This document shows positions 1-42,272 of a DNA stretch of 42,272 nt, one piece after another. The notes under the pieces are model-generated. The model had not been told where the DNA came from and made no database searches. It saw only the letters and a list, made by a program, of their open reading frames with translations. This DNA is from a virus. Its lineage: Duplodnaviria; Heunggongvirae; Uroviricota; Caudoviricetes. Made by a program: the position numbers and the translations under genes. Every line of letters starts with the position of its first letter. Positions within the stretch are counted from its first letter, which is position 1. The stretch is taken from IMG/VR virus record IMGVR_UViG_2529292726_000021; one strand, 5' to 3'.

Positions 1-1149
1 AAAGATATCGTTTACTTCCACAGCCTGTTCTGGCCTGCCATGCTGGAAGGCAGCAACTTCCGCAAGCCGACCAACCTGTTTGTTCATGGCTATGTGACGG
101 TGAACGGCGCGAAGATGTCCAAGTCTCGCGGCACCTTTATTAAAGCCAGCACCTGGCTGAATCATTTTGACGCCGACAGCCTGCGTTACTACTACACTGC
201 GAAACTCTCTTCGCGCATTGATGATATCGATCTCAATCTGGAAGATTTCGTTCAGCGTGTGAATGCCGATATCGTTAACAAAGTGGTTAACCTGGCCTCC
301 CGTAATGCAGGCTTTATCAACAAGCGTTTTGACGGCGTGCTGGCAAGCGAACTGGCTGACCCGCAACTGTACAAAACCTTTACTGATGCCGCTGAAGTGA
401 TTGGCGAAGCATGGGAAAGCCGCGAATTTGGCAAAGCTATCCGTGAAATCATGGCACTGGCTGACCTGGCTAACCGCTATGTTGATGAACAGGCTCCGTG
501 GGTGGTGGCGAAGCAGGAAGGACGCGATGCCGATCTGCAGGCGATTTGCTCTATGGGCATTAACCTGTTCCGCGTGCTGATGACGTACCTGAAACCGGTA
601 CTGCCGAAACTGACTGAACGTGCAGAAGCATTCCTGAATACAGAACTGACCTGGGATGGTATCCAGCAACCGCTGCTGGGCCATAAAGTGAATCCGTTCA
701 AGGCACTGTATAACCGTATCGATATGAAACAGGTGGAAGCACTGGTGGAAGCATCCAAAGAAGAAGTGAAAGCCACAGCTGCACCGGTAACTGGCCCACT
801 GGCTGACGACCCGATTCAGGAAACCATCACCTTTGACGACTTCGCCAAAGTTGACCTGCGTGTGGCGCTGATTGAAAACGCGGAGTTTGTCGAAGGTTCT
901 GACAAACTGCTGCGCCTGACGCTGGATCTCGGTGGTGAAAAACGTAATGTCTTCTCAGGCATTCGTTCCGCTTATCCAGATCCACAGGCACTGATTGGTC
1001 GTCACACCATTATGGTGGCTAACCTGGCACCGCGTAAAATGCGCTTCGGTATCTCCGAAGGCATGGTGATGGCTGCTGGCCCTGGCGGAAAAGATATCTT
1101 CCTGTTAAGCCCGGATGCTGGTGCTAAACCAGGCCACCAGGTTAAGTAA
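1..1149 (+). CDS. metG: methionyl-tRNA synthetase, C-terminal part (5' end outside window)
   Basis: Frame open from position 1 to TAA at 1147-1149; translation (KMSKSRGTF ... AKPGHQVK) recognised as enterobacterial MetG C-terminal region. Confidence 0.95.
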
Positions 1150-1167
1150 TTAAACAACCTCTCTTCG

Positions 1168-1198
1168 CAATGCCCGGCAACACGCCGGGCATTTTCAT
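1168..1198 (+). terminator. rho-independent terminator of metG
   Basis: GC hairpin AATGCCCGGC-aacac-GCCGGGCATT followed by TTTTCAT, 20 nt after the metG stop. Confidence 0.7.
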
Positions 1199-1233
1199 AT
1201 AGACACAATCCCTCCTGATTTACACAAGCCCTA

Positions 1234-1302
1234 AAACAATTTGTTTTCTACCTTTTGTTGATTGAGATAATAAGCCACATAAGAAAACAACTTGTTTTGG
1301 AG
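1234..1302 (+). promoter_or_regulatory. early promoter/leader module, copy 1
   Basis: Palindrome AAAACAAtTTGTTTTCTACC (1234-1253), -10-like GATAAT (1266-1271), palindrome AAGAAAACAAcTTGTTTTGG (1281-1298), then GGAG and ATG at 1311. Confidence 0.5.
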
Positions 1303-1310
1303 TAGTTGAA

Positions 1311-1610
1311 ATGTTGAACATTACCCAAGCCTACCAGGTGGCATTGATCAGTTCATCTCATACATCAGAGGAAGATGCTCGCCGATTCATGATCGCAAGC
1401 AATGAGCTGGATTGGGTTTCACAAATTGATGGCGGTTGTATTGTTCACGCCGGGTTACAGGATGATGTCTGGAAAGACGACTTGCGTCGATATGGTATAT
1501 CCGAAGGCGCGATTGCTAACATTCAGAAAGTACTTGATGTAGGCTTTGACTCTGTACATTTTGATTGTGGAGCACCAGTCGTTGAAGGGCTTGAGTGCTG
1601 GAACTGGTAA
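1311..1610 (+). CDS. hypothetical small early protein (99 aa)
   Basis: ATG start 9 nt after GGAG; preceded by the conserved module; no recognisable motif. Confidence 0.6.
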   Translation: MLNITQAYQVALISSSHTSEEDARRFMIASNELDWVSQIDGGCIVHAGLQDDVWKDDLRRYGISEGAIANIQKVLDVGFDSVHFDCGAPVVEGLECWNW

Positions 1611-1655
1611 CAGATATTAAAGCATTGGTAGTTTGTTTTTAGGATTATCAAAGAA

Positions 1656-2390
1656 ATGAAAAAGTTGAAAAGTTTAGAAATCCCTGGGACTGGTTATAAA
1701 TTCTTTATGGACAACGCGGAGTGTGCGCCTAACGCGTTGGAAAAAATACAAAGTCTTATCAACAGCCTTACTGAAGAAGCGAAAGAACTGAAGAGCGAGG
1801 CGACAAAGGACAATACAGCTAAAATCCAATGCTTAAATCTCGTTTCTTATTGTTTATATCAAGTGTCCAAAACACTGATTAAAGGCAATATCTATTACGA
1901 CGATGAAGACACCTCGACACCTGAAGAAAAAGATAGCGATGAAGAACTCTATGAAGATATCTCTACCAGTGCGGGTCACGCTGCCTTCGATGCTATGGGT
2001 GAATCGTCAGGCATCAGATCGTTTGTTGAACAGAACAATTCGACAATAATGATTGAGTACTGTGAACAAACAAGCTCCAAGGCCATACATGTTCTTCACG
2101 ATGTTGCTGCAGGGGTTCGCTGTGAGGCTGAAGCGGTCAGAAAGGATGTATTTGGTGCAGACAGTAATACCGTGAAAGCGTTCATCAACAGTGCTCTGCT
2201 AAATTCTTACTCAACCCTTATCGTCAATGCGGCACTATGCGCAAATTCAGGTGAAGAACACATTGTCATAACTGAAACCAAACATGAGCATCAACAGTCA
2301 CCAACCATAGAAGAGGTAACTGCATTGGCTATCAAACAGGCGAGTGAAATTAGTGATGAAATTCTCTCTCTGCTAAACAAAACTATGTAA
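1656..2390 (+). CDS. hypothetical acidic protein (244 aa)
   Basis: ATG with AAAGAA upstream; D/E-rich stretches such as YYDDEDTSTPEEKDSDEELYEDIS; no catalytic motif recognised. Confidence 0.6.
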   Translation: MKKLKSLEIPGTGYKFFMDNAECAPNALEKIQSLINSLTEEAKELKSEATKDNTAKIQCLNLVSYCLYQVSKTLIKGNIYYDDEDTSTPEEKDSDEELYEDISTSAGHAAFDAMGESSGIRSFVEQNNSTIMIEYCEQTSSKAIHVLHDVAAGVRCEAEAVRKDVFGADSNTVKAFINSALLNSYSTLIVNAALCANSGEEHIVITETKHEHQQSPTIEEVTALAIKQASEISDEILSLLNKTM

Positions 2391-2559
2391 AACATTGATA
2401 ATGGCGGTCACAATTTGATTCTTTTCTATAAGAATCCGTTGATCGCCACTACTCCCCTTCCATACCTGCAATCACATCCTTAAATATCAATAGGTTATAG
2501 TTATTTATACCAATAAGAAAACAACTGAATAACAGATCAACGAAACGTCAACGCTTTCA

Positions 2560-3340
2560 CCCGATTTGGTCTAAAAAATTGACGTTTTCACACATCACTT
2601 CTTATACCCGTAATTCTACGCAGCAGATAGCGCCACAGCGTCCAATTTTCACCACAGACGACCCAACACACTACCAACAAAAACACACGCTCAAAATCGC
2701 TCCCGTTGCGTTACATAACCATATAAACAACTTATTTTCAGGCATAACAAAACAACTAAATAACACACATGCCATTCCCAAAAACAACCAACCTCTTTAT
2801 GGCAGGCTACCGAAAAGACCCACCTCTTCTCCCCAGGCTACCGGACAACCAACCTAACTTTCACAGGCAATCCGAAAACATTCATACGCGCGATACCCAC
2901 GACACGCCATTCCCCAAACAGCGAAGAAACACCAGAATCACTGAAACCCCAACGAAGCCTGTAACCGCAAGGATTCTCTCAATCCCAAAAGACACGAAAC
3001 ATAACAATCACGGGAAACGCCATTACCCAATACACGAATAACTACAAAAGCCTTTCACACACTCCAGACAAACAACTCAAACACAATAACGAAAGGAATC
3101 GCCCACCTGCCATTACTCCATACACGGAGAAGAACAATCACCAAAACGACGAGAACACCCCATAGAAGAACCACCGCAAAACGAACGAAACCACATACAC
3201 CGACAGAGAAAACAACACACCCAATTCACCAACAGAAATAGTCGCCGTATAGAACGTTCTGGAAGGAGTGAGCATTAACGCCTATAGAGAGGTTGAGACA
3301 GATAAAACACAACATGTATAGCGAAGAAGCCAGGTATGTA
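2560..3340 (+). other. A+C-rich, G/T-poor strand-asymmetric tract; candidate non-coding transcript or protein-binding region
   Basis: Sampled 60-nt lines are about 80% A+C on the plus strand; degenerate repeats GCCATT(C/A)CCCAA at about 2772, 2908, 3020, 3110; half copy of the early motif (AAGAAAACAAC, 2515-2525) just upstream. Confidence 0.35.
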
Positions 3341-3353
3341 TAAGTGGGGAGGG

Positions 3354-3378
3354 AAGGAGGGGTGTCGCCTCCTTTTTC
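3354..3378 (+). terminator. candidate terminator hairpin at end of the A+C tract
   Basis: AAGGAGG-ggtgtcg-CCTCCTT followed by a T run; preceded by G-run GGGGAGGGAAGGAGGGG. Confidence 0.4.
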
Positions 3379-3440
3379 GTATTTATTCAACTCCTGATTT
3401 TATCCCCCCGTAACACCCCTACGGTCAGCCTTCGGTCCAT

Positions 3441-3580
3441 ACAGGGAAAAGGTTGCATCCCGCTACAGAAACGGCTGGGTTGCCTTCGGGGAACGGCTGG
3501 AGGTTTTCAGGGAAACGGTCGAGTTGCCTGTGTGGATTTCGGGAAAAGGCTCGATGCCGGTTCAGGAACGGTGGCGTACC
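3441..3580. repeat. iteron-like direct repeat array 1 (six ~21-23 bp imperfect units)
   Basis: Units GGGAAAAGGTTG, AGAAACGGCTGG, GGGGAACGGCTGG, GGGAAACGGTCG, GGGAAAAGGCTCG, GGAACGGTGGCG spaced about two helical turns apart. Confidence 0.6.
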
Positions 3581-3888
3581 GGTATAGCGAGAGGGAGAGT
3601 TGCGGCTACCCACCTGTAATGTGCGGGAAGAAGAGAGGCGCTCACGTGCAGGCGGACTTGCTTACCGCTGGATTCCCTCTGAATGCCAGCTACAGCGTAA
3701 TTGTGCCAGACAGCCAACGGGTCACAATCGATTTCAGTAGGTTTTCGGGGAGAGGATTATTCTGCCCCCCAGCCACTTTCGGCCACTAAATCAGAATAAT
3801 GTAAAAAGTGTACTCGGTACTGAACCTGAAAACTCACTGCCAAAACCACATTCACCGGAATAAAATCCTTTTTCGCCTGTGTGTTATT

Positions 3889-3927
3889 GCGATAATAACA
3901 CCATCAAGAAAACATGTTGTTTAAGGA
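3889..3927 (+). promoter_or_regulatory. early promoter/leader module, copy
   Basis: GCGATAATAACACCATC followed by AAGAAAACAtgTTGTTTAAGGA; ATG at 3935. Confidence 0.5.
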
Positions 3928-3934
3928 TTGCTTT

Positions 3935-4264
3935 ATGTTTGCAAATATCGACATCAACCAAATCAAGAAAATGACTCAAAAAGAGTTTGACCAGTTTTAT
4001 GAGCTGGAAGGTTGGTCTTCCACTCTGATTAATTCAAGATGGGTGCTGGAACTGATGACTCGTGATGACGCACCTGCTTTGATGATCAGCGACCTGGGTG
4101 AAGATGCTGACTTTATGGATATGAGCGAATTTTGTGTGGACACATACAACCGCAGCCAGAAGTACTACTTCACATGCGATAGCGAAAATGACGTGATTTC
4201 TAAGGTCTATCTTCACCTCGTCCAGCATTGGGACGTTCAGGACTTCCTTGAGATGTTCGCGTAA
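3935..4264 (+). CDS. hypothetical small acidic protein (109 aa)
   Basis: Start moved from track ATG 3914 (inside the motif) to ATG 3935, which has AAGGA 8 nt upstream. Confidence 0.55.
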   Translation: MFANIDINQIKKMTQKEFDQFYELEGWSSTLINSRWVLELMTRDDAPALMISDLGEDADFMDMSEFCVDTYNRSQKYYFTCDSENDVISKVYLHLVQHWDVQDFLEMFA

Positions 4265-4273
4265 ACTCAACCA

Positions 4274-4300
4274 AAGCCAGCATTGCTGGCTTAATTTCTC
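4274..4300 (+). terminator. candidate terminator
   Basis: AAGCCAGCA-tt-GCTGGCTT hairpin followed by AATTTCTCT. Confidence 0.45.
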
Positions 4301-4373
4301 TATAGCCGCAGGGAAGAACCTGCATATAGCTCATGCACCTGATCAATATGCTTTGTAGCCGTTTTCTTACTGG

Positions 4374-4412
4374 TATTATTTACGCCATTGAGAAAACAAG
4401 TTGTTTACGGAG
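4374..4412 (+). promoter_or_regulatory. early promoter/leader module, copy
   Basis: GAGAAAACAAGTTGTTTACGGAG immediately before ATG 4418. Confidence 0.5.
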
Positions 4413-4417
4413 TTGTG

Positions 4418-4729
4418 ATGAAAAAATCATTGGTTCTTGGTCTGGACAAAGACCAGAAGAGAAAAGAGAAGCCTGCGCTGGTTGCTCAATTAACTTTGCT
4501 GGACATCGTTGCCAATGGAACCTCTATTCGTCTGTTCCGTGAAACAGCGGTGTCTTTCGATAAAAACACCTTTACTCGTTATGTAATGAATGTTCGTCGC
4601 CAGCGTGGAAAAGGCTGGGTGGCATTTCAAAGAATGTGGCCGGAACATCAGCTCGAACTGGCTTTGATGGAAGTTAACCGCGTGGCCCAGCAAGAGATTC
4701 AGAGAGCATCAGTGATGGCAATAGCCTGA
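4418..4729 (+). CDS. hypothetical small basic protein (103 aa)
   Basis: Track ORF starts at a TTG inside the motif (4388); ATG at 4418 with ACGGAG upstream preferred. Confidence 0.55.
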   Translation: MKKSLVLGLDKDQKRKEKPALVAQLTLLDIVANGTSIRLFRETAVSFDKNTFTRYVMNVRRQRGKGWVAFQRMWPEHQLELALMEVNRVAQQEIQRASVMAIA

Positions 4730-4765
4730 TAATGTGCAAGTGGTAATTAGTCGACCGTACGACAG

Positions 4766-4792
4766 CCCCGCCATCCTTACGGGGTTTTTTTG
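4766..4792 (+). terminator. rho-independent terminator
   Basis: CCCCG-ccatcctta-CGGGG followed by TTTTTTT. Confidence 0.75.
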
Positions 4793-4855
4793 TATTGTAA
4801 GTACATACTTACGATCATAGAATATAAAAATAACCAATACACTACGGAGAGTGAA

Positions 4856-5251
4856 ATGACCGTTAAACGCGAAAAACTGACAGTTGATGTTTACTATGCC
4901 TCTGAAACCGCCGAAGGTAAGAATGTGGCAAAAATCACCGTTGTTACGTACAACACCGAAACTGGTGCCGAAGTACAGGCCAGTACGATCGTGCGTAAAT
5001 GTGATGCCTCCGGCGGCGAGTACGCGACTCAATACCAGTCCATTCTCGATGCAACTGACCCGCTGCTGCTGAAAATCGAGAACTACTTCCGCCAGGTTGA
5101 TGAAGAGGTGTTTGAAACCATGATGAATATGGTTAATTCCGTATTCACCTCCAGCCTGAACACCAGCACCACCTGGATTGGTCAGTACGGCCTGCGCATT
5201 ACCTCTGGCATTCCTGCTGACACCTTAATCCCTGAAAGCGTATTCGCTTAA
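4856..5251 (+). CDS. hypothetical protein (131 aa)
   Basis: ATG 4856 with ACGGAGAG upstream; track ORF start 4790 lies in the terminator region and is unlikely. Confidence 0.6.
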   Translation: MTVKREKLTVDVYYASETAEGKNVAKITVVTYNTETGAEVQASTIVRKCDASGGEYATQYQSILDATDPLLLKIENYFRQVDEEVFETMMNMVNSVFTSSLNTSTTWIGQYGLRITSGIPADTLIPESVFA

Positions 5252-5260
5252 TCCTCTTTA

Positions 5261-5288
5261 AATGGCGCGTAAACCGCGCCATTTTCTT
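5261..5288 (+). terminator. rho-independent terminator
   Basis: AATGGCGCG-taaa-CCGCGCCATT followed by TTTCTT. Confidence 0.75.
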
Positions 5289-5296
5289 ATACCCGA

Positions 5297-5359
5297 TAAC
5301 AATTTGTTTTCTACCTTATCTACACTGCGATAATTACAACAACAAGAAAACAAGAGGAA
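5297..5359 (+). promoter_or_regulatory. early promoter/leader module, copy
   Basis: ATAACAAtTTGTTTTCTACC (5297-5315), GATAAT (5329-5334), AAGAAAACAAGAGG (5345-5358); ATG 5365. Confidence 0.5.
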
Positions 5360-5364
5360 AGCAG

Positions 5365-5559
5365 ATGAAAACTATTACTCAAGTACAGCAAATCTGGGCG
5401 CAGCTAGCAAATGAGCCTGTGGATAACAATCAGCAGCTTGAGCGTGCATTTCACCATTTTGAAGCCGGTGACAGCATCATTGACGTGTGGGTGTGGATCG
5501 ACGGGCTGTGTCCAGATATCACCGTTGCACAGTTGCAGGAGATGGGGCACGATGACTGA
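5365..5559 (+). CDS. hypothetical small protein (64 aa)
   Basis: ATG with AGAGGAAAG upstream. Confidence 0.5.
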   Translation: MKTITQVQQIWAQLANEPVDNNQQLERAFHHFEAGDSIIDVWVWIDGLCPDITVAQLQEMGHDD

Positions 5560-5637
5560 TCTCACCATTACCCCAAAAGCACAAAATGTATTCCTTGAAT
5601 CATGGCTGGATTTGCCGCATTAAGTGAGAGTATTACG

Positions 5638-5901
5638 ATGGCAAAATTGACCAGAGCGCAGGAGCATGACCTGCGACGCGCAATTTATGATCTTGAAAGG
5701 GGGATCGCGTATCTGCGACACCCAAAAACTGCGGTTTGCTATCGCCACGATTACCCTGCAACTACCACATCGGCATATTCATCGCACGACGGGAAGACAT
5801 CACTTTCCCCTGTTTGCATCGACTACGGCTCGAATATCGTCGGTCTTTATCATGCGCTAGAAACGTTGAAAGAGTTCGTTGCAGCACATCGAAAGCAATG
5901 A
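5638..5901 (+). CDS. hypothetical small protein (87 aa)
   Basis: Internal ATG 5638 preceded by GTGAGAG preferred over track start 5602, which lacks an SD; start uncertain. Confidence 0.45.
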   Translation: MAKLTRAQEHDLRRAIYDLERGIAYLRHPKTAVCYRHDYPATTTSAYSSHDGKTSLSPVCIDYGSNIVGLYHALETLKEFVAAHRKQ

Positions 5902-6030
5902 TATATAGGCTGCCAATGCTGGTGGCCTTAAATGACCATCCTGTTCCACGCAGGCTAAAAACACCAACCTCTTACCTCTAGGCAACCGACAAACCCACCT
6001 GTTCCCGTCCGGCTACCGCAACTTTCCACT

Positions 6031-6090
6031 TTGACGCCTTATTCGTACAACGATAATTAACACCAACAAGAAAACAATTTGTTATTTACG
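6031..6090 (+). promoter_or_regulatory. early promoter/leader module, copy with sigma70-like -35
   Basis: TTGACG (6031-6036), 17 bp, TAATTA within CGATAATTAACACCAAC, then AAGAAAACAAtTTGTTATTTACG (6068-6090); ATG 6105. Confidence 0.55.
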
Positions 6091-6104
6091 ATAAGGAATT
6101 AATC

Positions 6105-6587
6105 ATGAATTTTATCGCTACTGTAAACGCACCCGCACATGGCAATATCGCTGTAACGTTCTCTGACATTGAAAAACGAGTACTTGGTGCATGGCGCGAC
6201 AATGAGACGGTAGAACTGTCAGCACAAGAAAAATGCAATATTGCACGCGACATCATTGGCAATCGTCGTTACTCGCGGGTATTTGAGAAAGCGTATGTGG
6301 TAAATTCTGGATTCGGAACGTTCGTCTTTCCGGTGCGCTCCGGGCGATTCTGCCAGTCCAAGCTGATTGAGTTCGCTACGCAGATTTCTTTCTGGATTAA
6401 AACTCAATCGTCGTTCAAATTTTCCGACGATGAAGCAGTATCGCAGGGGATGCGGATCGCCAACAATGCGATTAAATGCAAAAACATTACGTATACCGCT
6501 GGCGTTGATACATGGAAACTGTTTTGCGCTAACTTTATGCTGAATGTATACGCAAGCAACCGCATCCACATCCTTGATGGCGTGTAA
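6105..6587 (+). CDS. hypothetical protein (160 aa)
   Basis: ATG with AAGGAA 7 nt upstream; no motif recognised. Confidence 0.6.
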   Translation: MNFIATVNAPAHGNIAVTFSDIEKRVLGAWRDNETVELSAQEKCNIARDIIGNRRYSRVFEKAYVVNSGFGTFVFPVRSGRFCQSKLIEFATQISFWIKTQSSFKFSDDEAVSQGMRIANNAIKCKNITYTAGVDTWKLFCANFMLNVYASNRIHILDGV

Positions 6588-6596
6588 CTGAGAAGA

Positions 6597-6618
6597 GGGC
6601 CAGAAACGGCCCTTTATC
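6597..6618 (+). terminator. candidate terminator
   Basis: GGGCC-agaaac-GGCCC followed by TTTATCT. Confidence 0.45.
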
Positions 6619-6636
6619 TATAGCCACCAGCTGCCG

Positions 6637-6761
6637 CAGGGAAATTTTCAGAAGCGGCGAGGAACGTATTCATGAGCCGACGGGGGAACGGCCAGGATTT
6701 TTTCGGGAAACGGCTGCATTCGCCTTTGTGTAGAAAAAACATCGGGAAGCTGGTGGAATCC
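6637..6761. repeat. iteron-like direct repeat array 2
   Basis: GGGGGAACGGCCAGG, GGGAAACGGCTGCATTCGCC, GGGAAGCTGGTGGAATCC share the GGRAAMGGYTG core of array 1. Confidence 0.55.
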
Positions 6762-6842
6762 AACCAGCGGTTGTCGGACAGGTGAGCGAGGAAAATTATG
6801 ATGACTTTCGTCGCCTGAGACATCCAGATTTCTTTCGTAGCG

Positions 6843-6897
6843 TAATCACATATGTGATTAAGTGGTGTGATTATGTGAAAAATCACGCGCACATAAT
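6843..6897. promoter_or_regulatory. cluster of palindromic operator-like sites
   Basis: Perfect 18-bp palindrome TAATCACATATGTGATTA (6843-6860) followed by further TGTGATTA / CACATAAT half-sites. Confidence 0.45.
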
Positions 6898-7134
6898 ACG
6901 CGAGCGGATACGGAGCAAAACAAAATGCCGATCCGCGCCGACAAATAAACGCGGATCATAAAGCAAGACTAAAAGCCAATAATTAACCATACTCTATAGC
7001 GCAATATAACGCGTTTTAAGCGCGTTAATGTGTTAAGTAATGGGTATATACTGGTAAGGATATAAAAGCTCGTCTGTGGCGTTATTTTGGCGCTTATTTT
7101 TATGTTGTTGGAGTGAGTTAAAGACAATAAAAAA

Positions 7135-7214
7135 GCGCCACTATTGGCGCGTTATGGTGGAAGTATTGGAAACGAAAAAAGCGCCCATAGTGGGCGCTAT
7201 TGTTTTTATTTTTC
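7135..7214. terminator. tandem hairpins; bidirectional terminator
   Basis: GCGCCA-ctat-TGGCGC (7135-7150) and GCGCCCA-tag-TGGGCGC (7181-7197) flanked by A runs on one side and T runs on the other. Confidence 0.65.
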
Positions 7215-7433
7215 TAAGTGAATATTAAAGCCAGCGTTTAAAAATTCTTGAAGCATTAAAGTAACATCAGCTTCATTGATTCCTGCGCGCGCTCTATGTT
7301 CTACGTCATTGATGTTTATTTTAAACGTTGTTTCATCAACCACTTCAGAACTTAGAGCATATCCAGCTAAACCAGCAATATCATAAACAAGAGTATGATT
7401 ATTGATATTTACGCCAGAGATGAAAATAACCAT
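7206..7433 (-). CDS. hypothetical protein C (75 aa), AT-rich cassette
   Basis: ATG with AAGGAA 8 nt upstream on minus strand; ends just before the bidirectional terminator. Confidence 0.55.
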   Translation of the reverse strand: MVIFISGVNINNHTLVYDIAGLAGYALSSEVVDETTFKININDVEHRARAGINEADVTLMLQEFLNAGFNIHLEK

Positions 7434-7454
7434 GATTAAGTTCCTTAAAAAAAA

Positions 7455-7658
7455 TTAAATAGAATTTTGAAGTTTTCCGATTAATGCGCTTAAACGTAAG
7501 TATTCACGTTTACGCTTGCAATCTCGCTTGCTGTTAAGCAAATCAGAAAACGTAAAATTTAATTGGTCGCGTTGCGCGATTAAATCATTGATTAATTCTA
7601 GTTTATAAGCGCGATACTTTGCGCGATATTCCGCGCGGATCTTGTCATAGCTGACCAT
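7455..7658 (-). CDS. hypothetical basic protein B (67 aa), AT-rich cassette
   Basis: Start moved to ATG 7658 with AAGGAG 8 nt upstream; the track start at 7703 lies inside an intergenic hairpin. Confidence 0.5.
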   Translation of the reverse strand: MVSYDKIRAEYRAKYRAYKLELINDLIAQRDQLNFTFSDLLNSKRDCKRKREYLRLSALIGKLQNSI

Positions 7659-7706
7659 TTTTAAAGCTCCTTTAAAGCGCCCATAGTGGGCGCTTGATTC
7701 CATTAA

Positions 7707-8357
7707 TTACGCTTTGAAAGCATCAGCTAAATAATTGTAGAAATCATTTTTAATGAAGCGATATTGCTGAGTACCAGCTTTCGCGCTCCCAGCTCCTTTG
7801 ACTTTTTCAACAAGTCCAAGACGTTCGCAAAGATTGATCAACTGGTTGGCTTGAGTATAGCCAGCGTCCAATTTAATTTCACACGCTTTTTTAGCTTCAT
7901 TCATTAAATCGAAAACAGCGCCATTCGTGAACGTGTCGATCTCGTCGTTAATCATATCGATTAAAGCGAATACACGAGATCCAGACATATCAGCGACGGA
8001 ATAAACACATTTACCAGCTTTAATGGATTTAACCAGATAAACCAGTTTTTCCAGTGAATAACTATTAGTCATTGCATCACGGAAAAATACTTCTGGCGCT
8101 TGTTTACTTGCTTTAATCGCATAGTAGAAAACAGAGCATAATTTTTCGTCTTCTACTGCGTTTACGACGTTGTTGATGAAGTAAGCAAGTTTCGTGGTCG
8201 CAGCTTGCATGTTTGCTTTGTCTGCTTTTGTGTGCGTACCATTTTTATAATGTTCGTTATATGTTTGAGTTGCCAGATCTGCTTTTTCGCGCAGTTCATC
8301 GGATACAATGGAAGCAGCTTCAATGATGGATTTTTTAGAAATGATAATGTTAGTCAT
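7707..8357 (-). CDS. hypothetical protein A (216 aa), AT-rich cassette
   Basis: ATG with AAGGAA upstream; no recognisable catalytic motif; AT-rich codon usage. Confidence 0.6.
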   Translation of the reverse strand: MTNIIISKKSIIEAASIVSDELREKADLATQTYNEHYKNGTHTKADKANMQAATTKLAYFINNVVNAVEDEKLCSVFYYAIKASKQAPEVFFRDAMTNSYSLEKLVYLVKSIKAGKCVYSVADMSGSRVFALIDMINDEIDTFTNGAVFDLMNEAKKACEIKLDAGYTQANQLINLCERLGLVEKVKGAGSAKAGTQQYRFIKNDFYNYLADAFKA

Positions 8358-8655
8358 GATTTTATTCCTTAGTATAAATATTAAAATTTAACTCAAGAAA
8401 GAAAGTGTTTTGCACTCGTTCCTGATGCGTTCAATTATCGATACGCGAAAAAAGATTGCAAGTGTTTTTTTTAAGTTTTTTTGCAGGGGTGAAAGTCCTA
8501 GAAATAAAAGTTAGATCGTCGAAGGTGTTCCCTAAATAAATAATAAATTCCGGCTTTTGACCTTATATATTTATACGGGGGAGAATTGAATGAGTGTTAA
8601 ACGAATGGCATGTAAAATAATAACCGGACTTAGCCGATTATTACCCTTATAGAAA

Positions 8656-9174
8656 TTAAAACGGAAGGATTCGTTCAACCCAATCGAAGAAAATAAGTAT
8701 TTTTCTACCGTCTTCCAACTTAAGTGTGACTAGACAGGCGTCAACGCCATCTGACGTTCCCTCAATTTCGCGACCGTCTGCCATGTAGACCCTTATAGAT
8801 TTGCCGTTTTGGTAAGCCTGACGACATATCTTAAAAAAGTCACGACGTGATGGCTGATTAACCATCTGTTCATTGTTTAGCGTTAGTCGACCTGTGAATG
8901 AAGTGTCAACCTCTTCTATGCCCGACTCAATTGTGCTAATGCGCTCAAGAGGGAGCCTTATACGATTTGTGTTGCTAAGCGGATCTGGTGTGAGGTTCAG
9001 CTTATTTCTTGCGCTCAATAGCCCGTAGACATACATGCAAAACACTTGGCCGTCTTCGAGAGTGACTCTTACAGGAAATTTTGCACTCCGCCAGAAGAGC
9101 AAGGTGCGCTCAGCATGTTCGTAGTCTCGCGGCCAGACTTCAGCCGGTATGCCGTAGGTGATGTCTTTAACCAT
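8656..9174 (-). CDS. hypothetical protein (172 aa) with internal repeat
   Basis: ATG with AAGG upstream; two related segments (VRVTLEDGQVFCMYVY and VTLKLEDGRKILIFFDWV). Confidence 0.55.
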   Translation of the reverse strand: MVKDITYGIPAEVWPRDYEHAERTLLFWRSAKFPVRVTLEDGQVFCMYVYGLLSARNKLNLTPDPLSNTNRIRLPLERISTIESGIEEVDTSFTGRLTLNNEQMVNQPSRRDFFKICRQAYQNGKSIRVYMADGREIEGTSDGVDACLVTLKLEDGRKILIFFDWVERILPF

Positions 9175-9276
9175 AGTCTACCTTTTTAAGTCTTTTTTGG
9201 TCATTATATACATCTCTATGATGCGTAGACAGACTAACCGTACATTCCACCAAAAATTGATTATGGAATAAGTTTC

Positions 9277-10077
9277 ATGAAGAATGGGGTGAATAAAAAA
9301 TACTCATTAGCATTGTTAATAGCGGCTTTACTATTAACAGGTTGTGATTCTGATGAAGAGCGAGCCATAGATCTAGTTGAAAAGGATATTCGCTCTACAC
9401 TGCTAGATCCTGATGCTGGTCGGTTCACGAATATGCGAGCTATTCAGTTAGGTGAAAATAGCTATTCATATATGGTATGTGGAGAGGTGAATGGTAAAAA
9501 CGTCTTGAACGCCTATACAGGTGCGACCGCATTCAATGCACACATCTTTGATGTTCGTGAACGTAACCCGATTGTATTCGTTGCAATGGATAAAAGTACC
9601 AACTCGGCAAGAGAACGATTACGTTTTGAACGCCAAAATCTAGCATGTAAAGAAAATGGTGTGAAACTTTATCTGGAAAACGAATCTAAAATCAGGAAGG
9701 AAAAAGAGAAAATAGATGATTTAAAAAAAACTCCATTAGGTCAGGCTGTGTTTGATGCTGCAAGTGATTCGACATATGTGAGTAGAGAGTTGGGCGAATC
9801 GAGAGGTGTTAGTGAAGTGTATGCAAGAGAAAATGATAAATATGCTCTTGTTAGCGTCACCAATTATGACACTCCTGACTTTTACAAATTTAGGAAAAAA
9901 GACAACGGTGAACTAGAACCTGTTAGGGGACTGTCTTATACCGGCTATCCATTCGCGGTTACACTGTGCCATTCTGAACAAACAGATTATGACAAATGTA
10001 TAACAGAAGAAGAAATCAAGTTGCTTCGAGACGAAAAGAATAAGCTCGATGATTTTGTCGTGCCACCAGAAGAATAA
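9277..10077 (+). CDS. putative lipoprotein (266 aa)
   Basis: N-terminus MKNGVNKKYSLALLIAALLLTGC has a signal peptide and lipobox (LTGC) with Cys at residue 23; AT-rich. Confidence 0.65.
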   Translation: MKNGVNKKYSLALLIAALLLTGCDSDEERAIDLVEKDIRSTLLDPDAGRFTNMRAIQLGENSYSYMVCGEVNGKNVLNAYTGATAFNAHIFDVRERNPIVFVAMDKSTNSARERLRFERQNLACKENGVKLYLENESKIRKEKEKIDDLKKTPLGQAVFDAASDSTYVSRELGESRGVSEVYARENDKYALVSVTNYDTPDFYKFRKKDNGELEPVRGLSYTGYPFAVTLCHSEQTDYDKCITEEEIKLLRDEKNKLDDFVVPPEE

Positions 10078-10137
10078 CATATACAAAATATTTAATTGCT
10101 GTTAATATTTAATCGTTCAGACATAGGGAAAGTCCGA

Positions 10138-10171
10138 ACCCTCGACAAATCTTTCTGATATTGTCGAGGGT
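10138..10171. terminator. hairpin between convergent genes
   Basis: ACCCTCGACAA-atctttctgata-TTGTCGAGGGT between the lipoprotein stop (10077) and the minus-strand gene stop (10190). Confidence 0.5.
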
Positions 10172-10189
10172 ATGCTTCCAAGTGATGAG

Positions 10190-10543
10190 CTACTTATACC
10201 CTAATTCTTTACAGCTTTCTTCAAAAACCTCTTTAGGTAGGATATTTAGATCTACAATAGTGTTGCTGTTCTTGGTTAACACGTCATTGTAAGGAATTTG
10301 TACCCATCTGTAACCTGTATACCCACCATATGAGTTAGTCGCATTTAGTTTGAAACAATATGTATTGCTACCTTCAACGTGATCTGGGAATTTGTATTTA
10401 GCTGCATCCGGGGCCAGTAATTGTTTTTCTATAATATTTTTAATGTAATCTTGCTGAACGGGCGTTAAAGGTTTGGCTACTGTATTTCCTATATAGAATG
10501 CCAAGAGTGCCATAGAAAAAAATTGAATTTTTTTAGACTTCAT
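10190..10543 (-). CDS. putative secreted small protein (117 aa)
   Basis: From ATG 10543 the N-terminus MKSKKIQFFSMALLAFYIGNTVA is a typical signal peptide; the track start at 10564 is a TTG without SD. Confidence 0.55.
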   Translation of the reverse strand: MKSKKIQFFSMALLAFYIGNTVAKPLTPVQQDYIKNIIEKQLLAPDAAKYKFPDHVEGSNTYCFKLNATNSYGGYTGYRWVQIPYNDVLTKNSNTIVDLNILPKEVFEESCKELGYK

Positions 10544-10571
10544 CTTTTTAACCGTCTTTGACAATGAGAGT

Positions 10572-11147
10572 TTATGAGCGTTTGTTGAGCAGATCTACAA
10601 TCAGCTTTTGAGGTGTATTTTCCTCTTTTGTCTTAGGTAATCCATTCTGAGGTAGCGTCGATAGTCTGTTCTTATCTCCTCTAGGTAACTCAAGCCTTTT
10701 CTTGATCTGCACAATAAGTTCCCATAGACTGTCTTCGTTCTCAACCTTTATAGAGTAGCCTACGCCACAATATGAATCACTTTTTAAGCGATTGTGAATT
10801 TTGAACGTATTGAAGTTTGAGCTTAACTGAATATATCCTGGGGTAATACCATCTATACTTTCGATCACAGGAAGTATTTCTTTTATCTGGAAAGGGAAAA
10901 TGACCAATGAATAATCATCTCGTCTTTCCTCATTGTCTGGTGAAATTAAATAAATGTAGTAAGGGTTGTTTTTTGAATAAGATTCTCGTAATGCTGAACT
11001 CTTTCCGAAGTAGAAACCTTTAGCGTGAATTTTATCTTTCGTTTCTTTCCCCCGTTGTATCTGAATGTTATTTTCGCTAAGTGTCCCATTTGATACATAT
11101 GAAGCTTTATCCAATATCGTGTGAAGTTGTGTATTTGAAAGAGCCAT
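10572..11147 (-). CDS. hypothetical protein (191 aa)
   Basis: ATG with AAGGGA 8 nt upstream; no motif recognised. Confidence 0.6.
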   Translation of the reverse strand: MALSNTQLHTILDKASYVSNGTLSENNIQIQRGKETKDKIHAKGFYFGKSSALRESYSKNNPYYIYLISPDNEERRDDYSLVIFPFQIKEILPVIESIDGITPGYIQLSSNFNTFKIHNRLKSDSYCGVGYSIKVENEDSLWELIVQIKKRLELPRGDKNRLSTLPQNGLPKTKEENTPQKLIVDLLNKRS

Positions 11148-11291
11148 TAGCTATCCCTTCGACCAAACTCAGCGATGAAGCCTACAAATATCATTCAGCC
11201 AATCAAGAATTTTTTTCAGCCGGAGGTGTGCACTTCAAAAAATGTGATGAATGTCACATGCAGGTGCTCTCATACACCTGCATGTAGACTA

Positions 11292-11858
11292 TTAATCATT
11301 CAATAATCTATATTTTCTTTTGATTAAATCTTCACCTTTTTTGGTGAACACAAAACCAAATTGCGATTTTTTGTTCAGCCTAAGGACTCTGTTATCCAAC
11401 GCATCGGTTGATGGAATCAATGTTTGATCATCTATCCAATTTAGTAGCGTAAGAAAGTTCAGCAGCCTCAACGTTGTTGTGCGAAGCTCTTTCGATATAT
11501 TTTCAATGCTGGCAATTCGTCTTTCTTTTTTCTCAGGTAGTACAGATAATTGTTCTTGAGGTTTCGTGGATAGATAATCAATTTCGTTTGCAGCATCGAA
11601 TGATATGTGTGGCGTTATTTTGCTAAAAAAGCCTTTCGCTGACTCACTTGATAATAAACCAGACCTATTCATATCGTTTGTTATTCTGTACAGGAGTGGA
11701 CTGTGTTTCATTTCAGGATAACGTTGATAAAAGTTAAGCAATTCAAAAGCAGCATTAGCGCCAACAAGAAAATCAGAAGGATCGCTGACTTTCCAGAAAG
11801 AATGATTTTTCTTAGCGCCAGTGGTGTCAACAAATGATAATTCTTTTAACCAACTCAT
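11292..11858 (-). CDS. hypothetical protein (188 aa)
   Basis: Start moved to ATG 11858 (AAGGAG 7 nt upstream); SD and start lie inside a 10-bp-stem inverted repeat (11859-11890). Confidence 0.55.
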   Translation of the reverse strand: MSWLKELSFVDTTGAKKNHSFWKVSDPSDFLVGANAAFELLNFYQRYPEMKHSPLLYRITNDMNRSGLLSSESAKGFFSKITPHISFDAANEIDYLSTKPQEQLSVLPEKKERRIASIENISKELRTTTLRLLNFLTLLNWIDDQTLIPSTDALDNRVLRLNKKSQFGFVFTKKGEDLIKRKYRLLND

Positions 11859-11923
11859 GATGTGCTCCTTTCTAACAAGTGAGCACATCATAGAATTAGT
11901 AGATAGGGGGTAAATATAAAATG

Positions 11924-12202
11924 TTACGGCAACCTGCTCAGTATTTCCTCTAAATCTTTTTTTGTCATATTGGAGTTTTCATAGATGCGCATGATTTTCT
12001 CACGCGTCTTAGCGGAAACCCCAACGGCAGATGTGACTTTGTCAAATTCAGCCATAGTCATCGTCTCCAGAATGGCATTGATAACTTCAGCCTTAGACAT
12101 CTTGATTTTTTTCTCTTTGAGTTTTATTTGGAATTTTCCAAGTTTTTCATTGGCCTTATCAGACAATGCCACTTGGCAATAAGTTGTTTTCTTTTCGCTC
12201 AT
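11924..12202 (-). CDS. hypothetical small Lys-rich protein (92 aa), possibly DNA-binding
   Basis: ATG 2 nt after the helicase stop (translational coupling); 5' coding region contains AAGAAAACAACTTATTG, resembling the early motif. Confidence 0.5.
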   Translation of the reverse strand: MSEKKTTYCQVALSDKANEKLGKFQIKLKEKKIKMSKAEVINAILETMTMAEFDKVTSAVGVSAKTREKIMRIYENSNMTKKDLEEILSRLP

Positions 12203-12204
12203 AA

Positions 12205-13764
12205 CTAATCTCGTTTCAGAACTCCAAAATCGAATGCGCCATCAATAGGCAATACACCTTCCGCAAAGCCAGGTGTGGTGTCGATGATGTGTTTTCGCTC
12301 ATAAGAGTGAGACAACAGGTATTTGTTGCTAATGTCAATGAAATCAGTGATAAAACACACGTTTGCCTGATTCTTCTTGGCTCGTAAGCCACGACCGACA
12401 CGCTGCCTCATTTCAACTTCTGCTTTCCCACCACCAGCAAGAATGACCGCACCAACGCTTGGCACATCAACACCGACATCCAGAATAGTCGAGCCTATTA
12501 AAACATCTATTTCGCCAGACGCTAAACTGTTCAGCTTTGCTTGCCTTGTCGACTGGTTCGATTCCCCATAAATGAAGTCAACTCTAAGGCCGGACTCTTT
12601 CATCATTTCCATCAGGATTTGCCCGTGGCGTTTAAGACGAACCAGAGTCATACAATTGAGAGAATGTTGCTTATAGAGCAATGCTTCGCGAACAATGGCC
12701 TCATTACGTCCCAAATTATACACGATCCCCAACTGATAAGCCTTTTGGTAGGCGGTGCTCATACCAACTCTAAAATTGAGGTGTTTGTTGGCAAGTTCTG
12801 CCTTGATTCTGGCCTCGTCCGGCTTGTAGGCAACTTTATGATAAAGGAAGTATGGTTTTGCCAGAATGCCTCGATCAATCAGGTACTTTTCTGTGACTTT
12901 AATTTCAATTCGCCCGGCCACAGCCATCAGACGCATGTTGGCTTCTGTAGAATCCTTCATGAACGGCGTGGCCGTAAGCGCCAGACGATAGTCTGCGTTC
13001 ACACATAATCTGGCAATGTCATAGAAATTAGAACCTGAAGACTCATGCGCCTCTTCCAGAATAAGCAGAGACACACTTGAAAGGAAGCGTTTCACCAAGT
13101 CCCGACGTTTGAGGTGGTAGCTCTTCTTATCTGGAGTTGCATCGCGTGGTGGTTCTTCAAGGAAACTTGCCAGAGTTTGAACTGTAGCGACGTTGATATG
13201 TCGTGATACCTGGAACTCACCAGAGCCAATGACTCCAACCTTTTGGTCTTTTAACCACGGTTCGCCATTTTCGGCGCGGTAGTCGATGGATCTCTGGAAG
13301 TTTTCGGCCATCTGAAACATCAGAACAGAGCGAGTTGTTAAAAATAATGTCATTCGACCGATACGTGCAGCCGCTTTGCAGGCAACATTAGATTTCCCGC
13401 CACCAGTAGCGATCTGCGCAATCATCATTCCCTCTCGAACCAGTGTTTCCACAGTCTGATCCTGATACGCATAATCAGGATTGTATGGGAATGGGTTAAC
13501 CGCCGGATTTGGTTTACCAAGCGCCGGGGCTTTGTCTTTGCGGATATGAACACATTTGATGCCCGCCTTGTTCAAGTTCGCCGCTACAGGCTTGGCAAAG
13601 CCAGCAGGGAACGAGTTTTTACTCCAGTTGAACATTGTGCTTGTGCCCTTCCAGTCGCCAGTCTCGACTTCGTAGCTCAACATCTGTTGCACCAGTTGCT
13701 TTACCTTGTCATCTGCGCCAGAAATAAGCGCATTAACTGCGTTAGATACAATCCGAACAGTCAT
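12205..13764 (-). CDS. superfamily 2 DNA helicase (DEAH-type)
   Basis: Motif I ATGGGKS, motif II LEEAH, motif III TATP, motif VI RVGRGLR in order; AAGGAAAGAGG upstream of ATG. Confidence 0.75.
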   Translation of the reverse strand: MTVRIVSNAVNALISGADDKVKQLVQQMLSYEVETGDWKGTSTMFNWSKNSFPAGFAKPVAANLNKAGIKCVHIRKDKAPALGKPNPAVNPFPYNPDYAYQDQTVETLVREGMMIAQIATGGGKSNVACKAAARIGRMTLFLTTRSVLMFQMAENFQRSIDYRAENGEPWLKDQKVGVIGSGEFQVSRHINVATVQTLASFLEEPPRDATPDKKSYHLKRRDLVKRFLSSVSLLILEEAHESSGSNFYDIARLCVNADYRLALTATPFMKDSTEANMRLMAVAGRIEIKVTEKYLIDRGILAKPYFLYHKVAYKPDEARIKAELANKHLNFRVGMSTAYQKAYQLGIVYNLGRNEAIVREALLYKQHSLNCMTLVRLKRHGQILMEMMKESGLRVDFIYGESNQSTRQAKLNSLASGEIDVLIGSTILDVGVDVPSVGAVILAGGGKAEVEMRQRVGRGLRAKKNQANVCFITDFIDISNKYLLSHSYERKHIIDTTPGFAEGVLPIDGAFDFGVLKRD

Positions 13765-13846
13765 AAACCTCTTTCCTTAGTGCCTTTTGTATGTTATTTG
13801 GCTATTATAATAAGTAAGTGATTACTTAGTGGATTGTAGCAATAAA

Positions 13847-14527
13847 ATGGATGTAAAAATCACGATTTTGCAGGTTGATGTTGCCAACCTTCGCCCGAAT
13901 ACCTGGAACACCAATTCGGTTGGTGCGCAGAATTTTGAAAAACTGAAAGGTTCTATCGAAAAATTGGGCTTTTTTAAGCCAATTTTGGCTCGTGAACTTG
14001 AAGATGGATTTTTTGAAATCCTCGGCGGCGAACATCGCTGGCGTGCCGCTATTGAGCAAGGAATTTCAACGGTTCCAGTGCTTTCTGTGGGCAAAATTAG
14101 CGATGTCGTAGCTAAACAGATGTCACTGGTGGACAACGAGCGATACGGTGAAGACGACCAAATCGCATTGCAACGCTTCATTGAAGAAATTCAGTCAGAA
14201 CTTGACTATCAACTGTCTGAAATCGCCCCGTATGACGACGAAATCTCGATGGTTTTAGCAAAAGAGGCGGCAATCGACCTTGAAGCACTGGAGGCGTTGT
14301 CTCGTGGTAGTGATGAGCCTGTCGATACCGACAAACGAGAGAAAACCGAACGTGTCGGTGCGGAACATCAGACCATGCGCTTCAAAGTAACTTTCGATGC
14401 GTCAGATCGCGTTGCAGAAACCATAAAAAACATCATCAAAGAGCAGGCTATTAACACCGGTAATGAAATGGAGAACGCTGGTGAGGCTCTGGTGTGGCTG
14501 GTCGACTACTACAAGGAGCGTATGTAA
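13847..14527 (+). CDS. ParB-like N-terminal domain protein
   Basis: GGEHRWRAA resembles the ParB/sulfiredoxin GxxRxxA box; start ambiguous (GTG 13829 or ATG 13847). Confidence 0.55.
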   Translation: MDVKITILQVDVANLRPNTWNTNSVGAQNFEKLKGSIEKLGFFKPILARELEDGFFEILGGEHRWRAAIEQGISTVPVLSVGKISDVVAKQMSLVDNERYGEDDQIALQRFIEEIQSELDYQLSEIAPYDDEISMVLAKEAAIDLEALEALSRGSDEPVDTDKREKTERVGAEHQTMRFKVTFDASDRVAETIKNIIKEQAINTGNEMENAGEALVWLVDYYKERM

Positions 14528-15195
14528 TGACCAAAAAGTTTGAAATCGTATATCGCGACCCGGCAGATCTTATTCCCTATGAGATGAATGCCAAAAAGCA
14601 TGATGAACAGCAGATCAGAGATCTGGCCGCAGCCATTAAAAAGCGCGGATTTGACCAGCCAATTACGGTCGATAAGAACGACGTAATTATTACTGGCCAC
14701 GGCCTCCGTGAGGCTGCAATTTTTGCTGGACTTGAGCGCGTACCGGTTATTGTTCGTGATGATCTGAGTGATGACGAGGTACGTGCAAAGCGCCTTGAAG
14801 ATAACCGACTTGCCAGCATTGATTACGATGCAATTAAGCTACAGAAAGAGCTTGAGTCGCTTGTTCTGGACGATATCGAGGTTTTCGGCTTCGAAGAGCG
14901 TGAGTTGAATGTTCTCGTTGGCAGTATGACAGAAGAAATGGACACCGACTCGCTAGTTATCGATCTTGGCGAAGAAACTAAACGACAGAAGGATGAACAC
15001 ACCGAGATCAGTCGTGAAGTTGCAGCGGAAGAAGTACGTGTTGTCGACGTATTGGGCTTTAAAACGCTTCCTGCTGGCTCTGCCATTGTTGTTGGTGATT
15101 TGCTTGCCCACATGGAAGAAATGACGGGAGAAAGCGGGGTAGACGCATTTGTGGCATATGCGGAGAAGATCTCTTCCGGGGAGATGGCTGCATGA
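14527..15195 (+). CDS. second ParB-like domain protein
   Basis: TGHGLREAA box; ATG overlaps the preceding stop (TAATG); track start 14494 would overlap the upstream gene. Confidence 0.5.
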   Translation: MTKKFEIVYRDPADLIPYEMNAKKHDEQQIRDLAAAIKKRGFDQPITVDKNDVIITGHGLREAAIFAGLERVPVIVRDDLSDDEVRAKRLEDNRLASIDYDAIKLQKELESLVLDDIEVFGFEERELNVLVGSMTEEMDTDSLVIDLGEETKRQKDEHTEISREVAAEEVRVVDVLGFKTLPAGSAIVVGDLLAHMEEMTGESGVDAFVAYAEKISSGEMAA

Positions 15196-15857
15196 GCAAA
15201 TACATCATCAACGTATCGTTTCAGACACGCGTAAATAAAACCACGCGCACGTTGGAAATCGCTGAGTCGTTCGGGCTTGGCCTGGACGAAAAAGAGTGGA
15301 CGCTTTACGACAATCTGGAGCTGGAAGTGAAGCAGGGCGATGTGGTGTACATCACCGGCCAATCCGGTTCCGGCAAATCCGTTGTGCTGCGCGAGTTGCA
15401 ACGACAGATGAAGGATGAAGGGCTGTCTGTAGCCTCCATCGATGATTTTACCTTCGATAATGAGGTTAACGTCATCGATCAGTTGGGCAAAACGACCAGT
15501 GATGCGCTTGGGTTGTTATCTATGGCTGGTCTGAACGATGCATATCTGTTTGTTCGCAAGCCTTCTGAAATGTCAGACGGCCAGAAATATCGTCTCAAGA
15601 TTGCCAAACTGATTGAGTCAGGCGCTAAAGTATGGGCTGCTGACGAGTTCGGCGCTGTTCTAGACCGTGTAACCGCTCAGGTTGTGGCGTCTAACCTCCA
15701 GCGTGCCGCTCGAAAGGTTGGTGCGACGGTAATGGTGGCGACGACTCACGAAGACCTGAAGAACGCGCTGCGCCCGGATATGCAGATCACCAAGCACTAC
15801 AAAGAACGCGTGAAGGTGGAATATCACAATGGTAGTCATGATGAGGTCCATTCATGA
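15192..15857 (+). CDS. compact ABC-type ATPase (221 aa)
   Basis: Walker A GQSGSGKS, signature-like SDGQ, Walker B VWAADEFG, H-loop ATTHED; ATGA overlap with upstream gene. Confidence 0.65.
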   Translation: MSKYIINVSFQTRVNKTTRTLEIAESFGLGLDEKEWTLYDNLELEVKQGDVVYITGQSGSGKSVVLRELQRQMKDEGLSVASIDDFTFDNEVNVIDQLGKTTSDALGLLSMAGLNDAYLFVRKPSEMSDGQKYRLKIAKLIESGAKVWAADEFGAVLDRVTAQVVASNLQRAARKVGATVMVATTHEDLKNALRPDMQITKHYKERVKVEYHNGSHDEVHS

Positions 15858-16744
15858 CGGACATCATCATTAAACGCTACCGCCCTGAAGAGTTTCCGCG
15901 TCATCTGGACTTTCTGGAGCGAATGACTGTTACAAAGGGAACTGTAGAGGACTGGCACGCTCTTAAGTCGCTTCACTACAAAACAGACGGCAAACCTTTC
16001 GCGCCAACTTACTATCGCTGCGAACTTGATGACCGTCTGGTGGGCGTCGTGGTTATGGCTTACCCGAAACTACTGCTGGCACCTCGCCACCGCATGTTTC
16101 CTAAGTTGAAACCAACCACTAATACCACCGTGGCTAACCAGTACTGGGGTCGGTACGTGAATAACAACTTTGCGGTGATCAGTCGCTCAGTTGTGGATAC
16201 TCAGTATCGTGGCGTAGGCGTCTCTTATCGAATGATTAACCTGGTTAGCAGGATGCATGACCGGCCAATCATTGAGATCCAGTCCTCGATGAGCAAATAC
16301 AATCCCTTCGCCATGAAAGCAGGGTTTAAGTTCATCCGCCCTGAGCGACCGAAGAGCTATGAAAGTGCACTGCGTGTATTCCAGCGCCATTTTCGTTCCG
16401 ACCCGGGTGATAACGAGGCGATCGTCAAAGAGTTGTTCGCAATGAGCGAGTCTCGTCGTCGCCGTGCACTGCGTGATCTGGTGGCGGACTACCATAAGAA
16501 CAGTTCCCTGGCAAAAGCTGGGCGGAATCGTGGCACGACGATTCAGGACATTGCCGACAGTCTGGTGGACGAGGCCAGCATTGTGAAGTTGCTCAAGGAC
16601 ATTCACAACCTGAGCTTTACGTCTCCGTTGTATGGGGTGTATCGAAACCCTGACTTTGGTCGTCGACTGCCTGACACGCTGCCACTGCTGGCATTCGACA
16701 AACAACCTTTGGATAAACCGTTAGAAATTGCTTTACCGGCATAA
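15854..16744 (+). CDS. GNAT-like acetyltransferase-fold protein with C-terminal extension (296 aa)
   Basis: VVDTQYRGVGVSYRMINLV fits GNAT motif A (Q/R-x-x-G-x-G/A); ATGA overlap with the ATPase gene. Confidence 0.45.
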   Translation: MTDIIIKRYRPEEFPRHLDFLERMTVTKGTVEDWHALKSLHYKTDGKPFAPTYYRCELDDRLVGVVVMAYPKLLLAPRHRMFPKLKPTTNTTVANQYWGRYVNNNFAVISRSVVDTQYRGVGVSYRMINLVSRMHDRPIIEIQSSMSKYNPFAMKAGFKFIRPERPKSYESALRVFQRHFRSDPGDNEAIVKELFAMSESRRRRALRDLVADYHKNSSLAKAGRNRGTTIQDIADSLVDEASIVKLLKDIHNLSFTSPLYGVYRNPDFGRRLPDTLPLLAFDKQPLDKPLEIALPA

Positions 16745-16753
16745 GGATTTGCC

Positions 16754-17020
16754 ATGACGTTAACCGATAAACAAAAGGACATCATCAAAACGCTCAATCT
16801 CGGTTATGAGCGAGGTCATCTACTTGATCTGGACGAATTGCTTGAAGTTTTGCCGTACAAGACAACCAAGCAAAGTATCCAGTTCTCAATTCGCGCTCTG
16901 ATAAAAAAGGGGCTTGTGGAGAAAGGGCATACGCGCCAACGCAGTGACAATCGCTATCACCGCCGAACTCTTGGGTTAACCACTTTAGGTCGAGCCAAAG
17001 CGAAGTTACTGGTGATGTAA
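16754..17020 (+). CDS. small basic protein, possible winged-helix DNA-binding protein (88 aa)
   Basis: ATG with AAGGA upstream; basic C-terminus; fold assignment is a guess. Confidence 0.45.
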   Translation: MTLTDKQKDIIKTLNLGYERGHLLDLDELLEVLPYKTTKQSIQFSIRALIKKGLVEKGHTRQRSDNRYHRRTLGLTTLGRAKAKLLVM

Positions 17021-17022
17021 TC

Positions 17023-17121
17023 GGTCTGGGAGCTTATTTAAAGACCTGCTTCTGTATATATAAATAATAAGTAACTTATTAAATATATACGGAAGCAGGC
17101 TTAATAAGACATGCCCAGACC
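17023..17121. repeat. ~100-bp imperfect inverted repeat
   Basis: Outer arms GGTCTGGG / CCCAGACC; inner arms CCTGCTTCtGTATATAT / ATATACgGAAGCAGG around central AATAAGTAACTTATT. Confidence 0.6.
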
Positions 17122-17134
17122 TAATTAAACACCC

Positions 17135-17196
17135 CAGAAAACAAGTTGGTTAGCATACGCAGTAAACAAGTTGTTTTAGAGCGCATGGACGCGCTC
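17135..17196 (+). promoter_or_regulatory. tandem early-type motifs plus hairpin upstream of terminase genes
   Basis: CAGAAAACAAGTTGGTTAG (17135-17153), GTAAACAAGTTGTTTTAGAG (17162-17181), then GAGCGC-atggac-GCGCTC hairpin. Confidence 0.5.
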
Positions 17197-17216
17197 TGTG
17201 TGTTTTAGAGGGATCT

Positions 17217-17849
17217 ATGACGGTCGAAAAAGACGAGGTAAAAACTCGCCTGACACCAGCGGAGTGGGCCGAAGCTGAAGCCAAATGGACGTCAGGCGAA
17301 TATACACTCTCAAAGCTGGAGGAAGAGTACGGCATTCGTCGTGAAACACTCTCCAGACATTTCAAAAAGCGAGGATTAGAGAAAGGCGCGGACTCTGTTG
17401 GGAAGATGGTTCGTGAGTCTCTTAAATCTGACGCAGAGCTTCGCGCTAAAGCCCGTGCGGAAAAGATAGAAGAACGTCGTACACGTTATGACGGCTGGGC
17501 GTATGCGTTGGGGCAGATGGTGATGGTCGAAGTCACTACGGCCAAACGTGAGGGTAAGTCTTTAGGGGCGATTGAGGATTCTCTCAAGAGCTTACAGAGA
17601 GCCAGTAATACCCTTGCAAAATGCTTTGAAGTTTCGTCCAAAGCATTGGGCATGGATCATGCGGAAAATGACGAGGAAGAAATTCCGAACCTGGTATTTG
17701 GTGAGCTTACGCCTTCCCAGGTGGCGAAATTACGTCAGGAAGACGACGAGCCTGAAATCATCGATGACGAATTGCTTGAGACGTTGGAAGAAGAAGCTCT
17801 AAGCGAATTTGATGCGACAGATGATGGAAGTGAAGGGGAGGACGAATAA
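17217..17849 (+). CDS. terminase small subunit (putative)
   Basis: N-terminal HTH-like segment (TLSKLEEEYGIRRETLSRHFKKRG), acidic C-terminal tail, stop overlaps start of the large subunit. Confidence 0.6.
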   Translation: MTVEKDEVKTRLTPAEWAEAEAKWTSGEYTLSKLEEEYGIRRETLSRHFKKRGLEKGADSVGKMVRESLKSDAELRAKARAEKIEERRTRYDGWAYALGQMVMVEVTTAKREGKSLGAIEDSLKSLQRASNTLAKCFEVSSKALGMDHAENDEEEIPNLVFGELTPSQVAKLRQEDDEPEIIDDELLETLEEEALSEFDATDDGSEGEDE

Positions 17850-19105
17850 TGGCAATCCCGTCCTCGCTCAGTCTTGTGCAACTGCATTCTGGACAGATGA
17901 AAGTCTTCCAGTCTCCGCATCGATTTAAAGTTGTTTGTGCTGGTCGACGCTGGGGAAAATCCCGGTTGTCGATCTCCACTATTATTCGTGCGGCGGCAAA
18001 GGAAAAAAAGCAAAGGGTCTGGTATGTCGCTCCTACTTACCAGATGGCTCGCCAGATTTTGTGGGACGATCTACAGGAAGTTCTGCCTCGTAAGTGGGTT
18101 AGGAAAAAGAACGACACCACGATGACAATCGTGTTGAAGAACGGTTCGGAGATCGCCCTCAAAGGTGCTGATAAGCCTGACACTCTGCGCGGCGTAGCGT
18201 TGCATTTTGTAGTGCTTGATGAATTTCAGGATATGAAGGCTGACACCTGGTACAAGGTGTTACGACCTACTCTTTCATCGACACGCGGCGGTGCACTGAT
18301 CATTGGTACGCCAAAAGGCTTCTCGGAATTTCACAAACTGTGGACTATAGGCCAGAACGTAGAGCTGCAAAGAAAGGGACAGTGGAAGAGCTGGCAGTTT
18401 GTAACTGCCGATTCTCCGTTTGTGCCTACGGCGGAAATTGAAGCTGCTAAGAACGATATGGACCCGAAATCGTTCGCTCAGGAGTACCTGGCGAGCTTTG
18501 AGAACATGTCCGGGCGCGTTTACTACCCGTTCGATCGTAACGTGCATGTAAAACCGCTTCAGTTCAACCCTCGGTTGCCTATATGGGTAGGGCAGGACTT
18601 CAACATTGACCCGATGTCTTCAGTAATTTTGCAACCTCAGCCAAATGGTGAGCTATGGGCAATTGATGAATTGGTGCTCTTTTCCTCTAACACGGCAGAA
18701 GTTTGTGATGAGCTTGAGAGACGCTTCTGGCGCTGGAAATCACAGATAACGGTATTTCCAGATCCGGCAGGTGCTTATCGCCAACATGCTCGCGGGGAGT
18801 CTGACGTCGACATATTCAAAGAGAAGGGATTCTTACGTGTCGATTATTCGAAAAAGCCCCCGCCAATTGCGGATCGTGTTAATGCTGTTAACCGAATGCT
18901 GATGACCGCATCTGGAGATATCCGGCTGTATATCGATCCGAAGTGCAAGCATTTGATTGATTCACTGGAAAAAGTCATCTACAAGCCTGGAACACGAGAT
19001 ATGGATAAGACAGGTGGCATTGAGCATAGTGCAGACGCATTGGGCTATCCAGTACATCGTAGGTATCCAGTCAAAAACCGTGTTATTCTTGGTGGCTCTC
19101 GATAG
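17849..19105 (+). CDS. terminase large subunit
   Basis: Walker A-like GRRWGKS, Walker B VVLDEF, size 418 aa, position before portal. Confidence 0.85.
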   Translation: MAIPSSLSLVQLHSGQMKVFQSPHRFKVVCAGRRWGKSRLSISTIIRAAAKEKKQRVWYVAPTYQMARQILWDDLQEVLPRKWVRKKNDTTMTIVLKNGSEIALKGADKPDTLRGVALHFVVLDEFQDMKADTWYKVLRPTLSSTRGGALIIGTPKGFSEFHKLWTIGQNVELQRKGQWKSWQFVTADSPFVPTAEIEAAKNDMDPKSFAQEYLASFENMSGRVYYPFDRNVHVKPLQFNPRLPIWVGQDFNIDPMSSVILQPQPNGELWAIDELVLFSSNTAEVCDELERRFWRWKSQITVFPDPAGAYRQHARGESDVDIFKEKGFLRVDYSKKPPPIADRVNAVNRMLMTASGDIRLYIDPKCKHLIDSLEKVIYKPGTRDMDKTGGIEHSADALGYPVHRRYPVKNRVILGGSR

Positions 19106-19131
19106 GTAAGTGATTATCTAAGGTTATTCAA

Positions 19132-20706
19132 ATGGAATTGAACGACAAACAAATTAAGGATCTGGTGGCGCGACGCCACCCGGAATACGAAAAGAAAAAA
19201 GAACATTGGGACTTCCTCGCCAGCACTTACGCTGGCGGGCGTGGTTGGTTTACAGACAATATCTTTCGTTACTTTAAAGAGGGAGATCAGGAGTTTAAGG
19301 AGCGAGTTGAACGTGCTTATCGCTTCAACCACACTCGTGAGGTGGTAAACCTCATCAACAAATATCTCTTTAAAGAAGACATTCATAGAAATATCGAAGA
19401 GGCACCAGAGCAGATCCGCAATTTCTGGAAACGTGCGACTCGCCAGAATGCCTCTATTGACTCATTTATGGCCGCTATTGATTTGCAGTCGTCTATTTAC
19501 GGTCGCATATGGGTTGTTGTCGATAGCACGATGAGTGGTGATGTTGAGTCAGTAGCTGACGAGAAAAAGAAAGATGCTCGCGCCTACGCCTACTGGATTT
19601 CACCTCAGCAAATGCTGGATGTGGCATGGGACGACGACGGGAATATGTTGTGGGCGTTAATTGTGGAAGTCGCTCGTGATGACGCAGATCCTTTTACTTC
19701 TACAGGTCAGGAATCCCAACGTTATCGTCTGTGGACACAAAACGAGTGGTATCTGTTCCGTGAGGAAGTGAAGAAGGGCGCTGGTGGAGCAGGTCGCCGT
19801 CAGGCAAAAGTTATTTTAGAGGATAGCGGTGAGCATAATCTCGGCGTAGTTCCTGTGTTTCCTGTTGATTGTATTGGAGAAAGTGAATCACCGTATTTCA
19901 GCCCATCGTTGATCGATGATATCGCTTATCTTGATCGTGCGGTTGCAAACTATCTGTCAAACCTTGATGCCATTATTCAGGATCAGACATTTAGCCAGTT
20001 GGCTATACCAGTACAGTCGCTTTTACCTGGTGATGAAAACCACACTAAAGTGCTTGAAATGGGCACAAAGCGAGTCTTCACCTACGATTCTGAAGGTGGA
20101 AACCAGCCGTTTTATCTGTCACCAGACCCGAAACAAGCTCAGATGATCATCACTACGATTAAGACGGTGATTAACGAAATCTACCATTCAGTTGGTGTAG
20201 CTGGTGAGCGAACGAAGCAGGACAACGCACAGGGAATCGATAATTCATCTGGTGCCGCAAAAATGTATGACTTCCAGCGTGTAAATAGCTTGCTTGTCAC
20301 AAAAGCAGAGCGTCTGGAAAGGGCTGAACGCCAAATCATGCTACTGGTTGCGAAATGGATGGGGGTAGATCTGGACGAAGACCACTCTTTAATTGCGTAT
20401 CCAGAAAGTTTCGATATTCGTGGCCTCACAGATGAATTTTCTGTTGCCGAGAAACTATCATTACTTCAGGCACCGGACTCTGTACGTCGTCACCAGATGG
20501 AAATGCTTATTGAGAAGATTTTCCCGAACATTACTGAGGCGATGAAAAAGGAATTTGATAAAGATCTCTTGAATTTTCCGCCAAAAAATGATCTAAATAC
20601 CCTTGAAAATAAGTCAGTACTTACCTATGATCGTGGTGTGGCCCAAGAAAGCGGGCAAGATCAACCCCGAGGGAATGGGGACTCATCTACTCAAGAGAAC
20701 GAGTGA
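19132..20706 (+). CDS. portal protein (putative)
   Basis: 524 aa, directly downstream of the terminase large subunit and upstream of scaffold and capsid. Confidence 0.65.
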   Translation: MELNDKQIKDLVARRHPEYEKKKEHWDFLASTYAGGRGWFTDNIFRYFKEGDQEFKERVERAYRFNHTREVVNLINKYLFKEDIHRNIEEAPEQIRNFWKRATRQNASIDSFMAAIDLQSSIYGRIWVVVDSTMSGDVESVADEKKKDARAYAYWISPQQMLDVAWDDDGNMLWALIVEVARDDADPFTSTGQESQRYRLWTQNEWYLFREEVKKGAGGAGRRQAKVILEDSGEHNLGVVPVFPVDCIGESESPYFSPSLIDDIAYLDRAVANYLSNLDAIIQDQTFSQLAIPVQSLLPGDENHTKVLEMGTKRVFTYDSEGGNQPFYLSPDPKQAQMIITTIKTVINEIYHSVGVAGERTKQDNAQGIDNSSGAAKMYDFQRVNSLLVTKAERLERAERQIMLLVAKWMGVDLDEDHSLIAYPESFDIRGLTDEFSVAEKLSLLQAPDSVRRHQMEMLIEKIFPNITEAMKKEFDKDLLNFPPKNDLNTLENKSVLTYDRGVAQESGQDQPRGNGDSSTQENE

Positions 20707-20727
20707 TAAGTAACAAAGGGAATTTTT

Positions 20728-21615
20728 ATGAAACTGTGGCAAATGCTTTTGGCCCGTCGTGGTCTGATGGATGTTGCTGAAGCGCATGAGCGTGGGGGCG
20801 CTGGCGGTGTAGCTGCTGATAATGAGCAGAGTACACAAGATCCTGACAAACAGGGTGAACAAAAAGAGCAGCCGAAGGGCGATGACGAATACGCTGGCAT
20901 GACTCAGGAAGAGTTACTGGCCGAACTTCGTAAAACCAAGAAAGCTGGTGCTGAACTGCTGAAGGAGAACATGAAGCGCAAAGAGAAAGAGCGCACATTG
21001 GCCGATCAGCTTGCTCAGTACGGTGATATCGACCCGGCGCGTGCTCGCCAGCTTTTAGAAGCTGAACAGGCCGCAGAAAACGCACGTCGTGAGGCGGAGC
21101 AAGCTGAACTGGAGCGTCGTGGTGAGTTCGATGCTGTTAAAAAACAGATGATCGAAGCACACCAGGCAGAGCTGGCACAGCGTGACGAACGTTATGCAGC
21201 ACTGGAAAGTGAAAACGCATCACTGAAATCTCAATTAGTCGAGATGACCGTGGGCGCTTCCTTCAGTAACTCTCTCTTCCTACGTGACAAAGTTCTGATG
21301 ACTCCGGCAAAAGCCCGCGTGATCTACGGTTCTCATTTTGAAGTGGGTGAAGACGGTAGCGTAGTGGGTTATGACAAACCGGCAGGTCATAAAGAACGAG
21401 CTGTTCTGGTTGACGGTGAAGGTAAGCCGTTGCCGTTTGAATCCGCGATTGAACGCATTGTGCGGGCAGATCCGGAAGCTGACGCATTGATGCGTAGCGA
21501 AGCCAAGCATGGTGTAGGCTCACATTCCAAATCGACCTACACAATATCCCAACCGAAGAACAAGTCGACTATGGATAAGTTGGCCTCCGGTCTGGGGAAA
21601 ATTGGACTTAAGTAA
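20728..21615 (+). CDS. scaffolding protein (putative)
   Basis: Charged, coiled-coil-prone central region (AELLKENMKRKEKERTLADQLAQ ...); position between portal and capsid. Confidence 0.5.
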   Translation: MKLWQMLLARRGLMDVAEAHERGGAGGVAADNEQSTQDPDKQGEQKEQPKGDDEYAGMTQEELLAELRKTKKAGAELLKENMKRKEKERTLADQLAQYGDIDPARARQLLEAEQAAENARREAEQAELERRGEFDAVKKQMIEAHQAELAQRDERYAALESENASLKSQLVEMTVGASFSNSLFLRDKVLMTPAKARVIYGSHFEVGEDGSVVGYDKPAGHKERAVLVDGEGKPLPFESAIERIVRADPEADALMRSEAKHGVGSHSKSTYTISQPKNKSTMDKLASGLGKIGLK

Positions 21616-21640
21616 CATCTAAATCAAAGGGAATTGATAG

Positions 21641-22516
21641 ATGCCATTACTGCGTGAAGAAGCTGAAAAGCTGTCTAACAACGAACTTGAACAGGGCGTG
21701 ATTGAAACCATCATCGATCGCGATGACCTGTTTGCCATCCTGCCTTTTATGAAAATTACTTCAAAGGCATATCTGTACAACCGTGAAAAAACGCTGAGTG
21801 AAGCTACCTTCATCGACGTTAACGACACCATCCCGGAAGGTGCAGCAACCTTCGAAGAATGCGTTGCGAAACTGCGTATTCTGGCTGGTGACGTAGACGT
21901 TGATAAATTCCTGGCAACCACTATGGCCGACACCAATAACCAGTTGGCTATTCAGGTTCGTCAGAAAGTTAAAGGTCTGGCTCGTGCGTTCCGTCGCAAT
22001 CTGATTTTGGGTGACTCCAGCACCAACAACAAAGCGTTTGACGGCATTCCACGCCTGATGCACGCAGATCAGAAGATCGATATCGCCGGTGCATCTATGA
22101 CTTTCTCCATGTTCGACGAACTGGTCGATGCGGTGAAAGATCTTGGTGCTGACTGCATCATGATGCGTTCAGAGCACCTGCGTGCTTACCGTGCGCTGCT
22201 GCGTACAGTAAACGTAGGTCCGTCTGAAATCATGATGGAGAACTTCGGTCGTCCGATGCTGTGCCATAACGGCGTTCCGTTTATCGTAAACGACTTCATT
22301 CCGACCGATGCTGGCAAAGCAAGCATCTACTGCCTGCATCTGTCAGAAGAGAACGGCGTTACTGGTCTGTATGGCGGCGACAACGCAGGTATCGTTGTTG
22401 AAAACATTGGTACTGTACAGAACAAAGACGCAGTACGTACCCGTGTGAAGTGGTACTGCTCTCTGGCGAATAAGCACGATAAGGCTATCGCTGCACTGAC
22501 CAATGTAAAAATTTAA
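21641..22516 (+). CDS. major capsid protein (putative)
   Basis: 291 aa, followed by a strong terminator; position in head module. Confidence 0.6.
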   Translation: MPLLREEAEKLSNNELEQGVIETIIDRDDLFAILPFMKITSKAYLYNREKTLSEATFIDVNDTIPEGAATFEECVAKLRILAGDVDVDKFLATTMADTNNQLAIQVRQKVKGLARAFRRNLILGDSSTNNKAFDGIPRLMHADQKIDIAGASMTFSMFDELVDAVKDLGADCIMMRSEHLRAYRALLRTVNVGPSEIMMENFGRPMLCHNGVPFIVNDFIPTDAGKASIYCLHLSEENGVTGLYGGDNAGIVVENIGTVQNKDAVRTRVKWYCSLANKHDKAIAALTNVKI

Positions 22517-22548
22517 TCAGTGTTGTAGATAAGTAATTATCTATGTTT

Positions 22549-22577
22549 AAGGGTGGGCTATACGCCCACCCTTTTTG
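22549..22577 (+). terminator. rho-independent terminator after capsid gene
   Basis: GGGTGGGC-tatac-GCCCACCC followed by TTTTT. Confidence 0.8.
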
Positions 22578-22589
22578 TAGGAGCAAGAA

Positions 22590-23510
22590 ATGCCAGAACA
22601 AAAGATGAAGATTACGGAAGAGGCATTTTCGGATTTTACGGGGCATATGTGCCGCGCCGGATTTACCAATTCTATCTCCGATGAACCTTTAACCGAGCGG
22701 CAACAAAGTCAGCTATCTGCTTGTTTGCAGGCGGTTCCCTTCTCCCAATCCGTAAACATAACTCCGGCTTCACCATCAGTTTTGGTTGGGAAAACTGTTC
22801 AACTTAGTGCAGGTATTAGTATGGGTAAGAGTGCCAGTTCATTTACCTGGAAGTCAGCCAATGATCAAATTGCAACCGTTAACGGCACTGGATTAGTAAC
22901 TGGCGTAGCCCCAGGCAAAGTGAAAATTACCGCAACTGATCAGGAAACCCAGCTTTCCGCGTCAGTGGAAGTCACCGTAAATCCGGTAGCCGTTAAATCC
23001 GTAACGGTAACGCCAGACTCAACCTCTGTTGAGAAAGGGAAATCAGTCAGTCTGAAAGCGAATGTTCAGCCGTCAAATGCGACGAATAAGGCAGTTACCT
23101 GGTCTTCCAAAAATGAAGACAAGGCAACGGTAGACCAGAGCGGGAACGTTACTGGTGTAGAAGTTGGCACTGCGACGATTGAGATCGTTTCCCAAGATGG
23201 CAGCAAAAAGGCAACTGCAACGGTGGAAGTAACTGCGCCTGTTGTGGCTGTTACCGGCGTCGAAATCGACCCAAATAGCACAACCGTTGAGGCAAACAAA
23301 ACTGTTCAGCTGACCGCAAATGTCGAGCCGGCAGGAGCCACAAATAAAACCGTTACTTGGGAATCCAAAAATACCGAGTTTGCAACGGTGGACAGCGAAA
23401 CCGGTGTTGTAACTGGTGTTGCGGCTGGTACTGCCACAATCGAGGTTACTACCCAAGATGGTAGCCACAAAGCGACAGCGACCGTAGAGGTCACTGCCGC
23501 ACAGGAATAA
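22590..23510 (+). CDS. Ig-like (Big_2-type) repeat protein, possible head decoration
   Basis: Three tandem ~80-aa repeats of the form VTVTP...V..G....L.A.V.P.NATNK.VTW.S.N...ATVD..G.VTGV..G.ATI. Confidence 0.6.
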   Translation: MPEQKMKITEEAFSDFTGHMCRAGFTNSISDEPLTERQQSQLSACLQAVPFSQSVNITPASPSVLVGKTVQLSAGISMGKSASSFTWKSANDQIATVNGTGLVTGVAPGKVKITATDQETQLSASVEVTVNPVAVKSVTVTPDSTSVEKGKSVSLKANVQPSNATNKAVTWSSKNEDKATVDQSGNVTGVEVGTATIEIVSQDGSKKATATVEVTAPVVAVTGVEIDPNSTTVEANKTVQLTANVEPAGATNKTVTWESKNTEFATVDSETGVVTGVAAGTATIEVTTQDGSHKATATVEVTAAQE

Positions 23511-23554
23511 CCGATATTGGGCGGCGAAAGCCGCCCAAGAGGAGAGAAAGCGTT

Positions 23555-23989
23555 ATGAAACCAGCAAAAATTGTTTTATTAGAACCGCAATTTTCCGGTT
23601 ATTCGGGAATGCTGTGTGGCGTTCAGTTCGAGAACGGGGTATCCGTAGCGGAGTTGCCTTTTATCGATCAGCAAAGGATTTGTGCCTCAATGCGAGCATC
23701 AACAGTCGAGGGCAAAAATGTTTCTCCGTCTGCCGCATACAGTGATCGTGGCGAGTTGACCGCAGACCTGATTACCGAGCCAGCAGCACCTGGCATTGTG
23801 CCAATGAAACGTGGGACACCAGATGAACCGGCCAAACAGATCCAGACTTTCACACGAGAAGAGTTGGAGTCAATTGCAGACAATGAAGGCATTGCCGGTC
23901 TACGTGTGATTGGTAATCAGGTTGGTGTCAAAGCGAAAGGAATTGTCGAGATGATTGAAGGCATCCTGAAAGCACAAGGCGGTGAGTAA
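23555..23989 (+). CDS. hypothetical head/neck protein (144 aa)
   Basis: ATG with GAGGAGAG upstream; position only. Confidence 0.45.
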   Translation: MKPAKIVLLEPQFSGYSGMLCGVQFENGVSVAELPFIDQQRICASMRASTVEGKNVSPSAAYSDRGELTADLITEPAAPGIVPMKRGTPDEPAKQIQTFTREELESIADNEGIAGLRVIGNQVGVKAKGIVEMIEGILKAQGGE

Positions 23990-24822
23990 TGGCGCAGATC
24001 GACTCGTATCGTAGCGGTGAAGCTGTTTCCCTTTCATTTGCCTTCAACGTGCTGGATATCGAATCTGCTACCTACACAGTAAAGGACAGCACCGGGGCTA
24101 TTCTCGTTGATGGCGAGCCGCTAGAAATTACCAGCGGTCAAATGTCGATTCCGGTTGTCGTGTCGGCTGAATATAACCAGCTCTCTGAGAAAGAGCGAGA
24201 TCTGCGGTACGTCATTGTGAAGGCTGTTGCATCGGGTCTGACGCATGAAGAGCGGCAAATGTATGTTCTGCTGAATAGTTTTGAACTGTCGATACCAGAA
24301 CAGTCGTTTGCAACTGTCGCTGATGCTCAAATGCAGGCGATCGATATGCTGAATGGGGACACTTTGCTGTCGGATGGTGAAGGCTTAATGCGCAAGCGTC
24401 TCATTGAGGCTACCAGACGAATTAAAACTTTACCGTTCTCAATCCGCAAAATTCTACGTATCGACTTTGACCGATACGATCGCCCTCAAAATATGCTGAA
24501 TGTGTATGACATTCCGTGGGGAGCAGATGGAGCGTACCGGCATGATTTAGTCGATTGGGAAAAGATGACGCAGGAGAAGTTTGAAGAGTTCCCTGACTAC
24601 TTCAAAGAAGCGTTGATGCTTGCCGTTGTCAACGAAGCGTGTGAGATCGCAAATGGCAATGATGTAGCCGCAGCACGAGAGGATGGCATTTTGTCAGAGT
24701 CCATCGGTGAAACAACCAACATGTACCGTACCGGTAAAGCTGCAAACGTGCATGTGGCTCGTAGTACCTGGCGCTTGCTGGTCAGTTACATCAACAACCG
24801 TATGATTGTTCGCCGTGCGTAA
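23989..24822 (+). CDS. hypothetical head/neck protein (277 aa)
   Basis: TAATG overlap with upstream gene; position only. Confidence 0.45.
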   Translation: MAQIDSYRSGEAVSLSFAFNVLDIESATYTVKDSTGAILVDGEPLEITSGQMSIPVVVSAEYNQLSEKERDLRYVIVKAVASGLTHEERQMYVLLNSFELSIPEQSFATVADAQMQAIDMLNGDTLLSDGEGLMRKRLIEATRRIKTLPFSIRKILRIDFDRYDRPQNMLNVYDIPWGADGAYRHDLVDWEKMTQEKFEEFPDYFKEALMLAVVNEACEIANGNDVAAAREDGILSESIGETTNMYRTGKAANVHVARSTWRLLVSYINNRMIVRRA

Positions 24823-24901
24823 CGCCAGTCGCATTATTTACTTTTGGTCGAAAGGGTTTTTGGCCAGTAATGAGAGCGACCGACAACAACAGGGAGAGAG
24901 C

Positions 24902-25246
24902 ATGAATATTTCATGGCAAACAGAAATTGCGATCTACCGCTTTGGCGCAAAGAACGTTTACGGTGAGGCGCAATTACAATTCGTCAGGAAGACGAATGTC
25001 GGCGTGGTTAAGTTCGAACAGAGTAATGAGAAATCGTCAGTTCGTGCTGATAGCTCTGGTAGTCGTGGTAAGGCGAGTCTGGAGCTGTTTGATGCTGTGT
25101 TAGTAGTCCCTTTAGAAGCGGCTGTACAACTTGATGATGTACTGATCCTTGAAGGTCAAAAATTAAAGGTGTCCAGTGTTCATCGCCGCTGGGGGCTACG
25201 AGGAAGACCTGGGCATCTTGAAGTAGGGGCGAATATATGGGTCTGA
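24902..25246 (+). CDS. head-tail connector candidate (114 aa)
   Basis: Start moved to ATG 24902 with GGGAGAGAG upstream; position only. Confidence 0.45.
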   Translation: MNISWQTEIAIYRFGAKNVYGEAQLQFVRKTNVGVVKFEQSNEKSSVRADSSGSRGKASLELFDAVLVVPLEAAVQLDDVLILEGQKLKVSSVHRRWGLRGRPGHLEVGANIWV

Positions 25247-25710
25247 AATACGATGCGCATCAGTTCAAACGTGCGGGGAATAGACTCAACAACAGCCAGA
25301 AAGCATTTAAGCGATATCTTATTCGGGACATGGAAAAGCTGGCGCGTTTGGTTGAGCGCCTCAGCCGTGCAATGGCCCCGCTGGAAACCGGATCTCTGGA
25401 GACAGCCATCTTTGCCAGGGTGATTAAAGAAGGTTATTCAGGGCTGCGCATTGAGCTTTCTGTGTCTGGAGCAAAACCACGTCAGGGGCATCCGGGCGTA
25501 GAAGTCGGTGACTATGCTAAGTACATGGAGCTGGGTAAATACCGACTCGGTTATCTTTCTCGAATGAAGAACGTGACAAACCCACCAATTGCCGGTGTTA
25601 AACCCCGTGTTGGGCCACACTTTCTGGAAAGAGCGGTGGAAATTAGCGAGAAGCAGTTCTCAGAAGCGATTCTTGAGGCTGCCAGAAAAGCCGGATTTAC
25701 GAGAGGTTAA
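25237..25710 (+). CDS. head-tail connector candidate (157 aa)
   Basis: Overlaps the end of the upstream gene; position only. Confidence 0.45.
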   Translation: MGLKYDAHQFKRAGNRLNNSQKAFKRYLIRDMEKLARLVERLSRAMAPLETGSLETAIFARVIKEGYSGLRIELSVSGAKPRQGHPGVEVGDYAKYMELGKYRLGYLSRMKNVTNPPIAGVKPRVGPHFLERAVEISEKQFSEAILEAARKAGFTRG

Positions 25711-25711
25711 T

Positions 25712-26095
25712 GTGTTTATTGAAGCGTTTGCAAGTTTGATGCAGAAGGCAAAGATTGGCACGGTCGGGACTGACATTTTCTGTCACTACTTGCCTGCCAA
25801 TGTGAAATCTGGCGTCCTGCTTATTAACCCAAATACCGGTATCAGCATCGATCATGAGCTACAGGGCTTTTACCACGAATCATTCACAATAATTGTGCGT
25901 GGTTCGTCAATTACTACGACGGTTGAGAAAGCCAATAAAATCATTGAGATGTTTCCAGTAGAGGAAACGGAATCTGGTGGTGTTTATTTTCGACTGGTAC
26001 GACCGATGGCGATGCCAATCATTTATCCCAAAAATGATGGGGCATTAATAGAAGCAGGCATTCCTATTGAATTTGCTGGCTATTTATTGAATTAA
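25712..26095 (+). CDS. tail completion candidate (~127 aa)
   Basis: GTG 25712 with GAGAGG upstream chosen because the track ORF start 25589 overlaps the previous gene; start uncertain. Confidence 0.4.
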   Translation: MFIEAFASLMQKAKIGTVGTDIFCHYLPANVKSGVLLINPNTGISIDHELQGFYHESFTIIVRGSSITTTVEKANKIIEMFPVEETESGGVYFRLVRPMAMPIIYPKNDGALIEAGIPIEFAGYLLN

Positions 26096-26169
26096 CTCAA
26101 TTGGTAAGTATATACTTACTATTAGCGCAATGAATGCGTAGAATTAACGGAAAAAGGAGTTTTCCATCA

Positions 26170-26916
26170 ATGTCTAATACCCATGTAAAAAACATCAAAC
26201 TTGGTGCCTGTAAGGTGTCGTTTGGTGGTGTGGATTTGGGTTACACCAAAGGTGGTGTTCAGGTTGAAATCGCAACCGAAACGCTGAAAGTGACCGTAGA
26301 CCAGCTGGGCCAGACCACGATCTCCGAGCTGATCCAGGGCCGCAACATCACCATTACTGCGCCGCTGGCTGAATCCGTGTTGAAAAACATGGTCGATCTG
26401 ATGCCAGGTTCCACGCTGAGTTCTGGCGAAGATACCGTAACCATCACGTCTGCGCAGGGAGTGAACCTGATCGACGTTGCGAAAGAGTTGGTGCTGACCC
26501 CGCAGGATGCGACGGATTATGTTCTGACCATCCCTAAAGCAGCAACCGCGGGTAACTTCACCATGACCTACCAGTCTGACGACGTTCGCGTGTTCTCAGT
26601 TGAGTTTTCCGCTTACCCGGACGACGCTGGCGTGTTGGGGAAAATGAGCCTCCCAAAGCCGGTTGAGAGCGTCACGCTGACCCCGTCTTCACCGACCGTA
26701 AAAGTGGGCACTAAAGTTCAATTGAGCGCAACCTTCACCCCGGCCGATGCAACCAATAAGACTGGCGTGTGGAGCTCTGATGCGACTGATAAAGCGACCG
26801 TAGATCAGAACGGACTGGTAACTGGTAAAGCTGTCGGTTCAGCCAATATCACCTTCACAACTAATGACGGTGCCAAGAAGGCGACCAAAGCCGTCTCTGT
26901 AACTGCCGCAAGCTAA
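26170..26916 (+). CDS. major tail protein with C-terminal Ig-like domain
   Basis: ATG 26170 with AAAAAGGAG upstream; C-terminal Big_2-like repeat; lies immediately before the G/GT chaperone pair. Confidence 0.65.
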   Translation: MSNTHVKNIKLGACKVSFGGVDLGYTKGGVQVEIATETLKVTVDQLGQTTISELIQGRNITITAPLAESVLKNMVDLMPGSTLSSGEDTVTITSAQGVNLIDVAKELVLTPQDATDYVLTIPKAATAGNFTMTYQSDDVRVFSVEFSAYPDDAGVLGKMSLPKPVESVTLTPSSPTVKVGTKVQLSATFTPADATNKTGVWSSDATDKATVDQNGLVTGKAVGSANITFTTNDGAKKATKAVSVTAAS

Positions 26917-26978
26917 ATTGTGATAACCCAAGAGGCCCATGGATGGGCCTCTGTATGAGTTTAAAAGGATTTTAACCA

Positions 26979-27296
26979 ATGACCAAATTACTCGATCTCG
27001 ATTCCATTCTGCCTCCGAAGAAAAGCATCAAATTTGGCGGTCAGGAATATCCCATCGTTGAAATGACGGTAGGTCTGTTCGTTTCCATCAAGCAGATGGA
27101 AGGCAAAGATCTCATGAACATGTCTCCTGTTGAGCAAGTGACAGCTTATGCAGATCTGGTTCGTAAGGTTATCCCTTCAGTACCTGACGAAGTTCTTGAA
27201 AAACTGACTGTTCCGCAACTCCAGCAGATCTTCACCTTCGCTATGGAAGTGATTGATGAAGAAAACGAAAAAGCGGCTGGCGAAGGGGCAAAGTAA
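26979..27296 (+). CDS. tail assembly chaperone (lambda G-like)
   Basis: 105 aa, acidic C-terminus, immediately upstream of the tape measure gene. Confidence 0.65.
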   Translation: MTKLLDLDSILPPKKSIKFGGQEYPIVEMTVGLFVSIKQMEGKDLMNMSPVEQVTAYADLVRKVIPSVPDEVLEKLTVPQLQQIFTFAMEVIDEENEKAAGEGAK

Positions 27297-27646
27297 TTTC
27301 CCGCGATGAATCCGGGACAAGGACCGTCTCAATAGATCTCGGATTCTATTTCAGTCGTGTAGTTGCTCACTACGCCGTGTCGCCATTAGAGCTACTGAAC
27401 GTTCCTCTCACGATGTTCTGGATGCTCAGTCGCAATATAGACCGTCTGCGTGCGGAAGAGGATGTCCGCAACTTACAAGTCGCTCGTGCGTCCCAGGCGG
27501 ATGGCGAGGCTGTGAAGGCGTTCATGGAGGGTTTGCAACTCAGGATTGGAAGACCAGTCGTAACAGATAAAGTCTACGATCCAAGCCAGGATAAGGCAGA
27601 CCCTGACGCCAAAGAGCAACTGATGCAAATATTTGGCAGAGGATGA
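26979..27646 (+). CDS. tail assembly chaperone GT-like fusion via programmed -1 frameshift (putative)
   Basis: The -1 frame is open from 27200 to the TGA at 27644-27646; candidate slip sites GAA-AAA-C (27198-27204) and GAA-AAA-G (27267-27273). Confidence 0.4.
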
Positions 27647-27653
27647 CAAGGGA

Positions 27654-30600
27654 ATGTCACAAAACGTAGAGTTTATCCTGTCGCTGGAAGACAAACAGTT
27701 TACAGCGTCAATCGATCGTGCGGGGAAACTGCTTACTCGATTTGGTGAGCAGGTAACAAAGCCTGCTCAAAAAATCCAAACCTTTGAACGCTCTTTGGGT
27801 TCGGTCGCCCGTATCATTGGCGTTCTGGAAAGCAAGCTCGATTCTACGGCAGATAAACTACAGGATGTAGCTGCCGGTTTTGAGCTTGCTTCAGATGCTA
27901 CGCGTAAAATGCGTGGCAACATCACCAGCCTCAATTCTGGTCTTAAAGCCCTGATTGAGCGCGTCGATACGACAACTTCTTCAGTAGATAAACTCACCGC
28001 GTCATTACGTAAAGTGCAATCAGAGCTAAATGATTTCTCTGATTGGGCGACCTATGCAAGCAAAAGCGCAAGCCGCTTTGGTACGGAGGTCAAAGAAGCC
28101 TCTGCGTCCGTGAGTGGCATGAATACGCGCCTTAATACCACGACGAAGCGACTCAGTAATTGGGGTGTCTCAACGAGTCAGGCTGCCGAGGGACTGAAAA
28201 AGGTTCGTGAGCAGATGGACGAAGTTATCGGACGTCAGCAACTGATTAGCAAGCCGGTACGCGTTCGTACATCTGGAGGTAGCGATGGTGGCAGCGGGCG
28301 GCGTAGCGGCTCTGGCCATAGCGGTAAAAGTAACGAAGGAGGTATGTTCTCTGGCCTTCGTGGCAACATTTTCCTGCTTGGCGAGATCGGAGATGCAGCC
28401 AGAACGGTTACTGACATCATGTTTGGGTGGCAGAAGCCTATTGTTGAAGCTGCGGCCGAAATGGAACGTATGCGGGTGATGCTTCGAGGGTTGAATAAGG
28501 AGAAGTCCAACCCGGGCCAGGCTGCCGCTGATGATATGAAGTACATCGTAGACATGGCTCAAAATGCGCCGTTCGCGATGCAGGCGTTAACAGACTCCTT
28601 CGTGAAGTTTCGTTCTGCTGGCTTAGATCCAACCGATGGTTCTCTGAAGGCGCTGGTGGACTCCGTTGCTCGTTTTGGTGGTGATAGTGAGCTGTTGAAA
28701 CGTGCGGCTGTGGCCGTTCAGCAGATGTCCGGTAAGGGCGTTGTGTCAATGGAAGAGCTACGTCAGCAATTAGGTGAAGCCGTTCCTAACGCGATGCAGG
28801 CAATGGCAGACGCCGCAGGCATCACTATGGGGGAACTGACTAAAGCCGTTGCCAGCGGTACGGTTGAGGCAAAACAGGCGTTGTCTCTGATGTTTGTTGG
28901 TCTGCGTGCGGAGAATGAGAACGCAGCGAAAGACATGATGCAAACCTACACAGGTGCGCTGGCGCAACTTCAGACGTCATTCACGTTATTTGCTGATCGG
29001 GTTGGTCAGGCCGGATATCTGGATTCTCTATCGAAGGGGATGAAAGAACTGGCTTCAATCATGAATAGCGCCGAAGGGATTTCGTTTGCCAATTCTTTAG
29101 GTTCGGGGTTAACAACGGCAATCGATGGGTTGCGTCAGCTTGCTCAATGGTTAGCAAAGAACCAAGAGCTGGTAATTAATCTCGGTAAGGTCGTGGCCGC
29201 GATGGTTGCGTTCAAACTGATGCGAGCAGGGATCATGGGGGTAGTTGGCGCTGGGAGCCAGATGGTTAGCACCTTTGCCACGATGGCGACCGCCATACAG
29301 ACTCCATTTAACCTCGGCGCTACAGCAGTAACTCGATTCAATCGTGCGGCACGTATGGGGCTGGCTCCGATCCCCTCTCTTATTTTCGCCATCCGTGGGG
29401 CGATTACGGGGCTTAAAGGCGCTTTTGCTGGATTAACGGCGTTCATTGCAGCAAACCCTATAGGGGCAGCATTTACAGTTGCCACAGTAGCTGTTGCTGG
29501 CCTAATCACGTACATGACCATGCTCCGCAGCGAAACTTCAAAGGTCGTTGACGAGATTAGGAAAATACCAGAGGCGATGACGGCGGCCAAACGTGCACAA
29601 ATGGCCGAGTACAAAGCGCGTCTTGAGCAACAAATCACGCAAAAGGAACAAGAGTTAAAATCTGGCGAAAAGGTGGTTTATGGGCCGGGTATGGCCGGAA
29701 CAACAGTAAAGATTAATCATGATGAACGTAAGCGAATAGAAAATGAGCTAAATGAACTTCGTAAGAAACGCGATGAAACCAATGAAACTATTGCCAGAGG
29801 GGATTTGGCTGTAGCCAAACGTCTGGCAAAAGAGACGGCAGAATCCCAGATAGAGAAAATACTCGAAGAGAATAGAGACTTTGCGGCAACGTTCGTGAAA
29901 GCTCGTCAGGAGGCTCTGGAGAAAATCCAGAAAATCAAGGATGACGGTTCACTTTCGGATGACGAAAAGAACAAGCTATTGGCACCGTTACGTGAAACGG
30001 TAAACAAAAGCTATCTGGAGCCTGCGCAAAAACTGGTTGATTCACTTTCTTCTCGTAAGAATGCGACCGAGAAGCAAATCGCGACTCTTAATGATCAGCT
30101 TGAAAAAGCGAAAAAGGAAGGAAATACCGAGCAGATTCAGAAACTGCAAGGAAGTATTCGTGGCTATCAGGAGCATTTGGAAGTCGTTGCTCAGGAACTG
30201 ACTCAGGCAGAGTTTAAGAGGGATAACGCGGCCAAAAGTGGTAATGGCTTAGTGTCAATCAATGGAGATGTTCTTGGGTTAGGTACAACTGATAAAGCTG
30301 CTCAGAAGGCGCTGGCGCAATATATGCGAAACCAGATGGATTCTGCGACTTATCAGCGTACTTTGCCTGACGGCACTCCGATGATGGACTTCGAAGGTAA
30401 GCCGATTATTGGGCCTAAACAACTCAAGACGCAGCTTAATTTGCAGAAAGCATCCAGTGCCAGCTCTCTGGAGAAAATGAGCGATGAAGAGCGTGCCGCA
30501 GCCATTGCTGCACTGACTAAAGCTCGTGAACAGGATGCAGCAGCTGCCGAGAAAGCAGCCCAACGATCAGCTAACGCCTCGCAGCGTGCGGCCAAGAAGG

Positions 30601-32228
30601 AACAGGCAGCGCAACAGAAACTGGCAGCCGGATATCAGAAGGCTCTGGATAAAGCCGATCAGCTTATGGGGCAAATGGGTGAAAGCTCTAAGGCTACGGT
30701 ATCGTTTGATCAGTCTCTTCGCGATACAACGAAATCGCTGACAGATTTGGCTAATGCGGTTCCTAACGAGTTCATCACTCAAGAGATGATCGACAAGGCG
30801 AAAAAACGTCTTGAAGACCTCAAAAATGCGACACCTGAATATCGCGAGATGTTTAATCGCCGCAATGTTGAGCAGATGATCTCCACTTGGGCACCGGAGG
30901 CGGATTCCATTATTAGTGCTGGCTATACGCCGTCTCGCGAAGAGAAAGTTGCTGATTTCGAAGACACCTACAACCGCAATCTCAAAGCGTTGATAGAACT
31001 TCGTGATAAGGCGTCTGATCCTAAAGTCGTGGCGCTTTATACAAAGAAAATCAATCAACTTATTGCTGCTGGCAATACCGCGCTTATTAAAGAGACGGGG
31101 ACCGCGACGCAGAAGTTGGCACTGGAATACGAAAACCTGGCAGAGCAGATCGAAAGCACCTGGACTGATTTGTTTAGTGGCTTAACTGATGTCCTGACTG
31201 ATTTCGTTATTAACGGGAAGATGAGCTTCTCCAGCCTATCTCAGTCCATTTTGAAAGATATCACCAATATGGTCGTGAAGTCGCAAATCACGCTGCCTCT
31301 AATGAACATGTTGGGGATGGGAACCACCGCAGCTGGTAGTTCACAGAGTGGCAATTTGCTCACTGGAGTTGCTTCTGCCGTTGCCAATCAAGGTGTACGA
31401 ATGGGCAACACTGTTAATGGCGACAAGTCGGTAGGAGAAGCCACGAAGGAGACGTCCAGTTCGGTAACTGGATTGGGGCAAACAACACAGCAGACCACCA
31501 GCGCAATTGGCACAGCAACAAATGCGATTGGTAGCTGGGTATCGGGGCTATTTGATAGCACCGAAGCCAAAGATGCTGAGACAAAAGCAGTGAAGGACTC
31601 CATCTTTTCGATGCAGAACCTCAGCTCTGTTACCGGCGCGCTGTCTGCCGCGTTTGCAATGCTTGGAGCTAATGCTTCCGGCTCTGGTAATAAGTGGTTG
31701 AGTTTTGGAGCAACGGTTGCATCTGGTCTTGTTTCAGCTTGGGCTGGCGGTGGATTCGATGGATTGATGTCCGGTTCTTCTGGCTCAACTTCCGGGTTCA
31801 ACAATCTGACCAGTTCTGCTGCCGATGGCACGAATGGTATTCCTGCAATTCCGAAGTTTGCAAATGGTGGCATATTCGGAAAAGACGGCGTGATCCCGCT
31901 CCGGGCATACCAGAAAGGCGGTATCGCCAACTCCCCTCAATTGGCGTTGTTTGGGGAAGGCGATATGAATGAGGCGTATGTTCCATTGCCTGATGGCCGA
32001 ACAATCCCTGTAACGCTCAGTACCGATGGTATGAGTGGAGGCGGAAATGTTCTTTCTCCTGTATCAATTGAGATCAACGTCCATAGTGACGGTAGCACGA
32101 CAGAATCCGGCGATACAGAAAGCATATGGAACAATGCCGCTCAACGGATGAAAGCAATCGCGCTTGAGACTATCGCTCAAGAGAAACGCCCTGGCGGATC
32201 ACTCAACCCAAACACTCAACGTAACTAA
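27654..32228 (+). CDS. tail tape measure protein
   Basis: About 1524 codons from ATG 27654 (AAGGGA upstream); coiled-coil-prone N-terminal half, hydrophobic Gly/Ala-rich central segment; follows G/GT. Confidence 0.85.
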   Translation: MSQNVEFILSLEDKQFTASIDRAGKLLTRFGEQVTKPAQKIQTFERSLGSVARIIGVLESKLDSTADKLQDVAAGFELASDATRKMRGNITSLNSGLKALIERVDTTTSSVDKLTASLRKVQSELNDFSDWATYASKSASRFGTEVKEASASVSGMNTRLNTTTKRLSNWGVSTSQAAEGLKKVREQMDEVIGRQQLISKPVRVRTSGGSDGGSGRRSGSGHSGKSNEGGMFSGLRGNIFLLGEIGDAARTVTDIMFGWQKPIVEAAAEMERMRVMLRGLNKEKSNPGQAAADDMKYIVDMAQNAPFAMQALTDSFVKFRSAGLDPTDGSLKALVDSVARFGGDSELLKRAAVAVQQMSGKGVVSMEELRQQLGEAVPNAMQAMADAAGITMGELTKAVASGTVEAKQALSLMFVGLRAENENAAKDMMQTYTGALAQLQTSFTLFADRVGQAGYLDSLSKGMKELASIMNSAEGISFANSLGSGLTTAIDGLRQLAQWLAKNQELVINLGKVVAAMVAFKLMRAGIMGVVGAGSQMVSTFATMATAIQTPFNLGATAVTRFNRAARMGLAPIPSLIFAIRGAITGLKGAFAGLTAFIAANPIGAAFTVATVAVAGLITYMTMLRSETSKVVDEIRKIPEAMTAAKRAQMAEYKARLEQQITQKEQELKSGEKVVYGPGMAGTTVKINHDERKRIENELNELRKKRDETNETIARGDLAVAKRLAKETAESQIEKILEENRDFAATFVKARQEALEKIQKIKDDGSLSDDEKNKLLAPLRETVNKSYLEPAQKLVDSLSSRKNATEKQIATLNDQLEKAKKEGNTEQIQKLQGSIRGYQEHLEVVAQELTQAEFKRDNAAKSGNGLVSINGDVLGLGTTDKAAQKALAQYMRNQMDSATYQRTLPDGTPMMDFEGKPIIGPKQLKTQLNLQKASSASSLEKMSDEERAAAIAALTKAREQDAAAAEKAAQRSANASQRAAKKEQAAQQKLAAGYQKALDKADQLMGQMGESSKATVSFDQSLRDTTKSLTDLANAVPNEFITQEMIDKAKKRLEDLKNATPEYREMFNRRNVEQMISTWAPEADSIISAGYTPSREEKVADFEDTYNRNLKALIELRDKASDPKVVALYTKKINQLIAAGNTALIKETGTATQKLALEYENLAEQIESTWTDLFSGLTDVLTDFVINGKMSFSSLSQSILKDITNMVVKSQITLPLMNMLGMGTTAAGSSQSGNLLTGVASAVANQGVRMGNTVNGDKSVGEATKETSSSVTGLGQTTQQTTSAIGTATNAIGSWVSGLFDSTEAKDAETKAVKDSIFSMQNLSSVTGALSAAFAMLGANASGSGNKWLSFGATVASGLVSAWAGGGFDGLMSGSSGSTSGFNNLTSSAADGTNGIPAIPKFANGGIFGKDGVIPLRAYQKGGIANSPQLALFGEGDMNEAYVPLPDGRTIPVTLSTDGMSGGGNVLSPVSIEINVHSDGSTTESGDTESIWNNAAQRMKAIALETIAQEKRPGGSLNPNTQRN

Positions 32229-32270
32229 CTATCGACTGCCCCGGTCGGGGCAGTCTCACAAGGATGTGAG

Positions 32271-32606
32271 ATGGAAAGACAAACGTTTAATTGGTATCCA
32301 GATTACGAATCTGAAAAGAGCGTAAAACCGAATGTAACGGTACTTAATTTTGGTGATGACTACGAGCAGCGACAGGCTCAAGGTCTTAATCGTATTAAAG
32401 AAGAATGGTCGTTAACCTTTACCAGATCATACAACGAAATTAATGCAATCGATGATTTCCTGACTGAGCGATCAGGTGTTGAATCGTTCTATTGGGTTAA
32501 TCCAAGAGGCAAGCAGATTGTAGTTGTATGTGACAGTCATACGGTCAAGCGATATCAGGGGTACTGTGTCTTAACTGCTACATTCAGACAAGTATTTGAG
32601 GCTTAA
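32271..32606 (+). CDS. minor tail protein, lambda gpM-like
   Basis: 111 aa; FGDDYEQR and ESFYWVNP segments recalled as matching lambda M; position after tape measure. Confidence 0.7.
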   Translation: MERQTFNWYPDYESEKSVKPNVTVLNFGDDYEQRQAQGLNRIKEEWSLTFTRSYNEINAIDDFLTERSGVESFYWVNPRGKQIVVVCDSHTVKRYQGYCVLTATFRQVFEA

Positions 32607-32688
32607 GCATCTGGATAAGTAAGTACTAATTTACTATCATTGTGGCGCTGACAGGATGTTAGCGCCTACTTATTTCAAGGATGAAACA

Positions 32689-33387
32689 ATGGGAATTAAA
32701 GCTGATATTCAGAGCTTATCTCCCTCTGCACTCATTGAGTTGTTCGTACTGGATATGTCGAACACAACTTCAGGGGGGAAGCTATTCTTCCACGCCGGAA
32801 CAAACGAACTGATGCAACCGGTCGTCTGGCAAGGAGTGACATACGAGCCGTGGCCAATCAAAGCATCAGGCTTTGACAAAACTGGCCAGGGAACGTTGCC
32901 ACGTCCAAAAATTCAGGTATCGAACTTTGCCGGAACCGTCTCTGCGGAAGTTCAGGCGAACGACGATCTTGTTGGCTGCCGCATTATTCGCAAGATGACG
33001 CTGGCTCGCTTCCTCGATGCCGTTAATTTTAAAGACGGTAATCCAACAGCAGATCCAAACCAACATTTCCCGGATGAAATGTGGTTTATCGAACAGAAAA
33101 CGCTCGAAACTCATCAGGTTGTCGAGTTTGAGTTGTCCAGTGTGTTCGATTTGATGGGGGTGCAACTGCCGTATCGTCAGATCATTAAAAACACCTGCCC
33201 GTGGAAATACCGAGGGCCAGAATGCGGCTATACCGGTCCATATTTCGACAAAAATAACCAGCAGACGTCTATGTCTGGTGCTGATTACTGCACAAAACGT
33301 TATGACGCCTGTAATGCGCGTCGGAATTATTTTGCCAACGGAGTGATCCATTTTGGCGGGTTTATTGGAGCTACGCGATATGGGTAA
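32689..33387 (+). CDS. minor tail protein, lambda gpL-like
   Basis: ARFLDAVNF, CPWKYRGPECGYTGP and FGGFIG segments match remembered lambda L; start moved to ATG 32689 (AAGGA upstream). Confidence 0.8.
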   Translation: MGIKADIQSLSPSALIELFVLDMSNTTSGGKLFFHAGTNELMQPVVWQGVTYEPWPIKASGFDKTGQGTLPRPKIQVSNFAGTVSAEVQANDDLVGCRIIRKMTLARFLDAVNFKDGNPTADPNQHFPDEMWFIEQKTLETHQVVEFELSSVFDLMGVQLPYRQIIKNTCPWKYRGPECGYTGPYFDKNNQQTSMSGADYCTKRYDACNARRNYFANGVIHFGGFIGATRYG

Positions 33388-34177
33388 TAAAGCAATCCCT
33401 GAGCTTGGCTCTGATGTTATGCAGCAAATCTATCTCTGCGCCATAAATCGCTACCCTAATGAAGCGTGTGGCTTTCTGGTGAGAACTAATGGCGACAAAT
33501 ATCGCTTTATGGAAGCGCGAAATGTTTCGGAGAACCCGCAGAACACTTTTGTAATGCACGTTGACGACATTATGGCGGCAGAGGATGCGGGTGATGTTAT
33601 CGCAATCTGGCATTCACATACTGATGAATCAGCAGAAGCATCTGATGCCGATCGTGCAGGCTGTGAAGCGACGGAAGTTCCGTGGATGATTCTGGCTATT
33701 CGCAAGAATGTTGAGGGAGATGCCCCTTTCCATTTTAGCGAGATGAATGTGATCACACCTGATGGTTTCGAAATGCCATACCTGGGTAGACCGTATGTAT
33801 TTGGCGTATTCGATTGCTGGATGTTGTGTCGGGACTATTTGAAGCGTGAGTTTAACGTCGAACTAAACCCGAACGCACACCTGCATATTCCATCGTGGTA
33901 CACCGGCGATAACGACATTCTCGATCAGAACTACCGTAACGAGGGATTGGTGCGTCTTGCGCCCGGAACAGAGCCTCAACGTGGGGACGTATTCTTTATC
34001 CAATACGGGAAAATGCCTGACCACTGCGCGGTTTATATCGGCGATGGAATGATTCTTCATCACCAGATCGACCGCCTAAGTTGTCGTGCTTATTACGGCG
34101 GAATGTATCAGAAACATACGACGCATCACTTGCGTCACAGAGACTTGCTCAAGGGAGATGAGACGTGTCTGAGTTAG
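33380..34177 (+). CDS. tail assembly protein, lambda gpK-like (JAMM/MPN plus NlpC/P60)
   Basis: Exact JAMM motif HSHTDESAEASDAD (H-x-H-x7-S-x2-D); downstream Cys and His consistent with NlpC/P60; ATG overlaps the end of the L-like gene. Confidence 0.8.
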   Translation: MGNKAIPELGSDVMQQIYLCAINRYPNEACGFLVRTNGDKYRFMEARNVSENPQNTFVMHVDDIMAAEDAGDVIAIWHSHTDESAEASDADRAGCEATEVPWMILAIRKNVEGDAPFHFSEMNVITPDGFEMPYLGRPYVFGVFDCWMLCRDYLKREFNVELNPNAHLHIPSWYTGDNDILDQNYRNEGLVRLAPGTEPQRGDVFFIQYGKMPDHCAVYIGDGMILHHQIDRLSCRAYYGGMYQKHTTHHLRHRDLLKGDETCLS

Positions 34178-34755
34178 TTCATGTGCAGCTTGGCGGCCCT
34201 ATGGCCAAACATTTTGGCCGCCACTGGCATCTAAAGGTGCGTAATACAAAACAGGCTCTGGATTTAATTGAGGCCAACAAGCCTGGGTTTAAAGCATGGA
34301 TGAAGCGCAATATCAAAACCTATGACAGATACCACATCCAGATCACCAATAAACAGGGCCACAAGTGGTCTGTGGACGAGAGTGAATATCAGATGATGGG
34401 GCAGTCTGACAATATTGCAAAAATCCGCATTACACCTGTTCCGCGAGGAAGCGGTGGATCTGCTTTTGGATGGTTTCAGACGGTTGTTGGAGCAGTATTA
34501 ATGGTTGCCTCGATATGGGTGCCCGCTCTTGCGCCTCTCGGTTTGTCACTGATGATGGGCGGTATAGCGCAAATCATATCTCCGCAAGCCACTAACGAAA
34601 GTGTGAGGCAGGCGGATAACTCGAACTCTTATTACTTTGATGGACCTCAAAACACAACAAACCAGGGGAACCCTGTACAGCTTATCTATGGCGAGGAAAT
34701 TTTAGTTGGCTCACAGGTCGTGAGTTCTTCTATCACCATCGACCAGCTTATGTAA
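34165..34755 (+). CDS. tail assembly protein, lambda gpI-like
   Basis: GTG start with GGGAG upstream; hydrophobic C-terminal half; position between K-like and J-like genes. Confidence 0.65.
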   Translation: MSELVHVQLGGPMAKHFGRHWHLKVRNTKQALDLIEANKPGFKAWMKRNIKTYDRYHIQITNKQGHKWSVDESEYQMMGQSDNIAKIRITPVPRGSGGSAFGWFQTVVGAVLMVASIWVPALAPLGLSLMMGGIAQIISPQATNESVRQADNSNSYYFDGPQNTTNQGNPVQLIYGEEILVGSQVVSSSITIDQLM

Positions 34756-34772
34756 TCAAGGATTTTTTGGAC

Positions 34773-37700
34773 ATGGAACAGTTCAAGAAGAAAAAATTAC
34801 CGCTTCTTATTGCCGGTGCTGGTGGCAAGAAAAGTAAAAGCTCCAGCCGTACCCCGGTTGAAGCTGATGATACTGTCAATTCTCGTGCTATGGCAGCCAT
34901 CCTCGACCTTCTTGGCGAGGGGGTTATCGGTGGCCTGGTAAATGGCGCAAAGTCGATCTTCATCGACGATTTACCGATCTTGAATGAAGATGGCTCTTCC
35001 AACTTCAGCGGTATTACATGGGATTTTCGTGACGGCTCACAAGACCAGACGCCAATGGCTGGTTTTGATTTTGTTGAAACGCCTAAGTCCGTAAATATTC
35101 AGCTTAAAAAAACACACGACGTTACGGTTTCAATCGATAACGATGAAGCTGATCGCGTTCGTGTCATCATGAAATTCCCCTCTTTACGTAGCGTTGATAA
35201 AAGCTCTGGCGATACAAATGGCACTACGGTGAAGTACAAATTCCAGATCGCCAACGCAGACGCAACATTTTCTGATGTAGTGGCAGAAGGTGAGAAAAGC
35301 GTTGATATCACGCTAACGGCAAAGAAAACCGGCGTGTATTACCGTAGCTATGAGCTGAAACTGCCTAAGCCTGGTCGTGCATACAAGGTTAGGGTGATTC
35401 GTCTTACAGATGATAATAGTAGCCAGTACCTCTACAACGACACATGGGTTGATTCCATCGGTGAGATTGTCGACACGCCAATGAACTACCCTAACTCTGC
35501 TCTTGTTGGCTTGAAGGTCAATTCAGAGCAGTTTGGTAGCACAATGCCTTCCCGTTCGTATTTGGTGCGCGGTATCAAAATCCGAGTACCGTCAAACTAC
35601 AACGAATACACCAATACTTATGTCGGCGTATGGGACGGTACTTTTAAGCTGTTGTCTTCTTCAAACCCTGCGTGGATTCTCTACGATTTGCTTACCAATA
35701 CTCGGTATGGTCTTGGGCAATTTGTGTCGGAATCCATGATTGACCTCGGCCAGCTCTACCAGATTGGTCGATATTGTGACGAAGAGGTCGATGATGGCTT
35801 TGGGGGTAAAGAGAAACGCTTTGCAATCAATACGCAGATCACCAGTCGACAAGACGCATACCGATTAATTCAGGATATTGCCGGTGCATTCCGCGGCATG
35901 GTGTTTTGGGCTGGTGGCATGGTTAACATCATGCAGGATAGCCCATCAGATCCGGTAATGATGTTTACCAACTCCAACGTCAAAGATGGACTGTTTACCT
36001 ATAAAGGTTCTGCGCGTAAAGATCGCCCATCCGTTGCGCTCGTAACCTACAACAACAAGGAGGACGGTTATAAGCAAAATATCGAGTACGTTGAAGATCA
36101 GGACGCAATGCGCCGTTATGGTGAGCGTAAAACAGAAGTCGTAGCATTTGGATGTACAAGCCGAGGCCAGGCTCACCGAGTTGGTTTGTGGCTTTTGTAT
36201 ACCGCCAGAATGGAGTCGGATGTAATTACATTTACTGCCGGCTTAGACGCCTCATTTCTGATGCCTGGTGAAACCGTTCTGATTCAGAACAAATATCGTG
36301 CAGGTAAACGTAACTCCGGTCGAATTGTGGAGTTTACCAAAAACAGCATCACTCTCGATGCGCCTGTGTCGTTAGCTAAAAGCGGCAGCTTTATTCGGAT
36401 ATTGAATCAGGAAGGCAAAATCGTTGAACGCGATGTTCTTGAAACTGGCGAAAACATAACAAAGGTTACGTTTTCAAAAGCCCTGTCGTCAGCGGAAACG
36501 CCTGTTTTGAACGGTGTCTGGACAATTACAGAACCAGATCTCGAACCTATGCGCGTTCGCATCGTTAACATCGCACAGGGGGAAACGCCGGGTAGCTTTG
36601 ACATCACCGCTGTTGAGAACAATCCGTCTAAATATGAGGCAATCGACAATGGTGCAACGCTGATCCCGCAGAATACGACGGTATTGGACCCAACTTACTC
36701 CAAGCCATCTAATCTGCAAATCACTGAAGGGACTTATCTCTCAAGCCCGGGCAACCTGTCAGTAAAACTGACTGCAACATGGGAAGGGAAATCTCCAGAG
36801 TATTGGATCAGTTGGCGACGTTCTGATGAAAACAATGTATCGAACTGGCAATCGGCGCGTGTAACCGAAGAGCAATACGAAATCGTTAATGTCGCGGAGA
36901 ATGGACGCTACGACTTCCAGCTGTATGCGGTTTCATTCAACGGTAAAAAAACAGAGATTATCAGTACTGTTTATCAGGTGTTGGGCACAATGACACCGCC
37001 TGATGCCCCAACGTCATTAACGGCCGTTGGAGACTATCGTAATGTGATACTGAATTGGGTTAATCCAGATTCGGTAGACCTTGATCACATTAATGTTTAC
37101 GCATCCCAGACCAACAATCTGGATACGGCGAAACTGATCGCAGAGTCTGCAAGCACCACCTTTACACATGCTGGTCTTGGGGATAGCGAAACGTGGTATT
37201 ACTGGGTTCGAGCATCGAACAAGCGAGGTATGTTAAGTCCTCCGAACTCAAACTTGGGTACAGAGGCGACAACTCGCGATGTACTGTCGTTCCTGACTGG
37301 CAAAATTACATCTTCCGAGCTTGGTCAGGCTCTGCTTGAGGACATCAACAGCAAAGTCTCTCAAGAAGCAGTTGACGAGTTAAATGAGCATATCAACCAG
37401 AGCGTCGAATCTTTAGAGGGGGCGGTAAACGACGTTAAGGAAGATATAGCTGAATTAGATAAGCAGTTCAGCGATAACCTCGCGGGTTTTGAAATAAAAT
37501 TCAACGAGCGTAGCGATGCTTTGGAGAACGCACAAACCGAGCTTAAAGGTGAGGTTTCGGCAACGATCGACAAGGTCAATGAAGCGTTTGAAAAAATTGA
37601 TGCTACTGATGCTGCAATTGTTGAAATCGAAAACACCGTATCTGAACACGATAAAGCTCTCGCTAATACAGTCGAGGCAATAAAGGCTGCAAGAGACGAA

Positions 37701-39497
37701 GCGGCGGCTCTTATTGCTAAGGAAAGCGAGGCTCGTGTTGAAGGTGATGCCGCAAACGCTAAACAACTGGAAGTGTTGCAGTCGACGGTAGAGGAAAGTT
37801 CCGCAGCCGTTGAAGAAATGAAAAAGACGGTTGCAGAGGTCGATCGTGCCAGTGCAGAACTGACTACGAACATTGAGGCGTTAGCTAAAACAAATATTGA
37901 CCTGGCTCTTCGTCAAGATGAAGACCAGCACAAGCAGATGGTCAATAACGCGAAGATCGCAACAACACAGAAAACCTTTGCTGATGATATGTCCGCAATG
38001 GCCACGAAGGTTGAGGAAATTCGCGTAGAAATTGGCGAAGACATTAAGGCCAGTATTCTGGAAGAGTCCACCGCTCGTGCCGATGGCGATGAAGCGTTGG
38101 CAAAGCGTGTCACTCAGCTGCAATCTAAGTTTGAAGGAGATATCAGCGCGGCGATTAGTACAGAGCAGGAGGCTCGTACATCTGCCGATGAAGCTCTGAC
38201 GACACAAATCACTCAGCTTGAGTCGAAAGTAAGCAACGATATCGTCGCAGCTATTAAGGAAGAGCAAGAAGCCCGAGCAACGGAAGATTCGGCTCTGGCA
38301 AGCCAGATCACCCAACTTCAGGCAAAGGTTGATGATGATATTTCTGCTGCAATACGTAGTGAGCAGGAGGCCCGAGCAAGCGGGGACTCTGCGTTAGCCA
38401 AACAAATAAACCAGCTTCAGTCAAAGGTTGACGGTGATATATCCGCTGCCATCACTCAGGAGCAGGAGGCCAGAGCAAGTGCTGACCAGGCGCTCTCACG
38501 AGAAATTAACAGCCTGCGAGCACAAACCGGAACTGATATTGCCGCAGCGGTTGCTGTAGAGACAAAAGCAAGGACTGATGCCGATAGTGCATTGTCTACC
38601 CAGATTACGTCTCTTACAGCAAAAGCTAATGATCTCAAGGCGTCTCTTGCCAGAGAAACAACGGCTCGTGCAGATGGTGATACCGCTTTAACAAAAGAGG
38701 TTTCAAGTTTAAAAGCACAGACAGCGAAAGATATTAGTGCGGCCGTTGCAGTTGAAACGCAGGCTCGAACTGATGCTGACTCGGCGTTGTCGTCTCAGAT
38801 CACCAAGCTGACCTCTCAATACAAAGAGGATATTAAAGCGGCTGTAGCAACCGAAACGAAAACGCGTACAGAGCAAGATGCTGCATTGGCGACTCAAATC
38901 ACAAACTTAGAGTCTCAAACGGCAGCCAACATTTCCGCGGCGGTCACAACTGAAACGAAAGCGAGAACGCAGGCAGATAATGCTCTGAGTGGGCGAATCG
39001 ATACTCTGAAAGCAGAGGTGAATGGAAATACCGCGACAATTCAACAGCAGGCAACAGCTATTGCTGATACCAACAAAAAAGTGTCAACCGCGTGGACGTT
39101 GAAAATGGAGACTTCAACGAGCGGAGGGCAGAAGTATGTTGCCGGTATTGCGCTTGGTATTGACACCACTGGGCTATCTCAGTTTTTGGTTCAGGCGGAC
39201 AGGTTTGGTTTGGTCAACTCTGTTAACGGGAAGATCACAACGCCATTTGTTATCGAAAACAGTATCGCCTATATGAATGGAGCGTATATCAAGGATGGCA
39301 CAATCACCAATGCAAAAGTAGGCGATCTGCAATCTACCAATTTTGTTAGCGGTAGATCTGGATGGCGATTCGGCAAAAATGGAACGCTTGAGATCAACGG
39401 TAATAGCGGCGGCAATGGGCGATTGGTTATAAATGGTCAGCGGATTGACGTTTATGACGATAACAACGTCTTACGAGTAAGAATTGGCCGTCTGTGA
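34773..39497 (+). CDS. central tail fibre / host specificity protein, lambda gpJ-like with coiled-coil repeat insertion
   Basis: N-terminal and central regions match remembered lambda J (e.g. FGCTSRGQAHRVGLWLL); C-terminus has the J-type segment KYVAGIALGIDTTGLSQFLV; about ten tandem 31-aa repeats in between. Confidence 0.85.
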   Translation: MEQFKKKKLPLLIAGAGGKKSKSSSRTPVEADDTVNSRAMAAILDLLGEGVIGGLVNGAKSIFIDDLPILNEDGSSNFSGITWDFRDGSQDQTPMAGFDFVETPKSVNIQLKKTHDVTVSIDNDEADRVRVIMKFPSLRSVDKSSGDTNGTTVKYKFQIANADATFSDVVAEGEKSVDITLTAKKTGVYYRSYELKLPKPGRAYKVRVIRLTDDNSSQYLYNDTWVDSIGEIVDTPMNYPNSALVGLKVNSEQFGSTMPSRSYLVRGIKIRVPSNYNEYTNTYVGVWDGTFKLLSSSNPAWILYDLLTNTRYGLGQFVSESMIDLGQLYQIGRYCDEEVDDGFGGKEKRFAINTQITSRQDAYRLIQDIAGAFRGMVFWAGGMVNIMQDSPSDPVMMFTNSNVKDGLFTYKGSARKDRPSVALVTYNNKEDGYKQNIEYVEDQDAMRRYGERKTEVVAFGCTSRGQAHRVGLWLLYTARMESDVITFTAGLDASFLMPGETVLIQNKYRAGKRNSGRIVEFTKNSITLDAPVSLAKSGSFIRILNQEGKIVERDVLETGENITKVTFSKALSSAETPVLNGVWTITEPDLEPMRVRIVNIAQGETPGSFDITAVENNPSKYEAIDNGATLIPQNTTVLDPTYSKPSNLQITEGTYLSSPGNLSVKLTATWEGKSPEYWISWRRSDENNVSNWQSARVTEEQYEIVNVAENGRYDFQLYAVSFNGKKTEIISTVYQVLGTMTPPDAPTSLTAVGDYRNVILNWVNPDSVDLDHINVYASQTNNLDTAKLIAESASTTFTHAGLGDSETWYYWVRASNKRGMLSPPNSNLGTEATTRDVLSFLTGKITSSELGQALLEDINSKVSQEAVDELNEHINQSVESLEGAVNDVKEDIAELDKQFSDNLAGFEIKFNERSDALENAQTELKGEVSATIDKVNEAFEKIDATDAAIVEIENTVSEHDKALANTVEAIKAARDEAAALIAKESEARVEGDAANAKQLEVLQSTVEESSAAVEEMKKTVAEVDRASAELTTNIEALAKTNIDLALRQDEDQHKQMVNNAKIATTQKTFADDMSAMATKVEEIRVEIGEDIKASILEESTARADGDEALAKRVTQLQSKFEGDISAAISTEQEARTSADEALTTQITQLESKVSNDIVAAIKEEQEARATEDSALASQITQLQAKVDDDISAAIRSEQEARASGDSALAKQINQLQSKVDGDISAAITQEQEARASADQALSREINSLRAQTGTDIAAAVAVETKARTDADSALSTQITSLTAKANDLKASLARETTARADGDTALTKEVSSLKAQTAKDISAAVAVETQARTDADSALSSQITKLTSQYKEDIKAAVATETKTRTEQDAALATQITNLESQTAANISAAVTTETKARTQADNALSGRIDTLKAEVNGNTATIQQQATAIADTNKKVSTAWTLKMETSTSGGQKYVAGIALGIDTTGLSQFLVQADRFGLVNSVNGKITTPFVIENSIAYMNGAYIKDGTITNAKVGDLQSTNFVSGRSGWRFGKNGTLEINGNSGGNGRLVINGQRIDVYDDNNVLRVRIGRL
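38067..39050 (+). repeat. tandem ~93-bp coding repeats inside the J-like gene
   Basis: Repeated peptide pattern AR(A/T)x(A/G)DxAL(A/S)xQI(T/N)QLQ(S/A)KVxxDI(S/A)AAIxxEQE, about ten copies. Confidence 0.7.
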
Positions 39498-39590
39498 TGG
39501 TGGAAAAAAAATTTTATATCGGTAAAAATAGGTAAGTATCTACTTAATGGCGGGCAAGGATAGCCCGCCAAATCAAGGAGCATATTCAAC

Positions 39591-41950
39591 ATGTGGTACA
39601 GGGAAGGTACTATCACATTTACACAGGGTAGCAATACTCTGGTTGGGGCAGGGACAGCCTGGAACGTAACAGCTAATGGTGTGTTGCCGGGGATGATCGT
39701 CATTGGCCCCGACAATAAGCTGTATGAGATCAAGCGCGTAACCAGTGATACGAACATTGTTCTCTCAGAACCTTATACCGGCGAAACTCAGTCTGAAGTT
39801 CCGTGCCGAATCATTACGACCTATGAAGGCGACTTAACACAGTTTAGCGCGCGCTTTACTGCGCTAATGTCGCGTATGTCGGCTGATTCCAAGTCCATAC
39901 GCAGTTGGTTGACTGCGCTGGATGAGGTGACAATCGAGCGTGAAGACGGTACAGAAGTGACCGTTAAGCCGCTAATGCAGATCGTCAACGAGCACAACGA
40001 AAACGTTGAGTGGTATAAAAATAACACTGACGCGATTGATGCTGCTGGCGACAAAGCTCGTGAGGCGGCGGCCAGTGCTGCCGCAGCAGCCAAAAGCGCC
40101 AATGCCGCTGGAGAAAAAGCCTCTCAAGCGTCTCAAAGTGCATCCGCTGCGGCATCCTCACAAAGTGCCGCAAGTGCGAGTGCAACTGCTGCGAAAAAAT
40201 CTGAAACGAATGCTGCAGCGTCACAAAAATCTGCAGCCACTTCTGCATCCACCGCGACCACGAAGGCGTCAGAAGCTGCCACCTCAGCCCGGGATGCGGC
40301 GGCCTCAAAAGAGGCAGCGAAATCATCAGAAACGAGCGCAGCCTCGAGCGCCAGTAATGCCGCTTCCTCGGCAACGGCGGCAGGAAATTCCGCGAAGGCG
40401 GCAAAAACGTCCGAGACGAACGCCAGGTCTTCTGAAACGGCAGCGGGACAGAGCGCCTCGGCTGCGGCAGGCTCAAAAACAGCGGCTGCGTCGTCTGCCA
40501 GTGCCGCGTCAACAAGTGCCGGGCAGGCCTCAGCCAGTGCCACCGCCGCCGGAAAATCGGCAGAAAGTGCCGCATCGTCTGCTTCAACTGCCACAACGAA
40601 GGCTGGCCAAGCCACTGAACAGGCCAGCGCAGCAGCGAGGTCTGCTTCCGCAGCGAAGACATCCGAAACGAACGCGAAAGCGTCGGAAACCCGTGCAGAA
40701 TCCTCAAAAACGGCAGCCGCATCGTCCGCCAGTTCGGCGGCGTCATCGGCATCATCGGCGTCTGCTTCAAAAGATGAGGCGACCAGACAGGCGTCAGCAG
40801 CGAAGGGCAGCGCCACGACGGCATCCACGAAAGCAACAGAGGCGGCAGGCAGTGCGACGGCAGCATCTCAGAGCAAAACTGCTGCTGAATCCGCTGCGAC
40901 CCGTGCGGAAGCTGCTGCTGATCGTGCTGAAGAGATTGCCGGTGCAGTTGCGATGGAAGACGCAAGCCTTACAACTAAAGGTGTTGTGAAACTTAGCAGT
41001 GCTGTCGACAGCACCAGTGAATCGCTGGCCGCAACGCCAAAAGCAGTTAAAGCAGCCAATGACAATGCGAATAGCAGGGTGCCATCTAACCGAAAAGTTA
41101 ACGGTAAAGCACTGACTGCGGATATCAAATTAACGCCGAAAGATATTGGTACTTTAAATTCAGTAACGATGTCTTTCTCTGGCGGGGCAGGGTGGTTCAA
41201 ACTGGCTACGGTTACCATGCCACAAGCGAGTTCCATCGTTTACATCGCATTGATTGGTGGCGCTGGTTACAACGTCGGCTCCCCACATCAGGCAGGCATT
41301 TCAGAACTGGTTCTACGAGCAGGCAATGGAAACCCCAAAGGGATTACAGGTGCTTTGTGGAAGCGTACAGCTGTCGGATTAACGAATTTCGCCTGGATCA
41401 ACACATCCGGCGATACATATGATATTTACGTTGAGATTGGCAATTATGCGACTCGTGTAAATATCCATTGGGATTGTACTGCAAATGCGACAGTTTCTAT
41501 TTATACATCGCCAACATATTCAGCGAGTAAGCCTTCCAGCGTTACCGATGGTGTTGTTTATACGATGTATAGCACACATCAGAAACCGACGCCGTTAGAT
41601 ATTGGAGCACTGCCAACAACCGGAGGAACAGTTTCAGGTCCGTTGTCTGTTACAGGTGGATTAACTGGTTCATTGAATGGTAATGCAAGTACAGCCACGA
41701 AATTGCAGACGGCAAGATCTATCGGTGGAGTTGTTTTCGACGGTTCTGCAAATATTAACCTTCCAGGTGTAAACACTACGGGTAATCAGAACACCACTGG
41801 TAATGCTGCAACTGCTACAAAACTTCAGACGGCAAGAACTATCGGCGGCGTGAGCTTTGATGGTACTGCGAATATTAATTTGCCAGGTGTTAATACGACT
41901 GGTAATCAGAACACAACGGGCAACGCGGCTACTGCTACGAAGTTGCAGAC
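39591..41950 (+). pseudogene. side tail fibre (Stf-like) gene truncated at the 3' end by IS2
   Basis: ATG with AAGGAG upstream; long Ala/Ser-rich repeat region with recurring KTSETNA units; TKLQTAR(S/T)IGGV...NTTGNQNTTGNAATA repeats; frame runs into the IS2 end at 41951. Confidence 0.75.
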
Positions 41951-42272
41951 TGGATTTGCCCCTATATTTCCAGACATCTGTTATCACTTAACCCATTACA
42001 AGCCCGCTGCCGCAGATATTCCCGTGGCGAGCGATAACCCAGCGCACTATGCGGATGCCATTCGTTATAATGCTCGAACGCCTCTGCAAGGTTCTTTGCT
42101 GCCGTTAACCCGTCTGGTTTGGGCATGATACTGATGTAGTCACGCTTTATCGTTTTCACGAAGCTCTCTGCTATTCCGTTACTCTCCGGACTCCGCACCG
42201 CCGTGTTCTTCGGTTCAAGTCCCAACATCCGGGCGAACTGGCGTGTTTCATTAGCCCGGTAGCATGAACCAT
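41951..42272 (-). mobile_element. IS2 (IS3 family), partial copy continuing beyond window
   Basis: Terminal sequence TGGATTTGCCCCTATATTTCCAGACATCTG matches remembered IS2 end; encodes the C-terminus of the IS2 orfB transposase. Confidence 0.85.
41962..42272 (-). CDS. insD: IS2 transposase orfB (InsD), C-terminal part
   Basis: Translation ...[35 protein letters not shown]...[31 protein letters not shown] matches remembered IS2 InsD C-terminus. Confidence 0.85.

Follow-up and report, generated by a model that had tools for sequence, protein, structure and literature searches.

Which role is played by a palindrome that recurs, in the same promoter-like surroundings, in front of many genes of one phage replicon? 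The window analyzed here, a stretch of 42,272 nucleotides, is part of an SSU5/pHCM2-like phage-plasmid and 97% identical to Escherichia phage Cyrano; it is not a chromosome. A sequence-only reading of positions 1234-6090 had described a repeated promoter/leader module in front of essentially every early ORF and had offered two explanations, namely a single dimeric repressor controlling a gene battery or a 5' stem-loop stabilizing each mRNA.

Occurrence and distribution of the palindrome

The 13-base palindrome AAACAAnTTGTTT is located at the predicted start of about 20 transcription units in phage-plasmids of E. coli, Salmonella and Klebsiella, and in its complete oriented version it reads AGAAAACAA-n-TTGTTTA. 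Ten copies of AGAAAACAA are present in the window, eight of them within 1200-6100. A scan of the element beyond this interval uncovered module M7, and the remaining ~36 kb are free of sites. When one mismatch was allowed, the core AAACAANTTGTTT was found 9 times in the window compared to 0.27 times in dinucleotide shuffles (maximum 1); the same procedure gave 18 copies in Cyrano (0.67 expected) and 20 in SSU5 (0.37 expected). Complete relatives carry 18 to 20 core copies each, every one intergenic. A control of 80 kb of enterobacterial chromosome contained 0 sites.

The module is restricted to the SSU5-like family, to which all 13 matching records out of 50,697 phage records belong. In 80 IMG/VR loci with a neighboring FljA-like gene (60-100% identity), AAACAAnTTGTTT is the top perfect palindrome with 319 copies compared to 38 for the next one, and the identical motif occurs in elements of E. 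coli, Salmonella, Klebsiella, Enterobacter and Citrobacter. No prior description of it was found in the literature searched.

According to the annotation, the hits lie just 5' of plus-strand genes with unrelated functions. Association with essentially every (presumed) early ORF turned out to be an overstatement: in 1234-6090 the module precedes five of eight ORFs (six of seven predicted transcription units), the ORF at 4856-5251 having a promoter of another kind, and the motif is not confined to the small-ORF array, being found also upstream of the terS, parA, helicase, cobT and nrdB genes.

Architecture of the module

Two types of site can be distinguished (Table 1). D sites follow the (often extended) -10 by 10-11 nt and abut the Shine-Dalgarno (SD) sequence, and U sites are inverted over the -35 region. 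Every copy previously listed was recovered, two of them as left arm only, and the upstream palindromes reported over the -35 position of two copies are indeed there, in inverted orientation. Absent from that list were the upstream half-site of M4 and the two-palindrome module M7 before the terS gene, a module with orthologous counterparts at Cyrano 54-100 and SSU5 54-95. The proposed layout holds for the -10 (GATAAT or TATTAT, with a TGn extension in four of the six modules of the interval), but CACCAnC is only loosely conserved. The -10 hexamer is separated from AGAAAACAA by 10-11 nt in six of the seven window modules and by about 8-9 nt in M2. Among 273 oriented sites, position frequencies are 94% for T at -14 and 52-59% for TG at -22/-21. 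A canonical -35/-10 scan did not call the module promoters.

Table 1. Coordinates of the modules and of candidate regulatory ORFs in the window.
Feature	Position	Strand	Description
M1 U site	1231..1252	+	CTAAAACAATTTGTTTTCTACC, inverted motif copy over -35 region; centre 51 bp from D centre
M1 predicted extended -10	1263..1271	+	TGAGATAAT, read from sequence
M1 D site	1281..1298	+	AAGAAAACAACTTGTTTT; SD GGAG 1299-1302 adjoins, then ATG 1311 (DUF5983 ORF)
M2 left-arm-only copy	2515..2525	+	AAGAAAACAAC, downstream of -10-like TATTTA (2502-2507)
M3	3888..3923	+	Extended -10 TGCGATAAT (3888-3896), D site AAGAAAACATGTTGTTTA (3906-3923); then SD AAGGA, ATG 3935
M4	4353..4407	+	-35-like TTGTAG; inverted upstream half-site CGTTTTCTT (4360-4368)
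M4 continued	4371-4407	+	Extended -10 TGGTATTAT (4371-4379), D site GAGAAAACAAGTTGTTTA (4390-4407); then SD GGAG, ATG 4418
M5	5294..5358	+	U site CGATAACAATTTGTTTTCTACC (5294-5315), extended -10 TGCGATAAT (5326-5334)
M5 D site, left arm only	5344-5353	+	AAGAAAACAA fused to SD GAGGA; ATG 5365
M6	6031..6085	+	-35 TTGACG (6031-6036), -10 GATAAT (6052-6057), D site AAGAAAACAATTTGTTAT (6068-6085)
M6 continued	6093-6105	+	SD AAGGA 6093-6097, then ATG 6105
FljA-like ORF, 172 aa	8656..9174	-	Candidate RNA-level binder; Pfam Flag1_repress full-length, E 1.3e-68
92-aa ORF (phrog_1466)	11924..12202	-	Weak candidate DNA-binding regulator
88-aa ORF (phrog_900)	16754..17020	+	Directly 5' of M7; weak candidate winged-helix regulator
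M7, upstream of terminase small-subunit gene	17120..17213	+	-10-like CCTAAT; palindromes 17135-17152 and 17161-17180, 25 bp apart
M7 continued	17178-17197	+	Terminator-like GC hairpin with T run; then SD, ATG 17217

Of 92 distinct U-D pairs, 90 have their centres 51 bp apart, despite differing sequence between them. U sites lie upstream of the predicted start and hence outside that transcript, and since the promoter-proximal flank is AGA in both site types, the arrangement is mirror-symmetric about the -10. Gene-anchored footprints, obtained among others for M3 and M4, revealed ~90-100% conservation of the upstream half-site, the -10 and the D site and much lower conservation of the flanks (30-60% in the 48 distinct orthologous upstream regions of M4). 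Common descent of a few module lineages, rather than selection, could be the source of much of the fixed spacing.

Of 363 distinct sites, 273 have a GA flank on one side but not on the other, compared to ~177 if both sides were independent (our own arithmetic from the counts); this polarity runs counter to a simple homodimer, which does not predict it. Left-arm-only copies are conserved as well (M2, M5, Cyrano 45321 and SSU5 85651). The left arm of M2, a module without downstream ORF that heads a conserved ~1.2-kb A+C-rich non-coding stretch, is kept in SSU5 at 90531. The D core ends shortly upstream of the start codon (median 14 nt, mode 12), so that the motif is linked to the ribosome-binding site as closely as to the promoter.

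A proposed DNA operator for a phage-plasmid repressor

The explanation that we favor, with a probability of roughly 0.5, is a DNA operator for a family-encoded repressor with a dispersed regulon like that of P1 C1 or RK2 KorA/KorB. Modules of this kind would be compact sigma-70 promoters, mostly with an extended -10 TGnGATAAT and a weak or absent -35, into which the palindrome AAACAAnTTGTTT is built as operator, the D site extending from about +4 to +23 of the predicted transcript. A sequence-specific DNA-binding protein of the phage-plasmid, probably a dimer, would occupy the D site and, in some modules, also the mirrored U site over the -35, 51 bp away; joint occupancy would bracket the -10 and exclude RNA polymerase. 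Because about 20 promoters across the ~108-kb replicon share the operator, one protein could keep expression of all of them low while the element persists as a plasmid (lysogenic state), and in DNA entering a cell without this protein the whole set would fire together. Besides small accessory ORFs, the putative regulon includes the genes parA, cobT, nrdB and terS and that of the DnaB-like helicase, and the recurrence of the palindrome at about 20 predicted starts points to one undescribed master regulator over accessory, replication, partition and packaging genes.

The single dimeric repressor suggested earlier survives in part. It is still the best-supported reading in view of the intergenic placement, the invariance over 80 loci, the 51-bp spacing and low RNA levels in the lysogen, but the gene battery is not restricted to small ORFs. 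In RNA-seq data of an LF82 lysogen, which represent one strain, the module genes CYRAN_1, 58, 101, 105, 106 and 110 range from 5.7 to 12.8, compared to a median of 9.8 (PMC9928086, S1 Table). Evidence against repression comes from the parA operon, whose promoter carries one site (Cyrano 29256, SSU5 30447) and which is yet expressed at 50-89 in the same lysogen (PMC9928086).

Two known systems resemble such a regulon. Phage P1, which has 22 operators (PMC8546580), also disperses a short operator over many promoters of the whole replicon, controls replication and accessory operons together and lives as a low-copy plasmid prophage. Its C1 operator is a 17-bp asymmetric sequence, ATTGCTCTAATAAATTT, unlike the 13-bp dyad with polar flank described here, and there is no sequence similarity. 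The proposed lysogeny repressor of Cyrano, CYRAN_45, has its own, different palindromes and its gene is missing from SSU5. KorA and KorB of RK2/RP4 have palindromic operators, and as in the present case these short sequences recur at many promoters of one replicon; the regulator, like the candidate favored here, is linked to partition. KorB is a ParB protein, and the control operon is autoregulated (PMC11790492, PMC2665229). Differences are the operator sequence, the candidate regulator, which here is small, ParG-like and part of a type Ib ParA system, and the two ParB_N proteins of the window, whose genes are silent in the lysogen.

Alternative explanations

The main rival, possible if rather unlikely, is an RNA-level reading of a kind other than the stem-loop. 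The motif would act as a single-strand operator, AAGAAAACAAnUUGUUUA, at the extreme 5' end of the leader, abutting the SD sequence, and the FljA-like protein encoded 2.5 kb away would block ribosome binding and perhaps destabilize the mRNA; the outcome would be global translational control resembling the T4 RegA regulon and built on the FljA-fliC principle. This protein is a full-length Flag1_repress member (Table 1). Its AF2 model (pLDDT 76) consists of two tandem helix-plus-five-strand units of Hfq type, and the best 50 matches among PDB folds are all Hfq (target-normalized TM-scores 0.67-0.84). With its A-rich arm and then a U-rich one, the motif is of the type of sequence bound by the two faces of Hfq. 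The gene is present in every family member, Klebsiella elements included, and since Klebsiella pneumoniae is not known to have flagellin, fliC cannot be the sole target. The short distance to the start codon, the polarity relative to transcription and the left-arm-only copies fused to the SD sequence fit this reading as well. On the other hand, U sites are outside the predicted transcript, inverted, conserved like D sites and fixed at 51 bp, and an exact dyad in which C and G mirror each other is more than single-strand recognition requires. At some promoters, including that of parA (TATAAGAAAACAAG), the best -10 runs into the left flank, so the transcript would start inside the motif. Moreover, the motif was not found in the leader of the FljA-like gene itself, whose RNA level in the LB lysogen, 18 compared to a median of 9.8, is low.

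In Salmonella phase variation, FljA represses the fliC mRNA, and the parallel consists of a bona fide FljA-family protein encoded beside the array and of a motif in short leaders adjoining the SD sequence, where a translational repressor would act. Unlike the ~20 sites here, FljA has one known target, and the element carries no flagellin gene. The likeness of the Salmonella fliC leader is limited to the 8-mer CAAGUUGU, and the match at 8 of 12 core positions is not significant by our own arithmetic. T4 RegA is a single phage protein that represses many early mRNAs via an A/U-rich element in the translation start region. However, RegA lacks an Sm fold and its loosely conserved sites overlap the AUG, whereas the dyad described here is exact, keeps a fixed position relative to the -10 and also has copies outside transcripts.

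No dedicated trans factor would be needed if the module were a mobile promoter cassette (terminator, strong promoter and conserved initial transcribed region) spread and homogenized by recombination, its conserved +1 to +20 aiding promoter escape or translation efficiency; this is rather improbable. The model would be the PeSLs of T4-type phages, promoter plus terminator stem-loop cassettes (PMC2839356, PMC4122927), which likewise are repeated sigma-70 units next to terminators, before small ORFans of a variable region, with mosaic boundaries at the cassettes. The small ORFs of the window are indeed separate units, each with a terminator-like hairpin 5' of it, and the module forms homology islands before unrelated genes, as 1229-1309 (M1) matches SSU5 88314-88392 at 85% with different ORFs downstream. 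Homology breakpoints among relatives cluster at 3900-3939, 4340-4359 and 5320-5359, and a gene replacement relative to Cyrano has its left breakpoint at 5321, inside M5. Recombination accounts for the spread but not for a perfect 13-bp dyad as the most conserved part, nor for its inverted recurrence over the -35 at a fixed distance. An operator-like dyad past the -10 is not part of the PeSL definition, and the motif here is also found outside the variable region, at core-gene promoters (parA, helicase, nrdB, terS) whose surroundings are unlike a cassette.

It is quite improbable that the binder is a DNA-binding protein of the enterobacterial host rather than of the phage-plasmid. A conserved host factor would fit the identical motif in elements of five genera, but chromosomal sites would be expected for a host regulator and the 80 kb sampled had none. 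Nor is the motif known to match an E. coli regulator consensus (IHF, KdgR, PurR, DeoR, CRP and FNR were considered).

The stabilizing 5' stem-loop, for which the position at the predicted 5' end of transcripts would speak, fails and is extremely improbable, since leader folding energies are 0 to -3.9 kcal/mol, no better than shuffled sequence (z-scores from -1.1 to +1.2, individually -0.33, +1.17, -0.15, n/a and -1.14), the minimum-energy pairing is not that of the palindrome, the one-base centre imposes a stem of 5 A-U bp, inner-arm changes are uncompensated (AAACATgTTGTTT, AAACAAcATGTTT), two copies lack the right arm and U copies are outside the transcript.

Candidate binding proteins

For the preferred DNA operator, no candidate binder with a statistically supported DNA-binding fold was found. 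For the 88-aa ORF, which shows background expression in the lysogen, all NCBIfam matches (Sta1, Lrs14 and LexA N-terminal families, E 0.0025-0.047) were below threshold. The 92-aa ORF is ribbon-helix-helix-like by eye only, with a non-significant hhalign result and a low-confidence AF2 model; in the LF82 lysogen its ortholog CYRAN_117 reaches 114, compared to a median of 9.8. The most attractive candidate, a lead rather than a result, is the small ParG-like protein adjoining parA (CYRAN_29 in Cyrano, outside the window). The parA operon speaks for this lead in that its promoter has a site and it is expressed in the lysogen. The 119-aa product of its second gene retains KSRTMSxEDE and TRSDVIRAA invariant down to 48% overall identity, and it matches the model of the aCcr1-family regulators, which are ribbon-helix-helix proteins, below threshold (E 2e-4, 21 bits compared to a cutoff of 60).

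Occurrence of the motif

The palindromes that the sequence-only reading had reported are all present, each at the place assigned to it, and the same sequence recurs far beyond the interval it had described. The element AGAAAACAA is found 10 times in 42 kb, with 8 copies falling within 1200-6100, and, when up to one mismatch is allowed, the window holds 9 copies of the symmetric core AAACAANTTGTTT, compared to 0.27 in dinucleotide shuffles. At the same tolerance, the complete genomes of two relatives, Escherichia phage Cyrano and SSU5, contain 18 cores versus 0.67 expected and 20 versus 0.37 expected, respectively. In 80 related IMG/VR loci, which were collected through a FljA-like gene at 60-100% identity, no other perfect palindrome is as frequent as the motif AAACAAnTTGTTT (319 copies; 38 for the runner-up), which reaches a density of 4.2 per 10 kb, and 80 kb of enterobacterial chromosome contained no copies. 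A 72-nt module consensus matched just 13 of 50,697 phage records, every one an SSU5-like element from Escherichia, Salmonella or Klebsiella. The module could also be used to identify members of this family specifically by sequence. No published description of the motif was found in the literature searched.

Checked against the annotation, the matches in Cyrano and SSU5 all lie outside credible coding sequence and 5' of genes. The genes behind them have unrelated functions and include terS, parA, a DnaB-like helicase, cobT, nrdB, a tciA-like gene, several hypotheticals and the small-ORF array. The earlier proposal that the module stands before essentially every early ORF is overstated, since five of the eight ORFs in the interval carry a module of their own: ORF 4856 has a different promoter (TTGTAA-17-TAGAAT), ORFs 1656 and 5638 are each located downstream of another gene, and one module copy, M2, has no ORF behind it. 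Two further copies had been missed, namely an inverted half-site and a two-palindrome module before terS (see the table). Alignments of upstream regions anchored on the downstream gene, and hence made with no selection for the motif, show about 90-100% conservation of the upstream half-site, the -10 element and the downstream palindrome, and much less conservation of the flanks. Because of this pattern, the motif is regarded as a family-wide regulon mark and not as a feature of 'early' genes.

Architecture of the module

The module copies (M1 to M7) combine a predicted sigma-70 promoter with a palindrome 3' of the -10 element (D site) and, in some copies, an inverted palindrome over the -35 position (U site). 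Each small ORF is preceded by the terminator-like hairpin of the previous gene, the module and an SD, and is followed by the next hairpin, an order by which it is predicted to be its own unit.

Elements of the module and positions of features in the window
Feature	Position	Strand	Sequence or property
-10 hexamer			GATAAT or TATTAT; TGn before it in M1, M3, M4, M5
Spacer, -10 to D site			10-11 nt
D site			AAGAAAACAAnTTGTTTA; SD directly after in most cases
U site			TTAAACAAnTTGTTTTCTACC; full inverted copy over the -35 position in M1 and M5
Terminator-like hairpins adjoining modules	1172-1196, 4274-4292, 5262-5285, 6596-6616
Module copy M2	2515
Inverted half-site	4360-4368
Two-palindrome module before terS	17135-17180
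Terminase-operon leader	17120-17216
FljA-like gene	8656-9174	-
92-aa ORF	11924-12202	-
Motif-like sequence at the start codon of the 92-aa ORF	12192	-	AAGAAAACAACTTATTG
88-aa ORF	16754-17020	+
Two adjacent ParB_N proteins	13829-15195		232 and 233 aa
metG fragment	1-1149
ORF-poor stretch	2395-3605		~1.2 kb, beginning at M2
A+C-rich part of this stretch	2516-3245	+	A 0.40, C 0.32, G 0.12, T 0.16
Terminator-like hairpin ending this stretch	3351-3377
Proposed decoy RNA	2513-3377		~850 nt
Repeat arrays	2781-2877 and 5930-6022; also 3444-3575 and 6683-6716		~30-nt period

A total of 363 distinct sites was assembled from the window, the two complete genomes and the 80 related loci. A GA flank is present on exactly one side in 273 of them, compared to about 177 under independence by our arithmetic, and the site is therefore polar. 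In the position table of these 273 oriented sites all core positions are 93-100% conserved but one, the right arm's first base (81%); 94% of the sites have the -10 T and 52-59% an upstream TG. The polarity of the U site is mirrored, so that on either side of the -10 element the AGA flank points towards it. The centres of the U and D sites are separated by 51 bp in 90 of 92 distinct pairs, while the intervening sequence differs between module lineages. The distance from the end of the D core to the start codon has a median of 14 nt (mode 12). Taken as predicted, the architecture is unusual in that the dyad is polar, that two mirrored copies spaced by 51 bp bracket an extended -10 element, and that the D site merges with the ribosome-binding site. 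The promoters and transcription starts used here are predictions, and a canonical -35/-10 scan did not call the module promoters. In some relatives start codons have been annotated inside or upstream of the palindrome (window 3914 versus 3935; CYRAN_105 and CYRAN_110), for instance an ATG within AAGAAAACATGTTG; judging by where the SD lies, translation probably begins at the later ATGs.

DNA operator or RNA operator

We put the probability that the motif is a DNA operator, bound by a repressor that the family itself would encode, at about one half. The exact dyad with its mirrored C and G argues for recognition as DNA, as do the fixed spacing to the -10 element and the U sites, which lie outside the predicted transcript, mirrored and at a constant distance. 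The mirrored U sites were weighed most heavily, and for this reason the DNA operator was ranked over an RNA operator.

That the motif is instead an RNA operator, read in the leaders by the FljA-like protein, seems unlikely to us, although several features speak for it: the polarity of the site, its tight link to the start codon, the conserved copies that retain only the left arm fused to the SD (M5, M2, Cyrano 45321, SSU5 85651) and the FljA-like gene in the neighbourhood. The product of this gene matches Pfam PF03614 (Flag1_repress) over profile positions 1-170 of 170 with an E value of 1.3e-68. The gene is retained in Klebsiella elements; to our knowledge Klebsiella hosts have no flagellin, so that the protein would need another target. 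Against this stand the leader of the FljA-like gene itself, which is without the motif, and a poor resemblance to the known FljA target: the fliC leaders of Salmonella and Citrobacter share CAAGTTGT with the motif, a match that in Salmonella is just an 8-mer, and the likeness was rejected because just 8/12 core positions agree, which is not significant. If the FljA-like protein did read the motif as RNA, it would define a new class of global translational repressors, with an Hfq fold and encoded on a mobile element. Its AF2 model (pLDDT 76) consists of two units in tandem, each a helix plus five strands, and Hfq structures make up all of the 50 best PDB fold matches. This model suggests that tandem Hfq/Sm-like domains may be the structural basis for RNA binding by FljA; a description of FljA as Hfq-like was not found in the literature searched.

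A more elaborate version, which we hold to be a long shot, has the FljA-like protein reading the A-/U-rich arms as RNA and repressing about 20 leaders globally, M2 driving a decoy RNA, and Salmonella FljA descending from a family of mobile-element regulators, domesticated and with a single target. The CA-rich M2 RNA with its extra GAAAACA-type words would then titrate the FljA-like protein, in the manner of the CrcZ or CsrB sponge RNAs.

The idea that the palindrome forms a 5' stem-loop stabilising each mRNA was rejected, given that the leaders fold weakly from predicted start to AUG (-3.8, -0.9, -2.9, 0 and -3.9 kcal/mol; z-scores in the same order -0.33, +1.17, -0.15, not defined and -1.14), that inner-arm changes are uncompensated and that copies occur as half-sites, the right arm being absent from two of them. 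The palindrome is not the preferred pairing in the leader folds. The terS leader alone folds better than shuffles (z -2.25); here the two sites pair with each other, and a GC hairpin forms apart from them. A search of the whole window against Rfam 15 at the gathering score gave no matches.

Candidate binders

For the DNA operator, the most attractive lead to a binder is a ParG-like small protein encoded beside a type Ib ParA, outside the window (CYRAN_29 in Cyrano). The promoter of the parA operon carries one site each in Cyrano and SSU5, and in the lysogen the operon reads 50-89 versus a median of 9.8. In the protein, the segments KSRTMSxEDE and TRSDVIRAA come after a basic tail; they are invariant down to 48% overall identity, which parallels the invariance of the motif. 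The same invariance of the motif across the family means that no co-variation signal between motif and binder is possible. A sub-threshold match links the ParG-like protein to the model of the aCcr1-family regulators, which we take to be ribbon-helix-helix proteins.

The 92-aa and 88-aa ORFs are weaker candidates. No DNA-binding fold was confirmed for either of them or for the ParG-like protein. A ribbon-helix-helix assignment was rejected for the 92-aa ORF and the ParG-like protein after hhalign comparison to Arc, Mnt and CopG (<1% probability), and PDB profile searches were uninformative. The AF2 model of the 92-aa ORF has a pLDDT of 67 and no meaningful fold matches. Autoregulation of this ORF through the motif-like sequence at its start codon was likewise rejected; the sequence is treated as chance, since it is confined to the E. 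coli subgroup and the other members encode a different N-terminus.

The helix-turn-helix repressor CYRAN_45 has been named the master repressor (PMC9928086). It was set aside as an unlikely binder on two grounds: its own palindromes GGTAAGtgCTTACC differ and its intergenic region has no copy of the motif, and SSU5 lacks its gene yet retains 20 sites. In Cyrano the intergenic region of this putative lysogeny repressor (42575-42825) carries its own repeated palindrome, GGTAAG..CTTACC, and the integrase-repressor block is wholly absent from SSU5. The sequence TAGGCATTTAGG was considered as a par centromere and rejected, as Cyrano has one copy and SSU5 two, and as it resembles a -35 region that has been duplicated. 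A single operator would narrow the search for a master regulator to whatever binds one 19-mer.

Expression in the lysogen

RNA-seq of the LF82 lysogen (PMC9928086, S1 Table) gives readings of 5.7-12.8 for the module genes CYRAN_1, 58, 101, 105, 106 and 110, with a median of 9.8; in the same table the helicase reads 21 and CYRAN_111 25. In this one strain, such levels are consistent with repression in the plasmid state. A single invariant operator at about 20 predicted promoters offers a direct experimental handle on the control of plasmid life versus lytic growth: its sequence delimits the putative regulon and indicates the genes that would be switched on jointly when the element enters a cell.

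Comparison to known systems

In its proposed mode of action the motif comes closest to RK2 KorA/KorB and to the P1 C1 regulon, whose 22 operators are scattered over a plasmid prophage. As in these, one short sequence is found at many predicted intergenic promoters, far above chance. The sequence itself differs from both, the P1 C1 operator being ATTGCTCTAATAAATTT (PMC8546580), so that strict membership of either operator group does not apply. We file the motif as a putative dispersed-operator regulon on a plasmid prophage, with a candidate binder only.

The module behaves as a homology island before different genes. A gene replacement between the window and Cyrano has one of its two ends at 5321, inside M5, and across 65 distinct alignment patterns the breakpoints are concentrated at M3, M4 and M5 as well as at ordinary gene ends. 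This pattern resembles the PeSL cassettes of T4-type phages (PMC2839356), and a predicted promoter with a terminator-like hairpin is here, too, repeated in a variable region of small ORFans; the small ORFs match only PHROGs of unknown function. PeSL-like cassette behaviour probably explains the spread of the module, but not why the dyad is its most conserved part.

The element and further observations

Over 1150-7200 the window is 97% identical to Cyrano (OV696614), the SSU5-like phage-plasmid of strain LF82 (PMC9928086). The region is found in 246 of 5,426 complete E. coli genomes, exclusively on plasmids of ~108 kb. SSU5/pHCM2-like phage-plasmids are common in E. coli and are also present in Salmonella Typhi and Klebsiella, and carbapenemase genes (KPC, OXA-48) are named in the titles of some phage-collection records of such elements. 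Gene order in the window runs from metG through the small-ORF array, the FljA-like gene and the genes for a UvsW-like helicase and ParB_N proteins to packaging and tail genes. The metG fragment belongs to the element itself and adjoins an apbC-like gene; relatives carry a full-length host-like metG (methionyl-tRNA synthetase) and apbC/mrp on the phage-plasmid (L001, 2709-6000), and in the LF82 lysogen the apbC-like gene reads 92 versus a median of 9.8. The two ParB_N proteins are encoded at a distance from the parA gene of the element, and their Cyrano orthologues are silent in the lysogen.

The ORF-poor stretch beginning at M2 is 68.6% identical to SSU5 90410-91656 and as conserved as the neighbouring genes. 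It has no Rfam match, gives a floor-level reading in the LF82 lysogen and is mildly enriched in GAAAACA-type words (3 versus 0.3 expected). The stretch may give rise to a long non-coding RNA rich in C and A, or act as a site at the level of DNA.

In the terminase-operon leader a pair of palindromes with a spacing of 25 bp precedes a GC-rich hairpin and T run resembling an intrinsic terminator, a layout conserved in Cyrano and SSU5. Because of this terminator-like hairpin, late-gene expression may also need antitermination. Finally, the repeat arrays are of two kinds, with ACCnACCT..CAGGCTACCG units and GGGAAACGG-type units; each kind is found at two places, flanking small-ORF cassettes, and looks like iterons or centromere repeats.

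What the first reader, a model, noticed from the sequence alone, without database searches (positions are those of the whole stretch)
1311..6587. Battery of individually transcribed small ORFs, several strongly acidic, as candidate host-takeover or anti-defence genes
Each ORF has its own promoter module and most have their own terminator, an organisation typical of early phage genes that inactivate host functions. The 244-aa protein (1656-2390) and the 109-aa protein (3935-4264) are rich in Asp/Glu, as are DNA-mimic anti-restriction proteins.
Basis: partly seen in the sequence, partly recalled or inferred. Interest (0 to 1): 0.55.

Follow-up and report, generated by a model that had tools for sequence, protein, structure and literature searches.

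The report
Operator-controlled small-gene cassettes in phage-plasmid
This stretch is the variable accessory-gene region of a common SSU5-type E. coli phage-plasmid: eight real small genes of unknown function, most with the same promoter-plus-operator module that recurs across the whole element, split by a conserved 1.5-kb non-coding block; nothing tested here shows that they are anti-defence proteins.

Summary
The window is an SSU5-type phage-plasmid of E. coli, 97% identical to pEP91B-1 and phage Cyrano. The ORFs are at the stated coordinates and are real genes (pN/pS 0.08-0.4).

**Observation.** Five of the eight ORFs (A, C, D, F, H) carry one stereotyped module. It consists of a -10-like hexamer, then 11-12 nt, then the palindrome GAAAACAAnTTGTTTTC, then a ribosome-binding site. 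The window has 11 such sites against 0.44 expected. The module is not special to this battery: about 20 copies occur across the plasmid, including ahead of terS, the helicase gene, nrdB and parA. It holds an A/C-rich tract and direct repeats spaced 22 or 31 nt apart.

**Gene content.**
- A, D, E and H are core genes in the Salmonella and Klebsiella relatives.
- B, C, F and G are lineage-specific cargo in three variable slots.
- Three of four insertion/deletion junctions fall inside the modules, as with PeSL cassettes of T4-type phages.

**Acidity.** It is real for C, F and A (pI 4.2-4.3) and moderate for B (pI 4.64).

**Function.** No search found a link to any known anti-defence or DNA-mimic family, and the AlphaFold models were unusable. 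B is transcribed in the lysogen, so it behaves like a moron rather than a lytic-only early gene. Function remains open.

The parts
1232..1299 (+). Promoter/operator module of ORF A. One palindrome lies at 1232-1248, ending 17 nt before the -10 hexamer GATAAT (1266-1271). A second lies at 1283-1299, starting 11 nt after the -10. The two centres are 51 bp apart.
   Evidence: (families D6, D7, I16). The same 51-bp pair occurs at 5295/5346 and in L063 at 4811/4862.
1311..1610 (+). ORF A, 99 aa, pI 4.32. It belongs to DUF5983 (PF19419) and is a core gene of SSU5-type elements.
   Evidence: E 6.9e-11, 42.8 bits against a cutoff of 27; 43-45% identity in SSU5 and pJN2-26; pN/pS 0.12.
1656..2390 (+). 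ORF B, 244 aa, pI 4.64, with an acidic stretch at residues 80-103 and mostly helical prediction. It is rare cargo in variable slot 1, has no operator, and is expressed in the lysogen.
   Evidence: one cluster among 5.8 billion; only distant relative is P0016, 20% identity, in the same slot after DUF5983; 29 E. coli plasmids; CYRAN_102 at 57 counts, 6x background; pN/pS 0.08.
2391..3934 (.). Conserved non-coding element, present in SSU5, in Klebsiella and in distant relatives. Its ORFs are not conserved.
   Evidence: no credible CDS; stop codons in the orthologous frames; no Rfam family.
2502..2525 (+). Promoter-like -10 (TATTTA) followed by a half-operator (GAAAACAAC) with no gene behind it.
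   Evidence: (family D2).
2723..2739 (.). Operator copy inside the non-coding element. It is conserved, with its left flank, in SSU5, pJN2-26 and PhiR41_1.
2580..3250 (+). A/C-rich, G-poor tract (A+C 68-79%, G 7-19% per 100 nt). The composition is conserved across genera although the sequence is not.
   Evidence: strongest negative GC skew in the whole element.
2787..2873 (+). Three copies of the 26-nt core ACCnACCT-N9-AGGCWAMCG at 30-31 nt spacing (first array).
   Evidence: D1, D3; good copies occur only here and at 5935-6018 in the whole 108-kb element.
3351..3383 (+). Conserved G+C hairpin followed by a T-run (terminator-like).
   Evidence: (-18.5 kcal/mol).
3444..3585 (+). Six direct repeats GRAAMGGYYG with start-to-start spacing 22/22/22/31/22 nt (iteron-like array 1).
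   Evidence: D5, D9, D12; spacing conserved in the E. coli and Salmonella types; 43/22/22/22 in Klebsiella; no RNA covariation.
3891..3924 (+). Module of ORF C: -10 GATAAT at 3891-3896 and operator at 3908-3924. The core TTATTGCGATAATAACACCA is identical in the four elements aligned here (window, SSU5, pJN2-26, PhiR41_1) and has exact matches in 55 viral contigs.
3935..4264 (+). ORF C, 109 aa, pI 4.17, net charge -13. Cargo of slot 2, present in essentially all E. coli SSU5-type plasmids and absent from the Salmonella and Klebsiella relatives examined.
   Evidence: 241 plasmids.
4274..4292 (+). Hairpin after C with a weak U-tail.
4353..4408 (+). Module of ORF D: TTGTAG, TATTAT (4374-4379), operator 4392-4408.
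   Evidence: (D4).
4418..4729 (+). ORF D, 103 aa, pI 10.5, core gene.
4766..4791 (+). Intrinsic terminator after D (CCCCG...CGGGG followed by T7).
4795..4823 (+). Ordinary sigma-70-like promoter of E (TTGTAA-17-TAGAAT), without the palindrome.
4856..5251 (+). ORF E, 131 aa, pI 4.48, core gene.
5261..5287 (+). Intrinsic terminator after E.
   Evidence: -15.2 kcal/mol.
5295..5353 (+). Module of ORF F: operator 5295-5311, 17 nt, GATAAT 5329-5334, half-operator 5346-5353. This is the junction of cassette exchange relative to Cyrano.
   Evidence: (D7).
5365..5559 (+). ORF F, 64 aa, pI 4.22, rare cargo of slot 3.
   Evidence: (phrog_24588).
5552..5623 (+). A 23-codon ORF whose first 22 codons (5552-5617) match the start of the 93-aa gene that normally occupies slot 3 (SSU5_115/CYRAN_110 family). 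It is left over from a replacement event.
5602..5901 (+). ORF G, 99 aa (87 aa if it starts at 5638), basic, rare cargo, probably co-transcribed with F.
5935..6018 (+). Second array of the ACCnACCT-N9-AGGCWAMCG repeats (three copies, 28-30 nt spacing).
6031..6086 (+). Module of ORF H: TTGACG 6031-6036, GATAAT 6052-6057, operator 6070-6086.
   Evidence: (D4, D8).
6105..6587 (+). ORF H, 160 aa, pI 9.2. It is the most conserved core gene here (67-82% identity in the Salmonella- and Klebsiella-type relatives; 33% in L063) and is bracketed by the two repeat families.
6597..6616 (+). Hairpin terminator after H.
   Evidence: -16.7 kcal/mol.
6638..6720 (+). Second cluster of GRAAMGG repeats (6684 and 6706 are 22 nt apart, with degenerate copies upstream). 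It is almost invariant in SSU5 and pJN2-26.
   Evidence: (D5, D11).
8656..9174 (-). Context: a full-length FljA-family protein (PF03614), one candidate for the factor that recognises the shared module.
   Evidence: E 1.3e-68; the role of FljA is taken from PMC2652032.
17137..17178 (+). Context: two copies of the same palindrome ahead of the terminase small-subunit gene. They show that the regulon reaches beyond the finding.

Best explanation
The stretch is the hyperplastic accessory-gene region at the end of the long rightward gene block of an SSU5-type phage-plasmid.

**Layout.** The backbone order is A, slot 1 (B), non-coding element, slot 2 (C), D, E, slot 3 (F, G), H.

**Cassettes.** Most genes are self-contained cassettes. 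Each has a host-type -10 (GATAAT or TATTAT), a 17-bp palindrome GAAAACAAnTTGTTTTC, a ribosome-binding site, a small ORF and a hairpin terminator.

**Regulation (inferred).** The palindrome lies 11-12 nt after the -10, which is roughly +5 to +21 of the transcript. In other promoters it ends 17 nt before the -10 and so overlaps the -35. In a few promoters both copies are present, 51 bp apart. A dimeric DNA-binding repressor encoded by the element most likely occupies these sites in the plasmid (lysogenic) state. That would shut off about 20 promoters across the element, including those of the terminase, helicase and nrdB genes. On induction or fresh infection the cassettes would then be read by host RNA polymerase as an early class.

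**Cassette exchange (shown by comparison).** The repeated modules also serve as short homology patches. Through them cassettes are inserted, deleted and replaced between relatives.

**Protein functions (unknown).** A, D, E and H are core genes of the whole SSU5 group. B, C, F and G are lineage-specific cargo. B lacks the operator and is expressed from the plasmid state like a moron. Anti-defence or host-takeover roles are a reasonable prior for the cargo genes, above all the very acidic C and F, but nothing here shows them.
For: - **Identity of the element:**
- **Motif enrichment:** 11 sites against 0.44 expected in the window. Cyrano has 20 sites, 8 of them within the 5.3 kb of this region.
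- **Geometry:** the distances to the -10 and to the ATG are fixed, and the paired sites are 51 bp apart.
- **Conservation of sites:** the sites sit at orthologous promoters in SSU5, pJN2-26, PhiR41_1 and the distant contig L063, while the flanking sequence diverges. The 20-nt promoter core is identical in all four elements of that alignment (window, SSU5, pJN2-26, PhiR41_1) and has exact matches in 55 viral contigs.
- **Expression:** most operator-bearing genes (parA is an exception) are near background in the LF82 lysogen, whereas operator-less B is at 57 counts (PMC9928086 S1 Table).
- **Core versus cargo:**
- **Junctions:** three of four insertion/deletion junctions against Cyrano and PhiR41_1 lie inside the modules. 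The Cyrano 108-109 cassette is bracketed by a 21-bp repeat of the module, and the extra ORF of PhiR41_1 joins at the operator.
- **Replacement:** slot 3 keeps a remnant of the replaced gene.
- **Real genes:**
Against: - No transcription start sites or binding data exist, and the regulator is not identified. No good operator lies next to the annotated repressor CYRAN_45.
- The generic promoter and terminator scans show no enrichment.
- parA carries a site yet is expressed in the lysogen.
- Sites that overlap the -35 of promoters with a poor -35 could equally be activator sites.
- In transcripts the palindrome could act as RNA.
- The junctions of B do not lie in a module.
- The RNA-seq covers lysogens under stress and is not an infection time course, so 'early' is an inference.
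Confidence: 0.55

Rival explanations
1. The small proteins are early host-takeover or anti-defence effectors, and B and C are DNA mimics that block restriction or other DNA-binding defences.
For: - C (pI 4.17, net -13 over 109 aa), F and A are among the most acidic proteins of the element.
- B, C, F and G sit in variable slots of a conserved backbone, which is where phages usually keep counter-defence cargo.
- The promoters are host-type and silent in the lysogen.
- A published DefenseFinder screen found almost no known anti-defence genes in the SSU5 group, so unknown ones may exist (10.1101/2025.09.12.675607).
Against: - There is no match to any anti-defence, ArdA, Ocr or other family.
- The structure models are unusable.
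- B is only moderately acidic, is expressed in lysogeny and has no operator.
- Half of the ORFs are core genes and three are basic.
Confidence: 0.2
2. B is a moron, meaning cargo expressed from the resident plasmid that benefits the host or the element (superinfection exclusion, defence or fitness). It may work together with the upstream DUF5983 protein A.
For: - CYRAN_102 (the B orthologue) is listed among genes expressed 6x above local background in the lysogen, while A reads 7 counts.
- B has no operator.
- B is present in only 29 of about 240 E. coli relatives.
- A B-like protein at 20% identity follows DUF5983 in the distant contig L063.
- Elsewhere DUF5983 genes sit directly after the cbtA toxin gene (PMC10790755, PMC13294457).
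Against: - No promoter for B was identified.
- The only PADLOC hit is insignificant (E 0.012).
- There is no phenotype data.
- B rises further under stress, as the lytic genes do.
Confidence: 0.3
3. The conserved basic proteins H and/or D are DNA-binding components that act on the two repeat arrays. The non-coding element would then be a second (lytic) origin or a copy-control or regulatory nucleoprotein site. On this view the region is replication/regulatory machinery and not host takeover.
For: - Six GRAAMGG repeats are spaced at 22 or 31 nt (whole helical turns), and this spacing is conserved across genera while the spacers vary.
- RNAalifold finds no covariation, which argues against a structured RNA.
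- A second cluster follows H.
- A second repeat family occurs only ahead of the A/C-rich tract and ahead of H. This gives two parallel layouts.
- H is the most conserved protein of the region and is basic.
- The RepA iterons are different sequences.
Against: - H and D match no DNA-binding family or solved structure.
- Cumulative GC skew gives no origin signal.
- The spacing is not kept in the distant contig L063.
- The count of the short motif alone is only modestly above chance (7 against 2.4).
Confidence: 0.25
4. The shared palindrome works as RNA. It would be a 5'-UTR element next to the ribosome-binding site, bound by the FljA-family protein encoded at 8656-9174. That protein would repress translation or destabilise the mRNAs, as FljA does for fliC.
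For: - In most copies the motif lies in the predicted 5' UTR, 10-25 nt before the start codon.
- A full-length FljA-family gene is conserved nearby in all relatives.
- FljA blocks fliC mRNA translation (PMC2652032).
Against: - Several well-conserved copies lie upstream of the -10, where they would not be transcribed from that promoter.
- The RNA stem would be short and A-U rich, and its outer positions often do not pair.
- The E. coli fliC 5' UTR has no such palindrome.
- Perfect dyad symmetry with a fixed 51-bp pairing is typical of DNA operators.
Confidence: 0.12

Closest known systems
PeSL (promoter-early stem-loop) regulatory cassettes in hyperplastic regions of T4-type phages (PMC2839356, PMC4122927)
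   Same: Small, mostly orphan ORFs are each framed by a repeated composite motif made of a sigma-70-type promoter and a stem-loop terminator. They cluster in a variable region between conserved genes. Insertions, deletions and replacements between close relatives have their junctions in the repeated motifs.
   Different: The host element is a temperate siphovirus that lives as a plasmid and not a virulent T4-type myovirus. The module carries a 17-bp palindromic operator that also controls core genes across the whole element. There is no sequence similarity to PeSLs. Mini-circle formation and promoter or terminator activity were not tested.
Morons of lambdoid prophages (own knowledge: Juhala et al. 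2000; Hendrix)
   Same: B is an extra gene that is absent from most relatives and is transcribed from the resident prophage or plasmid.
   Different: No flanking promoter was identified for B, and its hairpin lacks a U-tract. The other cassettes are silent in the lysogen and so are not morons in the expression sense.
Phage P1 C1 repressor with operators scattered over the genome (own knowledge: Lobocka et al. 2004)
   Same: It is also a phage-plasmid in which one operator sequence recurs at many dispersed promoters of lytic functions, so that one protein could hold the whole element silent.
   Different: The P1 operator is asymmetric (ATTGCTCTAATAAATTT), whereas this one is a perfect dyad. No C1 homologue was looked for or found in the window, and the binding protein is unknown.
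DNA-mimic anti-restriction proteins Ocr and ArdA (own knowledge)
   Same: They are small, acidic, early-expressed proteins of mobile elements. The charge density of C (-0.12 per residue) is within the range of small DNA mimics such as Ugi.
   Different: There is no sequence or profile similarity. The charge density of B is much lower than that of Ocr or ArdA. The fold could not be assessed.
Iteron arrays of plasmid and phage origins, such as P1 oriR/incA and P4 ori/crr (own knowledge)
   Same: Short direct repeats are spaced at whole helical turns. They occur in two separated clusters, one of them next to a conserved basic protein gene.
   Different: No initiator homology, no demonstrated AT-rich unwinding element and no replication data. 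The known RepA iterons of the element lie elsewhere and have a different sequence.
YeeW/DUF5983 proteins of CP4-44-type islands (PMC10790755, PMC13294457)
   Same: A is a significant member of PF19419.
   Different: Here it is not next to cbtA/cbeA. It is followed by the variable slot 1. The family has no known function.

Membership tests
DNA-mimic anti-restriction proteins (Ocr, ArdA and similar) | Sequence or profile membership in a known mimic family | tested here: not met
   B and C have no Pfam, PHROG-function, NCBIfam, PADLOC or PDB match.
DNA-mimic anti-restriction proteins (Ocr, ArdA and similar) | Very high negative charge density | tested here: inconclusive
   C has pI 4.17 and -0.12 per residue (top ~1-2% of the element). 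B has pI 4.64 and -0.078 per residue, which is unremarkable.
DNA-mimic anti-restriction proteins (Ocr, ArdA and similar) | A fold that displays carboxylates in a B-DNA-like pattern | tested here: inconclusive
   AlphaFold2 gave pLDDT 44.8 for C and 38.6 for B. No fold search was run on such models.
DNA-mimic anti-restriction proteins (Ocr, ArdA and similar) | Relief of restriction or defence in vivo | not testable with these tools
   This needs expression assays.
PeSL-type mobile regulatory cassettes | A repeated composite promoter and stem-loop motif flanking small ORFs | tested here: met
   Repeat families D2, D4, D7 and D8. Hairpins follow C, D, E, G and H. In several relatives the operator directly follows a terminator hairpin.
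PeSL-type mobile regulatory cassettes | Location in a variable region rich in orphan genes between conserved genes | tested here: met
   Three variable slots lie between the core genes A, D, E and H.
PeSL-type mobile regulatory cassettes | Insertion/deletion junctions between relatives lie in the motifs | tested here: met
   Three of four junctions do so.
PeSL-type mobile regulatory cassettes | Homology to T4-type PeSL sequence, or residence in a T4-type phage | tested here: not met
   The element is an SSU5-type siphovirus plasmid. The motif sequence is its own, so this is an analogue and not a member.
PeSL-type mobile regulatory cassettes | Demonstrated promoter and terminator activity, and mini-circles | not testable with these tools
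   This is experimental work.
Moron (for B) | Expressed from the prophage state and absent from close relatives | tested here: met
   CYRAN_102 is at 6x local background. B is in 29 of about 240 E. coli relatives.
Moron (for B) | Its own promoter and terminator flanking the gene | tested here: inconclusive
   No module or consensus promoter lies in the 45 nt after A. The hairpin after B lacks a U-tract.
Dispersed-operator repressor regulon (P1 C1-like logic) | One operator sequence recurring at many promoters of the element, far above chance | tested here: met
Dispersed-operator repressor regulon (P1 C1-like logic) | An identified repressor that binds the operator | not tested
   The candidates (CYRAN_45, the FljA-like protein, small HTH proteins) were not discriminated.
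DUF5983 (PF19419), for A | Score above the Pfam gathering threshold | tested here: met
   42.8 bits against 27, covering 88 of the 90 model positions.
Iteron-type origin or control locus (for 3444-3585 and 6638-6720) | Three or more direct repeats at helical-turn spacing, conserved in relatives | tested here: met
   (not kept in L063).
Iteron-type origin or control locus (for 3444-3585 and 6638-6720) | A cognate initiator or binding protein, and replication activity | not testable with these tools
   H and D have no informative homology. GC skew is uninformative.
Structured non-coding RNA (for 3250-3800) | An Rfam match or compensatory base changes | tested here: not met
   No Rfam hit. The covariation term is -0.36 kcal/mol.

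The most novel reading that the evidence does not exclude
The region may be a control centre and not a toolbox of effectors. On this reading the conserved basic protein H (perhaps with D) binds the two parallel repeat arrays. An operator-controlled promoter inside the non-coding element would transcribe the 600-nt G-poor A/C-rich tract. That transcription (by opening the DNA or by an R-loop-like intermediate) would fire a second, lytic origin of replication, or set the copy number when the plasmid-wide repressor is lifted. This would be an undescribed origin and control architecture for a clinically widespread phage-plasmid group.
Probability: 0.12. Interest if true: 0.7.

Novelty: new variant of a known kind. 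Interest (0 to 1): 0.4.

Why it matters
SSU5-type phage-plasmids (pHCM2 of S. Typhi, pLF82/Cyrano and many Klebsiella and Shigella plasmids) are common in clinical isolates and carry resistance genes. Even so, their lysis-lysogeny control, their lytic origin and their counter-defences are essentially unknown. A published screen found almost no known anti-defence genes in them.

The palindromic operator gives a concrete handle. A ~20-promoter regulon can be tested with one binding assay and a few reporter fusions.

The three variable slots define a short list of cargo genes (C, F, B, G and their replacements in relatives) to screen for anti-defence or exclusion activity.

The conserved non-coding element, which current annotations fill with spurious ORFs, is a candidate cis-acting site. 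If none of this holds up, the finding is simply an ordinary block of hypothetical phage genes.

Tried and rejected
**Searches that gave nothing**
- Rfam at gathering and at E-value thresholds: nothing in the window or in the gap.
- RNAalifold on eight diverse copies of the repeat region: weak energy and almost no covariation, so a structured RNA was dropped.
- The ORFs in the gap (2579-2857, 2769-3041, 3532-3789; annotated as CYRAN_103/104 in Cyrano) have stop codons in the orthologous frames of SSU5 and Klebsiella. They were rejected as genes.
- An exhaustive protein search for B returned only fragments plus one 20%-identical relative. C has only near-identical relatives.
- PDB sequence and profile searches for B, C, D, E and H returned only chance-level hits. 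The multicystatin hit for C (E 1.2e-4) has no stretch that passes on its own and is treated as spurious.
- Per-member Pfam scans of the H and D alignments gave nothing.

**Attempts that failed or were inconclusive**
- My last homologue search used a concatenated D+E+H query and returned only one hit. That was a wasted call, and it left no deep alignment for structure prediction of the core proteins.
- The AlphaFold2 models of C and B were too poor to use, so no fold searches were run.
- The preprint on SSU5-type heteroresistance could not be read.
- An alignment for A failed on a stop codon in one locus.

**Ideas tested and not supported**
- Cumulative GC skew of the whole element rises monotonically with gene orientation and gives no origin signal.
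- I tested whether the FljA-family neighbour could explain the palindrome by looking at the E. coli fliC 5' UTR. The palindrome is not there.
- A literature search for the operator sequence found nothing relevant.

Full report
**What the window is.** The first ORF (40-1149) is the 3' end of a methionyl-tRNA synthetase gene. The whole 1150-6700 stretch matches only plasmids of about 105-120 kb: 245 E. coli plasmids and no chromosome. The best match is pEP91B-1 at 97.3%. It also matches phage-plasmid genomes such as Escherichia phage Cyrano (pLF82), with weaker matches to Klebsiella relatives and Salmonella phage SSU5. The rest of the window carries a UvsW-like helicase, ParB-like genes, terminase, capsid and tail genes in Cyrano's order. 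The finding therefore lies in an SSU5-type phage-plasmid, directly after a captured host apbC-metG segment.

**Checking the observation.** All eight ORFs are present at the stated places and are annotated as hypothetical CDS in relatives.
- They are real genes. Comparison with the most divergent ungapped alleles gives pN/pS of 0.12 (A), 0.08 (B), 0.13 (C) and 0.3-0.4 (D, E, H). G shows four synonymous and no non-synonymous changes.
- Acidity is real but uneven. C has pI 4.17, F 4.22, A 4.32, E 4.48 and B 4.64. D, G and H are basic.
- Against the element's own 123 ORFs, C is in the most acidic ~1% and B only at the 11th percentile.
Repeat families of 23-73 nt precede A, C, D, F and H. When aligned they show a -10-like GATAAT or TATTAT, 11-12 nt, the palindrome GAAAACAAnTTGTTTTC, and then the ribosome-binding site and ATG.
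- The palindrome occurs 11 times in the window with at most 3 mismatches, against 0.44 expected. No shuffle gave more than 2.
- E instead has a plain TTGTAA-17-TAGAAT promoter. B and G have none that I can recognise.
- The generic promoter and terminator scans are not enriched over shuffles. The argument rests on the conserved repeated module.
- Hairpins of -12 to -17 kcal/mol sit right after the stop codons of C, D, E, G and H. The hairpin after B has no U-tract.

**The module is plasmid-wide.** In the full Cyrano genome the palindrome occurs 20 times. Eight of these fall in the 5.3 kb of this region. The others lie ahead of terS (two copies), parA, the replicative helicase, cobT, nrdB, tciA and other genes. 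The same sites sit at orthologous promoters in SSU5, Klebsiella pJN2-26 and PhiR41_1 and in a much more distant SSU5-like contig, L063.

There are two configurations. In one, the palindrome starts 11-12 nt after the -10. In the other, it ends 17 nt before the -10. At A, at F and in L063 both are present with a fixed 51-bp offset. Perfect dyad symmetry, promoter-proximal positions and paired sites about five helical turns apart are the usual signature of a dimeric repressor. That is my inference, and no binding protein has been identified.

Published RNA-seq of the LF82 lysogen fits this reading. Most operator-bearing genes are near background: terS 7, helicase 21, cobT 8, nrdB 13, A 7, C 13, D 12 and H 25 normalised counts. 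Operator-less B reads 57 and is listed by the authors as expressed 6x above local background (PMC9928086). parA carries a site yet is expressed, which is an exception.

**Core genes and cargo.** tblastn against the syntenic regions shows orthologues in Salmonella, Klebsiella and L063 for four genes. Identities are 32-49% for A, 37-76% for D, 32-61% for E and 33-82% for H.
- B is found only in a subset of E. coli elements, 29 plasmids in all.
- C is in essentially all E. coli ones, 241 plasmids, but not in the other genera.
- F and G are rare.
- The backbone order is A, slot 1, non-coding element, slot 2, D, E, slot 3, H. Different small ORFs fill the slots in each lineage.
- B has a single cluster among 5.8 billion. 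An exhaustive search added one 20%-identical, collinear 241-aa protein. That protein is encoded in the same slot, right after a DUF5983 gene, in L063. The A-B pairing may therefore be old.

**Cassette exchange.** Pairwise comparison locates the junctions.
- The 108-109 cassette of Cyrano is inserted within the F-type module and is bracketed by a 21-bp repeat of it.
- PhiR41_1 has an extra 72-aa ORF plus a copy of the D-type promoter. The junction is at the operator ahead of C.
- F is inserted between the left half-operator and the ATG of the gene that normally fills slot 3. The first 22 codons of that gene survive at 5552-5617.
- Only the junctions of B lie outside a module.

This is the behaviour described for PeSL cassettes in the hyperplastic regions of T4-type phages (PMC2839356, PMC4122927).

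**Protein function.** Nothing informative was found. A belongs to DUF5983, a family that elsewhere follows the cbtA toxin gene and has no known role. All eight proteins hit only 'unknown function' PHROGs or nothing at all. There are no significant PADLOC or NCBIfam hits and no PDB relatives by sequence or profile. The AlphaFold2 models of C (six near-identical sequences) and of B (single sequence) reached pLDDT 44.8 and 38.6. The DNA-mimic fold test is therefore inconclusive, and I ran no fold searches on these models. An independent DefenseFinder screen reported almost no known anti-defence systems in SSU5-group elements. That leaves room for unknown ones but is not evidence for these genes.

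**The non-coding element (2391-3934).** It is present in SSU5, pJN2-26 and L063 and in 43 of the 44 distinct full-length upstream sequences taken from the viral-contig hits. The ORFs annotated inside it are not conserved, because stop codons interrupt the orthologous frames. In order it contains:
- a promoter-like -10 with a half-operator;
- a conserved operator at 2723;
- three 30-nt-spaced repeats;
- an A/C-rich, G-poor tract of about 650 nt, whose composition is conserved although its sequence is not;
- a conserved hairpin with a T-run;
- six GRAAMGGYYG repeats spaced 22/22/22/31/22 nt.

That spacing is kept in the E. coli and Salmonella types, and variants have lost exactly one 22-nt unit. 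The Klebsiella type has 43/22/22/22. Rfam finds nothing, and the consensus fold has practically no covariation support. I therefore read these repeats as protein-binding DNA sites.

Both repeat families recur around H. The 30-nt family lies just upstream of the H promoter, and these two arrays are its only good copies in 108 kb. The GRAAMGG family lies just after the H terminator, in a block that is almost invariant across three genera. The iterons of RepA are different and lie elsewhere. This is compatible with H, or another protein, acting on both arrays, for example at a second origin or a control locus. GC skew gives no origin signal, and H and D show no DNA-binding homology.

**Verdict.** The anti-defence and DNA-mimic interpretation has no direct support. 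It is weakest for B, which is moderately acidic and expressed in lysogeny. It remains a fair hypothesis for C and F. The most useful new leads are the operator and the conserved non-coding element.

Noticed in passing
window 40-1149; L001 2282-6000: The phage-plasmid carries a full-length metG (methionyl-tRNA synthetase) next to a divergent apbC/mrp gene and a HumD/UmuD-like gene. The first two look like a captured host chromosomal segment. SSU5 has no such segment in the stretch upstream of its A orthologue.
   Followed up: partly
window 2391-3934: A conserved 1.5-kb non-coding element lies in the middle of the finding. It has an A/C-rich G-poor tract, a hairpin and direct repeats spaced 22 or 31 nt apart. 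Public annotations place small ORFs here (CYRAN_103/104, SSU5_108-110), at least some of which look spurious: the window's own gap ORFs, which include those annotated as CYRAN_103/104, have stop codons in the orthologous frames.
   Followed up: partly
window 6588-7205: A second conserved non-coding block (79% column identity across three genera) lies between the convergent genes. It has more GRAAMGG repeats, followed by two A-run/hairpin/T-run structures that look like bidirectional terminators.
   Followed up: partly
window 5552-5623: A 23-codon ORF is left over from the start of the 93-aa acidic gene that fills this slot in SSU5, pJN2-26 and Cyrano. The start of CYRAN_110 is probably annotated 23 codons too far upstream, across the operator.
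   Followed up: yes
window 8656-9174 (- strand): A full-length FljA-family protein ('repressor of phase-1 flagellin', PF03614, E 1.3e-68) is conserved in all relatives. FljA is reported to block translation of fliC mRNA. What it does in a phage-plasmid is unknown.
   Followed up: partly
window 17137-17178: Two copies of the same palindrome, 25 bp apart, sit about 40 nt ahead of the terminase small-subunit gene. The packaging and structural operon may therefore share the regulator with the small cassettes.
   Followed up: partly
L002 148-630 and 1726-2250 (Cyrano 60.1-62.3 kb): The repA gene is flanked on both sides by arrays of CTATAGTGGWT iterons at 21-22 nt spacing, a classical iteron replicon. 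It serves as a useful contrast to the different repeats in the finding.
   Followed up: yes
L063 4887-8726: A distant SSU5-like contig has DUF4942, two small ORFs, DUF5983 and a B-like protein in a row. DUF4942 and DUF5983 also both occur in Cyrano (CYRAN_90 and CYRAN_101). From memory they also co-occur in CP4-44-type chromosomal islands next to cbtA/cbeA.
   Followed up: no
window 11924-12202 (- strand) and 12175-12191: A 92-aa ORF downstream of the UvsW-like helicase gene on the minus strand (CYRAN_117) is expressed 12x above background in the LF82 lysogen. A 3-mismatch copy of the palindrome lies within its first codons.
   Followed up: no
SSU5-type E. coli plasmid NZ_CP070135.1 (hit H2): One close relative has an IS200C insertion inside this region. 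Coverage of the 5.5-kb query is at least 80% in only 28 of 245 matching plasmids, which shows how variable the region is.
   Followed up: no

Follow-up and report, generated by a model that had tools for sequence, protein, structure and literature searches.

A conserved A+C-rich, predicted unstructured non-coding tract in SSU5/pHCM2-type phage-plasmids and its possible role as a Rho-loading insulator

We examined a plus-strand tract, very rich in A and C, within a 42,272-nucleotide stretch of caudoviricete DNA (IMG/VR record IMGVR_UViG_2529292726_000021; the whole stretch is called the window here). The tract is best read as the sense-strand core of a conserved 1.5-kb control region lying between variable cargo genes and a conserved operon of small genes. 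As to function, our leading explanation, held tentatively and with a probability of roughly 0.4, is that the tract would serve as a directional Rho-loading insulator or attenuator. Both the composition of the tract and a 27-nt motif repeated within it are maintained across enterobacterial genera, and the features of the region are collected in Table 1.

Over positions 2560-3340 the plus strand contains 39.3% A, 30.5% C, 14.1% G, and 16.1% T, or 69.8% A+C. An original prediction, made from the letters of the window, had described an A+C-rich, G- and T-poor plus-strand tract here with about 80% A+C. Such a tract is present and is the most extreme in the window, although the figure of 80% is reached in 3056-3234 only and holds neither for 2560-3340 nor for the core, at 75%. 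When A+C is calculated in 700-nt intervals, the window has a mean of 50.3% with an SD of 3.5%, and the tract peaks at 72.3%, about 6 SD above that mean. The next-richest 300-nt intervals outside the tract have an A+C content of just 60%. In a complete 110-kb relative, the tract is the sole A+C outlier, at 7.8 SD.

Matches of region 2400-3900 identify the window as an SSU5/pHCM2/Cyrano-type phage-plasmid. This region was found in 243 of 5,426 complete E. coli genomes, on plasmids of about 110 kb and at identities of up to 98.4%, and 839 PLSDB plasmids carry it. Phage Cyrano (pLF82) is colinear with the region at 96.8% identity, and Salmonella phage SSU5, S. Typhi pHCM2, and phage-plasmids of Klebsiella, Enterobacter, and Citrobacter match it at 66-73% identity. 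The gene order in the window is a plasmid-borne metG, small genes, a UvsW-like helicase gene, ParB-like genes, the terminase, and tail genes.

The tract sits inside a gene-free gap (2391-3913). No other non-coding stretch of the element is as long, and among the listed E. coli plasmid matches (213 plasmids with at least 80% of the region) the gap is free of RefSeq or PGAP annotation. The A+C-rich strand is the sense strand of the flanking genes on either side. Upstream of the gap, relatives carry variable genes, encoding a coiled-coil protein, a DUF1380 protein, a GIY-YIG protein, or a DUF262 protein (the last on the opposite strand), unlike the gap itself and the genes downstream, which are conserved. 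The gap therefore divides the cargo from a conserved phage module. The small genes of the conserved operon, whose promoters carry operator-like palindromes, are taken to be early genes. Searches of the flanking proteins against Pfam, PHROG, and PDB gave no informative match, and no homologues of the downstream protein beyond close ones were found. We found no description of this non-coding region in the full-text literature on these phage-plasmids.

Table 1. Features of the gap and of the A+C-rich tract within it (positions in the window)
Feature	Position	Strand	Basis or remark
Boundary hairpin, outer stem GGCGGTCA/TGATCGCC, inner stem GATTCTT/AAGAATC, without U-run	2402-2447	+	-19.1 kcal/mol, z -4.7
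C-rich, G-poor linker, e.g. CTACTCCCCTTCCATACC	2448-2512	+	SSU5-type: CTTTCCCCACCCCTCCAACCTACCCCAGCCC; start of C>G bubble
Half-operator module ATAAGAAAACAAC..AATAACAG-ATCAA	2513-2540	+	conservation 0.96-0.97 in 26 representatives
Promoter-like block GATTTGGTCTAAAAA-TTGACG-N17-TTATAC(C)	2563-2608	+	invariant alignment columns, conserved island
Core A+C-rich tract	2650-3238	+	maximal-scoring segment; A 41.6, C 33.4, G 11.7, T 13.2%; A+C 75%
Motif copy 1, GCCATT(A/C)C, 3' half degenerate	2771-2797	+	motif profile
Three tandem 31-nt repeats ACC(C/A)ACCTCTT-N5-CAGGCTACCG	2782-2873	+	repeat family D1
Motif copy 2, GCCATTCCCCAAACAGCGAAGAAACAC	2906-2932	+	repeat search, motif profile
Motif copy 3, GCCATTACCCAATACACGAATAACTAC	3019-3045	+	repeat search, motif profile
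Motif copy 4, GCCATTACTCCATACACGGAGAAGAAC, closest to family consensus	3109-3135	+	almost invariant across genera; conserved island 3104-3125
Two 31-nt copies AGAAGAAC..CAAAACGA..GAAAC, start-to-start 36 nt	3128-3194	+	repeat family D6
G-run GGGGAGGGAAGGAGGGG	3346-3362	+	3' end of the tract
Hairpin GAAGGAGG-loop-CCTCCTT, then T-run	3351-3383	+	-18.5 kcal/mol, z -3.1; intrinsic-terminator-like
Six GGGAAAMGG motifs, 22-nt spacing	3444-3571		all in the same orientation

To assess conservation, nine divergent gaps were compared first, followed by 26 representatives chosen among 62 viral contigs and the plasmid hits. All 26 representatives have the tract, at a length of 626-691 nt, with 63-74% A+C, an excess of C over G of 11-21 points, and sequence identities of 64-98%. 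The A+C bias is kept in the Salmonella, Klebsiella, Enterobacter, and Citrobacter relatives at just 65-73% identity. Positions occupied by A or C are slightly better conserved than those occupied by G or T. Exchanges between A and C are as frequent as transitions and 1.5-3 times as frequent as other transversions, a pattern that would be expected if composition itself were selected and that points to a constraint on a single strand. Among close E. coli relatives, 8.6% of the tract sites are variable, compared with 19% in the rest of the gap. These alignments suggest purifying selection on the composition of one strand.

The tract is limited to SSU5-group elements of enterobacteria. In Yersinia pMT1 the entire neighbourhood has been lost, with no such tract at the helicase-anchored locus, and the helicase-anchored loci of Acinetobacter and Aeromonas phage-plasmids, whose helicases are 40-42% identical, contain no comparable tract. 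Given its absence from these distant phage-plasmids, the tract is not a general requirement of such elements. A scan of genome contigs with the hairpin pattern returned chance matches only, in unrelated high-GC genomes.

It could be supposed that the tract encodes one or more proteins, either from the ORFs at 2579-2857 (92 aa) and 2769-3041 (90 aa) or as the hypothetical proteins CYRAN_103 and SSU5_108 deposited in two phage records, and open frames of 90-227 codons do occur in several frames. Long open frames are to be expected, however, in a sequence poor in T and G, and the stop-free stretches are not the same between homologues, differing in frame, strand, and extent. The indels between lineages (24, 11, 11, 3, and 12 nt) are not all multiples of three, the variable sites of the tract have no 3-periodicity (p = 0.18), and the two ORFs lack a third-position excess (p = 0.24 and 0.75, respectively); this excess is seen in three of the four flanking genes (p = 0.02, 0.001, and 4e-6), the fourth having just five variable sites. 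No PGAP gene lies under any listed E. coli plasmid match. The earlier assumption of an untranslated tract has thus withstood a comparison of conservation with coding potential, which revealed neither a conserved ORF nor codon periodicity. On these sequence comparisons we reject the protein-coding reading as extremely improbable.

The sense RNA of the tract is predicted to be almost unstructured. It has a minimum free energy of -0.105 kcal/mol/nt with 75% of its nucleotides unpaired, against -0.286 +/- 0.04 for 140 other segments (4.5 SD), which makes it the least structured 589-nt segment predicted in the window; folding of the opposite strand is normal. Consensus folding of the 5' part gives just -3.95 kcal/mol, and neither compensatory changes nor covariation were found in the 5' part, the boundary hairpin, or the 3' end. 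As defined by Nadiras et al. (2018), the sense strand contains a single C>G bubble, uninterrupted over intervals starting at 2345-3216, with a length of 872 nt and an area of 15,758 %*bp. It is the largest bubble in the window, exceeding the next by 2.8-fold, and the other large bubbles listed all lie on the strand opposite long ORFs or annotated genes. The C-rich, G-poor, nearly unstructured RNA envisaged in the original prediction is therefore well matched by the fold and the skew. The tract is further enriched in the other descriptors that count positively for Rho termination, namely YC (14.4 vs 9.8%), AAC (6.2 vs 2.1%), ACA (6.6 vs 1.7%), and CAC (5.0 vs 1.1%), and is depleted in GG, GTG, and GGT. 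Nadiras et al. (2018) observed Rho termination in vitro for all of their tested templates whose C>G bubble exceeded 78 bp or 700 %*bp (PMC6144790); the bubble area of the tract is 22 times this all-terminated threshold.

Published RNA-seq data from a Cyrano/LF82 lysogen (10 samples, PMC9928086 S1 Table) bear on transcription through the region. The upstream gene CYRAN_102 has log2 values of 5.6-9.2, and CYRAN_103 has values of 2.3-4.3, at or near the floor in 10 of 10 lysogen samples (PMC9928086). Because CYRAN_103 corresponds to positions 2501-2857 of the window (97% identical and colinear), the lysogen signal falls roughly 10-80-fold within about 110 nt. The data are probably strand-specific, since the authors report antisense transcripts (PMC9928086). 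No intrinsic terminator was found by a scan from the stop codon to position 3351 in the window and in Cyrano. The co-oriented, expressed upstream gene stops 12 nt short of the boundary hairpin. The fall in RNA fits termination and absent entry alike. Of the roles proposed in the original prediction, a Rho-dependent terminator agrees with the bubble, the unfolded and untranslated state of the RNA, and the loss of RNA where there is no intrinsic terminator, and we infer from these the part played by Rho. An abundant sponge or non-coding RNA is contradicted for the lysogen, in which steady-state RNA from the 5' half of the tract stays at the detection floor.

Unfolded, untranslated, C-rich RNA is the preferred substrate of Rho. 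In the mechanism we propose, polymerase would enter the gap rightward, by read-through from the cargo genes or from weak starts inside the gap, and would produce an RNA that, being nearly without G and U, could neither fold nor be occupied by ribosomes. Rho would load on the C-rich RNA just past the boundary hairpin and along the tract and would release the polymerase, after which exonucleases would trim the released RNA back to the hairpin. The outcome would be a one-way insulator or attenuator, the presumed purpose of which is to keep the phage genes downstream of it quiet during lysogeny, when the element exists as a plasmid. The 27-nt motif may bind a factor that modulates termination. The silencing of prophage genes by Rho is well documented, and RNAs ended by Rho undergo extensive processing at the 3' end (reviewed in PMC12360218). 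A stem-loop lacking a U-run, with unstructured C-rich RNA after it, is what would be expected of a Rho-dependent end trimmed to a protective stem.

Several observations weigh against a Rho insulator. Low RNA over the tract would be equally expected if nothing transcribed it. The downstream genes have a promoter of their own, and the tract is absent from the Acinetobacter, Aeromonas, and pMT1 elements. A rut site needs about 80 nt, and nothing in the way Rho works calls for some 600 nt or for a specific motif of 27 nt. The upstream gene of one Klebsiella relative points away from the tract, yet the tract is unchanged, so read-through from cargo genes is not the sole selective force.

The boundary hairpin begins 12 nt past the upstream stop codon (2388-2390). 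Its outer stem is invariant in the 26 representatives. The inner stem of SSU5 has another sequence with the pairing kept (-17.4 kcal/mol, z -2.1, with 12 of 200 shuffles folding as well). The hairpin sequence occurs once in the 110-kb plasmid, and we consider it a candidate protective 3' stem-loop or palindromic DNA site. Bubble intervals begin at 2345, and the GC skew is -0.33 in 2401-2600. The linker that follows the hairpin is likely to be the first Rho entry site for upstream read-through. Inspection by eye shows that SSU5-type relatives are C-rich where this lineage has its AT-rich stretch (2450-2600).

The original prediction considered the case of rightward transcription from a half motif at 2515. 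This motif, AAGAAAACAAC, is real and conserved and is the left half of a palindrome that is found complete in promoter/operator modules at 1281, 3906, 5344, and 6068, all with good sigma-70-type -10 boxes. At 2515, however, the right half-site and a usable -10 are both absent, and a transcription start there is doubtful for want of a credible sigma-70 -10 box. The promoter-like block farther downstream was not called in a sigma-70 scan. Its -10 lacks the final T, so any promoter at 2563-2608 would be weak or not of the sigma-70 type.

The four repeats originally reported within the tract, with a spacing of about 100 bp, exist at 2771, 2906, 3019, and 3109, at spacings of 135, 113, and 90 nt. 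The octamer GCCATTAC occurs 87 times in the 26 representative tracts, compared with 0.3 occurrences expected from composition (about 290-fold over-representation), and the repeats are therefore not due to chance. They are copies of a 27-nt motif (GCCATTAC...GGAGAAGAAC, with a consensus of about RMYGCCATTACYCMAWAYRCGGAGAASAAC) that is present in 3-6 copies per tract, in the same sense, and is near-invariant between genera. Within the tract, conservation peaks at 0.98, in the island CAGGCTACCGAAAAGA of the tandem 31-nt repeats. The gap motifs are unique within the 110-kb plasmid, which rules out a dispersed operator. The 27-nt motif is not explained by composition and hence not by Rho alone, so that a sponge RNA and a DNA-level protein-binding array remain as rivals. 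The motif points to a sequence-specific reader, and this would fit a termination-modulating factor, a lytic-phase decoy RNA, or a DNA-binding protein. The original prediction had missed both this conserved motif behind the repeats and the 1.5-kb conserved control region around the tract.

At the 3' end of the tract, the G-run of the original prediction is present, two nucleotides away from the 3344-3360 first given, and the hairpin and T-run expected there were found as well. The hairpin with its T-run occurs in this lineage and in some Klebsiella relatives; SSU5-type relatives have a weaker hairpin and no T-run. The GGGAAAMGG array farther on folds inconsistently between lineages. The next gene is preceded by a promoter-like site of the extended -10 type with a unique 21-bp palindrome, and by an operator-like palindrome, AAAACA-TG-TTGTTT. 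Judging from these sites, the downstream genes have their own promoter and operator and are independent of transcription through the tract.

Several kinds of known element were compared with the region. A search of Rfam gave no match to the tract at gathering score and only chance-level ones at E<=10, and a tRNA/tmRNA search found none. A type III antitoxin-like repeat RNA was rejected on account of the degenerate repeats and the lack of a neighbouring toxin gene. A GcvB or Hfq sponge, suggested by the C/A-rich RNA, seems improbable, the C/A-rich words lying, by eye, outside the conserved islands. Chi sites, P1-type parS (with which the octamer ATCGCCAC is shared), and sigma-54 promoters, looked for by reading the sequence, gave no full matches and were set aside. 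A packaging site is thought unlikely, the terminase genes being about 11 kb away. A RepB iteron or copy-control locus was rejected, the RepB iterons (TATGCTGTCAGCGGT) being unrelated to the gap repeats and 36 kb distant.

Three other explanations of the tract deserve consideration. It might form the body of a non-coding RNA, some 0.75-0.9 kb long, that would be produced chiefly upon induction and would end at the 3351-3383 hairpin and T-run. A G- and U-poor scaffold would keep 4-6 copies of GCCAUUAC...GGAGAAGAAC single-stranded, and these could titrate a factor of the host or the phage, whether an RNA-binding protein, an sRNA seed, or Rho, much as CsrB, RsmZ, and CrcZ do. Such a sponge would make sense of a strongly over-represented same-sense motif shared across genera, of the unstructured scaffold predicted for it, of the purifying selection on the composition of one strand, and of the conserved promoter-like and operator-like sequences upstream and the terminator-like end seen in this lineage. 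We nevertheless think it unlikely. RNA over 2501-2857 was at the detection floor in the 10 samples, all of them from a lysogen, no credible sigma-70 promoter emerged from the scan, the terminator is not conserved in SSU5-type relatives, and both Rfam and covariation were negative; moreover, a C-rich RNA of this kind, if unprotected, would itself undergo Rho termination. We give about the same weight to the possibility that the gap acts as duplex DNA, with the 27-nt motif (4-6 copies), the 31-nt repeat (3 copies), and the 22-nt-spaced GGGAAAMGG (6 copies) as sites for a phage-plasmid protein at a lytic origin or at a regulatory or pairing platform. The strand asymmetry would then be a by-product of repeat duplication or an aid to priming or unwinding. 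Low RNA in the lysogen is compatible with this idea, as are the size of the non-coding region, the presence of three same-orientation repeat families with conserved motifs and variable spacers, and the replisome, RecA, UvsW-like helicase, and RNase HI that the element itself encodes.

The difficulty for a duplex site is that it needs no one-strand A+C bias over 600 bp, and that the A<->C-tolerant evolution of the tract argues for a constraint on a single strand. The initiator RepB is 36 kb away with iterons of a different sequence, the cumulative GC-skew switch is at RepB and not at the gap, no initiator gene adjoins the gap, and neither a conserved AT-rich unwinding element nor DnaA boxes were seen when the alignment was read by eye. 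A 52-kb derivative whose GGGAAAMGG array is interrupted by IS100 still replicates, which is a weak argument, given that this plasmid uses RepA. Finally, the tract could be a functionless relic of local duplications of A+C-rich units, hitch-hiking between two selected regulatory regions. The internal repeats do indicate growth through local duplication, indels between lineages have been tolerated, and more distant phage-plasmids lack the tract. A relic would hardly have retained its composition in at least five genera at 65-73% identity, varied half as much as the remainder of the gap, and kept near-invariant motif copies, and we regard this explanation as improbable, more so than either a sponge RNA or a duplex site.

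Compared with known Rho-dependent terminators and rut sites, such as lambda tR1 and the Rho-terminated leaders of rho, mgtA, and corA, the tract is alike in its C>G bubble on the sense strand, its abundance of YC dimers, its scarcity of G-rich words, and its unstructured, untranslated RNA. Downstream RNA is likewise lost where there is no intrinsic terminator, and the upstream stem-loop could protect a trimmed 3' end. Unlike rut sites, the tract is about 10 times longer, is conserved in sequence across genera, and contains a repeated 27-nt motif and tandem 31-nt repeats, and its link to Rho is an inferred one. Silencing of prophage and horizontally acquired genes by Rho has been described (Cardinale 2008 and Menouni 2013, as cited in PMC12360218). 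The role proposed here is similar, in that phage genes would be kept quiet in the lysogen by the ending of stray transcription. Those cases, however, lie within or antisense to genes and in A/T-rich DNA bound by H-NS, whereas the tract would be a dedicated, conserved, gene-sized non-coding region encoded by the element.

With the sponge RNAs CsrB/CsrC, RsmX/Y/Z, and CrcZ, the tract shares short motif copies in a single-stranded context and a predicted RNA of a few hundred nucleotides. It differs in that its motif is unrelated to GGA or AANAANAA, in having no Rfam match, and in the scarcity of its RNA in the lysogen. Iteron origins and copy-control arrays (P1 oriR/incA, F RepFIB, and lambda ori) resemble it in their same-orientation repeats of about 20-30 bp and in their large non-coding region. 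Unlike these, the tract has a strong one-strand bias, has neither an adjacent initiator gene nor a skew switch, and contains repeats unrelated to the RepB iterons.

SSU5/pHCM2-type phage-plasmids are common across clinical Enterobacteriaceae, with hundreds of them from E. coli, Klebsiella, Enterobacter, and Salmonella Typhi, and they also carry resistance genes. If the Rho insulator is real, a mobile element would have recruited the terminator of its host, walling the expression of cargo off from the lytic programme, and Rho inhibition by bicyclomycin or by Psu-like proteins would be predicted to perturb lysogeny. More speculatively, these phage-plasmids may carry a dedicated, gene-sized, structure-free RNA element with 4-6 copies of the 27-nt motif that would be read by a factor, either as a switchable Rho trap that would tie the choice between lysogeny and lysis to host termination or as a lytic-phase decoy RNA that would titrate a host RNA-binding factor; we put this forward as a long shot. 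The tract would also be an unusually clean natural case of selection for unfoldable RNA.

A promoter/operator module of the form (TGn)GATAAT-N9-AAGAAAACAA-n-TTGTTTT recurs in the window, and its copies are listed in the table below together with the other elements discussed here. The module contains the palindrome AAAACAAnTTGTTTT, probably the operator of a putative repressor; in the predicted transcript it would occupy positions of about +1 to +20. Two sites in the window, at about 1233 and about 5300, also have the upstream element ACAATTTGTTTTCTACCTT in common. The perfect 21-bp palindrome at the end of the gene-free control region (the gap) occurs only once in the window and only once in the 110-kb relative; its half-sites (AATAACAC/G) are found again within the gap, at 2528 and 2759. 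Of the genes adjoining metG, that for the S24 LexA-like peptidase ranks with the most highly expressed genes of Cyrano in the part of the published expression table that covers the lysogen (PMC9928086 S1 Table).

Positions of repeated elements, promoter/operator modules and metG
Feature	Position	Context
Promoter/operator module	window 1266-1300	precedes ORF 1311
Promoter/operator module	window 3888-3925	precedes ORF 3935
Promoter/operator module	window 5329-5355	precedes ORF 5365
Promoter/operator module	window 6053-6085	precedes ORF 6105
Perfect 21-bp palindrome GTGTTATT-GCGAT-AATAACAC	window 3881-3901	overlaps the -10 of a promoter-like site of the post-gap gene
GGGAAAMGG array	window 3444-3571	6 copies, all in one orientation
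Full-length metG (methionyl-tRNA synthetase) on phage-plasmid	window 40-1149; related locus L001 3286-6577	adjoins apbC and the S24 LexA-like peptidase gene
Iterons TATGCTGTCAGCGGT, >13 copies	NZ_CP023851.1 (related locus L013) 1070-1211 and 2303-2884	on both sides of the RepB gene

The GGGAAAMGG copies, some of them degenerate (for example CAGAAACGG and CAGGAACGG), are spaced by 22, 22, 22, 31 and 22 nt, and between genera the motifs are kept while the spacers differ, a pattern that resembles iterons or protein sites of the ANGGA type. No consistent RNA fold was found for the array. As for the RepB locus, both extremes of the cumulative GC skew lie there, and between them the curve declines monotonically over the entire circle, a pattern consistent with unidirectional replication or else with the almost uniform gene orientation.

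The gap has had different fates in related plasmids. The Yersinia pestis plasmid pMT1 (L202, 18141-21185) retains the helicase block, with 92.5% protein identity, but the gap is gone from it, as are metG and the small genes downstream, with an IS1541 at the junction. In large Klebsiella IncFIB plasmids (160-260 kb) the gap is represented only by its initial ~440 nt (NZ_CP029739.1, L004 5001-5448), comprising the boundary hairpin, the half-operator and the start of the A+C-rich tract. Its neighbours there are a DUF262 gene and a gene for type I restriction-modification, and these fragments are probably leftovers of cointegrated phage-plasmids. A 52-kb defective derivative, CP057431.1 (L081, 39774-41575), has lost all structural genes and retained the gap. 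Because IS100 interrupts the GGGAAAMGG array in this derivative, the array is dispensable for RepA-driven plasmid maintenance.

Follow-up and report, generated by a model that had tools for sequence, protein, structure and literature searches.

What do the short direct repeats at positions 3441-3580 of a 42,272-nucleotide stretch of Caudoviricetes DNA (IMG/VR record IMGVR_UViG_2529292726_000021; the whole stretch is hereafter called the window) do for the element that carries them? A preliminary description had likened them to the iterons of a replication origin or to a partition site and, seeing no recognisable initiator, had proposed a candidate origin or binding platform. The best-supported reading in the present analysis is a docking array for protein on DNA, followed by a platform of RNA and then by a centromere and by transcription control.

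The element and its relatives

By sequence similarity the window is part of a phage-plasmid of the SSU5/pHCM2/pLF82 type, because positions 2400-3950 are 97% identical to Escherichia phage Cyrano (pLF82) and partially similar to Salmonella phage SSU5, and because the region that holds the repeats (2391-3913) is matched in 839 plasmid records at 66-99% identity. The hosts of these records are Klebsiella, Escherichia, Enterobacter, Salmonella (including pHCM2), Citrobacter and Cronobacter; nearly all of the records are typed as non-mobilizable, and every one that was inspected individually is of type IncFIB. The gene-free region itself is kept in elements from Escherichia, Salmonella, Klebsiella, Enterobacter, Citrobacter, Kluyvera and Buttiauxella. 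Phage-plasmids of this type are common in clinical Klebsiella, E. coli, Salmonella and Enterobacter.

The element has replisome genes of its own, encoding Pol III alpha, a DnaB-like helicase, a primase, and SSB-like and UvsY-like proteins, and no lytic origin is annotated in it. A literature search found no description of the region, of a lytic origin or of an RNA in SSU5-type elements. The window starts with a methionyl-tRNA synthetase gene (40-1149; cargo, annotated metG in pLF82) and then the gene for a DUF5983 protein (1311-1610), and the genes upstream of the non-coding region vary between lineages. The principal features discussed here are collected in Table 1.

Table 1. Positions of the arrays and associated features in the window.
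Feature	Position	Strand	Remarks
Gene-free region holding array 1	2391..3913	+	1.5 kb, conserved, without credible genes
A/C-rich, G/T-poor untranslated stretch with GCCATTAC...ACGGAGAAGAAC repeats	2600..3250	+	upstream of hairpin and array 1
Three 31-nt tandem repeats (ACCCACCTCTT...CAGGCTACCG)	2782..2873	+	repeat search
G-rich, terminator-like hairpin with T-run	3351..3378	+	just upstream of array 1; terminator scan
Conserved spacer from hairpin to array 1	3379..3440	.	A+T-rich block CGTATTTATTCAACTCCTGATTTTAT; ATTCAA and TTTT invariant
Array 1	3441..3585	+	six units, degenerate seventh after them
Array 2, paralogue of array 1	6597..6756	+	hairpin, then six cores
Two ParB_N proteins	13829-14527, 14494-15195		

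Architecture of array 1

Sequence inspection together with motif counts confirms that the six direct repeats are real and lie on the same strand. The units of array 1 start at 3445, 3467, 3489, 3511, 3542 and 3564, with the degenerate seventh at about 3585-3600; their cores read, in order, GGGAAAAGG, AGAAACGG, GGGGAACGG, GGGAAACGG, GGGAAAAGG and AGGAACGG, and their extended consensus is YCRGGGAAAMGGCTGG. The core first proposed for them, GGRAAMGGYTG, is matched with at most one mismatch at every start except 3564, where two are needed. The unit period had been put at ~21 bp, which is near two helical turns as claimed, but the repeats do not follow a uniform period of 21, the actual spacing being 22, 22, 22, 31 and 22.

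With up to one mismatch allowed, GGRAAMGGYTG has 13 matches across the window vs. 5.0 expected, a count that is reached in 0 of 100 shuffles. Likewise, 6 of the 20 matches to the 7-mer GRAAMGG in the window fall inside 130 bp, all on the + strand, which corresponds to a Poisson probability of ~1e-12 (~7e-10 when corrected for all positions). Tandem Repeats Finder does not call array 1 because its units are less than 70% alike, and a general repeat search recovers it only as the partial families D3, D5 and D6.

Conservation and non-coding status

An alignment of eight genomes shows the invariant cores G.GAAA.GG, A.CGG, GGG.AA.GGCTGG, GAAACGG and CGGGAAA.GGCT, with spacers between them that vary. 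Among 14 non-redundant representative relatives, invariant columns make up 32 of 54 in the cores vs. 15 of 86 in the spacers (Mann-Whitney P = 2e-7). The iteron-like architecture ascribed to the array is thus borne out by conserved cores, variable spacers, a spacing of about two turns in most lineages, a non-coding location and retention in relatives.

It is also important to consider whether the array lies inside a conserved coding gene, as a protein-coding tandem repeat or otherwise, and we looked for this. Several reading frames are open simultaneously over array 1 because the DNA is G-rich; some records list hypothetical proteins there, and the Cyrano annotation has two hypothetical ORFs in the gene-free region, and CYRAN_104 overlaps array 1. 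The coding reading nevertheless fails because codon periodicity is absent (variable sites by phase 23/29/27, P = 0.73), because close relatives differ at array 1 by frame-breaking indels of 1 nt and 22 nt, and because whole units are lost in natural variants, amounting to 22 nt in L014, 44 nt in L035 and 53 nt (31 + 22) in a Buttiauxella contig. No frame is conserved, there is no third-position bias, and PGAP mostly annotates no gene over the array. These observations also bear on the suggestion that the repeats have no function, being either a tandem duplication in decay or a piece of a gene annotated in error (CYRAN_104 of phage Cyrano). The open frames and the hypothetical proteins in some records would agree with this, but with cores that are invariant across genera in two paralogous copies, and with the same indels and missing periodicity, we consider it very unlikely.

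One apparent "array deleted" variant (L011) is explained by an IS21-like insertion, with no deletion. Ends of this same insertion sequence adjoin array 1 in two independent contigs, namely L011 (at about 3417) and L038 (after the array).

The spacing 22-22-22-31-22 is common to the Escherichia, pHCM2, Kluyvera and Buttiauxella lineages. In L052, the relative that has diverged most, the cores are kept with an irregular spacing of 36, 27, 6, 17 and 33, so that, judging from this comparison, helical phasing is not a conserved requirement, and the pattern would fit a model of sites in RNA at least equally well. A further relative, on a contig of Yersinia pestis NCTC5923 (L175), has array 2 and the FljA-like gene (both described below), and within 8 kb of these neither the 1.5-kb non-coding region nor array 1 is matched. 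Unless array 1 has moved to a more distant place in this relative, plasmid maintenance thus seems possible without it.

A second array and a duplicated module

A scan with the extended motif revealed a second array, missed in the preliminary description, directly after a conserved gene of 160 aa. It opens with the hairpin GGGCC-AGAAAC-GGCCC (6597-6612) and has cores at 6639, 6650, 6660, 6684, 6706 and 6744; its units v3 and v4 (CGGGGGAACGGCCAGGATTTTTTCGGGAAACGGCTGCATTCGCCTTTGTGTAGA) align base for base with u3 and u4 of array 1. Array 2 is present 3.0-4.2 kb downstream of array 1 in SSU5, in Cyrano and in all SSU5-like loci for which the sequence extends far enough; both arrays occur in all such loci, even in a relative with only 50% identity in the neighbouring protein. 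Each array is a cluster of the motif GGGAAAMGG(CTGG), and all 5 occurrences of GGGAAAMGG in the complete 108-kb pLF82 are in the two arrays and on one strand.

The G-rich hairpins that precede arrays 1 and 2 are paralogous as well, and the three 31-nt repeats upstream of array 1 have a paralogous pair at about 5945-6020, upstream of the 160-aa gene and array 2. Given that 31-nt repeats, hairpin and array are paralogous at both loci, we infer that a larger module (repeats ... hairpin ... array) was duplicated.

The two arrays bracket a hypervariable block of small-gene cassettes (3914-6587) in which each gene has its own promoter cassette, and other regulatory-looking elements adjoin the arrays. 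Such an arrangement would be somewhat expected if the arrays were operator or activator sites, or a roadblock bounding the variable region. We nonetheless judge this decidedly unlikely, as array 2 occupies a tail-to-tail junction from which no gene reads out and the motif that recurs close to promoters in this element is a different one, AAGAAAACAAnnTGTT.

The palindromic AAGAAAACAAnnTGTT has 10 occurrences vs. 0.63 expected, with sites at 1281, 3906, 4390, 6068, 12178(-), 17135 and 17160 and, in pLF82, at about 32460. Most sites are 25-35 nt ahead of a start codon, and the ParA-like gene also has one in front of it; the motif is probably an operator or promoter element of the element's own. 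Just to the right of array 2, at 6847-6895, a cluster of AATCACA/TGTGATT palindromes (ATCACATATGTGAT and others) resembles operators or hairpins.

Apparent shielding from transcription

The fold of the hairpin that precedes array 1 is conserved on the + strand, with a ΔG of -9 to -17 kcal/mol there vs. -3 to -12 on the - strand in 9 of 10 lineage variants; the complementary strand folds much worse because the fold uses G-U pairs. A stronger terminator-like hairpin precedes array 2 in each of the three lineages tested, and to the right of array 2 there is a minus-strand terminator-like hairpin and then a U-rich run. With + strand hairpins before both arrays, and with the tail-to-tail junction and minus-strand hairpin at array 2, the arrays appear to be shielded from transcription. 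This insulation is doubtful in pHCM2-type elements, because there the hairpin before array 1 has no U-run.

Further upstream, the A/C-rich stretch extends over ~650 nt with GC skew to -0.56 and AT skew to +0.61, and it is kept even in the relative whose 160-aa protein is only 50% identical. In composition it resembles a long untranslated leader poor in G, and it would make a good Rho-loading substrate. Both arrays are co-oriented with transcription. Published RNA-seq of the LF82 lysogen gives a signal near background for the part that carries the array and one at the detection floor for the A/C-rich part (PMC9928086, S1 table).

Folding the arrays as RNA gives nothing unusual relative to shuffles on either strand (z = +0.49, +0.88 and -0.75). 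RNAalifold on 14 representatives finds no convincing covarying structure within the array and no hairpin per unit that is common to the lineages; it does predict long-range helices between the 31-nt repeats and array 1, which have no significant direct or reverse-complement similarity to each other (z at most 1.3). The sole predicted helix with a compensatory change pairs 2921-2929 with 3372-3380 and competes with the local hairpin. A structured RNA was therefore rejected, since single-sequence folds are no better than shuffles and the long-range helices lack sequence support. A known regulatory RNA family was rejected as well, there being no match to CsrB, Rsm or any other Rfam family at gathering score (hits with E up to 10 are noise) and no stable or covarying structure that presents the motifs.

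A possible RNA platform and the FljA homologue

The main rival to a platform on DNA is one made of RNA. After induction the arrays would be transcribed in long untranslated RNAs, array 1 carried on the G-poor A/C-rich leader and array 2 on the 3' tail of the 160-aa gene, and single-stranded GGGAAAMGG would provide sites for a FljA-family protein, the RNA acting as a sponge or assembly platform. The gene at 8656-9174(-) encodes a clear FljA homologue (Pfam Flag1_repress, E = 1e-68) that is syntenic in all relatives, and, as cited in PMC2652032, FljA reportedly blocks translation of fliC mRNA. The orientation of the arrays along the direction of transcription, the G-poor and repeat-rich leader upstream, the irregular core spacing in L052 and the pHCM2-type hairpin without a U-run are all consistent with sites in RNA. 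Set against this are the terminator-like hairpin immediately upstream of each array, the lysogen RNA-seq signal at or near background, the lack of an Rfam match, and the position of array 1, which is unsuited to a translational operator because ~330 nt and a promoter cassette separate it from the next gene. On balance we give the RNA platform a real but minor chance of being correct.

The fliC connection can be followed one step further at the level of sequence. The best match in the window to the E. coli fliC 5'UTR falls inside array 2 (TGAGCCGACGGG-GGAA) with a score of 27 vs. a mean of 14.4 (sd 2.2), but another stretch of the window scores 26, and the SSU5, Buttiauxella and Klebsiella lineages do not retain the match in array 2, so this match can serve as a lead and not as evidence. 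The twelve bases TGAGCCGACGGG identical to the fliC 5'UTR (6672-6688) are seen in the Escherichia lineage only. A genome scan for independent co-occurrence of a FljA-like gene and an array returned SSU5-like loci only, and since the sole FljA-like locus found outside plasmids is a degraded SSU5-like insert, the co-occurrence of FljA and array does not amount to independent evidence.

The FljA homologue is predicted to be a tandem Sm/Hfq-like protein. The more specific proposal, in which the induced untranslated transcripts would be a multi-site platform or sponge for this predicted Sm/Hfq-like RNA binder of the FljA family, we regard as rather doubtful. Protein-sponge RNAs (CsrB/RsmZ for CsrA; CrcZ for Hfq) offer a parallel in that they have short purine motifs (CAGGGA, CAGGA) every ~20 nt; here, too, motifs lie beside a long G-poor untranslated stretch, and a predicted Hfq-like protein is encoded nearby. 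They differ in that the present region has no Rfam match, has a conserved core that extends past GGA, is not abundant in the lysogen and has a terminator upstream. If the RNA reading were true, it would mean a new Hfq-like protein with its cognate RNA partner on a mobile element, the phage-plasmid encoding both the protein and a dedicated decoy RNA and possibly linking prophage state to control of host flagellin.

Relation to replication origins

The lack of a recognisable initiator noted in the preliminary description merely reflects the limits of the window: in the near-identical pLF82, repA (31-1086) is ~33 kb away from the array and falls outside the window. Both flanks of this repA carry ATCCACTATAGAGAG-type iterons and TTATCCACA boxes (DnaA boxes), which have no relation to GGGAAAMGG. 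For this reason the array is not the plasmid origin, as the term candidate origin could have implied, and it is not a control locus of RepA. That it should be the origin or an incA-like copy-number control locus of the IncFIB-type RepA can be regarded as extremely improbable: nothing beyond the general iteron-like look of the array and a window without repA speaks for it, and the comparison with the repA flanks refutes it at sequence level. The iterons of the element's RepA (IncFIB/P1-like) are also direct repeats of ~20 bp, but they have another sequence, lie 33 kb away and are accompanied by DnaA boxes, which are absent at the arrays. DnaA-box-like sites number 2 in the window vs. 4.6 expected, with none at the array, and A+T-rich DNA beside array 1 is limited to a 25-bp block. 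From repA onwards the cumulative GC skew declines monotonically and does not turn at the arrays; it is uninformative on the origin, since the skew follows gene orientation.

A closer parallel comes from lambdoid prophages. The origin of phage lambda is located inside the O gene. When viral contigs were scanned with the motif, most hits were hexamer repeats in coding sequence, and only the arrays of O-like prophages were informative: 22-bp arrays (e.g., ATGGAAACGGCGAAGTCGCCGA) were found in lambdoid prophage contigs inside genes of the PHROGs class "replication initiation O-like". Arrays of 22-bp GGAAACGGC units lie inside O-like initiator genes at 10223-10354 of L164 and 886-981 of L115, and are presumably the origins of those prophages. 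The iterons of this type (L164, L081, L151 and L115) share with the present arrays 4-6 direct repeats with a 22-bp period, the core GGAAACGGC with a short dyad (GGC N5-7 GCC) after it, and half-cores in tandem, a likeness that is partly built in because the search pattern required the shared core. A lambda O-type origin has at least four repeats of ~19-22 bp with a dyad inside each; here the period is 22 bp, and about two thirds of the array units have GGC N5-7 GCC or CGGT N5 ACCG, with arms of only 3-4 bp. The shared core and dyad design shows that real origin iterons can look like GGGAAAMGG arrays. In contrast to the prophage arrays, which are inside an initiator coding sequence, those of the window are non-coding, with no O-like protein encoded; the arrays thus differ from a lambda O-type origin in not being embedded in an O-like initiator gene, given the absence of codon periodicity and the lack of an O-like homologue by tblastn in the window and pLF82.

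Satellite phage P4 offers a second comparison. Its ori and crr are two iteron clusters ~4.5 kb apart, both bound by the alpha primase-helicase. The present arrays likewise form two clusters of one short motif, 3-4 kb apart and separate from a Rep-type plasmid origin. The P4 iteron is TGTTCACC and its binder is known, whereas here the primase and helicase are separate proteins and the binder is only hypothesised.

Partition

Direct repeats at a spacing of ~20 bp are typical of type Ib/II centromeres (pSK41 parC, TP228 parH), and phage-plasmid N15 has scattered centromeres. The arrays could then be dispersed centromeres, with candidate sites for the adaptor of a small ParA-type ATPase or for the ParB_N proteins. 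In agreement with this, the repeats have the appropriate spacing, the terminators would insulate the arrays, and pLF82 encodes a ParA/MipZ-like ATPase with a 117-aa partner and has no obvious repeat array upstream of that operon. As in type Ib/II and N15 centromeres, protein bound to the tandem direct repeats would be on one face of the helix, and the replicon has more than one such site. However, no par operon adjoins the arrays, whereas a centromere of type Ib/II would lie beside the parA/adaptor genes and serve as their operator: the ParA-like operon is at 31.4-32.4 kb of pLF82 and the arrays are at 71.0 and 74.7 kb, a distance of 39-43 kb. Array 1 also seems to be absent from the Y. pestis relative, and the ParB_N genes adjoin terminase genes, which suggests a role for their products in packaging or DNA modification. 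A centromere function therefore seems unlikely to us. The arrays do not have the form of a ParB-parS site of the chromosomal or P1 type, as the units are asymmetric direct repeats with no 16-bp palindrome or box A/box B.

A proposed docking platform on DNA

With these alternatives weighed, we tentatively favor the reading in which both arrays are a protein-docking platform on DNA, that is, sets of candidate binding sites that might serve phage-mode replication; we would not put it above an even chance. Clustering far above chance, cores better conserved than spacers, the restriction of the motif to two arrays, the 22-bp register in most lineages, the lack of unusual RNA folds and the hairpin before each array all argue for it. 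The irregular spacing in L052, the co-orientation with transcription, the lack of DnaA-box enrichment and a GC skew without a turning point count against it.

According to this proposal, several copies of one sequence-specific protein encoded by the element would bind side by side on the array DNA, about two helical turns apart in most lineages, while the flanking terminators would keep incoming transcription from sweeping the bound protein off. More speculatively, the pair of arrays could be a two-part lytic origin or an accessory site, used in the lytic mode by the replisome that the element encodes (Pol III alpha, DnaB-like helicase, primase and SSB) and separate from the RepA/oriR replicon that maintains the plasmid. 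The element's replisome genes, the lack of an annotated lytic origin and the shared design of the O-like prophage arrays are in line with this more speculative part. As to the protein that might bind, the conserved neighbours of 160 aa and 216 aa have no counterpart among known families or folds, nothing in the PDB resembles the fold of the 160-aa protein, PDB sequence searches with the 216-aa and 246-aa proteins gave no matches, and the neighbours are assigned by PHROGs to the class of proteins without assigned function.

A pair of conserved candidate binding arrays distinct from the RepA origin would provide a deletable handle on phage-mode replication, partition or regulation, and the pair is in addition a diagnostic sequence signature for the SSU5/pHCM2/pLF82 family.

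Other repeated sequences in the window

Chi sites (GCTGGTGG) occur 9 times in the window vs. 0.96 expected, including 5918, 6624(-) and 6749, a density typical of E. coli DNA. An inverted Chi pair flanks array 2 and is kept in other lineages. The arrays themselves were rejected as a Chi-site cluster, their units being merely Chi-like. At the far end of the window, a 120-bp tandem repeat with 2.2 copies and 76% matches (41690-41950) lies within the 845-aa ORF that ends the tail gene block.

Follow-up and report, generated by a model that had tools for sequence, protein, structure and literature searches.

Two phased motif arrays bracket the cassette block of SSU5-type phage-plasmids, one of them between inward-facing Chi octamers

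Comparison of the viral DNA analysed here (42,272 nucleotides, in the following the window) with its relatives firmly supports the view that two arrays of a short, directly repeated motif are paired, unique and phased DNA sites that are under purifying selection and are neither coding nor transcribed. Such a site pair is the sequence signature of a cis-acting protein-binding element, and we infer that a protein binds it. The reading that we prefer, with a probability of roughly 0.4, is that the arrays are paired in a centromere-like or handcuffing-type complex that would be nucleated by a winged-helix protein, and that a pair of Chi octamers around the second array would shield this complex and make it a crossover point.

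The window belongs to an SSU5-type phage-plasmid of E. coli, as judged from sequence comparison. Bases 3000-7200 are 94-97% identical to the ~108-kb SSU5-type E. coli phage-plasmids Cyrano (pLF82), CMS-2020a and PhiR41_1, and the array 1 and array 2 segments, which were the two segments searched, are 100% identical to the E. coli plasmid CP025888.1 (111,957 bp). The window opens with the end of a methionyl-tRNA synthetase gene, continues with small genes without known function, regulators, a UvsW-like helicase and two ParB_N proteins, and passes into the terminase, head and tail genes. Phage-plasmids of the SSU5 type, among them pHCM2, pKPHS1, pLF82/Cyrano and relatives of Y. pestis pMT1, are frequent in clinical Enterobacteriaceae and are also carriers of resistance genes. 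To our knowledge, annotation covers their RepA replicon but neither the centromere nor the lytic origin nor most of the regulatory logic. A unique and deeply conserved pair of cis-sites, together with a candidate binder, offers a concrete handle on a missing function of the SSU5 type.

Motif copies and conservation of the two arrays

Array 1 (3441..3576, plus strand) contains six motif copies, which start at 3441, 3463, 3485, 3507, 3538 and 3560 and are spaced by 22, 22, 22, 31 and 22 bp. A 17-nt weight matrix was trained on these six copies only, to avoid circularity, and its best match in the whole 42-kb window was found in array 2 at 6702-6718, with 23.1 bits, a score higher than that of every training site. 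As a control we used 300 dinucleotide-preserving shuffles with array 1 removed; their top site had 22.7 bits, none of the 300 reached 23.1 bits, and the cluster statistic of array 2 (31.4) was equalled in a single shuffle. The IUPAC pattern GRGAAAMGGYTG with one mismatch allowed had 8 matches against 1.6 expected, 6 of them inside the two arrays. The original prediction had described a second array in which the core GGRAAMGGYTG recurs, 3.2 kb from the first. The matrix and the shuffles place this recurrence beyond chance, and the distance between the arrays was measured as 3164-3195 bp.

Array 2 is smaller than had been implied, since it consists of a single consensus copy and two or three weak copies, with spacings of 34, 22 and 39 bp. 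The consensus copy, copy c (TTCGGGAAACGGCTGCA, 6702-6718, plus strand, 23.1 bits), includes GGGAAACGGC, which is identical in seven divergent relatives, and copy b (ACGGGGGAACGGCCAGG, 6680-6696, plus strand, 8.3 bits), which starts 22 bp ahead of copy c, includes GGGAAACGGCCAG, which is kept in all relatives aligned. Further to the left, weak copy a (TTTCAGAAGCGGCGAGG, 6646-6662, plus strand, 7.3 bits) comes 11 bp after a half-site (CAGGGAAA, 6637-6644, plus strand); copy a was absent from the earlier list of copies. It reads AGAAGCGG in the window, its counterpart in Cyrano, PhiR41_1 and SSU5 is AGAAACGG, with 13.2 bits, and GCAGGGAA of the copy a region shows no variation in the alignment of relatives. 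At 6741-6757 (plus strand, 5.4 bits), a degenerate copy or half-site with an invariant GGGA overlaps the right Chi octamer; because it scores 5.4 bits, we regard it as a half-motif GGGA fused to Chi and not as a full copy. Three copies had been listed originally, of which GGGGGAACGGCC (6682-6693) and GGGAAACGGCTG (6705-6716) are upheld, and the third, GGGAAGCTGGTGG (6744-6756), is only this half-motif joined to the octamer. The array had also been taken to extend from 6597, where a terminator hairpin (6597-6612, 0.9 bits) and no array copy is located.

The motif itself is a 13-bp asymmetric site, GRGAAAMGGCTGG, with all copies on the same strand, and a consensus drawn from 38 distinct copies reads yMGRGAAAMGGCTGG. 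Of 101 distinct spacings between neighbouring copies, 83 deviate from a multiple of 11 by no more than 1.5 bp, the commonest values being 22 (43), 33-34 (20), 31 (10) and 44 bp (9), and spacings at multiples of ~11 bp would put the copies on one face of the helix. Array 1 of PhiR41_1 is short by exactly one 22-bp unit. In the complete genome of Cyrano (108 kb), matches of at least 15 bits are restricted to array 1 (six) and array 2 (one), and the neighbours of the strong site in array 2 score 13.2 and 9.3 bits.

Both arrays, on one strand, 1.5-4.2 kb apart and with a variable cassette block between them, are present in more than 700 related plasmids and phages. PLSDB contains 762 plasmids with array 2 and 713 with array 1; both arrays were also found in ~45 IMG/VR contigs and in Kluyvera and Buttiauxella. 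They occur on the same strand in SSU5 and Klebsiella phage-plasmids with flanks that are just 66-74% identical, and they persist in relatives (L130, L131 and L140) whose syntenic proteins share just 30-55% identity. In L140, GGRAAMGG appears 15 times on one strand, in each case inside the two arrays, and once on the opposite strand. Conservation has its maximum at offset 0 relative to the motif cores, with core columns at 0.93 versus 0.79 for the other columns in array 2 and 0.83 versus 0.68 in array 1. The AT-rich relative L138 has no direct repeats in the corresponding gap, which contains two GGGAA-spacer-TTTCCC inverted repeats, GGGAAAGTTTTCCC and GGGAACGTTTTCCC. Array 1 is missing, and array 2 present, in the 55 plasmids from Yersinia and in the pMT1-type contig of Y. 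pestis that was examined; pairing can therefore not be essential for the maintenance of the pMT1-type plasmids of Y. pestis. Furthermore, a 52-kb derivative without virion and replisome genes retains both arrays and the gene of the 216-aa protein discussed below; this single case leans towards a role in the plasmid state.

Transcriptional surroundings and the cassette block

Array 2 sits in a 618-bp gap between convergent genes. The left limit of this gap is the intrinsic terminator of a 160-aa gene (6597..6619, plus strand; GGGCC-AGAAAC-GGCCC, then a T-rich tail), the stem pairing of which is kept through one- or two-sided changes (GGGCC/GGCCC versus GGGGC/GCCCC). It is the sole helix that is well supported by RNAalifold, and its loop mimics the motif. 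The right limit is formed by four terminator-like hairpins on the minus strand (7198-7180, 7150-7135, 6958-6929 and 6902-6886), two of them strongly conserved (GCGCCCATAGTGGGCGC and GCGCCA..TGGCGC). Array 1 has an intrinsic terminator directly upstream (3351..3378, plus strand), ahead of which lies a ~680-nt A+C-rich and G+T-poor stretch. The sole promoter-like match by the arrays, at 6775-6802, lacks conservation in relatives. An operator of a transcriptional repressor was rejected, as the arrays abut no conserved promoter and array 2 lies between terminators and array 1 past one. A structured RNA or a CsrA-type GGA sponge was discarded as well: the z-scores for RNA folding against shuffles were -0.67 and +0.35, covariation was detected nowhere but in the terminator, and the Rfam search returned zero matches. 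An ORF (6614-6892, minus strand) overlaps array 2, and indels in the relatives break its frame. These indels, a period of 22 bp that is not a multiple of 3 and inconsistent annotations over the arrays led us to dismiss a coding repeat.

As proposed originally, the arrays bracket a block of genes, and they do so wherever a relative has sufficient flanking sequence, at any block length from 1.47 kb (L057 and L072) to 4.2 kb. The shortest versions retain only homologues of 4388..4729 (plus strand; phrog_5125, function unknown) and of the 160-aa gene (6105..6587, plus strand; phrog_1641), which ends 10 bp before its terminator. A separate promoter-like sequence precedes every cassette, and behind it stands the element AAGAAAACAAnTTGTTT. 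We counted nine occurrences of this element in the window, where 0.33 would be expected, and 18 in Cyrano; in Cyrano it is also placed ahead of parA, the helicase gene, a ribonucleotide reductase gene and terS. Because this element equally serves the latter four genes, the block at 3.9-6.6 kb does not stand out as "early", as it had been labelled, nor do the arrays act as its operators. When relatives are compared, mosaic boundaries are mostly found at promoter/leader elements (3907-3923, 5321 and 5907). Some recombination or deletion endpoints do fall at the arrays. In two recombinants (L028 and L129), the junction is inside the last motif copy of array 2 (copy c), between the two Chi octamers, with E. 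coli-type sequence to the left and SSU5-type sequence to the right, and the 22-bp loss in PhiR41_1 is a further instance, but most mosaic junctions are located elsewhere.

Chi octamers facing array 2

Array 2 carries an exact Chi octamer at each end, in opposite orientation. The left one reads CCACCAGC on the plus strand, that is, 5'-GCTGGTGG-3' on the minus strand, at 6624-6631, and the right one reads GCTGGTGG on the plus strand at 6749-6756, so that the two facing copies span the 117-bp motif cluster. This arrangement had been placed correctly from the window, and it recurs in relatives. Chi is recognised by RecBCD from its 3' side. By this rule, the left Chi would be active for rightward and the right Chi for leftward RecBCD, hence in both cases for enzymes that move towards the array and not away from it, and this activity towards the array excludes a role in protecting ends that are made inside it (pac, nick site or fork barrier). 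On the same reasoning a pac site or genome terminus was rejected, with Chi inactive for ends made in the array and terS 10.5 kb from array 2. A replication terminus or fork barrier would fit the convergent genes, but Chi is oriented contrary to this expectation, and the site does not lie antipodal to the RepA origin.

There are nine Chi octamers in the window and 25 (13 + 12) in Cyrano, approximately one per 4.3-4.7 kb, which is an E. coli-like density. From the Cyrano counts, ~0.4 inward-facing pairs within 300 bp are expected per genome, and one such pair in a single genome is by itself unremarkable. We give the counts for 51 distinct crown-group array-2 sequences, which represent just ~three right-flank alleles: the left Chi is present in 43 of the 51, at -58 to -61, and a right-hand Chi in 50, and octamers of the opposite orientation on either side of array 2 were found in none. 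The right Chi is offset by ~+65 in the E. coli lineage, by ~+86 in the Klebsiella pJN2-26 lineage and by ~+110 in the SSU5/p4727/Kluyvera lineage, and at each of these positions the other lineages have non-Chi sequence between shared anchors. If Chi occurs at ~1.2e-4 per bp and orientation, the joint probability of two more independent Chi within ~130 bp is, as a rough estimate, ~2e-4; by these counts, the recurrence of Chi at non-homologous positions in relatives appears improbable by chance.

The octamers are absent or imperfect in places. The left Chi differs by a single base in SSU5, PhiR41_1, Buttiauxella and Y. pestis, and in Y. pestis the right Chi does so too; the deepest relatives, L130, L131 and L138, lack the pair. 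This absence in the deepest relatives and the decay in Y. pestis point to an add-on of the crown group. Furthermore, the 3' half of the motif, GCTGG, amounts to 5/8 of Chi, which makes Chi likelier to arise beside motif copies. No Chi octamer is associated with array 1 in this window. Exact octamers at E. coli-like density agree with the ordinary Chi of enteric bacteria, the RecBCD hotspot, whereas a facing pair across an array, with the right copy apparently kept by turnover in three lineages, differs from it, and in the literature we found no account of two Chi facing across a cluster of protein sites. If true, a Chi pair kept by turnover round a protein-binding site would be an unusual case of selection on individual Chi.

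A candidate binding protein and possible functions of the arrays

About 1 kb to the right of array 2 (7707..8357, minus strand) lies the gene of a conserved 216-aa protein, helical in its N-terminal part and ending in a TubR/ArsR-like winged helix-turn-helix; we consider this protein the candidate array binder. Its very small family comprises 102 clusters in a word-indexed search and 23 matches among 1.84 billion representatives, and it is always syntenic with the array-2 gap in the relatives examined. Two residues where the putative recognition helix begins, T168 and Q169, are invariant down to 22-30% identity; set beside GGGAAA-containing sites, this invariance fits binding, without being proof of it. 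A core of ~13 bp suits a single winged-helix domain. Alternatively, the protein could target a palindrome at 6844-6859 or the AAACAAnTTGTTT elements, both of which are conserved nearby. A Foldseek comparison of the 216-aa model with a viral library gave winged-helix matches, which were weak, and the 160-aa protein yielded a confident model (pLDDT 86) and no fold match. A 244-aa protein is acidic and helical, a gene for an FljA-like regulator lies beside array 2, and the neighbouring small proteins matched nothing in Pfam, NCBIfam, PHROGs, PADLOC and PDB sequence searches.

In the mechanism that we propose, a DNA-binding protein dedicated to SSU5-type phage-plasmids, with the 216-aa winged-helix protein as the best candidate, would bind the motif copies cooperatively. 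Its oligomerising helical domain would then pair array 2 with array 1, either by an intramolecular loop around the cassette block or by handcuffing between copies of the element. The resulting complex would be centromere-like or copy-pairing, with the terminators on both sides shutting out transcription, and the inward Chi pair would switch RecBCD arriving from either side to RecA loading just before the complex. Through this switch the site may be protected and made a crossover point.

The arrays resemble the repeats of a centromere in that they are non-coding, helically phased and unique in the replicon. Against a centromere, no partition NTPase gene adjoins the arrays or the winged-helix gene; in Cyrano, a MinD/ParA-like gene precedes array 1 by ~4.5 kb and a type Ib parA is ~66 kb away. 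In favour of a centromere, the type Ib parA operon has no repeat array of its own beside it. Among known phased-repeat centromeres, TubR-tubC (pBtoxis and the c-st phage-plasmid) and ParR-parC of R1 (11-bp repeats in two blocks) share with our element a non-coding, ~11-bp-phased array in blocks, a TubR/ArsR-like gene nearby and a low-copy phage-plasmid setting. Unlike in these systems, no TubZ, ParM or ParA is encoded in an operon with the winged-helix gene, the 9-bp spacers are variable, and the blocks are kb apart and not tens of bp.

The alternative that survives best, itself unlikely, is a second, non-RepA origin (a lytic origin, or an origin with a distant enhancer) that would have the arrays as its iterons and an initiator that binds and loops them. 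The term iteron had been used in the original prediction, and at least three direct repeats phased at ~22 bp, the classic iteron spacing, are indeed present, five or six in one cluster and fewer in a smaller, distant cluster of the same orientation. In the shortest relatives, the succession of array, two genes and array resembles P1 incC-repA-incA. The element has its own helicase, primase and Pol III genes, for which a lytic origin would be needed, and, as at a bidirectional origin, the Chi orientation flips at array 2. However, these replisome genes are ~60 kb from the arrays, and the arrays are kept in the derivative without them. The genes converge on array 2, which is the orientation of a terminus, and just ~13 bp per unit are conserved, a core shorter than the footprint of a two-domain Rep protein. 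No Rep-family or other known initiator is adjacent: Pfam, NCBIfam and PHROG searches revealed no replication family among the neighbouring genes, and the 160-aa protein is without a fold match. DnaA boxes, IHF sites, GATC and 13-mers are not enriched at the arrays, and no AT-rich unwinding region lies beside them, the GC content around both being 0.49-0.61; GC skew is uninformative, because it tracks gene orientation. In Cyrano, RepA is encoded 35 kb from the arrays, among CTCTCTATAGTGGATA repeats with a 21-bp period that bear no relation to the motif. We rejected RepA iterons as an identity of the arrays, since the Cyrano repA region has these repeats and is without any GGGAAACGG cluster, and the iterons of IncpKPHS1 have been placed next to repA (PMC6735626). 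In the sense of Rep-binding origin repeats, the name iteron is not supported here.

Iteron systems with distant control arrays (P1 incC/incA, F, RK2 and R6K gamma with alpha/beta) likewise have 22-bp-phased direct repeats, larger and smaller clusters of the same orientation that are kb apart, variation in copies by whole units, and pairing or handcuffing as a plausible mode of action. They differ from our element in its separate, distant RepA iterons, in the missing Rep gene, DnaA boxes and AT-rich region next to its arrays, and in its conserved core of ~13 of 22 bp. Phage P4 ori/crr, with two clusters of alpha-protein octamers 4.5 kb apart, is similar in having two clusters of a short asymmetric motif with genes between them in a phage-plasmid-like element without DnaA dependence; unlike in P4, no gene for a primase-helicase initiator is located between or beside the arrays. 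In support of an origin, 22-bp arrays with GGAAACGGC beside GATC-rich repeats are found inside an ORF of two unrelated viral contigs (L022 and L031), where we read them as lambdoid ori-type arrays. A lambdoid link was rejected, as the replication-protein-like ORFs of these contigs have no similarity to the 216-aa protein and no Pfam match. In literature searches on the motif, or on Chi together with iterons, no published description of the repeats was found.

Also improbable, and taken second, is a boundary or silencer, in which a regulator at both arrays would loop out the accessory block and set its expression, comparable to the long-range looping between OL and OR by lambda CI or to silencing through ParB or SopB spreading. 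In its favour, the block is bracketed in every relative at any length or content, with array 1 upstream of the first promoter and array 2 past the last terminator, and the genes of the winged-helix protein and the FljA-like regulator adjoin array 2. In agreement with this possibility, only some of the block genes are expressed in the lysogen (PMC9928086). However, neither array overlaps a conserved promoter, every cassette has its own promoter/leader element of the kind that is common to parA, helicase, ribonucleotide reductase and terS, and pMT1-type plasmids retain array 2 alone. In the phage-plasmid N15, centromere sites bound by SopB are scattered in the genome and also affect gene expression; they resemble the arrays as cis sites far from the partition genes and at the borders of functional blocks. 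The N15 sites are single inverted repeats, in contrast to the phased direct-repeat arrays described here.

We doubt that array 2 is foremost a dedicated RecBCD/Chi site that channels RecA-dependent exchange for cyclisation, for priming of recombination-dependent replication or for cassette exchange. The turnover of Chi at three positions, the lack of opposite-orientation octamers and the L028/L129 crossover between the two Chi speak for it, as do the UvsX/UvsY/UvsW/gp32-like recombination proteins encoded by the element. By the RecBCD rule, the 3' tails generated from the two Chi would moreover be complementary across the array. Against this reading, the pair is absent from deep relatives that keep both arrays, array 1 is without Chi in the window, only ~three alleles are independent, the motif itself is a partial proto-Chi, and most mosaic junctions lie elsewhere. 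A related reading appears doubtful too, namely that array and Chi pair together form a hand-off from RecBCD to RecA, a "repair/cyclisation centre" in which the bound protein would mark or hold the ends. Tails complementary across the 117-bp array could recircularise or rescue broken or injected linear DNA, or could prime recombination-dependent replication; if true, such a centre would be a cis-acting kind without earlier description in plasmids or phages.

A chance resemblance, a relic of duplication or an RNA or coding feature (CsrA-type sponge, structured RNA or small ORF) is very improbable: the single strong copy of array 2 in the window, the overlapping ORF and the GGA in the copies would be compatible with it, but the shuffle tests and the IUPAC search, the frame-breaking indels and the period, the folding, covariation and Rfam results, the position between terminators and the conservation of cores over spacers in relatives with flanks of 66-74% identity all contradict it.

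Retention of the repeat arrays in related plasmids

In pMT1-type plasmids (a Y. pestis NCTC5923 contig, L135, and 55 Yersinia plasmids in PLSDB), the gene for the 216-aa winged-helix protein (7707-8357, - strand in the window) and array 2 (~6637-6757) are retained with intact motif copies, and array 1 (3441-3576) is absent. Both Chi octamers flanking array 2 differ there by one base (CCACCAGT and GCCGGTGG). Another plasmid, the 52,356-bp E. coli plasmid CP057440.1, is a degraded derivative that has lost the virion and replisome genes and carries IS100, ISEc52 and a type I restriction-modification system. It retains repA, the small parA and the genes for the integrase, the XRE repressor, UvsW, the FljA-like protein and the 216-aa protein, together with the cassette block and both arrays.

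In L138, the most AT-rich of the distant relatives, direct repeats were not seen in the corresponding gap (8640-9400, reverse-complemented), which holds two inverted repeats, GGGAAAGTTTTCCC and GGGAACGTTTTCCC, ~60 bp apart. The half-site is retained in this relative, and its arrangement is altered. In L140, another distant relative, the string CTGCCGCAGCTGGTGG adjoins array 1 at ~13600 (reversed) and combines a Chi octamer with the element CTGCCGCAG, which in the window neighbours array 2's left-hand Chi (CCACCAGCTGCCGCAGGG).

A recurrent upstream element and an A+C-rich stretch

A conserved element of ~32 nt, (G)ATAATTAACACC..AAGAAAACAAnTTGTTT, with the palindrome AAACAAnTTGTTT inside, matches the window nine times (at 1234, 1285, 2725, 3910, 4394, 5297, 6072, 17139 and 17164) versus 0.33 matches expected, and Cyrano, the 108-kb relative, has 18 sites. 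Many operons, among them those of parA, the helicase gene, a ribonucleotide reductase gene, terS and every cassette between the arrays, have the element 25-35 nt 5′ of their start codons. It is probably a promoter plus operator specific to this family, or else a 5′ leader hairpin.

We also noticed a strand-asymmetric stretch of ~680 nt (2580-3260) that is A+C-rich, its + strand being nearly devoid of G and T, with an AT skew of up to +0.74 and a GC skew down to -0.49. It begins past a promoter/leader-like element at ~2500-2535 and stops at a terminator (3351-3378) immediately upstream of array 1. Counterparts are present in two distant relatives, L131 (2180-3200, ~1 kb) and L140 (13340-14700, reversed); when window 3000-7200 was compared with SSU5 by megablast, only a portion of this stretch matched. 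The stretch could give rise to a CA/ARN-rich RNA that is long and unstructured, such as one binding Hfq or Rho, or it could be a zone of Rho-dependent termination.

Features on the right-hand side of array 2 and a conserved FljA-like/ParB_N module

The intergenic gap that contains array 2 also has, further right, a perfect 16-bp palindrome, AATCACATATGTGATT (6844-6859), followed by the related half-sites GTGTGATTATGTGA and AATCACGCGCACATAAT (window 6844-6900). From this region GTGATTATGTG is kept in SSU5-type relatives, and the palindrome is possibly the operator of a neighbouring regulator. Past the gene ending at 7206, the - strand has four consecutive terminator-like hairpins (6886-7198). 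The sequence between them at 6990-7040 is conserved and rich in ATAACGC/TAAGCGC; this region may give rise to small transcripts from the - strand or contain an additional cis element. At the equivalent place, L131 has an 8-bp tandem array of ~7 GCTAAATG-like copies (8732-8801).

An FljA-like protein ('repressor of phase-1 flagellin', PF03614, E = 1e-68) is encoded at 8656-9174 (- strand), and further on lie two tandem genes for ParB_N-domain proteins (13829-15195 and 15192-16744, + strand), followed, just upstream of the terminase genes, by an ABC/AAA-type ATPase. This module is kept in all relatives, the most distant included.

Similar repeats in unrelated viral contigs

Two unrelated viral contigs, L022 (4262-4375) and L031 (886-996), each contain four 22-bp repeats, GGAAACGGCAnnAnnGCCGAAT, followed by ACAGATC repeats. 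The repeats are located within an ORF of ~350 aa, for which no Pfam match was found, the same layout as that of the lambdoid origin inside its initiator gene. By this layout, the arrays of both contigs look like genuine origin iterons, so that GGAAACGG at 22-bp spacing is also found in apparent genuine origin iterons elsewhere.

Follow-up and report, generated by a model that had tools for sequence, protein, structure and literature searches.

A palindrome cluster in SSU5-type phage-plasmids, a possible protein-binding array within an exchangeable non-coding cassette

The palindrome cluster at positions 6843-6897 of the DNA analysed here (a stretch of 42,272 nucleotides, hereafter the window) is best read, tentatively and with a probability of roughly 0.35, as a lineage-specific array of putative protein-binding half-sites in an insulated cis-acting locus, and not as an operator of the neighbouring AT-rich island. 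The cluster is the E. coli-lineage allele (type A) of an exchangeable cassette of ~180 bp, which sits within a terminator-insulated gap of ~620 bp between the same two convergent genes in all phage-plasmids of the SSU5/pHCM2/pMT1 type. Its four ATCAC(A/G)/GTGAT half-sites, alternating in orientation over 45 bp, could form a platform for a dimeric or multimeric DNA-binding protein, and the cluster may thus be one part of a maintenance- or replication-type cis-acting locus, whose other parts would be the phased GGRAAMGG repeats, the Chi sites on the flanks and an AT-rich tract containing repeats of its own. What this whole locus does is a more interesting question than the cluster alone.

A non-coding gap bounded by terminators

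Judging from plasmid and phage matches of the gap and of the 2 kb around the cluster, the window is part of an SSU5/pHCM2/pMT1-type phage-plasmid. Elements of this type include S. Typhi pHCM2, Y. pestis pMT1 and many E. coli and Klebsiella elements bearing CTX-M-15 or carbapenemase genes; the literature searched yielded no published account of how their lysogeny is controlled or of their cis-acting sites. The 2 kb around the cluster match ~240 E. coli plasmids of 95-120 kb as well as the phages PhiR41_1, Cyrano and CMS-2020a and, at lower identity, Klebsiella phage-plasmids and Salmonella phage SSU5. On its own, the 621-bp gap has a 100% identical counterpart in E. coli plasmid CP025888.1, and it is recognisable in 782 plasmids from Klebsiella, Escherichia, Enterobacter, Yersinia (pMT1), Salmonella (pHCM2), Citrobacter and Cronobacter.

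The window begins within metG and continues with small early genes, the AT-rich island and the head and tail genes. GC content falls from 0.458 (6001-7000) to 0.375 (7001-8000) and the cluster therefore lies at the edge of the AT-rich island, where the original prediction had placed it. A conserved promoter-like block (TTGAC/TTGCA ... CGATAAT(T)AACACC ... AAGAAAACAA) stands upstream of most small early genes and of a 216-aa gene (Table 1), and each small early gene appears to have its own promoter and its own terminator. Tandem 30-31-nt repeats (AAACAACCAACCT...AGGCTACCG) are found at two places (2781-2877 and 5957-6022), and the stretch 2950-3250 between them is unusually A+C-rich, its ORFs being putative. 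Elsewhere in the window, a 172-aa protein (8656..9174, minus strand) that matches the Pfam family Flag1_repress (FljA, the phase-1 flagellin repressor; E = 1e-68) is 67% to 100% identical among close relatives; it could be a moron able to alter host flagellin expression. Two successive ParB_N-domain proteins and an ABC-type ATPase (13829..15857) open a rightward operon divergent from a DEAD/DEAH helicase, with partition or DNA modification as candidate roles.

Table 1. Features of the gap and related sites in the window
Feature	Position	Strand	Remarks
Hairpin GGGCCAGAAACGGCCC plus TTTA	6598..6625	plus	160-aa gene transcript end; direct reading, conserved
Chi site (CCACCAGC on plus strand)	6624..6631	minus	
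GGRAAMGG repeats	6637..6716	plus	GGGGAACGGC at 6683 and GGGAAACGGC at 6705, 22 bp apart
Variable cassette, type A allele	6715..6895		approximate boundaries, read from alignments
Chi site GCTGGTGG	6749..6756	plus	kept in most A, B and C cassettes despite differing surroundings
18-bp perfect palindrome TAATCACAT/ATGTGATTA	6843..6860		two inverted TGTGATTA copies
TGTGATTATGTGAA...AAATCAC	6866..6886		sole cluster part common to cassette type B, from alignments
Inverted repeat ATTATGTG / CACATAAT	6870..6897 (arms 6870-6877 / 6890-6897)		12 nt between arms
Terminator-like hairpin CGCGTATTATGTGCGCG then TGATTTTTCA	6886..6902	minus	7 pairs; overlaps right end of cluster
Conserved box ATAATACGCGAGCG (ATGATACGCGAGCG in type B)	6893..6906		right edge of cassette
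Terminator-like hairpin GATCCGCG...CGCGGATC then GCATTTTGTT	6929..6958	minus	
AT-rich part of gap	6960..7130		WATAACGCG/TAAAACGC-type repeats in both orientations; ATAACGCG-type repeats; invariant GTAATGGGTAT
Intrinsic terminator, conserved	7135..7150	minus	second in series; terminator scan
Bidirectional terminator	7180..7198		end of 75-aa gene; identical 21-nt copy at 7674-7694
216-aa protein	7707..8357	minus	predicted C-terminal winged-helix domain; syntenic with the gap even in distant relatives
Promoter-like block, copy of 216-aa gene	8440-8470	minus	
CRP-type core TGTGATGAATGTCACA	11243..11258		separate from cluster; upstream of 191-aa gene
Promoter-like block, other copies	1218-1290, 2502-2540, 2733-2771, 3867-3921, 4351-4405, 5281-5369, 6029-6083		
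Chi sites of the window	5918, 6624, 6749, 12431, 19780, 28652, 31495, 34818, 35910		

The gap that holds the cluster lies between the 3' ends of a 160-aa gene (6105..6587, plus strand) and a 75-aa gene (7206..7433, minus strand). Four relatives with public annotations have no gene between the two. No ORF is conserved among 13 representative gap sequences or across the cassette types, and the conserved blocks carry 1-2-nt indels, so the gap is non-coding. It is rich in potential transcription ends: a terminator scan of 6400-7500 returned 8 hairpin-plus-T-run sites where 1.5 were expected. The minus-strand hairpin at 6902-6886, GC-rich and followed by a T-run, has the predicted form of an intrinsic terminator, and the stem sequence of the 7135..7150 terminator varies among aligned relatives, as read directly from the alignments. 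The hairpin at 6598..6625 has a weak T-run and is absent from the scan list. The bidirectional terminator belongs to a 21-nt sequence, AAAGCGCCCATAGTGGGCGCT, that follows two different small genes in identical form (7178-7198 and 7674-7694). The 75-aa and 82-aa genes, located between or beside these copies, are highly variable among relatives; identical terminators next to such variable genes suggest moron cassettes that are swapped at shared terminators.

A promoter scan found no promoter-like site overlapping 6843-6897. The conserved box that closes the cassette on the right resembles a -10 element on both strands, with no -35 found, and a plus-strand promoter candidate at 6775-6802 has lost the T of its -10 in 4 of 23 relatives. 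Transcription of the island genes runs toward the gap and ends before it, and the 216-aa gene has a terminator of its own (7674-7694) in addition to its promoter-like block.

Repeats make up much of the rest of the gap. The stretch of GGRAAMGG repeats is its most conserved part, with degenerate copies at 6611, 6637, 6649 and 6659, and a paralogous array of six units spaced by 22, 22, 22, 31 and 22 bp lies at 3444-3575; both arrays occupy gene-free gaps in the same orientation. A 17-mer (TTTCGGGAAACGGCTGG) occurs exactly, twice, about 3.3 kb apart in several relatives, the paralogy being limited to about 40 bp. These arrays look like an iteron- or centromere-type array. We also considered a CsrA sponge acting through the GGA-rich repeats, although the regular 22-bp phasing would, in our view, suit DNA binding more than RNA binding. 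The repeats are bracketed by the inverted Chi pair at 6624-6631 and 6749-6756, retained in most relatives across cassette types; the window has 9 copies of GCTGGTGG where about 1 is expected, and the 109-kb plasmid GTEN_23 has 23. With its repeats, Chi sites, AT-rich part and terminators on both sides, the gap resembles a transcriptionally insulated cis-acting DNA locus.

Conserved flanks and exchangeable cassettes

We aligned the gap among nine diverged relatives and then among 54 distinct sequences, a set formed by 57 IMG/VR loci retrieved through a conserved 29-nt pattern, together with the earlier loci and the window. The gap keeps a size of about 580-640 bp and long blocks in Escherichia, Klebsiella, Enterobacter, Citrobacter, Salmonella (pHCM2, SSU5) and Y. 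pestis pMT1. Its most conserved non-coding blocks are near-invariant across genera, while the adjacent 160-aa protein is only ~67-81% identical to that of the window outside E. coli. The long blocks are the terminator of the 160-aa gene, GCCGCAGGGAAA, TTTTCGGGAAACGGCTGG, CCATCCAGAT..CTTTCG, AT(A/G)ATACGCGAGCG, GTAATGGGTAT and two terminators.

Between conserved flanks lies the cassette of ~180 bp, for which we count at least four alleles: in place of type A, relatives carry the unrelated or partly related types B, C, D and E. Type B, which reads ATGTGATTATGTGAATCCGTGGGTAAACCACTGCAAGCGCGTACACGTCGCGCCAACGTG, occurs in SSU5, pHCM2, pMT1 and the majority of Klebsiella, Enterobacter and Citrobacter elements, and is near-invariant across five genera; a CAGCGC...GCGCTG hairpin marks type C, from which TGTGATTA is missing; type D carries tandem GGCTTTAACGCTAAAT units; and one further type was seen (L137). 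Conserved islands persist across the alleles. None of types B, C and D has the palindrome, and A and B share only TGTGATTATGTGAA...AAATCAC, in which, by direct reading, the spacing of the TGTGATTA and AAATCAC arms differs by ~9-10 bp, roughly one helical turn.

E. coli plasmids carry either allele, type A in ~206 cases and type B in ~30, the latter from humans, pigs, poultry, mink and a frog. In pXH988_2 (NZ_CP019354.1), type-A-like flanks enclose a type B cassette, and 15 of the 19 window proteins matched within about ±10 kb are 98-100% identical to those of the window: 98.1% for the 216-aa protein, 99.4% for the helicase, 100% for ParB, 99.5% for the TerS-like protein and 99.8% for TerL. For nearly every protein these values are close to those of the type-A plasmid GTEN_23. 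A larger table of relatives likewise has the identities of neighbour proteins tracking lineage and not cassette type, and no nearby protein covaries with the palindrome in either comparison. The swap in pXH988_2, together with the ~30 circulating type-B plasmids of E. coli, means that the palindrome is dispensable for a circulating element of near-identical local make-up. A pac site is unlikely, with the terminase genes lying 10 kb off and a TerS-like protein that is nearly unchanged despite the other cassette.

Half-sites and candidate binders

The perfect 18-bp palindrome is present as the original prediction described it (TAATCACATATGTGATTA at 6843-6860), and so are the additional half-sites, TGTGATTA at 6853 and 6866 and AATCAC at 6881-6886. 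All three copies of TGTGATTA in the window lie inside the cluster, and the palindrome is the longest perfect one in the window. Statistical support for both is modest, slightly beyond chance: palindrome arms of at least 9 arise in 48 of 300 composition-matched shuffles (16%), and some 8-mer recurs three times within 40 bp in 10 of 200 (5%). Single-stranded, the cluster folds better than shuffles on both strands (z-scores -2.5 to -3.1). The 116 bp around it are found at ≥95% identity in 206 E. coli genomes, always on a plasmid and never on a chromosome. Among 23 distinct type-A sequences, the palindrome centre is CATATG (perfect) in 6 and CATACG in 17; 5 of 55 sites vary inside the cluster, versus 4 of 42 in the adjoining 6801-6842.

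The half-site motif ATCAC/GTGAT occurs 4 times in 42 bp at the cluster, over a background of 2.7 per kb, and 3-6 times in 150 bp of type B; in 684-bp extracts of the type A and most type B sequences it is found nowhere outside those stretches. It is enriched about 10-fold in both alleles. Types C and D contain it once at most, and then outside the cassette, which argues that the half-site is not a universal requirement of the locus. A contig scan with a pattern of only 14 specified bases yielded chance matches only, and elsewhere in the 109-kb GTEN_23, including the surroundings of its helix-turn-helix regulator and its recombinase, the motif of the cluster is absent except for a coding-region copy at 15588.

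Which protein could bind? Two candidates are the host initiator DnaA and the 216-aa winged-helix protein encoded 0.8 kb away, the latter a candidate DNA binder on the basis of its predicted domain; the 160-aa neighbour gave no fold match. As to DnaA, the stretch that A and B both keep (TTCACATAATCACA) resembles, in similar layout, the tandem DnaA boxes TTATTCACATATCCACA at the oriR of GTEN_23 (NZ_CP113488.1). Matches to TTWTNCACA in the cluster comprise one exact (6874-6882, minus strand, within TTTTTCACATAATCACA, the reverse complement of 6866..6886), one with 1 mismatch (6853-6861, minus strand) and two with 2 mismatches, most of these DnaA-like boxes having A in place of the conserved T at position 4. 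DnaA boxes are not enriched in the window (74 matches, 92 expected). The surroundings have origin-like traits, namely the AT-rich tract (GC 0.375 from 7001) and the GGRAAMGG units 22 bp apart. No initiator gene is adjacent to the cluster and the neighbouring proteins have no initiator domains. The GTEN_23 origin, examined from about -300 to 1700 around the rep gene (L189-L191), comprises at least 15 TATGCTGNCAGCGG iterons on both sides of rep, a GATC cluster and the tandem boxes. These RepA iterons, ~40 kb away, are unrelated to the repeats of the gap, which led us to reject an incA-like array of iterons for the plasmid RepA. Across the whole plasmid, cumulative GC skew tracks the orientation of the genes and gives no information on an origin or terminus. 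None of the tests run linked DnaA or another candidate binder to the cluster, and a nearby allele-specific binder is disfavoured by pXH988_2, where the swap leaves the 216-aa protein and ParB unchanged (98% and 100%).

An unlikely extension of the proposed binding array is that the gap is a family-wide cis-acting locus, either a second (lytic) origin or a centromere-like site, with the phased GGRAAMGG repeats as its building blocks, in which the cassette would be an exchangeable determinant of specificity or incompatibility and the palindrome cluster the type-A recognition module. If so, swaps of the cassette would sort clinically important phage-plasmids into groups of compatibility or immunity. 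An insulated cis-acting gap whose recognition cassettes are exchangeable would also offer a handle on replication, segregation, incompatibility or immunity, and a typing marker.

Alternative readings and known systems

The original prediction saw in the cluster a possible multi-site operator through which a regulator would control the island genes. Of this, the idea of dyad half-sites bound by a protein stays the most plausible, as a hypothesis, and control of the island genes is unsupported. An operator of a phage or plasmid repressor, acting together with the palindrome at 11242, would find some backing in the ATCAC core of the dyad, which resembles the ATCAC core of lambdoid operator half-sites, in the clustering of several half-sites and in the winged-helix protein encoded within the island. 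We nevertheless consider it quite unlikely: the cluster is 3' of the island operon, beyond the minus-strand terminators 7198-7180 and 7150-7135, and since island transcription ends before the gap and no promoter overlaps the cluster, an operator for these genes would be unexpected there, all the more as island genes have promoter-like blocks elsewhere, for instance that of the 216-aa gene. Only a single full dyad is present (6843-6860), the other inverted pairs having spacers of 8, 12 and 15 nt and the opposite order of half-sites; TGTGATTA occurs neither elsewhere in the island nor near the helix-turn-helix regulator of GTEN_23; and no regulator covaries with the cluster, as the cassette is swapped in pXH988_2 while neighbouring proteins stay unchanged. 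A regulator that depends on the cluster is further at odds with the ~30 E. coli plasmids that lack it and with types C and D, which lack the motif.

The second palindrome, ATGTGATGAATGTCACAT, does occupy 11242-11259, as described, directly after the hairpin that ends a 199-aa gene and 95 bp before the 191-aa gene (10572..11147, minus strand) starts; its relatedness to the first one is not borne out. It reads TGTGA-N6-TCACA from 11243, with half-sites facing each other over 6 bp, whereas at 6843 the reversed half-sites TCACA-TA-TGTGA face away from each other over 2 bp. The site at 11243-11258 has the geometry of CRP sites, another motif, and is the sole match in the window at up to 1 mismatch; at least one CRP-type match arises in 78% of shuffles. 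This core suggests possible catabolite control of an island gene. The same criterion (up to 1 mismatch) yields no match at 6843-6897, where the half-sites are inverted, and we rejected a CRP site there.

Could the cluster simply have no specific function? It might be a segment with TGTGATTA that was duplicated in inverted orientation in one lineage, within a variable and recombination-prone spacer, and then kept by descent in the E. coli clade. This would be in line with a perfect palindrome that is a minority allele, with a cluster marginally beyond chance and about as variable as the sequence adjoining it, with a cassette that is replaceable in a near-identical backbone so that both forms circulate, and with types C and D that do without the motif. 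We find this rather unlikely, given the conserved islands and the Chi site retained across alleles, the near-invariance of the type B segment in five genera against the lower identity of the 160-aa protein, and the half-site enrichment of the A and B alleles. Were it correct, the finding would be an ordinary one, and the operator model misleading for annotation.

Alternatively, the gap might act through RNA, its hairpins, terminators or antisense boxes being transcribed and the cassette serving as an RNA specificity determinant akin to immunity. An RNA determinant would explain cassette alleles with neither ORF nor covarying protein, and it accords with four minus-strand terminator-like hairpins in series, one of which (6902-6886, plus T-run) overlaps the cluster, with the folding z-scores, and with small minus-strand hairpins bearing GAAA loops; the palindromes would fold equally well as RNA. 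The search with Rfam 15 covariance models, in contrast, gave no match in the window at the gathering score, only chance-level matches on the terminators at 7120-7260. RNAalifold, run on 11 and on 23 sequences for both strands, found few two-sided changes and many broken, uncompensated pairs, covariation being near-zero or unfavourable on either strand and the alignment poor in variable parts; a G-C to C-G change in the hairpin with a conserved CCAGAAA loop is one compensatory pair. Point variants in the left arm of the palindrome (L168, L141) are uncompensated, and no conserved sigma-70-type promoter was found on either strand. A survey of Y. pestis sRNAs also places the two pMT1 sRNAs near ymt, outside the gap (PMC3770706). 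An RNA role has no positive support beyond hairpin potential and is, in our view, rather improbable.

Very improbable is a site for site-specific recombination, multimer resolution or partition (a recombinase core, a dif/cer-like site or parS). In its favour, most relatives have an asymmetric centre (CATACG) between inverted arms of 8-9 bp, genes for a tyrosine recombinase and for ParB-domain proteins lie elsewhere in the element, and the phage-plasmid N15 offers a possible precedent with its dispersed palindromic centromeres. The motif is, however, absent near the recombinase gene and the palindrome absent from three cassette types, and no dif/cer-like core or parS-like palindrome was found at up to 3 mismatches. 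Specifically, an Xer dif/cer site had no match in the window at that tolerance (6-nt spacer only) and the 16-bp parS palindrome TGTTNCACGTGAAACA was likewise unmatched, ParB being 100% identical in an element without the palindrome.

The proposed binding array can be set against several known systems. With a CRP site, the cluster shares little: the core is identical at 11243-11258, in a promoter-proximal gap, whereas the half-sites at 6843 are arranged as TCACA-N2-TGTGA or with N4/N12 spacing. The sopC-like centromeric sites of N15 would be comparable to the cluster as perfect palindromes in non-coding DNA remote from the partition genes; they are dispersed while the cluster is a single site, with which the ParB-domain proteins do not covary. 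Lambdoid OR/OL (half-site TATCACCGC) likewise combine an ATCAC/GTGAT dyad of ~17-18 bp with half-site copies close together; in contrast, the cluster has one full dyad, its other copies differ in spacing and orientation, and it lies in a 3'-3' gap, overlapping no promoter and with no adjacent or covarying repressor gene. P1/P7 c4 and the P4 CI RNA confer RNA-based immunity that involves no protein gene; as in the cassette, a short, variable, ORF-free stretch would hold complementary boxes and several terminators, and alleles would differ with no change in protein, even if the sequences are dissimilar. Finally, compared with origins that carry DnaA boxes, such as the oriR of P1 and that of GTEN_23, the boxes in the gap mostly break T4, no initiator is adjacent, the repeats are unlike RepA iterons and boxes are missing from cassette types C and D; the cluster nonetheless shares with the DnaA-box clusters of these origins tandem 9-mers ending in CACA (TTTTTCACA-TAATCACA), and the gap shares with them phased repeats and an AT-rich tract, insulated from transcription.
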